Part shown: positions 1-64,000 of the stretch, one piece after another
Numbering within the stretch: the stretch's first letter is position 1
Layout: each line of letters opens with the position of its first letter
From: an uncultured Chlamydiales bacterium
Lineage (GTDB): Bacteria; Chlamydiota; Chlamydiia; Chlamydiales; JAAKFR01
Direction of reading: 5' to 3'
Assembly: GCA_963832835.1 (NCBI GenBank)
Contig: CAWHVD010000001.1
Coordinates: 1,619,201 to 1,683,200, forward strand
DNA length: 64,000 nucleotides
Made by a program: the position numbers and the translations under genes
The notes under the pieces: generated by a model
Databases searched by the model: none
Told to the model about the DNA's origin: nothing
Seen by the model: the letters and a program-made list of their open reading frames with translations, nothing else

Positions 1-2
1 CA

Positions 3-815
3 GGTGAACAAGACATGGACACTGCTCTTGCCTCTCTTGAAGCCGACAAAGCAGCTCTTAAAGTACTAGAAACATCATTAAGACAGACAATTTACTCTCT
101 TGCTACTCTTTTGGGGCGCCCTCCTGAATCTTTGCTTGAATCTTTCACAATTGCTAGACCCATTCCCGAAGCTATCGGAAAAATTCCTATAGGGCTTCCT
201 TCTGATTTGCTACGCAGGAGACCGGATGTGCGTGCTGCTGAAAGGCGCATTGCCGCGGCAACTGAGCAGATTGGGGTTGCCGTGGCAAGTTTGTTTCCTC
301 AACTTTCTTTAACCGGATCGAGTAGTTCATTTAGCGCTAACCCTCTACAGGGGGCTAATACGGGCTTTGCAAGCAACGCTCTATGCAAACTCTTCACCGC
401 ACCCAGTCGGATTTGGGGGATAGGAGGATTACTCTCGTGGCCCCTATTTGATTTTGGTAAGCGCATAGCCACCATTGATATTCAAGTCTCTTTGGAACAC
501 CAAGCCTTGCTCACCTATGAAAAAACGGTCGTCAGCGCACTACAGGAGGTCGAGAGCGACCTTGTCGCCTATTTTAACGAAGAGGAGCGGTTTCAGAATT
601 TAAATAGCGCAGTTCAAGCAAGCCATAGAGCATTTGATTTGACAGCAGATCTGTATCAAGCAGGACTTGCCAGTTACTCTCAAGTGATACAAGCCCAGGA
701 AATTTGGTTGACTGCGCTTGGTAACTTGACAACCAGCCAAGAAGCCTTAGCTACTAACCTCATTGCTCTATATAAAGCCTTAGGAGGGGGTTGGGAATGC
801 TGCTATACGCCATAA
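3..815 (+). CDS. Outer-membrane efflux channel, NodT/TolC family (3' part; 5' end lies outside window)
   Basis: Reading frame is open to the window edge. C-terminal LIALYKALGGGW is typical of NodT-type outer membrane factors. It overlaps the start of a downstream ABC exporter permease. Confidence 0.8.
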   Translation, partial: GEQDMDTALASLEADKAALKVLETSLRQTIYSLATLLGRPPESLLESFTIARPIPEAIGKIPIGLPSDLLRRRPDVRAAERRIAAATEQIGVAVASLFPQLSLTGSSSSFSANPLQGANTGFASNALCKLFTAPSRIWGIGGLLSWPLFDFGKRIATIDIQVSLEHQALLTYEKTVVSALQEVESDLVAYFNEEERFQNLNSAVQASHRAFDLTADLYQAGLASYSQVIQAQEIWLTALGNLTTSQEALATNLIALYKALGGGWECCYTP

Positions 816-1957
816 AAATGTTGATCGGTGACAGAATCAAATATATCAGTATTGTTATCGGCCTGAGCTTTGCCTCTTTCATTATCTCACAGCAAGCAGC
901 CATCATGGTGGGAATCATGAAAAGGACATACGGATTTGTAACAGACACGTCTCAGCCCAACATTTGGGTGACAGATCCTACAGTACAATACATCGAGGAC
1001 ATTAAGCCTCTAAAAGATACCGATCTGTACCGTGTACGCAGTGTCGAGGGAGTCGATTGGGCAGTACCTATTTACAAAGGAACAATCCAATCCCGTTTGC
1101 GCAATGGCACCTTTCAAACCTGCGTGCTCATTGGAATCGATGATGCTACGCTCATCGGGGCGCCCCCTAAAATACTTGAAGGGAATCTACTGGATTTGCG
1201 CATGGATGATGCTGTGCTTGTGGACCGAGTGGGTGCACAAACCAAATTAGCCTCCCCTCCTCAAGTGAAAGACGGTGCGCGCATCCCGCTACGCGTAGGT
1301 GATACCATGGAGCTCAATGATCACCGCGCCTATGTTGCAGGTATTTGCGAGGTGTCACGTACCTTTCAATCCCAGCCTGTCATCTATACCACGTACGACA
1401 GGGCAACCTCTTTTGTTCCGGCACAGCGCAAACTCCTATCCTTCATCATCGGCAAAGCAAAACCGGGCCTCGATCCTGCAGAGGTGTGCAGAAGAATTGA
1501 AGCCCAAACCGGATTTACTGCTTCTACAAGTGCAGAATTTAAATATAAGACTTTGAAATACTACACAAAATATACTGGTATCGTTGTGAATTTCGGAGTG
1601 GCGATCATTATGGGATTTATCATAGGGACTGCAATTGCAGGACAGACACTGTACAATTTCACTGTCGATCATCTCCCTTATTTTGGGGTATTCAAAGCTA
1701 TGGGAGCGGATAACACGCTATTAGTTAAAATGATCTTCCTACAGTCGCTATTAGTAAGTTGCATAGGATGGGGAATCGGGGTAGGAGCTGCCGCCTTATT
1801 TTATTTTCTTGCAGGACGCACCGAGCTTTCATACAACATGCCGCTGTATCTATATCTATTGAGCGGCTCATCGATTTTATGTATCAGCATTCTTGCAGCA
1901 TTTTTTAGTATGAGAAGAGTGATCAAATTGGACCCGGCCATTGTATTTAAAAGTTAA
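797..1957 (+). CDS. ABC exporter permease, FtsX/MacB (DevC-like) family
   Basis: N-terminal TM helix, periplasmic domain, then a C-terminal 3-TM FtsX-type region. ATG at 797 lies 6 nt after AGGAGGGGG; the track start at 791 is TTG. Confidence 0.8.
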   Translation: MLLYAIKMLIGDRIKYISIVIGLSFASFIISQQAAIMVGIMKRTYGFVTDTSQPNIWVTDPTVQYIEDIKPLKDTDLYRVRSVEGVDWAVPIYKGTIQSRLRNGTFQTCVLIGIDDATLIGAPPKILEGNLLDLRMDDAVLVDRVGAQTKLASPPQVKDGARIPLRVGDTMELNDHRAYVAGICEVSRTFQSQPVIYTTYDRATSFVPAQRKLLSFIIGKAKPGLDPAEVCRRIEAQTGFTASTSAEFKYKTLKYYTKYTGIVVNFGVAIIMGFIIGTAIAGQTLYNFTVDHLPYFGVFKAMGADNTLLVKMIFLQSLLVSCIGWGIGVGAAALFYFLAGRTELSYNMPLYLYLLSGSSILCISILAAFFSMRRVIKLDPAIVFKS

Positions 1958-2021
1958 GCATATTCCTTCAGACTTCTTGATTCATGACAAGGCGGAGCTT
2001 TGCGCCGCCCTGCAATGGCTT

Positions 2022-2184
2022 ATACCATTTCCAGAAAATAAAGCCATGAAGTGGTACTGGGTAACATGACAGATTTGGATGATCGTTTCGAAGCCTATGT
2101 TTTTGCACCTAAGCGAGAAAGGATCGTTCAAAAATGGCGTGTTATACAGTGCCACTTCATGGCTTTATTTTCTGGAAATGGTAT
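2022..2184 (+). mobile_element. 163-bp MITE-like palindromic element, copy 1
   Basis: Terminal inverted repeats ATACCATTTCCAGAAAATAAAG / CTTTATTTTCTGGAAATGGTAT. Near-identical to 7 other copies. Flanked by TTA on both sides. Confidence 0.9.
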
Positions 2185-2891
2185 TAAAAAAATTGGATGG
2201 TATAAAAGTGCTTGAAAGTCCATTAGCTGTTGAGTGCCGATCTGTTAAAAAGACTTATGGATCGGGAAGCTCACGTGTTGAAGCACTCCGAGGTGTAGAC
2301 CTCACTATCCCGCAAGGCGAACTTCGTTTGCTGATGGGCCCTTCGGGATCTGGGAAAACGACATTGATTTCGGTCATCGCAGGCATTTTAACACAAGATT
2401 CTGGACAGTGCATGATCCTGGGTACCGACCTCAATCATCTCTCGGACAAAGACAAAACCCACTATCGTGCCAACCATATTGGATTTGCTTTCCAAATCTT
2501 TAATCTCATCCCCATGTTAACAAACGAAGAAAATGTTTCTATCCCCCTCGTCTTAAATGGTGTGAAAAGAAGCATCGCTTTGGAAAAATCTAAACAACTT
2601 CTGATAGAGCTGGGATTGAGTGATAAATTAGGCACTTACCCCCCAGAGCTTTCCGGAGGACAACAACAACGTGTTGCCATAGCTCGTGCCCTTATCCACG
2701 ACCCCCCACTCATTGTCTGCGATGAACCAACAAGCTTTCTCGATCATAAAACAGGTACCATGATCATGGAGCTCCTACAAGAAATGGTGAAAAAGCGGGA
2801 TATCACCGTAATTGTCGTCACCCATGATCAGCGCATCGTCCCTTTTGCAGACAAAGTCGATTATTTGGAAGATGGCCAAATCACCCCGTAA
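2178..2891 (+). CDS. ABC exporter ATP-binding protein (DevA/MacB-ATPase-like)
   Basis: Walker [10 protein letters not shown], signature [15 protein letters not shown], Walker [10 protein letters not shown]. Start is uncertain. The ATG at 2178 lies inside the MITE tip. In-frame TTG 2193 or GTG 2208 are alternatives. The track start at 2079 is MITE-derived. Confidence 0.85.
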
Positions 2892-3053
2892 TACCATTTC
2901 CAGAAAATAAAGTCACAAATTGGCATTGTATAATACGCCATTTTTGAACGATCCTTTCTCGCTTAGGTGCAGAAACATAGGCTTCGAAACGATCATCCAA
3001 ATCTGTCATGTTACCCAGTACCACTTCATGACTTTATTTTCTGGAAATGGTAT
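2891..3053 (-). mobile_element. 163-bp MITE-like palindromic element, copy 2 (inverted relative to copy 1)
   Basis: Reverse complement of the copy 1 sequence. Flanked by TAA/TAA. The left TAA is the stop codon of the ABC ATPase. Confidence 0.9.
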
Positions 3054-3108
3054 AAAATCGAGCCCAGAGCAAACGCCCTGGGCAATAGGAAGCTGTGTTC
3101 TTATGGAA

Positions 3109-3921
3109 TTAGCGGACAGCTACTTCGTCAGCAGAGATAGTAGCACCGATTTTGGCACTTGGGAAGGCCGATTTCAGGATTTTTTGAGCATCCATCCCTT
3201 TTTGGGCAAGAGCTTCAGCTTTAGTAGCCGAAAAATGGGGATTTTGAATGGGGTTTCCCTCTTTTAAAGACTCAAGGACCATGTAACGGGTTAAATTGAC
3301 CGATGTCTCGACATTTTTAGGCTGAGCCGTGCCTGAGCCAAAATAGCCAGTTTCACGAGCCACTACGTCCCAAGGACGAGAAGTGCGCGCTAAGGCTTTA
3401 TTGTAAGCTTCAGTGCGTTCAATGATGGCTAAAGCAGCCATCGCCTCTTCGGGAAGATGGGTGTCTTCGTATTTAACAGCCAGCGTAGCTTTCAAATAAG
3501 CTTCGATCGGCACTTCATTGACAATGGCTATATGGTTGCCTTTCACATGATAAACAGAGAGCGCACCTTTGTACTGGATTCCATTTACAGAAATGGTGCT
3601 TGATTTGCTAGTTGGAATGATGGAGATCTGGTACACATCGGGATATTCTTCTCCCCAGCGCAGCCCCTGTTGCATCGCTTGCAGCATAAAACGCTTGCCC
3701 ACCGTTCCAAAGCTCAAACTCTTTGATGTGTCTTTGCGGATCACCCGATAACTACCCTTGGCTTCCACTAAAGCTGAGGCCGCATCTTTTTCTAACAAAA
3801 CATGAATCTTAGGCCCAAGCGGCTCCATCTGAGCACGCTTAGAACCTGGCCGGTGCATTTCTGATGCGCCCATTTGTGCAGCAGTTGCTAATACGACTAA
3901 TAAAAGTGTACATACTTTCAT
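3109..3921 (-). CDS. SpoIID/LytB-domain protein (putative peptidoglycan-remodelling enzyme), secreted
   Basis: N-terminal signal peptide. Central VNEVPIEAYLKATLAVKYED...EAMAALAIIERTEAY resembles the SpoIID amidase-enhancer/lytic transglycosylase domain. Lies 7 nt downstream of ruvB. Confidence 0.55.
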   Translation of the reverse strand: MKVCTLLLVVLATAAQMGASEMHRPGSKRAQMEPLGPKIHVLLEKDAASALVEAKGSYRVIRKDTSKSLSFGTVGKRFMLQAMQQGLRWGEEYPDVYQISIIPTSKSSTISVNGIQYKGALSVYHVKGNHIAIVNEVPIEAYLKATLAVKYEDTHLPEEAMAALAIIERTEAYNKALARTSRPWDVVARETGYFGSGTAQPKNVETSVNLTRYMVLESLKEGNPIQNPHFSATKAEALAQKGMDAQKILKSAFPSAKIGATISADEVAVR

Positions 3922-3928
3922 GATACCC

Positions 3929-4942
3929 TCAAAATAATGAATCGATTTCTTTTTTCTTACCCAAGTGGCGATAGGCTAAATCCGTAGCCATCCTACCACG
4001 TGGTGTCCGTTTGATAAATCCTTGCATGATCAGGAATGGTTCGTAAACCTCTTGGATCGTGTGTCCCTCTTCGCCCAGCGCAACTGCCAGTGTGTTGATC
4101 CCAACGGGCCCTCCACGGTAATGATCGATCAGGACAGAGAGGAGTTTCTTATCCATTTCGTCTAGCCCTTGTGCATCAATTGCCAGCATCTTCAGAGCTT
4201 GATCGACGACCTCTTGGTTTACATTTCCAGCAGCACGCATTTGGGAAAAATCGCGCACCCAACGTAAAAGGTTGTTGGCGACCCGAGGGGTTCCCCGCGC
4301 CCGCTTAGCGATCTCACTAATCCCGGGCTTATCAATAGGCAGTTTTAATATCCCGCTTGAGCGGAAAAGAATTTCCTCTAACACAGACGGGGGATAATAA
4401 TCTAAGCGGCAATTCAAGGCAAAACGAGAACGCATAGGAGCAGTGAGCAGTCCGCTGCGAGTGGTAGCCCCCACGAGAGTAAAGCGATTGAGTTTGACCT
4501 GTACAGACCGTGCATTAGGACCGCTATCGATCATCAAGTCCAGTACATAATCTTCCATAGCAGGATAGAGATATTCTTCCACGTTCCGGTTAATGCGGTG
4601 GATTTCGTCAATAAACAGAATGTCTCCCGCCTGCAAGTTCGTTAAAATACCTGCCAAGTCGCCCGGCTTGTCCAAGATCGGTCCGGAGGTGACAACCAGC
4701 GAGCTCCCCATCGTTTTGGCAATGATTCCGGCAAGTGTGGTTTTACCGAGGCCTGGCGGTCCCGAAAGGAGGCAGTGACCTAACGTCTCTCCTCTTTTTT
4801 TAGCAGCGCCCATAAACACGTCTAGCCTTGCGCGCACCTCGTCTTGTCCCAAAAAATCTCCGAGCGACTGAGGACGAAGGGGTACTTCAAAAGAAAAATC
4901 TTGCTTTGCCAGATTTGACTCAATGTAAGTTTCCTTGGACAT
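3929..4942 (-). CDS. ruvB: Holliday junction branch-migration helicase RuvB
   Basis: Walker A GPPGLGKTTLA, Walker B FIDEIHR, full-length collinear RuvB-like sequence. Confidence 0.95.
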   Translation of the reverse strand: MSKETYIESNLAKQDFSFEVPLRPQSLGDFLGQDEVRARLDVFMGAAKKRGETLGHCLLSGPPGLGKTTLAGIIAKTMGSSLVVTSGPILDKPGDLAGILTNLQAGDILFIDEIHRINRNVEEYLYPAMEDYVLDLMIDSGPNARSVQVKLNRFTLVGATTRSGLLTAPMRSRFALNCRLDYYPPSVLEEILFRSSGILKLPIDKPGISEIAKRARGTPRVANNLLRWVRDFSQMRAAGNVNQEVVDQALKMLAIDAQGLDEMDKKLLSVLIDHYRGGPVGINTLAVALGEEGHTIQEVYEPFLIMQGFIKRTPRGRMATDLAYRHLGKKKEIDSLF

Positions 4943-5173
4943 GAACCTATCCCGATATCCGGAAGTCTTGATTTTTGAAGATTTTTTTTACTGATTTGAA
5001 AGTCGCTTCGCAGGACATACTTGCATAAGTAGACCAAGAAGCGATCTTCAAAGCGGTGAAAAAAAGCTCTAAGGGCGGAGTTTTGGGATATCGGGATGGG
5101 TTCATAGAGAATCACACTAGCAAAAAAGAGAATCAAACGCTATATCTAATTGCGGACTTAAGAGAAGGACTTT

Positions 5174-5743
5174 ATGAGTATCAAAGAAGACACATGGATC
5201 AGACGACTGGCACTTAGCCACCAAATGATCGAACCCTTTGTCGATGGACAGGTCAATTCCTCACCCGATGGGACAAAGCTGGTAAGTTATGGCCTCTCGA
5301 GCTATGGTTACGATATCCGAGTTTCAGACGAGTTCAAAGTTTTCACGAATGTCTATAACTCGATTGTGGATCCCAAGCATTTCACAGAAGATTCGTTTGT
5401 CGACATCACTGCAAATGAGTGCATCATCCCTCCCAATTCTTTCGCACTGGCTCGCAGTATCGAATATTTCCGCATCCCTCGCAATATTCTTACCATCTGT
5501 TTGGGCAAATCGACCTATGCGCGTTGCGGTATTATCGTCAATGTAACCCCTTTTGAACCTGAATGGGAAGGGCATGTTACCATAGAAATCTCGAATACCA
5601 CACCCCTGCCCGCGAAAATTTACGCCAACGAAGGGATCGCACAAGTACTTTTTTTGGAGGCAGCCGAAGAATGTGCCATTTCTTATGCGGATCGCGCTGG
5701 AAAGTACCAGAAACAGCGTGGGATTACAGTACCCATCGTATAA
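5174..5743 (+). CDS. dcd: dCTP deaminase
   Basis: At 189 aa it has typical Dcd length and sequence pattern (SYGYD(I/L)R, trimeric dUTPase-like fold motifs). Divergent from ruvB, as I recall for Chlamydia. Confidence 0.9.
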
Positions 5744-5746
5744 CTC

Positions 5747-6043
5747 ATGAAACGGTCACGCCTTTTTGAAGAGCTCATTTTAAAATCCTGGTGGGCAATT
5801 CTTTTTTTTATGGTCTGCTTTTTCGCCTATGATCAAGCCGCCAAAAGAAGGGATCGTGAAGAGCTGATACTACAGGAGAAATACCAGCAAATCCTTCGAG
5901 CTAAAGAAGAGGCTTCGACCCTACAAGAAGAATTAAAACGGGAAATCGCAAGCCAAAATGATGAAAGCTGGATCGAGCTGGTCCTGATGCAAAAGTTAGG
6001 ACTTGTCCCAGAAGGGCAACAAAAAGTGCATTTTGTAAAATGA
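5747..6043 (+). CDS. Small bitopic coiled-coil protein, FtsB/DivIC (septum formation initiator)-like
   Basis: One N-terminal TM, then a charged coiled coil. C-terminal WIELVLMQKLGLVPEGQQKVHF resembles the FtsB/DivIC motif (IE..AR..LG...PGE). Confidence 0.45.
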   Translation: MKRSRLFEELILKSWWAILFFMVCFFAYDQAAKRRDREELILQEKYQQILRAKEEASTLQEELKREIASQNDESWIELVLMQKLGLVPEGQQKVHFVK

Positions 6044-6056
6044 GCTCATTGGAAAA

Positions 6057-7298
6057 ATGACAACCACCCTTATCATTCTTCTTCTATTTGTTTTTACACT
6101 CGCATCCAGTTTTTTCTCGCTCACCTTTATCGCGATCTTTTCGTTATCGGCGACCGAGGTCAAACTCTATGCACATGACTCTGATCCACGCAAAAAAGAG
6201 ATTTGGAGTCTGCTTTCCAAGCCGCGCGATTTGCTAGTCACTCTTCTTTTCTATGACATCACAGCTAACATCTTAATCCAAAACACCGCCGCCAATCTCT
6301 TTGGTCCCTCTGCAAGCTGGTATTTGACCGTTGGAATTCCCTTAGCCCTTACCCTTGTTTTGGGTGAAATCATGCCCAAAACCATCGCCCTTCCATTCAA
6401 TAGCATGATCGCTTACCAAGTCGCACCAATTGTAAGGATACTCCACCAGATTTTAGGGCCAGTACGCAGATGGATCACTGATCTCACCACCCATCTGGCC
6501 GGAATTCTCTTTTTCTTCCTTAAAAAGGATAAAGAAATTTCCCATGAAGAGCTCAGCGTCCTTTTGCGCAGCTCAGAATCTTATGGAATCTTAAGTCGCG
6601 AGGAGGCCAAGCTGGTCGATGGTTACCTCTCCTTAACAGAAGTAACTGTTAAAGAACGGATGCGGCCGCGCCACGAAATCCTCTACTACGACCTAGACGA
6701 GCCACTATCTAAGCTCACCTACCTATTTGCAGAAAAAGAGTGCTCCCGCATCCCTGTCTGCCAAAATGGTCTGCAAAACCTCTTAGGGATACTCTCCGCA
6801 ACTCGATTCTTCTTAAACAGTAACTCTATCAAAGAAAGTCACGATCTCATCCCCTATCTCAAAAAACCCTATTATATCCCTGAAACCATTGTGGCACGTA
6901 CTCTCTTGCATCATTTTTTTCACAGAAATGAGGAGCTGGGAATCGTCATAGATGAATACAGCTCTATCTCTGGCTTGATTACGCAAGAAGATCTTTTCGA
7001 GATTGTCGTGGGTGAAATCACCGACCAAAGAGATGAAAAAGTGCGCTACACATCAGCCGGACAAGATGTGATTATCGCAAGTGGGAAAATGGACTTAAGC
7101 GAATTTGAGGAGCTCTTCAATGTGCAGCTTCCCAGTGAGAATCATATGGTTACCTTAGGTGGGTGGCTAACTGAACAATTGGGAGATATTCCCAAAAGCG
7201 GCACGAAATACTTGTGGAAAGGGTTTTTATTTCAAGTTCTTGCAGCCGACCCCAATCGAGTCCGTAGGATCTATATCAGGAGGTTGAAGCATGAATAG
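6057..7298 (+). CDS. CNNM/HlyC-CorC family transporter (DUF21-CBS pair-CorC), paralog 1
   Basis: N-terminal 4-TM DUF21 region, CBS pair and C-terminal CorC/HlyC domain pattern. Tandem with a paralog. Confidence 0.8.
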   Translation: MTTTLIILLLFVFTLASSFFSLTFIAIFSLSATEVKLYAHDSDPRKKEIWSLLSKPRDLLVTLLFYDITANILIQNTAANLFGPSASWYLTVGIPLALTLVLGEIMPKTIALPFNSMIAYQVAPIVRILHQILGPVRRWITDLTTHLAGILFFFLKKDKEISHEELSVLLRSSESYGILSREEAKLVDGYLSLTEVTVKERMRPRHEILYYDLDEPLSKLTYLFAEKECSRIPVCQNGLQNLLGILSATRFFLNSNSIKESHDLIPYLKKPYYIPETIVARTLLHHFFHRNEELGIVIDEYSSISGLITQEDLFEIVVGEITDQRDEKVRYTSAGQDVIIASGKMDLSEFEELFNVQLPSENHMVTLGGWLTEQLGDIPKSGTKYLWKGFLFQVLAADPNRVRRIYIRRLKHE

Positions 7299-8511
7299 CT
7301 CCCCTCTTTTTTGGTTTATGATCACCTTAGCGTGTATCGCTGTCCAAGGCGTTTATTCGATGCTAGAGCTAGCAGCGGTCTCCTTCAACCGTGTACGTCT
7401 CGAATACTACGTTAGCAAAAAAATCAAACGAGCCTTGTGGCTTCGCTATTTGCTCCAAAAGCCCTCGCGCCTTTTTGGAACTGTGATGTTAGGTGTGAAT
7501 GTGGCACTTCAAGTGGGATCTCAAACCGCACGCGAATTTTATAGCTCTGTGGGACTCGATCCTGATCTAGCGCCTATCACGCAAGTCTTTTTAGTAGTGA
7601 TTTTTGCTGAGATTGCCCCCCTATTTGCCGCGCGCCGTTATCCCGAACACGTGGTAATGCTGGGCATACCGCTTGTTTATGCAACCAGCATCATTTTTGC
7701 TCCTATTGTCTGGTTAATTACCCAATTCATGAATATTACCTTTAAGATTTTTGGAAAAAAAGGAGAAAGCTTCGAGCTCTTGATTAGCCGTGAAGAGTTG
7801 CAAAAAGTTCTAGAGAGCCATGAAGAGGAAAACGAGTTCAATATTGTAATTGAAGGGATTTTTGCCTTAAAAAGTTTGTCTGCAGATCACGTGATGACCC
7901 CTCTGGACAAAATCGATATGATCGCAGCCTCATCTACTGTCGGAGCTCTGCGCAGTAAAATCGCGGGCTCTGAACAAAATTTTGTCCCTCTCTTCCATAA
8001 AAACCCTTACAACATCATCGCTATCGCAAATGTACGCGATCTGGTGCGCTTTCCCGATAACAGAACGCTGCGTGAATATGCCCGCCCGCCGTGGTTTATT
8101 ACCTCGACAACTAAGCTGATGCCCATACTTGCCCAATTCAGACGTAACCAACAAACAGTTGCCGTCGTGCTGGATCCCAATGGAGCTGCGATTGGCATAC
8201 TCACCCTTGATGCCATTTTTGAAGAAATTTTTGGCAAATACCCATTGGAAGAAGAGATCAAAAAAACAGCTCATCTGCCCGTTATCCACCGAACCTTTCC
8301 CGGAAATACGAAGATTGTCGATTTTAACCGTGAATACAAAACGCACCTCGATGCTCATGGCGTCGAGACCTTTGCCCAGTTATTGGTCATCTTACTGGAT
8401 CATCCTCCTACACCTGGGGATGCCATCGTTGTCGATCGATTTGAATTGATTGTTGAAGAAGCGAGCCTTTTAGGCATCAAATCAGTCACTATTATTACTC
8501 TAGAAGACTAA
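7291..8511 (+). CDS. CNNM/HlyC-CorC family transporter (DUF21-CBS pair-CorC), paralog 2
   Basis: Same architecture as the upstream gene. Its 8-nt overlap with paralog 1 suggests an operon. Confidence 0.8.
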   Translation: MNSSPLFWFMITLACIAVQGVYSMLELAAVSFNRVRLEYYVSKKIKRALWLRYLLQKPSRLFGTVMLGVNVALQVGSQTAREFYSSVGLDPDLAPITQVFLVVIFAEIAPLFAARRYPEHVVMLGIPLVYATSIIFAPIVWLITQFMNITFKIFGKKGESFELLISREELQKVLESHEEENEFNIVIEGIFALKSLSADHVMTPLDKIDMIAASSTVGALRSKIAGSEQNFVPLFHKNPYNIIAIANVRDLVRFPDNRTLREYARPPWFITSTTKLMPILAQFRRNQQTVAVVLDPNGAAIGILTLDAIFEEIFGKYPLEEEIKKTAHLPVIHRTFPGNTKIVDFNREYKTHLDAHGVETFAQLLVILLDHPPTPGDAIVVDRFELIVEEASLLGIKSVTIITLED

Positions 8512-8568
8512 TAAACAGTAACATAAAGCTCATCTTAATAAATTAATCCTGTAAAATTAACTATGGTT

Positions 8569-8731
8569 ATACCCTTTCCAGAAAATAAAGCCATAAAGTG
8601 GTACTGGGTAACATGACAGACTTGGATGATCATTTCGAAGCCTATGTTTTTGCACCTAAGCGAGAAAGGATCGTTCAAAAATGGCGTGTTATACAGTGCC
8701 ACTTTATGGCTTTATTTTCTGGAAAGGGGAT
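8569..8731 (+). mobile_element. 163-bp MITE-like palindromic element, copy 3 (tips slightly degenerate)
   Basis: Same sequence family. Tips read ATACCCTTTCC / GGAAAGGGGAT. Flanked by TTA/TTA. Its right end overlaps the last codons of the minus-strand gene 8712-9329. Confidence 0.85.
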
Positions 8732-9329
8732 TACTTAAGATAAAAAAAAGCCCGAGGCTGATCAGCGCAGAGACAAAACACCAAAGGGAAATGAAAAAAG
8801 TGCGATCAATCCAAGCGATCAGGAGAGCGGAAGCGGCAAAAAGGAGGCCAAAATAGGATGTCTTGGGAAGGCTCGAAAGAAAAAAAGGAAATACTGTAGC
8901 AATGACATAACTCGCAAATAGGATGTCGTGGTTGTAAAAGTGGGGTGGATAGGCATAGTAGACACTTGCGCAGCTTATCGAGGCCGTCATATTCGGGATA
9001 GCAAAGCCAAGCATGCTGCTTATGATAAGACCGACCCCAAAGCAGATGGCAAGGGTTTGCTTAGACCAGGAGACCTCTTCTGCAAACCAGAAGGCAAACG
9101 GGATCCAAAGGGGCCAGCCTACAAACGCAAAAAACAGAAAAAGGCTTTTTGCAAAGTCGGGAGCTATGCCCAGCCACAAAAAACCCTCAGCTGCTTGTTG
9201 AATGGCAAAAAGTAAAGGGATCAGAGCTAGCGGCAAGAATTTTTTGTTCTGGGTGCGCAAGACGAGGGTGAGGCCCATCACTGCCAATACAGCAGAGGCT
9301 GAAAAGCTGGCGGTCGCAGAATAGCACAT
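8712..9329 (-). CDS. Polytopic integral membrane protein, unknown function
   Basis: ATG start followed by 5-6 predicted hydrophobic helices. I recognise no catalytic motif. The last ~6 codons and the stop lie inside MITE copy 3. Confidence 0.6.
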   Translation of the reverse strand: MCYSATASFSASAVLAVMGLTLVLRTQNKKFLPLALIPLLFAIQQAAEGFLWLGIAPDFAKSLFLFFAFVGWPLWIPFAFWFAEEVSWSKQTLAICFGVGLIISSMLGFAIPNMTASISCASVYYAYPPHFYNHDILFASYVIATVFPFFLSSLPKTSYFGLLFAASALLIAWIDRTFFISLWCFVSALISLGLFFILSNPLSRK

Positions 9330-9351
9330 GTCTTATCCTTATATTGGTAAG

Positions 9352-9433
9352 GTCATAAAGTTGAGGTTTTACTCTTGAACGAGCGTAGCGAGTTCCCTGG
9401 AGCGCTCAAAGGGATTTGCCTCAACTTTATGAC
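9352..9433. repeat. 82-bp interrupted inverted repeat immediately downstream of clpB
   Basis: Arms GTCATAAAGTTGAGG (9352-9366) and CCTCAACTTTATGAC (9419-9433) are perfectly complementary. The 52-nt interior contains a sub-hairpin (GAGCG...CGCTC). It begins 4 nt past the clpB stop. Confidence 0.7.
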
Positions 9434-9436
9434 GCC

Positions 9437-12034
9437 CTATACCGGCGCAAGCGATTCAAAAGCAATCTCGCTTCCCTTCATGTACAACCTAACATCGGTA
9501 TTGGGGAGAATCTTTCCCTCTAAGAGGGCTCTAGATAACTTGCCAATCACTTCGTGCTGGATGAGGCGTTTGAGGGGCCTGGCTCCAAATGCGGGGTCAT
9601 AACCCTCTTTAGCCAAATGGTGTATTACAGATTCGTCCCATGAAAGGTGGATGAAACGTTCACATAAACGGGCAACCACATAGTGCATTTGGATCTCGAC
9701 AATTTTGGCCATGTCCCGTTCATGCAGGGGTAGGAAAGGGAGAATTTCATCGAGACGGTTGAGGAACTCGGGACGAAAATGTTGAGCCAGGGTGGGCTCA
9801 ATGATGGCCAGCACTTCTTCTTTTGTCACTTCCCCACGGTGCTTTTCGAGCACCTCCATAAGTTGTTGGGAGCCTAGGTTTGAGGTCATAATAAATAGGG
9901 CATTGCGGCAATTCACGCGCCGCCCTTTACTATCGGTCAGGCGTCCCTCATCAAAAATTTGCAATAGAATATTGAAAACGTCATGATGAGCCTTTTCAAT
10001 CTCATCGAGAAGCACTACAGCATAAGGGCGGCGGCGGATTGCCTCTGTTAGCTGCCCACCTTCGTCGTAGCCAATATAACCAGGAGGAGAACCGATGAGT
10101 TTAGAGACGGTATGTTTTTCCATGTACTCGGACATGTCAAGACGGATCATCGCGTCTTCTTTATTAAAGAGCTGCTCAGCTAGGGCTTTGGCAAGCTCGG
10201 TTTTTCCGACACCTGTTGGACCTAAAAATAGAAAAACTCCAATGGGTCGGTTGGGATCGTTGAGTCCAGCCCGAGATGCCCTTATGGCATCACTGACAGC
10301 TTTCACAGCAAAGGGCTGGCCTACAACCCTTTTTTCGAGCGTTTCTTCCAGGTGAAGGAGCTTACCCGCTTCGCCCTCAAGCATCTTTTGCACAGGGATC
10401 CCTGTCCATTTGGCGACAATCTGGGCAATGAGTGATTCATCTACCTCTTCTTGAAGAAGGCGATTCTCCTTTTTGTTGAGCTCTTGGCCCATTTCCTCGA
10501 TCTCTTTTTGCAGGGCCGGAATCCGGCTGTAGCGTAGTTCTGCTACCTTATTGAAATCAGAAGCCCTTTCTGCCTCTTCTTCTTGAAAACGGAGCTTCTC
10601 GAGCAAATCTTTTTTCTCTTTAAGCGCTGTTAGAACCTTTTTCTCGTTGTCCCACCTTTGTCGCAAGAGCGCAAGCTCCTCTTTTAGATCGACAATTTTC
10701 TTCTCTAGTATTTTCACTTCGCTTTGAGCTGATGGGGTATCTTCATGTTTCAAAGCTTCCTGCTTCACAATCAACGAGGCCAGTTCACGTTCCTTCAAAT
10801 CAATGGGCAAAGGACGGGAGCCCAGTTGCATCCGGATCAAGCTGGCCGCCTCATCGATGAGGTCAATCGCTTTATCGGGCAAAAAGCGGTCAGCAATATA
10901 GCGGTTTGAAAGCATCACCGCGGCATGCAAGGCGCCTTCGGTGATGCGCACACCGTGATAGATCTCGTAGCGTTCCTTCAAACCACGCACAATCGCAATC
11001 GCATCTTCTAAAGAAGGCTCTGCAATATAAACAGGTTGGAAACGGCGCTCTAAAGCAGGATCTTTTTCGATATACTTTTGGTATTCGTTAAGTGTTGTCG
11101 CGCCGATACAATGGAGGGTGCCGCGTGCAAGTGCCGGTTTTAGAAGATTGGCCGCATCCATCGCTCCTTCAGCAGCTCCTGCGCCTACCAAAGTATGCAC
11201 CTCGTCGATGAACAGGATAATCCTACCCTCGCTCTTTTCGATCTCTTGCAAAATCGATTTAAGCCTCTCTTCGAATTCTCCGCGGAACTTCGTTCCGGCG
11301 ATCAAGCTTCCCATATCAAGAGCTACAAGCTCTTTATCTTTCAAAGAGTCTGGGACATCTTTTTGGAAAATCCGTTGAGCCAACCCCTCTGCAATTGCCG
11401 TTTTGCCCACCCCAGGCTCGCCGATAAGCATGGGGTTGTTTTTAGTACGGCGGCTGAGTACTTGGATCGTGCGGCGGATCTCTTCATCGCGCCCAATGAC
11501 AGGATCGAGCTTACCCTCTCGCGCAAGCTTTGAGTAGCTTTTGCAATATTTTTCTAAGCTTTTCATGCTCCCTTCGGCAGTGGGCGAATCCATATGACGC
11601 TCTCCTCGTATTTTTTGAACCGCTTCTTGAAGTTGTTTCAAGGATATACCCGTCTGTTTTTTCCAGGAAGCAAAAGGCTCTGCCGCTCCTTGCCAAAAAC
11701 TCAACAGGAAATGATCACTCGACACATAGGTGTCTTTCATTTCTTTGGCAAAATTCTGCGCTTCGCCCACACGGCTTTGCAGGCTTCTTGCCGCTTGTGG
11801 CTCGCCACCTTCTCCCGAAAAAGTAGGTAGCTTGGTAAGCGCTTGTTCTACTTGGGCCTTTAATAGTGCAGGATCTGCCTTAAGCTCGTTTAATAAAATG
11901 TTGAAATACCCTTGATGATCTTCTAGAAAGGATAAAAGCAGATGATTTTCAGAAACTTCGGTATTTTTTCTTGTCTGAGCAATTTGAAACGCCCCTTCCA
12001 GGGCCTTTTGGACAGCTTCGGAGTAGTCGGCCAT
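9437..12034 (-). CDS. clpB: ATP-dependent chaperone/disaggregase ClpB
   Basis: Two AAA+ modules ([18 protein letters not shown]) separated by a long coiled-coil M-domain. ATG at 12034 is preceded by GGAGGTG; the track start at 12046 is GTG. Confidence 0.95.
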
Positions 12035-12060
12035 GTTCACCTCCACATCAATGATTCCAC

Positions 12061-12089
12061 ACTATACCATAAAGGTTTTTTAGCGCTAA
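12061..12089 (-). promoter_or_regulatory. Candidate sigma-70-type promoter for clpB
   Basis: On the minus strand, TTAGCG - 17 nt - TATAGT lies about 25 nt upstream of the clpB RBS. Motif match only. Confidence 0.3.
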
Positions 12090-12140
12090 AGGAGCCTTGC
12101 GAAAACCGACCAAAATAAGACATGTCGTATAACGATCGTT

Positions 12141-12677
12141 ATGAAAAGGATCTATCAGGAGCTCATCGCCCACCACCTCACTGAGTATCGTCAAATGGTT
12201 TTTTTGATGGGACCCAGGCAAGTGGGAAAACCATCATTACTTCAATTGGGATAATTCTGCACAGAGGTTGCTCTTTATAGAGGGACCTCAAGCTATTGCC
12301 AAGCAGGTTGGGCTCGAAGAATTGAGTGACAAGATACCTATCCTGATTTTTGATGAGATCCACAAATTTGAAAAATGGAAAAACTTCCTCTTTGGAATGA
12401 TCGAGGGTTTGGAGAATATGGCCTTTATTATTTACGTACGAAGGACAAAATCGAGGTCGACTTCTTGGTTACAAAGAATGAAAAACCGTGGTTCCTAGCC
12501 GAGGTTAAAACAAAAGCAAAAGGGATCTCTTCAGCGCTCTATCATTTCCAAAATGAAACGGGGGCAATGCACGCTTTTCAAGTAGCCTTTGATCTTCCCT
12601 TTGTGAATAAAAACTGCTTCGATGAAAATAACTCCATTCTTGTGCCAGCCCAAACTTTGCTTTCACAACTTGTTTAA
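12141..12677 (+). pseudogene. Degraded AAA+ ATPase gene (DUF4143-type ATP-binding protein) remnant
   Basis: ATG 12141 encodes MKRIYQELIAHHLTEYRQMVFLMGPRQVGKPSLLQLG then a stop (Walker A remnant). Later fragments in two other frames carry ILIFDEIHKFEKWKNFL (Walker B region) and a C-terminal YLRTKDKIEVDFLV...EVK module. Total length is far short of an intact homolog. Confidence 0.7.
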
Positions 12678-13840
12678 ATCCAAACAAGTAAGCTTTTTAA
12701 GTAGGCGCTTTCGGGATGAAAAAGGTTTTCAGGATGATCACAAGCAAGCCTATGGCGGCCAACGACACGAAGAGCCCTTCCCTCTTCAAGAGCCGCTTCT
12801 CGCACGCAATTTTCAAATAGCTCTTCGGAGATGTAGTGAGAGCACGAGGAGACAAGTAGGTAACTTGCCTTTGGCATTGTGCGTAATGCTTGGCAGAAAA
12901 TCCGCTTGTAACCTTTACACGCCGCAACAATATCTTTTTTCTTTTTGGCAAAAGCCGGAGGGTCGAGGATGACTAGATCATAATCACATGCATGCTGGTC
13001 CAGAAAATCAAAAACATCGGCCTGATGAAACCCGTGTTCACTGGTGTTGAACCCATTCAAAGCAACGTTTTCATGGCATAGCCCCATAGCGGAGCCCGAT
13101 ATATCGACCGAATCCACGCGCGCAGCACCACCTGCCAGAGCGGCTAAAGAAAAGCCACCTGTATAGCAAAACCCGTTTAATACTTTTTTGTCATGAGCAA
13201 GCTCTCTGACCCACTTACGCATTTCACGTTGATCGAGAAAAAAACCTGTTTTCTGCCCTTTCTTGATATCGACAATGTAACGGATGCCCTCTTCAAGAAT
13301 CTCCACGCGGTCCGGGATGTCTCCCCATAGTACTTCCTCACGTGGTTTTATCCCCTCTTCTTTGAGCGAACCTCCTGACGATTTATCATAAACGCCTTTA
13401 ATCTCTAGGCGATCTTTCAACTGCTCTATGAACCAGGGAAGCAATGTGCGCATCCCCAGCGCTCCTGTTTGCATCACGAGGTAAGGCCCATATTTATCGA
13501 TAATCAATCCCGGCAAACCATCCCCTTCTCCGTTCACGAGCCGAAATGCTGTCGTGCGTTTAGACGCCAGCAAAGCTGCTCTTAATGCTAATGCCTCTTC
13601 TAATGTCCTTGTGAGCGCGGCATACACTTCTGCATCGCCAAAACTCACGACCCGACCCGCAAGTGACACTTTTCTATTAAAAAAGCCGTGCCCTATCAGC
13701 CTCCCCTCAGCGCTGCGGATCGCTACAAGCTCACCATCTACATACCCATCAGGGTACGACGCTACGGCCCCGGAAAAAATCCAGTGGTGTCTTTGTGTGA
13801 CGGCCCACTCCCTTCCTTTATTTAAAATTACTGCCTTCAT
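12674..13840 (-). CDS. rlmI: 23S rRNA (cytosine-C5) methyltransferase RlmI-like (PUA + class I SAM MTase)
   Basis: N-terminal MKAVILNKGRE...HHWIF resembles the RlmI N-terminus. SAM-MTase motifs are present, including LDPPAFAK. ATG at 13840; the track start at 13858 is TTG. Confidence 0.8.
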   Translation of the reverse strand: MKAVILNKGREWAVTQRHHWIFSGAVASYPDGYVDGELVAIRSAEGRLIGHGFFNRKVSLAGRVVSFGDAEVYAALTRTLEEALALRAALLASKRTTAFRLVNGEGDGLPGLIIDKYGPYLVMQTGALGMRTLLPWFIEQLKDRLEIKGVYDKSSGGSLKEEGIKPREEVLWGDIPDRVEILEEGIRYIVDIKKGQKTGFFLDQREMRKWVRELAHDKKVLNGFCYTGGFSLAALAGGAARVDSVDISGSAMGLCHENVALNGFNTSEHGFHQADVFDFLDQHACDYDLVILDPPAFAKKKKDIVAACKGYKRIFCQALRTMPKASYLLVSSCSHYISEELFENCVREAALEEGRALRVVGRHRLACDHPENLFHPESAYLKSLLVWI

Positions 13841-13960
13841 GCAAGTGATTCTAGTCAAAAAATATTAATGTTACGTTAAGATCTGAAAAGTGAAATGAAA
13901 AGTGAAAAGTGAAGCGGGCGGTTCGGAATTAAAAGCCCGCCCATTAAAGGGCTCGAGTTT

Positions 13961-14122
13961 ATATCATTTCCAGAAAATAAAGTCATGAATTGGTACTGGG
14001 TAACATGACAGATTTGGATGATCGTTTCGAAGCCTATGTTTTTGCACCTAAGCGAGAAAGAATCGTTCAAAAACGGCGTGTTATAAGTGCCACTTCATGA
14101 CTTTATTTTCTGGAAATGGTAT
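13961..14122 (+). mobile_element. 163-bp MITE-like palindromic element, copy 4
   Basis: Same family. Left tip is ATATCATTTCC. Flanked by TTA/TTA. Intergenic between rlmI and the GGDEF-EAL gene. Confidence 0.9.
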
Positions 14123-14333
14123 TATTAGCTATCAGAGCATCAAGCGATGAGTCTCATTTTATTTTAAGGCAAGATATGGAGCGCTTTAGAGCCGAAGGAC
14201 ACATTATACGCATCCTCAATCTTGAAGAATGCAAGTCATTCACGTTAGGAAAGCTTATGAACACTACTGAAAGCCTCAAAAAGCTGAAGGAAAAAAGCAG
14301 TCCTCCTCAGGATAAGGAAGGAAAAAGGTGCGA

Positions 14334-16568
14334 TCAACACTTCACGTGAATGCCATCCTTCAATAAAAGGGTGTAGGCATTTGCATCAATAGGTTTGCTG
14401 AAATAAAATCCTTGCATTTCATCGCACTGATTTTCTAAAAGAAAGCGATATTGCTGTTCAGTCTCAACACCTTCGGCAACCACCTTCATGTTAAGGCTAT
14501 GAGCCATTGAAATGATCGCTAGGATAATAGGGGTTTCAATAGGATCTGTCTCTATGTTCCCAATGAAACTTTTATCTATTTTAAGTTTTGTAATTGGATA
14601 ATGCATCAAGTAATTTAAGTTTGAATATCCTATTCCAAAATCATCAATTACAAAAGAGACGCCCCTATCCCGAAGGCTTTTAAAAATCCCTTTAATTTCA
14701 TCAGAGCTTTCCATCAAAACATTTTCGGTCAATTCAAGCTCCAGATACTTTCCTTCATAGCCTATTTCATCCAAAACTTTCTCAATCATTTTGATGGAGT
14801 CAACATTTTTTACCTGGTATCCAGACAAGTTAACGGCAATAGGAACGAGGGGCAAACCATTCTTTTGCCACTGCAAATTCTGTTCGCAAGCCGTACGTAG
14901 TACCCATTCACCAATAGGAATAATCAATCCTGTCTCTTCAGCAATCGAAATAAATTTCTGTGGTGCGATCATGCCCAGTTGGGGATGCCGCCACCTCAAA
15001 AGGGCTTCTGTTGCCCTGAATGTCTGGGTCTGAACATCCAGGATGGGTTGATAATAGAGGAGCAGCTCGCCCAGCTTATAGGCAAGGATTAAATTTTGCT
15101 CCATGTCTAAAAGCTCTCTCACTTGAGAATTCATATCGTCGGTATAATACTGAAATGTATTTTTACCCATCGCCTTAGCTCTGTACATGGCTGCATCGGC
15201 ATTTTTGAGCAATTCGTCTGCAGTAGTGCCATTTTTTGGGAAAAAACTGATGCCTAAGCTGGGGGTTATGGATAATTGTTGATTATTAATCATAAAAGGC
15301 GTACGGAATGCTTCTTGTATTCTTTTGACGGTAAAAAAAGAAAGGTTTTTGTCCTGCATGCCAGGCAAAATTAAAACAAATTCATCCCCTCCAACCCGGC
15401 ATAGAGTGTCCGATGCTCGTTTACAGCCCAGTAATCTTTCAGCTACCACAGTCAAAAGCTCGTCCCCAAAATTATGTCCCAGACTGTCGTTGACAATTTT
15501 AAAACGGTCCAAATCCAGGAAGATGACGGCAATTTGTGTTTTATCCCTTTCAGCCTGAAAAATCGCCTGCTGCAAGCGGTCGACAAGCAACATGCGATTG
15601 GGTAAATGGGTTAATGGGTCATGGGTAGCCTGAAAGGTAAGCTGCTCTTCAAAATACCGTTGTTCGGTAACATCGCGAAAATTTAATACTCTTCCGATAA
15701 TATGTCGTTCCAATTGCAACGGACGGGTATAGAATTCAAGAACTTTCCCATTTTTTAAATGGAGTTCCAATCTTAATTCACCGTAAGCCGTTTCATCAAA
15801 ATTATAAATTAAATCTTCAAATGTGGGTTTCACAATATGCCCATCCTCCACATTGGAAACGATAAAAGCGATGAACTCAGAAGTATCTTTATGCTTTAGA
15901 ATAGGCTCAATCCCCTCATTGTTCCCTGTCAGATTGCTCCAAAGCTTTTGAAAATTCAGGTTATAGTCAATGATTTTAGATTCCTTGCTGATTACCAGGA
16001 TACCATCGGTTGTCGCTTCAAGAGTTGCTCGAATCTCCGCTGTCCTCTCTTCGACCATCGATTGGAGACAATCGAGCTTAAAACGACTTTGCTGCAATAG
16101 TTTCCATTTTTCTTGTAGAGCACTGGCCAGTTGATGCACTTCAATGCTGTCGAAGGGCTTTTTCAAAATCAGCACGCGGTCGCTCCATCCGAGCCTTTTA
16201 GTCATCTCATGCCACGTGTAATCACTATACGCAGTGCAGATAACAGTCTGAATATCCGAATCAACTGCTAAAATCTTTTCGATTGTCTCAACTCCATCCC
16301 AGCCGGGAGGCATGCGAATATCAACAAAAGCGAGAAAATAAGGGCGCTTCTCTTCTAAAGATTTTTGAACCTTCTGAAGACCTTCCTCTCCTTGGAAGGC
16401 TGAATCAATATCATACTCAGGGGTCTTGGTACTTTGTTCGTTTTCCCCAAAGACCGCTTCTTTTAGGCTACTCAAATGCTCATCGGAAGCTGCCAAAACC
16501 TTGCGGTAATCATTATGGATGTCTTTGTTATCATCAATAATAAGGATACGATTCGCATAAGATTCCAT
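14334..16568 (-). CDS. Response regulator with REC-PAS-GGDEF-EAL domains (putative bifunctional diguanylate cyclase/phosphodiesterase)
   Basis: REC domain (FVDIRMPPGWDG). I-site RASD followed by RVGGDEF. EAL motifs are all intact: EALLRW, ELTE, DDFGIGYS, KIDKSF, AEGVET, QGFYFSKP. ATG directly abuts the upstream kinase stop (TAAATG). Confidence 0.9.
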   Translation of the reverse strand: MESYANRILIIDDNKDIHNDYRKVLAASDEHLSSLKEAVFGENEQSTKTPEYDIDSAFQGEEGLQKVQKSLEEKRPYFLAFVDIRMPPGWDGVETIEKILAVDSDIQTVICTAYSDYTWHEMTKRLGWSDRVLILKKPFDSIEVHQLASALQEKWKLLQQSRFKLDCLQSMVEERTAEIRATLEATTDGILVISKESKIIDYNLNFQKLWSNLTGNNEGIEPILKHKDTSEFIAFIVSNVEDGHIVKPTFEDLIYNFDETAYGELRLELHLKNGKVLEFYTRPLQLERHIIGRVLNFRDVTEQRYFEEQLTFQATHDPLTHLPNRMLLVDRLQQAIFQAERDKTQIAVIFLDLDRFKIVNDSLGHNFGDELLTVVAERLLGCKRASDTLCRVGGDEFVLILPGMQDKNLSFFTVKRIQEAFRTPFMINNQQLSITPSLGISFFPKNGTTADELLKNADAAMYRAKAMGKNTFQYYTDDMNSQVRELLDMEQNLILAYKLGELLLYYQPILDVQTQTFRATEALLRWRHPQLGMIAPQKFISIAEETGLIIPIGEWVLRTACEQNLQWQKNGLPLVPIAVNLSGYQVKNVDSIKMIEKVLDEIGYEGKYLELELTENVLMESSDEIKGIFKSLRDRGVSFVIDDFGIGYSNLNYLMHYPITKLKIDKSFIGNIETDPIETPIILAIISMAHSLNMKVVAEGVETEQQYRFLLENQCDEMQGFYFSKPIDANAYTLLLKDGIHVKC

Positions 16569-17951
16569 TTAAGCCTGAATTTGTAAGTTTAACGTGAAGG
16601 TTGCTCCTTTTGCAGGACCGTAGCTTTGACAGGATAATTTACCCCCCATCTCCTTTGCTAAAAGCGCACATGTGTGCAGGCCAAAACCATGGCCTTCCTT
16701 CTTGGTTGTAAAACCAAAAGAAAATATATCTGGGAGATGCTCGCTTGTAATTCCCATTCCATTATCAACTAATTCAATTTGACATGTATTTTTATCTTTA
16801 ATCATTGTGCGGAAAATCAATTGTTTCTGAGGCGGACATTTTTCTTTCAAAGAATCGAGAGCATTACGGATAAGGTTCACCAAAATCTGAAGGAGTCTAG
16901 CTCGATCGATAGAAATCTCTGGTGCTGGGGCATATTCTCGAATGATTTTAACATTATATTTTTGGAATTCCTTTGAATGCATGGAAATTAATTCGTCCAA
17001 TAGTTCATTAATGGATACTTTTTCTTTAATCCCAAGAATGATACCCGTCGCTTGCTGGACTGTGATGATACTTTTAATATGCTGGACATTTTTTTCTAAC
17101 AAATCCAGCTCATTCAAGTTTCTTTGATTTTCTTTTTCCCAACATTCGGAAAGGGCTATTAACAAATCAGGTAAACGATTACCCCTGGGGTCTTTTTCTA
17201 TATAGGTACCCAAATCATCCTTATGCTCTCTGATCAAATTGGCGATTTTCGGCAGGCTCCGAAGCTCTGTATGACAAACATTTTCTCGAAGAAGACCCAC
17301 TGAAACATTAACCGTTGTCAAGACATTGCCGACATTATGCAATACACTTGTCGCCATTTCCATCATGCCGATCTGCCTGGCAGCTGTTGCTAATTGTTTC
17401 TGCAGTTGAAGCTCCCTTAGTTGGGATTGTTCTTGTTCCTTCCGCAGCGTGATATCGCGCAATATATAAATTCTCAATTTTTTTTGGCCAACAGTGACCT
17501 CAGAGGTTGAGAGCTCAATAGTTAATGGCAAGCCATCCGGCTGTTTTAATGAGGAGAGCTCGTATAAACCATGACTTGATGGCAGGATAGTCAATGTTGG
17601 CATATCTTTTCCGATAAGCTCAGTCTCAGCGCCGAAGCCTAAATAGCGGGCAGCTATATAATTGCAAATCTCAATTTTTTGGTTTTCATTGATGACCAAA
17701 ATGCCATCTGATGCAGCTTCCAAAATGGAGTGTAAGAAATATTCCTTCGCTTTAAGCGCATCTCCTGCTTCTAGTAGTTCTTGAGTGCTGATTTCTAACG
17801 ATTGTTTTCCTAAAGCATGGTCGCGTTCATAGTGTTCATAGGAACGGTTAATGGCATCCAAGAGATCTTTTAGGCCTGGAGTTAAAGAGGTGTCGGTCTT
17901 TAAATACCGTTTCAACTGTCTTGTCAGTAAATTTGTATATTTAGAGTCCAA
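16569..17951 (-). CDS. PAS-domain sensor histidine kinase (atypical H-box SVLHNVGNVL)
   Basis: PAS region, H-box ATSVLHNVGNVL (His codon near 17337-17339), N-box LVNLIRNALDS, G-boxes DNGMGI and GHGFGLH. The only available start is TTG at 17951, 1 nt after the FIST gene stop. Confidence 0.85.
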   Translation of the reverse strand: MDSKYTNLLTRQLKRYLKTDTSLTPGLKDLLDAINRSYEHYERDHALGKQSLEISTQELLEAGDALKAKEYFLHSILEAASDGILVINENQKIEICNYIAARYLGFGAETELIGKDMPTLTILPSSHGLYELSSLKQPDGLPLTIELSTSEVTVGQKKLRIYILRDITLRKEQEQSQLRELQLQKQLATAARQIGMMEMATSVLHNVGNVLTTVNVSVGLLRENVCHTELRSLPKIANLIREHKDDLGTYIEKDPRGNRLPDLLIALSECWEKENQRNLNELDLLEKNVQHIKSIITVQQATGIILGIKEKVSINELLDELISMHSKEFQKYNVKIIREYAPAPEISIDRARLLQILVNLIRNALDSLKEKCPPQKQLIFRTMIKDKNTCQIELVDNGMGITSEHLPDIFSFGFTTKKEGHGFGLHTCALLAKEMGGKLSCQSYGPAKGATFTLNLQIQA

Positions 17952-17952
17952 A

Positions 17953-19101
17953 TTACTTCTCTACAATGGTCGTAATGGTCATCGTTTGGTTGTGGAGCTT
18001 ACAATTGGCCAAAGGAGCTGTTGGAGCAATTTCTCCGTAAGAATAAAATCCGGCGATCGTTGTTTCATTCCCAATGAGATCTTTAACAATTTCGATCTCT
18101 TCTTCGGCACGGGGGCCTAAAACAATACGACGGCCTACACAACTGATCAAAATAGCTAGATCTGGGGTTTCCCTGTCCACCATTTCCAAACTATACAAAG
18201 CTGCGCGAAAGGCCCCGTCCACAAGACGATCGAAATTCGCTTTCATGAGTTGTGCATACCATCCTTCGGGCATGTTGCCGGCAAATACCATCCCTTGGTT
18301 TTTTTCATCAATGCTTAAAATTGTCCGAACAAGGGCCCTAGATTGTCTATCGGGCCGGATTGCAAGAGGAAAGAGCATAGCCGAACTGGGAAGCTCTCTG
18401 GCTTGTTCACCTAAGTATTTTTTATAAAGATCAAGCGCTGATTTGTTATCTAATTCGTAGAGAATATTCGATGAGGAGCGCGTAATTTTTCTTTCGATCC
18501 CAAAAGGATCCCACCCACCTACAGAGCCACATCCAAATTTAAGATGAGAGCTATAAAAACCAACGATGACAATTTCACCTTCTTGCGGAGGGGCATTTGC
18601 ACCCACAACTGTTTTTTCAAAACGGGTGCCATCACCGGCTAGCCCTCCTGTGATGCTTACAGATTTGGGAAGAGTTCCTGATAAGCCCTTGATCAGATCA
18701 CTTCCATTGACAAGATGCCCATCAGCAAACAAAAATACGTGCTTTAAGCCATTTTTAGGCAGCTTTTTCCCCAATTTCTCTCCGGCAAGGGAGCTATTTC
18801 CTGCTTCGGAGAGGCTAATCCTGTGAACTTGCAATTCTAAAGGTTTTTCAAAAAAAATTGCGGTTACAACAATTGATGCATCATCCAGGTTTGTTCCTTT
18901 AATATTGCCAGCAGTAGAGGCTAAAATGATATGCGCATGCGGAAAGGCATCTTTCAATTCTTCAAATCTTTTTGGATCACTTAAGATAAACCGGTCACCG
19001 AATGCAAAGACAAGTTGAATGTTTTTTTTATCTAGAGAAGAAGTATCCTCAGACCATCCTTTGTCTTGGGACCATTTTTGCTGTAGAATTTTCACAGGCA
19101 T
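17953..19101 (-). CDS. FIST-domain (FIST_N + FIST_C) sensory protein
   Basis: Length and motifs match FIST proteins. The C-terminal IAGFYSYGEIAP...LHNQTMT is characteristic of FIST_C. Confidence 0.8.
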   Translation of the reverse strand: MPVKILQQKWSQDKGWSEDTSSLDKKNIQLVFAFGDRFILSDPKRFEELKDAFPHAHIILASTAGNIKGTNLDDASIVVTAIFFEKPLELQVHRISLSEAGNSSLAGEKLGKKLPKNGLKHVFLFADGHLVNGSDLIKGLSGTLPKSVSITGGLAGDGTRFEKTVVGANAPPQEGEIVIVGFYSSHLKFGCGSVGGWDPFGIERKITRSSSNILYELDNKSALDLYKKYLGEQARELPSSAMLFPLAIRPDRQSRALVRTILSIDEKNQGMVFAGNMPEGWYAQLMKANFDRLVDGAFRAALYSLEMVDRETPDLAILISCVGRRIVLGPRAEEEIEIVKDLIGNETTIAGFYSYGEIAPTAPLANCKLHNQTMTITTIVEK

Positions 19102-19167
19102 CCTTGTTTGCTAAAAGATTAATTATACTGAAAAAGAAAAAAAGTACTAGCACGTGTTTTATCTCGG

Positions 19168-64000: not shown

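Follow-up and report, generated by a model that had tools for sequence, protein, structure and literature searches.

The first gene of an ABC-exporter cluster visible in the window, i.e. the whole 64-kb stretch of DNA that was analysed, codes for an outer-membrane efflux factor and is followed by genes for a permease and an ATPase (Table 1). The permease matched the NCBIfam model devC with E = 1e-21, which is under the curated cut-off. For the ATPase, TIGR02982 (DevA) was the best-scoring of 195 ABC models and was matched over positions 2-219 of 220, with a score of 215.9 bits that lies below the cut-off of 295.8 bits. Translation of the ATPase gene shows Walker A, signature motif, Walker B and H-loop. 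The permease and ATPase genes are 250 nt apart, and 164 nt of this distance are made up of a MITE copy and its target duplication. Both the end of the permease ORF at 1957 and the position of this copy between the two genes, as described in the initial annotation, were confirmed in the sequence. Signalling-type genes elsewhere in the window code for a GGDEF/EAL cyclic-di-GMP protein (14334-16568, minus strand), a PI3/PI4-kinase-like protein (24966-25943, minus strand) and a dual-specificity phosphatase-domain protein (60428-61477, plus strand). The latter two are eukaryote-like, as expected in an intracellular symbiont.

Table 1. Coordinates of the exporter locus, its neighbouring features and all MITE copies in the window.
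Feature	Position	Strand	Remarks
Outer-membrane efflux factor gene (TolC/OEP type), 3' part	15-815	+	Pfam OEP E = 6.8e-25
DevC/MacB-type ABC exporter permease gene	791-1957	+	Pfam MacB_PCD + FtsX
Permease-ATPase spacer, native 5' part	1958-2019	+	Aligns with L001 spacer after MITE excision
Left target duplication TTA, copy 1	2020-2022		
MITE copy 1	2023-2183	+	161 bp, probably element-sense in operon transcript
Right target duplication TTA, copy 1	2184-2186		
Shine-Dalgarno-like GGATGG of ATPase gene	2195-2200	+	Native, 8 nt downstream of MITE duplication
DevA-family ABC ATPase gene	2208-2891	+	From most likely start; Pfam ABC_tran E = 8e-33; stop TAA 2889-2891
Left target duplication TAA, copy 2 (= ATPase stop)	2889-2891		
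MITE copy 2	2892-3052	-	161 bp
Right target duplication TAA, copy 2	3053-3055		
Terminator-like hairpin with T-tract, native, of convergent SpoIID-like gene	3062-3083	-	T-tract extends into copy 2 duplication
SpoIID-domain gene, convergent	3109-3921	-	Pfam SpoIID E = 5e-8
MITE copy 3	8570-8730	+	In 3' end of minus-strand DUF6629 gene
MITE copy 4	13962-14121	+	160 bp, duplication TTA/TTA
MITE copy 5	24542-24702	-	Flanks TAA/TTA, span with flanks 24539-24705
MITE copy 6	30722-30882	+	Duplication TAA/TAA, between convergent genes
MITE copy 7	50567-50727	+	Duplication TTA/TTA, 68 nt upstream of ParA-like gene
MITE copy 8	59794-59954	-	Duplication TAA/TAA

A repeat search in 1500-3600 returned two inverted arms (2020-2186 and 2889-3055) of 167 nt each that are 95% complementary and lie 702 nt apart. 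Within each arm, two 68-nt halves flank a 27-nt centre and make up an imperfect palindrome; these halves are 85% complementary in one arm and 78% in the other. Lining up the flanks of all copies set the boundaries of the MITE body, which comprises 161 bp (160-161 bp across the window copies), runs TACCATTTCC...GGAAATGGTA and carries terminal inverted repeats of about 25 bp with the ends TACCATTTCCAGAAAATAAAG and CTTTATTTTCTGGAAATGGTA. The 22-nt tip ATACCATTTCCAGAAAATAAAG is exact at both ends of copies 1 and 2. With up to 3 mismatches it occurs 16 times in the 64-kb window, compared to 0 occurrences expected in shuffles, and the matches form 8 pairs with about 163 bp between partners, which gives 8 MITE copies in 64 kb. 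These are 90-98% identical to each other, five being oriented one way and three the other way, and every one of them sits at a gene boundary or between genes. The 3-bp target duplication is always T-W-A and is a perfect TTA/TTA or TAA/TAA in 7 of the 8 copies; the flanks of the remaining one, copy 5, are unequal (TAA/TTA). Two subtypes of the 3' arm are found at the exporter locus: copy 1 has CCACTTCATGGC, a type that copies 3 and 4 share with one substitution each, and copy 2 has CCAATTTGTGAC, which is common to four other copies.

No coding capacity could be assigned to the element. ORFs running through it did not match any Pfam family, a 45-aa peptide encoded by it has no homologue among 5.8 billion proteins, and an Rfam search gave no family for it, the sole matches being two tRNAs. 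The element fits every structural criterion of a MITE: it is short and non-coding, has terminal inverted repeats and a fixed-length duplication, and occurs in dispersed copies. The arms that are 95% complementary and the family of eight copies thus bear out the earlier identification of the two repeats as MITE copies in opposite orientation.

The unequal flanks of copy 5 could reflect a point mutation, but homologous inversion involving two inverted copies would also leave such flanks; a partner copy with the reciprocal flank mismatch was not found in the window. Only 13 bp away from MITE copy 8 is a second, unrelated palindromic element (59968-60208; 93-nt arms, 95% complementary, 55-nt centre). 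It occurs once in the window and may represent another MITE family.

Insertion sites of the two copies

After the deposited protein P0001, the closest proteins to the ATPase were 88%, 85%, 77% and 72% identical, and besides P0001 itself no ATPase closer than 88% was present among the 5.8 billion proteins searched. The order of outer-membrane factor, permease and ATPase is kept in the four relatives' loci L001, L002, L003 and L011, and the MITE end is absent from the contigs of the relatives that were fetched. At the junction of permease and ATPase the two genes overlap by 4 nt in L003, the called genes overlap in L002, the genes are 4 nt apart in L011, and a 51-nt spacer separates them in L001, the locus of the 88% identical ortholog. 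Without the element and one duplication (2023-2186, 164 bp) the spacer of the window has 86 nt. In this excised form it is colinear with the spacer of L001 and shows no gap at the junction (CCGCCCTGCAATGGCTTAAAAAAATTGGATGG versus CCGCCTTACAATGTGGAAAAAAAATTGGATGG). Judging from this alignment, the L001 spacer is the empty site for copy 1, and copy 1 inserted into a permease-ATPase spacer that already existed. Since L001 has its 51-nt spacer without a MITE, the spacer, and with it any loss of translational coupling, is older than the insertion. The initial suggestion that the insertion affects coupling between permease and ATPase therefore holds as far as copy 1 splits the spacer, but the uncoupling as such was not made by the MITE. 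A small GC-rich hairpin (GGCGGAGCTTTGCGCCGCC, 1991-2009) also lies in the permease-ATPase spacer, within a 23-nt stretch that is missing from the spacer of L001.

Copy 2 directly abuts the TAA stop of the ATPase ORF. This triplet had been proposed as the target duplication of copy 2, and the same triplet is indeed present on the far side of the element. Excision of 2892-3055, that is copy 2 and one duplication, leaves the protein end ...GQITP and its stop unchanged and joins them to the native AATCGA.... The TAA stop codon was thus the target of copy 2, whose duplication rebuilt the stop and left the protein unchanged. Downstream of the stop there is no homology with L001 or L002, and because of this non-homologous flank the empty site of copy 2 is deduced from the logic of the duplication.

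The effect on the coding sequence was different for copy 3 (8567-8733), which lies inside the 3' end of the DUF6629 gene (8712-9329, minus strand). The MITE terminal repeat encodes the last residues of this gene product, PLSRK, as well as its TAA stop (8712-8714), and removing copy 3 together with one duplication restores an end in ...ILSNHS and a stop. Copy 3 really changed the C-terminus of the DUF6629 protein, unlike the copies at the ATPase gene. An ORF of 115 aa (2920-3267, plus strand) has its start within copy 2 and extends in antisense direction into the SpoIID-like gene; it matched no family and is spurious. Several reading frames are open in the MITE sequence, and gene callers are drawn to it.

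Taken together, two 161-bp MITE copies have very probably inserted independently of each other beside an intact ABC-exporter ATPase gene. We favour this reading because a separate duplication flanks each copy, the copies are of different subtypes and the gene is in its native position. Given 8 copies in 64 kb, two of them lie no more than 869 bp apart by chance with P = 0.55, and a gene is bracketed within 1 kb with P = 0.19 if the copies are confined to the intergenic 8.7% of the window. The bracketing of the ATPase gene is not beyond chance (P = 0.19-0.55).

Alternative readings of the inverted pair

As RNA, copy 1 is predicted to form a near-continuous hairpin of -98.9 kcal/mol (z = -14.6), and a local hairpin of -61.2 kcal/mol is predicted for copy 2. 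In the minimum-energy fold of 1958-3110, the two copies are paired with each other along 163 bp. This inter-copy duplex has a predicted energy of -283 kcal/mol versus -160 kcal/mol for both local hairpins together, and the minimum free energy of the whole region is -509 kcal/mol versus -373 kcal/mol if only pairs within 250 nt are allowed. Pairing of the copies in the mRNA over about 160 bp, as envisaged in the initial annotation, is thus reproduced by the predicted fold. No promoter-like or terminator-like site was found within copy 1 or copy 2 and no plus-strand terminator between the ATPase stop and copy 2, and therefore both copies are probably transcribed together with the operon. All eight copies in the window fold better by 12-25 kcal/mol as element-sense than as antisense RNA, because most mismatches between the arms can form G·U pairs in one of the orientations. 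Selection on the RNA or a mutation bias may lie behind this. The orientation of the eight copies relative to the transcription of their neighbours showed no consistent pattern.

Given these predictions, the inverted pair could be functional instead of neutral, either as a 163-bp dsRNA clamp by which the ATPase cistron is excised or insulated, for instance through cleavage by RNase III, or as a recombination switch that turns the pump on and off by inverting the ATPase gene, but we consider this improbable. The strength of the predicted inter-copy duplex, the missing plus-strand terminator ahead of copy 2, the 95% identity of the inverted copies over 167 nt and the flank mismatch of copy 5, which is as expected after recombination between MITE copies, would all agree with a function. 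However, at this density of copies chance would be expected to produce such an arrangement, copy 1 is able to form its own hairpin during transcription while copy 2 has yet to be made, and translating ribosomes would oppose long-range pairing. There is also no close relative with the pair from which its conservation could be judged. If the pair had a function, the 163-bp dsRNA would loop out the ATPase cistron and provide a substrate for RNase III, by which the ATPase level would be set apart from that of the permease. Alternatively, RecA-mediated inversion of the ATPase gene would make the efflux pump of an intracellular bacterium phase-variable. Inversion between the inverted copies would be possible in principle, as would loss of the DNA between the 22-bp tip repeats in direct orientation. 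A real effect on expression may also exist, the inter-copy duplex being strongly favoured thermodynamically in the predicted fold.

A further alternative concerns the start of the ATPase gene. The candidate start codons in frame are ATG 2079, ATG 2097 and ATG 2178, which lie within the MITE, TTG 2193 and GTG 2208; for the last three, this had already been noted in the initial annotation and was confirmed by reading the sequence. That the ORF caller had been drawn into the element was likewise correct, as the longest ATPase ORF begins at 2079. The deposited protein P0001 (264 aa, from a contig of 2,585,090 bp) begins at ATG 2097, and 37 residues at its N-terminus are encoded by the MITE (2097-2207). 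In contrast, the proposed start at ATG 2178 in the MITE tip did not withstand the comparison with the orthologous locus, which had been named beforehand as the refuting test: MITE-free L001 has the same upstream block AAAAAAATTGGATGG as the window, and its ATG start is aligned with GTG 2208.

The pairing with the anti-Shine-Dalgarno sequence is also best at GTG 2208 (GGATGG, -6.8 kcal/mol, 7-nt spacing), compared to -4.8 kcal/mol at TTG 2193 and -3.1 to -3.3 kcal/mol at the three ATG codons. In the predicted fold ATG 2079 and ATG 2178 are located within the MITE hairpin stem, with P(unpaired) = 0.00 for both. Counted from GTG 2208, the conserved Cys is residue 10 of the protein, as it is in P0002, P0005, P0007, P0009 and P0010, and the match to the DevA model begins at residue 8. 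The ATPase therefore most likely starts at GTG 2208 with its own Shine-Dalgarno sequence, as judged from conservation and predicted pairing. L001 also has TTG 2193 in frame, with a single indel, of 3 nt, between this codon and the aligned start; TTG 2193 is a less likely start and is without a conserved Shine-Dalgarno sequence.

It is very improbable in our view that the MITE has given the ATPase a new start or an N-terminal extension, be it from ATG 2178 or from the annotated positions 2097 and 2079. In favour of it are the open frame from 2079, the greater strength of ATG than of GTG as a start codon and the use of one of these codons in the public database entry; however, the 43-residue extension from 2079 has no family match, and the ortholog ATPases have 224-236 aa with short N-termini. 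ATG 2079 and ATG 2178 also compare poorly with GTG 2208 in accessibility and Shine-Dalgarno pairing (-3.3 versus -6.8 kcal/mol), and the native Shine-Dalgarno sequence is conserved in the MITE-free ortholog. Because the start region is conserved in this ortholog and the ATG codons of the MITE are buried in a stem, we regard the public 264-aa annotation as an artefact.

Least probable of all is that the 1032-bp MITE-ATPase-MITE block is a composite transposon, as proposed initially, which moved or could move the ATPase gene as a unit: although its outermost ends form a correctly oriented pair of terminal repeats, and two miniature elements flanking passenger DNA can mobilise it, as documented for Tn3-derived TIMEs (PMC4133298), a perfect 3-bp duplication flanks each copy separately, the outer flanks of the pair (TTA and TAA) are not a direct repeat, the subtypes of the copies differ, the ATPase gene occupies its ancestral place behind the permease with the same Shine-Dalgarno block as in the MITE-free ortholog, the block was not found a second time, and the protein search returned no ATPase above 88% identity apart from P0001. 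A transposase acting on the outer ends could in principle move the pair; nothing points to past movement.

Two independent insertions, the reading that we prefer, would have come about as follows. A non-autonomous and non-coding MITE of 161 bp with terminal repeats of about 25 bp would be moved in trans by a transposase that cuts at T-W-A and duplicates these 3 bp. Copy 1 would have landed at a TTA in the pre-existing 86-nt spacer, 8 nt ahead of the ribosome-binding site native to the gene, and copy 2 exactly on the TAA stop codon, which the duplication then rebuilt. The ATPase would be translated as an unchanged protein from GTG 2208 with its own Shine-Dalgarno sequence, leaving the ATG codons of the MITE unused. 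The effect on expression would be small or neutral; at most, the long hairpins or the inter-copy duplex in the transcript could alter processing and stability of the mRNA. What the sequences show directly are the anatomy of the element, its duplications, a relative's empty site, an intact gene and a conserved start region.

Relatives of the element and comparison with known systems

The 21-nt terminal repeat was scanned in GTDB genomes (at least 7 loci), JGI metagenomes (3 loci) and IMG/VR (1 locus). Among the matches listed, at least 4 complete elements of 159-161 bp were found elsewhere, two in a Parachlamydiales MAG, one in Ca. Sacchlamyda saccharinae and one on a metagenome contig. They have the same terminal repeat of about 25 bp and unrelated interiors, and all 4 are flanked by a perfect TTA or TAA duplication. 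Together with the eight window copies, 12 elements were examined, and 11 of them have a perfect duplication. The same terminal repeats together with unrelated interiors in other chlamydia-like genomes point to a transposase shared by the group. On this evidence the elements appear as a MITE group of chlamydia-like bacteria that is defined by its transposase and a 3-bp TWA target. A literature search did not retrieve a published description of MITEs in Chlamydiae.

An autonomous partner or a transposase with matching ends was found neither in the window nor at the 7 genome loci listed, the 3 metagenome loci, the 1 viral locus or in PLSDB, where blastn with the MITE gave no match to plasmids. 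Besides MITE-sized or truncated elements, the matches listed from the terminal-repeat scans included only chance single matches (L008, L013, L014 and L015), and no transposase family was matched by the 23 distinct window ORFs scanned. ORFs adjoining single-end matches were considered as parent transposase and rejected; none of them matched, and L010 holds only an IS110-like fragment. At this locus (Parachlamydiales MAG nzgw624; 749-830 and 1150-1428, minus strand), a MITE with the same terminal repeat ends abruptly after about 75 nt and the C-terminal fragment of the IS110-like transposase lies about 330 nt downstream of the broken MITE, which suggests that a second element inserted in the MITE.

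Because the scans yielded neither an autonomous parent element nor a transposase, the class of the transposase and the current mobility of the family are what we infer here. A 3-bp TWA duplication points to a transposase of the IS5 family or of PIF/Harbinger-like type. Taking the duplication by itself as the basis of the assignment, the transposase is likely an IS5/PIF-Harbinger-like DDE enzyme. We also considered a link to the MITEs of amoeba giant viruses and rejected it, since the Pithovirus elements M1 and M2 have a TA duplication and a structure unlike that of the present MITE (PMC10664404).

With a TWA target, TAA stop codons are natural places for insertion, and there the duplication repairs the stop. 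By this targeting and repair of TAA stops, a density of about 1 copy per 8 kb could be reached in a compact, 91%-coding genome without destruction of genes. The main value of these findings is practical, as the MITE family causes wrong gene starts such as that of the deposited ATPase. They describe ordinary transposon biology and leave the knowledge of how MITEs work unchanged. What is new here is a MITE family of chlamydia-like bacteria and an example of a TWA-targeting element that occupies TAA stops harmlessly.

The exporter resembles DevBCA and MacAB-TolC systems in its gene order of outer-membrane factor, FtsX/MacB-type permease and DevA-family ATPase, and a membrane-fusion gene upstream is seen in relatives of the locus. 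It differs from them in that its DevA and DevC scores are below the NCBIfam equivalog cut-offs.

Tourist-like MITEs (PIF/Harbinger) and bacterial IS5-family elements have a 3-bp duplication. The present element shares with them the TTA/TAA (TWA) type of this duplication, the short terminal repeats and the non-autonomous amplification; unlike for these elements, no transposase was found here, and the assignment to a superfamily follows from the duplication alone. Correia/NEMIS of Neisseria, ERIC/IRU of enterobacteria and YPAL of Yersinia are MITEs that are co-transcribed with genes and give long RNA hairpins. They are similar to the present element in their length of 100-170 bp, their terminal inverted repeats, their nearly full palindromic structure and their high copy number. 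Like it, they are intergenic, often within operons or at gene ends, and form hairpins in the mRNA, which in the present case are predicted. In contrast, the terminal repeat of the present element is unrelated to theirs, its host, judged from where relatives of the terminal repeat occur, appears to be a chlamydia-like bacterium, and it is known from sequence alone. The target duplication of Correia elements has been reported as TA, whereas it is a 3-bp TWA here.

Mobilisation of passenger genes has also been documented for MITE-flanked integrons and for integron mobilisation units. As in integron mobilisation units and in TIMEs (PMC4133298), a passenger gene at the exporter locus lies between two copies of a miniature element; here, however, each copy has a duplication of its own and the passenger is in its native place in the operon.

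Follow-up and report, generated by a model that had tools for sequence, protein, structure and literature searches.

[quoted passage not shown] Its FIST protein, Lpg0279 (NosP), is encoded by a separate upstream gene that is co-transcribed with those of the kinase and the response regulator (bioRxiv 10.1101/604611; PMC11237717). NosP-type FIST proteins bind both haem and NO (PMC11237717, PMC12570481, PMC8846402). NO-bound NosP alters NahK autophosphorylation, and phospho-NarR has less DGC activity (PMC11237717, PMC8846402, PMC8738867). The phosphorylation site of Lpl0330 is H210. In vitro and in vivo data from Legionella conflict over the sign of regulation, and the NosP proteins of Pseudomonas and Burkholderia inhibit their kinases.

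Chlamydiae are a textbook case of pared-down signalling, and to our knowledge the studied members of the Chlamydiota make c-di-AMP but no c-di-GMP. Within a 64-kb stretch of DNA from a chlamydia-like genome (the window), we describe an operon that is of a known type and unusual for chlamydiae. On balance, the evidence below favors an intact, horizontally acquired NosP-NahK-NarR-like signalling operon in an environmental Chlamydiota genome.

A compact three-gene operon

Three minus-strand genes at 14334-19101 encode, in transcriptional order, a FIST sensor, a PAS kinase and a REC/PAS-like/GGDEF/EAL enzyme. The open reading frames and associated features are as follows.

17953..19101, minus strand: stand-alone FIST_N + FIST_C sensor, NosP-like (Pfam, AlphaFold model)
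16569..17951, minus strand: cytosolic sensor histidine kinase, NahK/Lpl0330-like, TTG start (Pfam, conserved boxes, model)
17742..17951, minus strand: N-terminal helical module of the kinase, ~65-70 residues (recurrence across loci, model helices)
14334..16568, minus strand: response regulator and c-di-GMP enzyme, NarR/Lpl0329-like (Pfam, motifs, structure alignment)
19102..19167, minus strand: candidate operon promoter region (66-nt upstream intergenic region with TATAAT and AAGGA)
14302..14320, minus strand: terminator-like hairpin with a trailing T-run, 14 nt past the response regulator stop codon (terminator scan)

As read from the sequence, the FIST/kinase junction is TAAtTTG, with a 1-nt gap, and the kinase/response regulator junction is TAAATG, with a 0-nt gap. 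Transmembrane segments are absent from all three proteins. The complete FIST / PAS-kinase / REC-PAS-GGDEF-EAL operon proposed in a sequence-only reading of this DNA is borne out by the reading frames, the junctions and Pfam, with the PAS region of the response regulator detected only below threshold.

The FIST gene probably starts at the GTG at 19095, giving a protein of 380 aa; this start is the likelier one because of the database gene call, the 'MKI...' N-termini of homologues and an AAGGA 5 nt upstream. The 66-nt region 5' of the operon contains a perfect TATAAT at 19127-19122 together with the AAGGA ribosome-binding site. A consensus scan called no full promoter at 19102..19167, where the -35 element is weak, and we treat this candidate promoter as a lead only. 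Terminator-like sites in the region are no more numerous than in shuffled sequences, and the hairpin at 14302..14320 is singled out by its position only.

The FIST protein represents a subfamily distinct from curated NosP

Pfam matched the FIST protein to FIST (PF08495; 4.8e-41, 141.2 bits) and FIST_C (PF10442; 2.3e-34, 118.8 bits), both exceeding the gathering cut-offs of 23.2 and 28.5 bits, respectively. Its AlphaFold model (pLDDT 88.5) is closest among solved folds to the FIST domain of human FBXO22, followed by two enzymes that act on small molecules, a chorismatase and a cyanuric acid hydrolase. A PDB sequence search with the protein returned zero matches, and no solved bacterial FIST structure was found. 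Against the NCBIfam NosP equivalog NF041558, the protein scored 38.6 bits, below the curated cut-off of 450; the match, though weak, is full length, with residues 45-359 aligned to profile positions 40-353 of 368. Five further members of the same subfamily scored 58-87 bits. These scores set the subfamily apart from curated NosP.

The ligand of the FIST sensor had been described as unknown in the sequence-only reading, a statement that is outdated given the binding of haem and NO by NosP proteins (PMC11237717, PMC12570481, PMC8846402). Binding of either by the chlamydial protein would be an extrapolation from NosP. His121, Cys321 and His370 are invariant among 22 homologues, as would fit ligation of haem or a metal, and the NosP literature surveyed defines no haem ligand residue for NosP itself. 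A possible, if somewhat doubtful, alternative is that the same architecture serves a FIST protein that detects a cue other than NO, labile haem, the redox state and some unrelated small metabolite being candidates; the operon would then signal host-cell or nutritional status, not nitrosative stress. The separation of the subfamily from curated NosP and the enzyme folds nearest after FBXO22 point in that direction, as does the induction of the Legionella operon by amino-acid starvation via RpoS. However, every biochemically characterised kinase-paired FIST sensor has been reported to be haem/NO responsive, and the three invariant residues are in keeping with a NosP-like sensor, which we prefer.

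The kinase has an atypical H-box and a recurrent N-terminal module

The kinase consists of an N-terminal module, a PAS domain (aa 72-166), an atypical DHp domain (aa 168-304) and a CA domain (aa 309-457). Pfam recognized HATPase_c (2.9e-17, 63.5 bits) and PAS (6.5e-05) but did not match HisKA. The H-box SVLHNVGNVL, noted as unusual from the sequence alone, was confirmed and contains His205; the DHp domain also has a helical insert (229-258) and a second conserved histidine, His291. In the kinase alignment His205 is invariant and His291 is present in 14 of 16 sequences. All of the conserved boxes were found: H205, N359/N363 (NLIRNA), D396xGxG, F410/GFTT and G420HGFGL.

The N-terminal module, which no Pfam family covers, is predicted by the model to form a helix (residues 4-17), a loop and a long helix beginning at residue 25. 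Across many phyla, 76 of 80 loci have this module at the start of the gene next to FIST, irrespective of the type of output domain, and its position is residues ~2-67 in all 222 library matches. This recurrence leads us to infer that the module is the docking site for the FIST protein. If confirmed, a conserved N-terminal module in the partner protein would be useful for the signal-transfer question in the NosP/FIST field.

The response regulator looks catalytically competent in both domains

The response regulator contains a REC domain (aa 7-146), a PAS-like linker (aa ~180-305), a GGDEF domain (aa 314-470) and an EAL domain (aa 496-726), with Pfam E-values of 4.2e-08 for Response_reg, 8.1e-47 for GGDEF and 9.5e-70 for EAL. 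REC residues Asp12, Asp13, Asp83, Thr112 and Lys137 are present. The linker matched PAS_7 over nearly the whole profile at 18.7 bits, under the cut-off of 27. A Pfam match of HNOB to the REC region (E 0.006) was too weak and was taken as chance.

On the cyclase side, RASD at 384 (the R384xxD387 I-site) precedes GGDEF at 393 by five residues, and G393GDEF, LDLDRFKIVNDSLGHNFGD and R384ASD387 are all present and aligned to 5m3c and MorA. On the phosphodiesterase side, the motifs are EALLR at 521, ELTE at 612, DDFG at 642, KIDKSF at 663, AEGVET at 698 and QGF at 719, and the EAL residues E521, N580, E612/E615, D642-D643, K663/D665, E699/E702 and Q719 are retained. Over its entire length, the GGDEF-EAL half aligned with two tandem proteins of solved structure, 5m3c (E 6e-117) and MorA 4rnh (E 6e-114). 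Every cyclase and phosphodiesterase motif listed in the sequence-only reading was found and matched in these alignments, and the protein looks catalytically competent in both domains.

Even with their motifs intact, tandem GGDEF-EAL proteins often have only one effective activity. Many act in one direction, as is general knowledge of the family, and the response regulator may do the same, for example as a phosphorylation-controlled phosphodiesterase whose GGDEF domain is an allosteric GTP/c-di-GMP binder, or it may be a c-di-GMP-independent regulator. Its best full-length NCBIfam similarities, all under the cut-offs, are to the phosphodiesterases DibA, PRK10060 and DosP, and the window yielded neither a riboswitch nor a gene for a c-di-GMP receptor (PilZ etc.) or another GGDEF/EAL protein; both observations would fit such a protein. 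A pure phosphodiesterase would be left without substrate if the genome encodes no other cyclase. We consider a one-way enzyme or a c-di-GMP-independent regulator unlikely: an I-site is sensible only where c-di-GMP is made; the A-site of the GGDEF domain, its Mg/GTP-binding residues and the RxxD I-site are intact and align with those of bifunctional MorA; and in vitro the Legionella homologue shows both activities. An enzyme with both activities is the reading that we carry forward.

The operon was acquired horizontally and is under purifying selection

The ClpB encoded nearby is 89% identical to that of a 'Chlamydiota bacterium' and 72-77% identical to those of Chlamydiales, Parachlamydiales and Protochlamydia, and in syntenic relatives the type III secretion genes for CopN, CesT and SctV adjoin ClpB; the genome, taken as chlamydia-like in the sequence-only reading, is chlamydial. 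The operon belongs to a block located between a transglutaminase/TPR gene and a PUA-methyltransferase gene.

13859..19167, no strand assigned: 5.3-kb low-GC block comprising the operon and a 475-nt tail (GC, slot comparison)
13961..14122, no strand assigned: one copy of a MITE-like dispersed repeat, ~165 nt, at the block's downstream edge

The GC content is 0.37-0.44 inside the block versus 0.47-0.50 outside, and that of the operon is 0.41 versus 0.47-0.48. Chlamydial relatives at this slot were found by ClpB-anchored look-ups. In one (L086) the transglutaminase/TPR and PUA-methyltransferase flanks are adjacent and the operon is absent, and in two others (L087 and L088) the slot holds unrelated genes and no operon. 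Horizontal acquisition of the operon is supported by these slots without the operon together with its lower GC content. No convincing direct repeats or target-site duplications were present at the block edges. The MITE-like repeat has 37-nt inverted arms and is present eight times in the window, where 16 arm matches were found versus 0 expected.

An assembly artefact or chimera was ruled out by an independent assembly (L001) and by a relative from a different sample (L082; 87% identical), in which the operon genes occupy the identical slot. Comparison of the operon genes with those of L082 gave dN/dS values of 0.13-0.27 at a dS of ~0.5, and the abutting or overlapping stop and start codons are preserved. 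Purifying selection acts on the operon genes. The foreign composition, the variable slot beside a mobile repeat and the lack of a visible downstream effector in the window would also suit a relic of horizontal transfer, decaying or silent, that is functionless now. That explanation is very improbable in view of the three intact reading frames, the retention of all catalytic residues, the dN/dS values and the preserved junctions, which argue for a maintained operon.

Relatives of the operon do not point to Legionella

The closest relatives (56-88% identity) are chlamydial or metagenomic and include a Parachlamydiales MAG; the FIST gene adjoins the kinase gene in all close relatives. Divergence runs parallel in the three genes (88/76/87, 69/56/66 and ~48/35/38% identity). 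Complete copies of the operon are also found in Planctomycetota/Phycisphaerae and one gammaproteobacterial MAG, and some partners within the same FIST subfamily are direct PAS-GGDEF-EAL proteins. A genome-collection scan with the FIST alignment gave at least 600 matches, and since no Chlamydiota, the operon's own genome included, appeared among the matches listed, it is uninformative on chlamydial distribution.

No Legionella protein was among the best 120 matches of the FIST protein or among the best 120 of the kinase, placing Legionella identities below ~52% and ~33%, respectively. A plasmid collection contained a solitary FIST gene of the same subfamily, 45.6% identical, on Legionella conjugative plasmids, but no Legionella homologue of the kinase. 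Among the matches listed, FIST proteins of Zixibacteria, Bacteroidota, Acidobacteriota and others are 50-54% identical. A Legionella donor was rejected on the basis of the absence from the best 120 matches, the lower identity of the plasmid protein and the Planctomycetota operon.

On the same evidence, the sequence-only suggestion of exchange between amoeba-resident bacteria is unsupported. Passage of the operon specifically between amoeba-resident Legionella and chlamydiae would account for the shared architecture and residue numbering; the operon was clearly acquired in the chlamydial lineage, and the plasmid FIST gene of the same subfamily also counts in its favor. We judge it highly unlikely, because the nearest relatives are chlamydial or metagenomic and a full operon is known from Planctomycetota too, and because the operon GC content of 0.41 fits the organism carrying L085 (0.42-0.43).

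Proposed mechanism and implications

By analogy with NosP, the soluble FIST protein would sense a small ligand, most likely haem-bound NO or labile haem. It would dock on the N-terminal helical module of the co-translated kinase and alter autophosphorylation at His205, and the phosphoryl group may then pass to Asp83 of the REC domain. Phosphorylation would tilt the enzyme toward either c-di-GMP synthesis or hydrolysis and so alter the cellular c-di-GMP level, in a direction that is not predictable.

As an intact and selectively maintained unit, the operon indicates that some environmental chlamydiae have re-acquired a c-di-GMP second-messenger layer, and it is a concrete candidate for the means by which an obligate intracellular bacterium may perceive host cues such as NO or haem. 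A more ambitious reading, which we offer as speculation that probably overreaches, is a working chlamydial c-di-GMP circuit in which a cue from the host (NO or haem) sets the timing of a switch in development or persistence, much as the homologous operon of Legionella governs differentiation into resilient forms. In that case c-di-GMP, being a STING agonist, could also change how the host perceives the bacterium. A separate and equally speculative idea is that the ~65-residue N-terminal module, which nearly all partners of the FIST subfamily share, is a universal domain for docking FIST that has yet to be described. If real, this domain would account for the coupling of a single sensor family to kinases, cyclases, phosphodiesterases and SpoIIE phosphatases in dozens of phyla.

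Comparison with known systems

The parallel with Lpl0330/Lpl0329 drawn in the sequence-only reading is real and, in gene order, histidine spacing and response regulator residues, stronger than claimed; its description of a FIST-containing kinase does not hold, since Lpl0330 is without a FIST domain and the FIST protein is the separate Lpg0279. Both operons encode, co-directionally and in the same order, a FIST protein, a cytosolic kinase and a REC-GGDEF-EAL protein, and both kinases have an atypical H-box outside Pfam HisKA. By residue numbers, not alignment, the two kinase histidines are 86 residues apart in each system (H205/H291 in the chlamydial kinase, H210/H296 in Lpl0330), and by residue numbering D83/E396/E521 of the chlamydial response regulator correspond to D87/E396/E521 of Lpg0277. 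The likeness is one of architecture and residue numbering. The hosts differ, an obligate intracellular member of the Chlamydiota here versus a gammaproteobacterium, as do the gene gaps (0-1 nt versus 22 nt for lpg0279-lpg0278), and RpoS control of the Legionella operon is not applicable as such to the chlamydial one.

Pseudomonas aeruginosa NosP-NahK and Burkholderia pseudomallei NosP-NosK-NosR likewise place a FIST-domain haem/NO sensor gene beside that of the kinase it controls and have c-di-GMP-related outputs, but their kinases and outputs are of other kinds, with Hpt/RsmA fed by a hybrid kinase in one case and a degenerate HD-GYP response regulator in the other, and the chlamydial protein, at 38.6 bits far under the NosP equivalog cut-off of 450, belongs to another FIST subfamily. 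The H-NOX/HnoK/HnoB systems of Shewanella and Vibrio share the logic of a soluble gas sensor acting through a cytosolic kinase on a REC c-di-GMP enzyme, whereas their sensor has the HNOB fold, unrelated to FIST, and their output is EAL only. In the catalytic half of the response regulator, 417-424 residues align with the Pseudomonas aeruginosa proteins MorA (4rnh) and 5m3c, and all motifs are kept; those proteins are under membrane or PAS sensor control, in contrast to REC and a FIST-linked kinase in the chlamydial operon. Finally, CdpA couples a FIST sensor to c-di-GMP turnover, as the chlamydial operon would, but does so as a single-polypeptide fusion without a phosphorelay.

An operon for c-di-GMP signalling in an environmental chlamydia

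The minus strand carries adjoining genes for a FIST protein, a kinase and a response regulator (RR) of REC/PAS-like/GGDEF/EAL architecture. The tight packing described in the sequence-only reading, with gaps of 1 nt and 0 nt, was confirmed for the ORFs and their junctions, which read TAAtTTG (FIST/kinase, 1 nt) and TAAATG (kinase/RR, 0 nt).

17953-19101, minus strand: FIST ORF, 382 aa, with FIST_N and FIST_C (Pfam)
16569-17951, minus strand: kinase ORF, 460 aa, TTG start, with PAS and HATPase_c but without HisKA (Pfam)
14334-16568, minus strand: RR ORF, 744 aa, with Response_reg, GGDEF and EAL (Pfam)

GTG 19095 is the most likely start codon for the FIST protein, giving 380 aa, because the database gene call and the N-termini of homologues agree on it and the AAGGA spacing suits it. 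No hydrophobic segment of membrane-spanning length is present in the FIST protein, the kinase or the RR. Judged from its sequence, this operon of an environmental chlamydia is genuine and complete, appears functional, and belongs to the NosP-NahK-NarR type of c-di-GMP signalling system.

The ClpB gene lies 2.3 kb from the operon, and all named relatives of its product are from Chlamydiota (89% identity to a 'Chlamydiota bacterium' and 72-77% to Chlamydiales, Parachlamydiales and Protochlamydia). On ClpB-anchored contigs of relatives, the type III secretion genes CopN, CesT and SctV adjoin ClpB. By its predicted genes, the window's genome is chlamydial; the contig that includes the window measures 2,585,090 bp. 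The statement that pathogenic Chlamydiaceae lack GGDEF/EAL proteins is backed by the literature, and such proteins go unmentioned in the main pangenome paper on chlamydiae (PMC8242063).

The response regulator and the kinase retain their catalytic residues

All motifs quoted earlier for the RR and the kinase were found when their positions were checked. On the cyclase side of the RR, RASD at 384 lies five residues ahead of GGDEF at 393; the phosphodiesterase motifs are EALLR (521), ELTE (612), DDFG (642), KIDKSF (663), AEGVET (698) and QGF (719). The GGDEF-EAL half aligns over ~420 residues with solved tandem structures (5m3c, E 6e-117; MorA 4rnh, E 6e-114), and all catalytic positions are matched in both. 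The REC domain contains D12, D13, D83, T112 and K137, and the REC-GGDEF linker is PAS-like at a sub-threshold level only, matching nearly the full length of the PAS_7 profile at 18.7 bits (threshold 27). No c-di-GMP receptor, further GGDEF/EAL protein or c-di-GMP riboswitch was found within the 64-kb window.

In the kinase, the N, G1, F and G2 boxes are present along with an H-box, SVLHNVGNVL, that contains H205. This histidine is invariant, and H291, 86 residues further on, is kept in 14 of 16 family members. In an AlphaFold model (pLDDT 78) the two residues lie on helices α1 and α2, respectively, of a DHp hairpin, and an additional helical insert separates these helices, which explains both the 86-residue spacing and the absence of a Pfam HisKA match.

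The FIST protein belongs to a subfamily related to NosP

The FIST protein scores 38.6 bits against the NCBI NosP equivalog model, in a match running its full length, and scores of 58-87 bits were obtained for five further members of the same subfamily, one of which is encoded on a Legionella plasmid. Because these scores fall far below the cut-off of 450 bits, the subfamily is assigned by profile comparison as homologous to curated NosP yet distinct from it. The protein was modeled with a pLDDT of 88.5; its best fold match is the FIST domain of human FBXO22, followed by chorismatase and cyanuric acid hydrolase, and the PDB contains no solved bacterial FIST structure. Residues H121, C321 and H370 are invariant among homologues. 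Despite this invariance, we can only infer haem or NO sensing by the protein, since the literature consulted defines no haem ligand of NosP.

A conserved N-terminal module in the partners of FIST proteins

Among the matches listed, which come from dozens of phyla and include CPR bacteria and archaea, identity within the subfamily is ~50%. The partner gene almost always follows the FIST gene directly, its start codon often overlapping the FIST stop codon, and in 76 of 80 loci examined its product opens with a ~65-residue segment, LLxRQLKR...P.E...F..AV..AY...D.DR.MLERSLELSSQELL.AN. The remainder of the partner is variable: HATPase_c was found in 56 of 77 partners, canonical HisKA in 49/77, GGDEF in 10/77, EAL in 7/77, SpoIIE in 4/77 and an HD-type domain in 1/77. 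No Pfam model covers the segment, which occupies residues ~2-67 in essentially every match from a search of 1.84 billion representatives.

17742-17951, minus strand: copy of the N-terminal module in the window's kinase, helical in the kinase model

In that model the segment forms a short helix and a long helix that continues into the PAS core. We infer that the FIST protein may dock at this module.

The operon was acquired horizontally

Relatives share a backbone of UbiD, L28, Lpd-like, transglutaminase/TPR, [slot], PUA methyltransferase and ClpB genes, and the operon occupies the slot.

Contents of the slot in chlamydial relatives (identity to the window's proteins)
L082, from another sample: Lpd 95%, TPR 92%; operon
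L086: Lpd 81%, TPR 75%; empty, with the TPR and methyltransferase genes adjacent
L087: TPR 75%; unrelated genes
L088: Lpd 77%, TPR 67%; unrelated genes

The 5.3-kb block at 13859-19167 has a GC content of 0.41 and GC3 of 0.37-0.42, and the flanking genes have values of 0.47-0.48 and 0.46-0.49. Relative to L082, dN/dS is 0.13-0.27 for the three operon genes, with a dS of ~0.5 that is similar to that of the flanks. The operon was acquired horizontally, and the most economical reading is that it was gained once, in an ancestor shared by L082 and the window's organism, and that selection has maintained it since.

Elsewhere, the whole operon is found in a different gene context in L085 (FIST 69% identical; GC 0.42-0.43). 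In another chlamydial lineage, the Parachlamydiales MAG L083 (64%) encodes the FIST protein and the kinase, but where the GGDEF-EAL enzyme would be it has a small REC protein whose gene is divergently transcribed. This locus (9280-12537 of a 689-kb contig) has a kinase of the same type and a REC-only protein of 223 aa that is 44% identical to the REC domain of the window's RR; two Ser/Thr kinases are encoded nearby. Complete operons also occur outside Chlamydiota: in those of Phycisphaerae/Planctomycetota and of a gammaproteobacterial MAG, identity is 46-50% for FIST, 33-36% for the kinase and 36-39% for the RR.

The sequence-only reading had proposed exchange between amoeba-resident bacteria, on the strength of the parallel with Legionella. 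Acquisition itself is supported, but a Legionella source is not demonstrable, and Legionella was rejected as donor: the best 120 matches for the FIST protein and the best 120 for the kinase include none from Legionella, and the operon occurs in Planctomycetota too. The Legionella homologue that was compared, a solitary FIST gene from 144-150-kb conjugative plasmids, is 45.6% identical to the window's FIST protein, less than the 50-54% seen, among the matches listed, in Zixibacteria, Bacteroidota, Acidobacteriota and many others. On the Legionella pneumophila plasmid pLELO (NC_018141.1, 82606-83772) this gene has no adjacent kinase gene; its neighbours are efflux and cation-transport genes, with a Tn3-family transposase adjoining. 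Seven near-identical plasmids come from L. anisa, L. longbeachae, L. sainthelensi and others.

Other features of the window

A MITE-like dispersed repeat of ~165 nt, with ~37-nt terminal inverted repeats and the arm core ATTTCCAGAAAATAAAGTCATGAA, is present in eight copies in the 64 kb, in both orientations and always between genes or at their ends (16 matches to the arm observed, 0 expected). No Rfam family matches it, and the relatives' loci lack it. L001, an independent assembly of this genome, is broken at two of the copies, and one copy lies where the inserted block with the operon ends.

Repeat copies (approximate ends)
2022-2184
2891-3053
8569-8731
13961-14122
24541-24703
30721-30883
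50566-50728
59793-59955

Eukaryote-like or effector-like proteins
24966-25943, minus strand: PI3/PI4-kinase-domain protein, gene kept in L086
25985-27085, plus strand: PLD-family protein
60428-61477, plus strand: dual-specificity phosphatase-domain protein

A 1255-aa ORF (34965-38732, minus strand) has no Pfam match at E <= 1e-5; an unrelated 1802-aa ORF, also without a Pfam match, sits in the L087 slot. The gap between the ClpB and methyltransferase genes contains a 100-aa ORF (12375-12677, plus strand), and in L086 the equivalent position is taken by a 257-aa DUF4143 gene and a Legionella_OMP-family gene. The 100-aa ORF may be a gene remnant, in which case the gap would be a second variable spot. 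Genes for tRNA-Ile(GAT) and tRNA-Ala(TGC) are adjacent at 62010-62166 (minus strand); such pairs usually sit in rRNA spacers, and the window contains no rRNA gene.

Comparison with the Legionella NosP-NahK-NarR system

The closest characterised system is lpg0279-lpg0278-lpg0277 of Legionella pneumophila, now nosP-nahK-narR, in which the kinase and RR of strain Lens are Lpl0330 and Lpl0329. The three genes form one co-transcribed unit; NosP is a stand-alone, NO-binding FIST protein that, when bound to NO, alters NahK autophosphorylation, and the NahK target NarR is a bifunctional DGC/PDE whose cyclase activity is lowered by phosphorylation (PMC11237717, PMC8846402, PMC8738867, bioRxiv 10.1101/604611). 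The sign of regulation for the chlamydial operon is uncertain. In vitro, NO-NosP of Legionella is reported to activate NahK and lower DGC activity, whereas Legionella genetics suggest that the system is repressed by Lpg0279, with phosphorylation favouring the cyclase; the NosP proteins of Pseudomonas and Burkholderia are inhibitors of their kinases.

Lpl0330 contains an atypical HisKA-like region missing from domain databases, with a conserved phospho-site, H210, and H296 (bioRxiv 10.64898/2026.02.27.708494). Compared by residue number, this pair corresponds to H205 and H291 of the window's kinase, with a spacing of 86 residues in both, and the Legionella RR residues at which mutants were made, D87, E396 (GGDEF) and E521 (EAL), correspond to D83, E396 and E521. 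The histidine spacing and RR numbering provide an indirect but specific tie between the predicted chlamydial proteins and the Legionella system. The presence of such an operon in Chlamydiota is noteworthy; its mechanism is not new.
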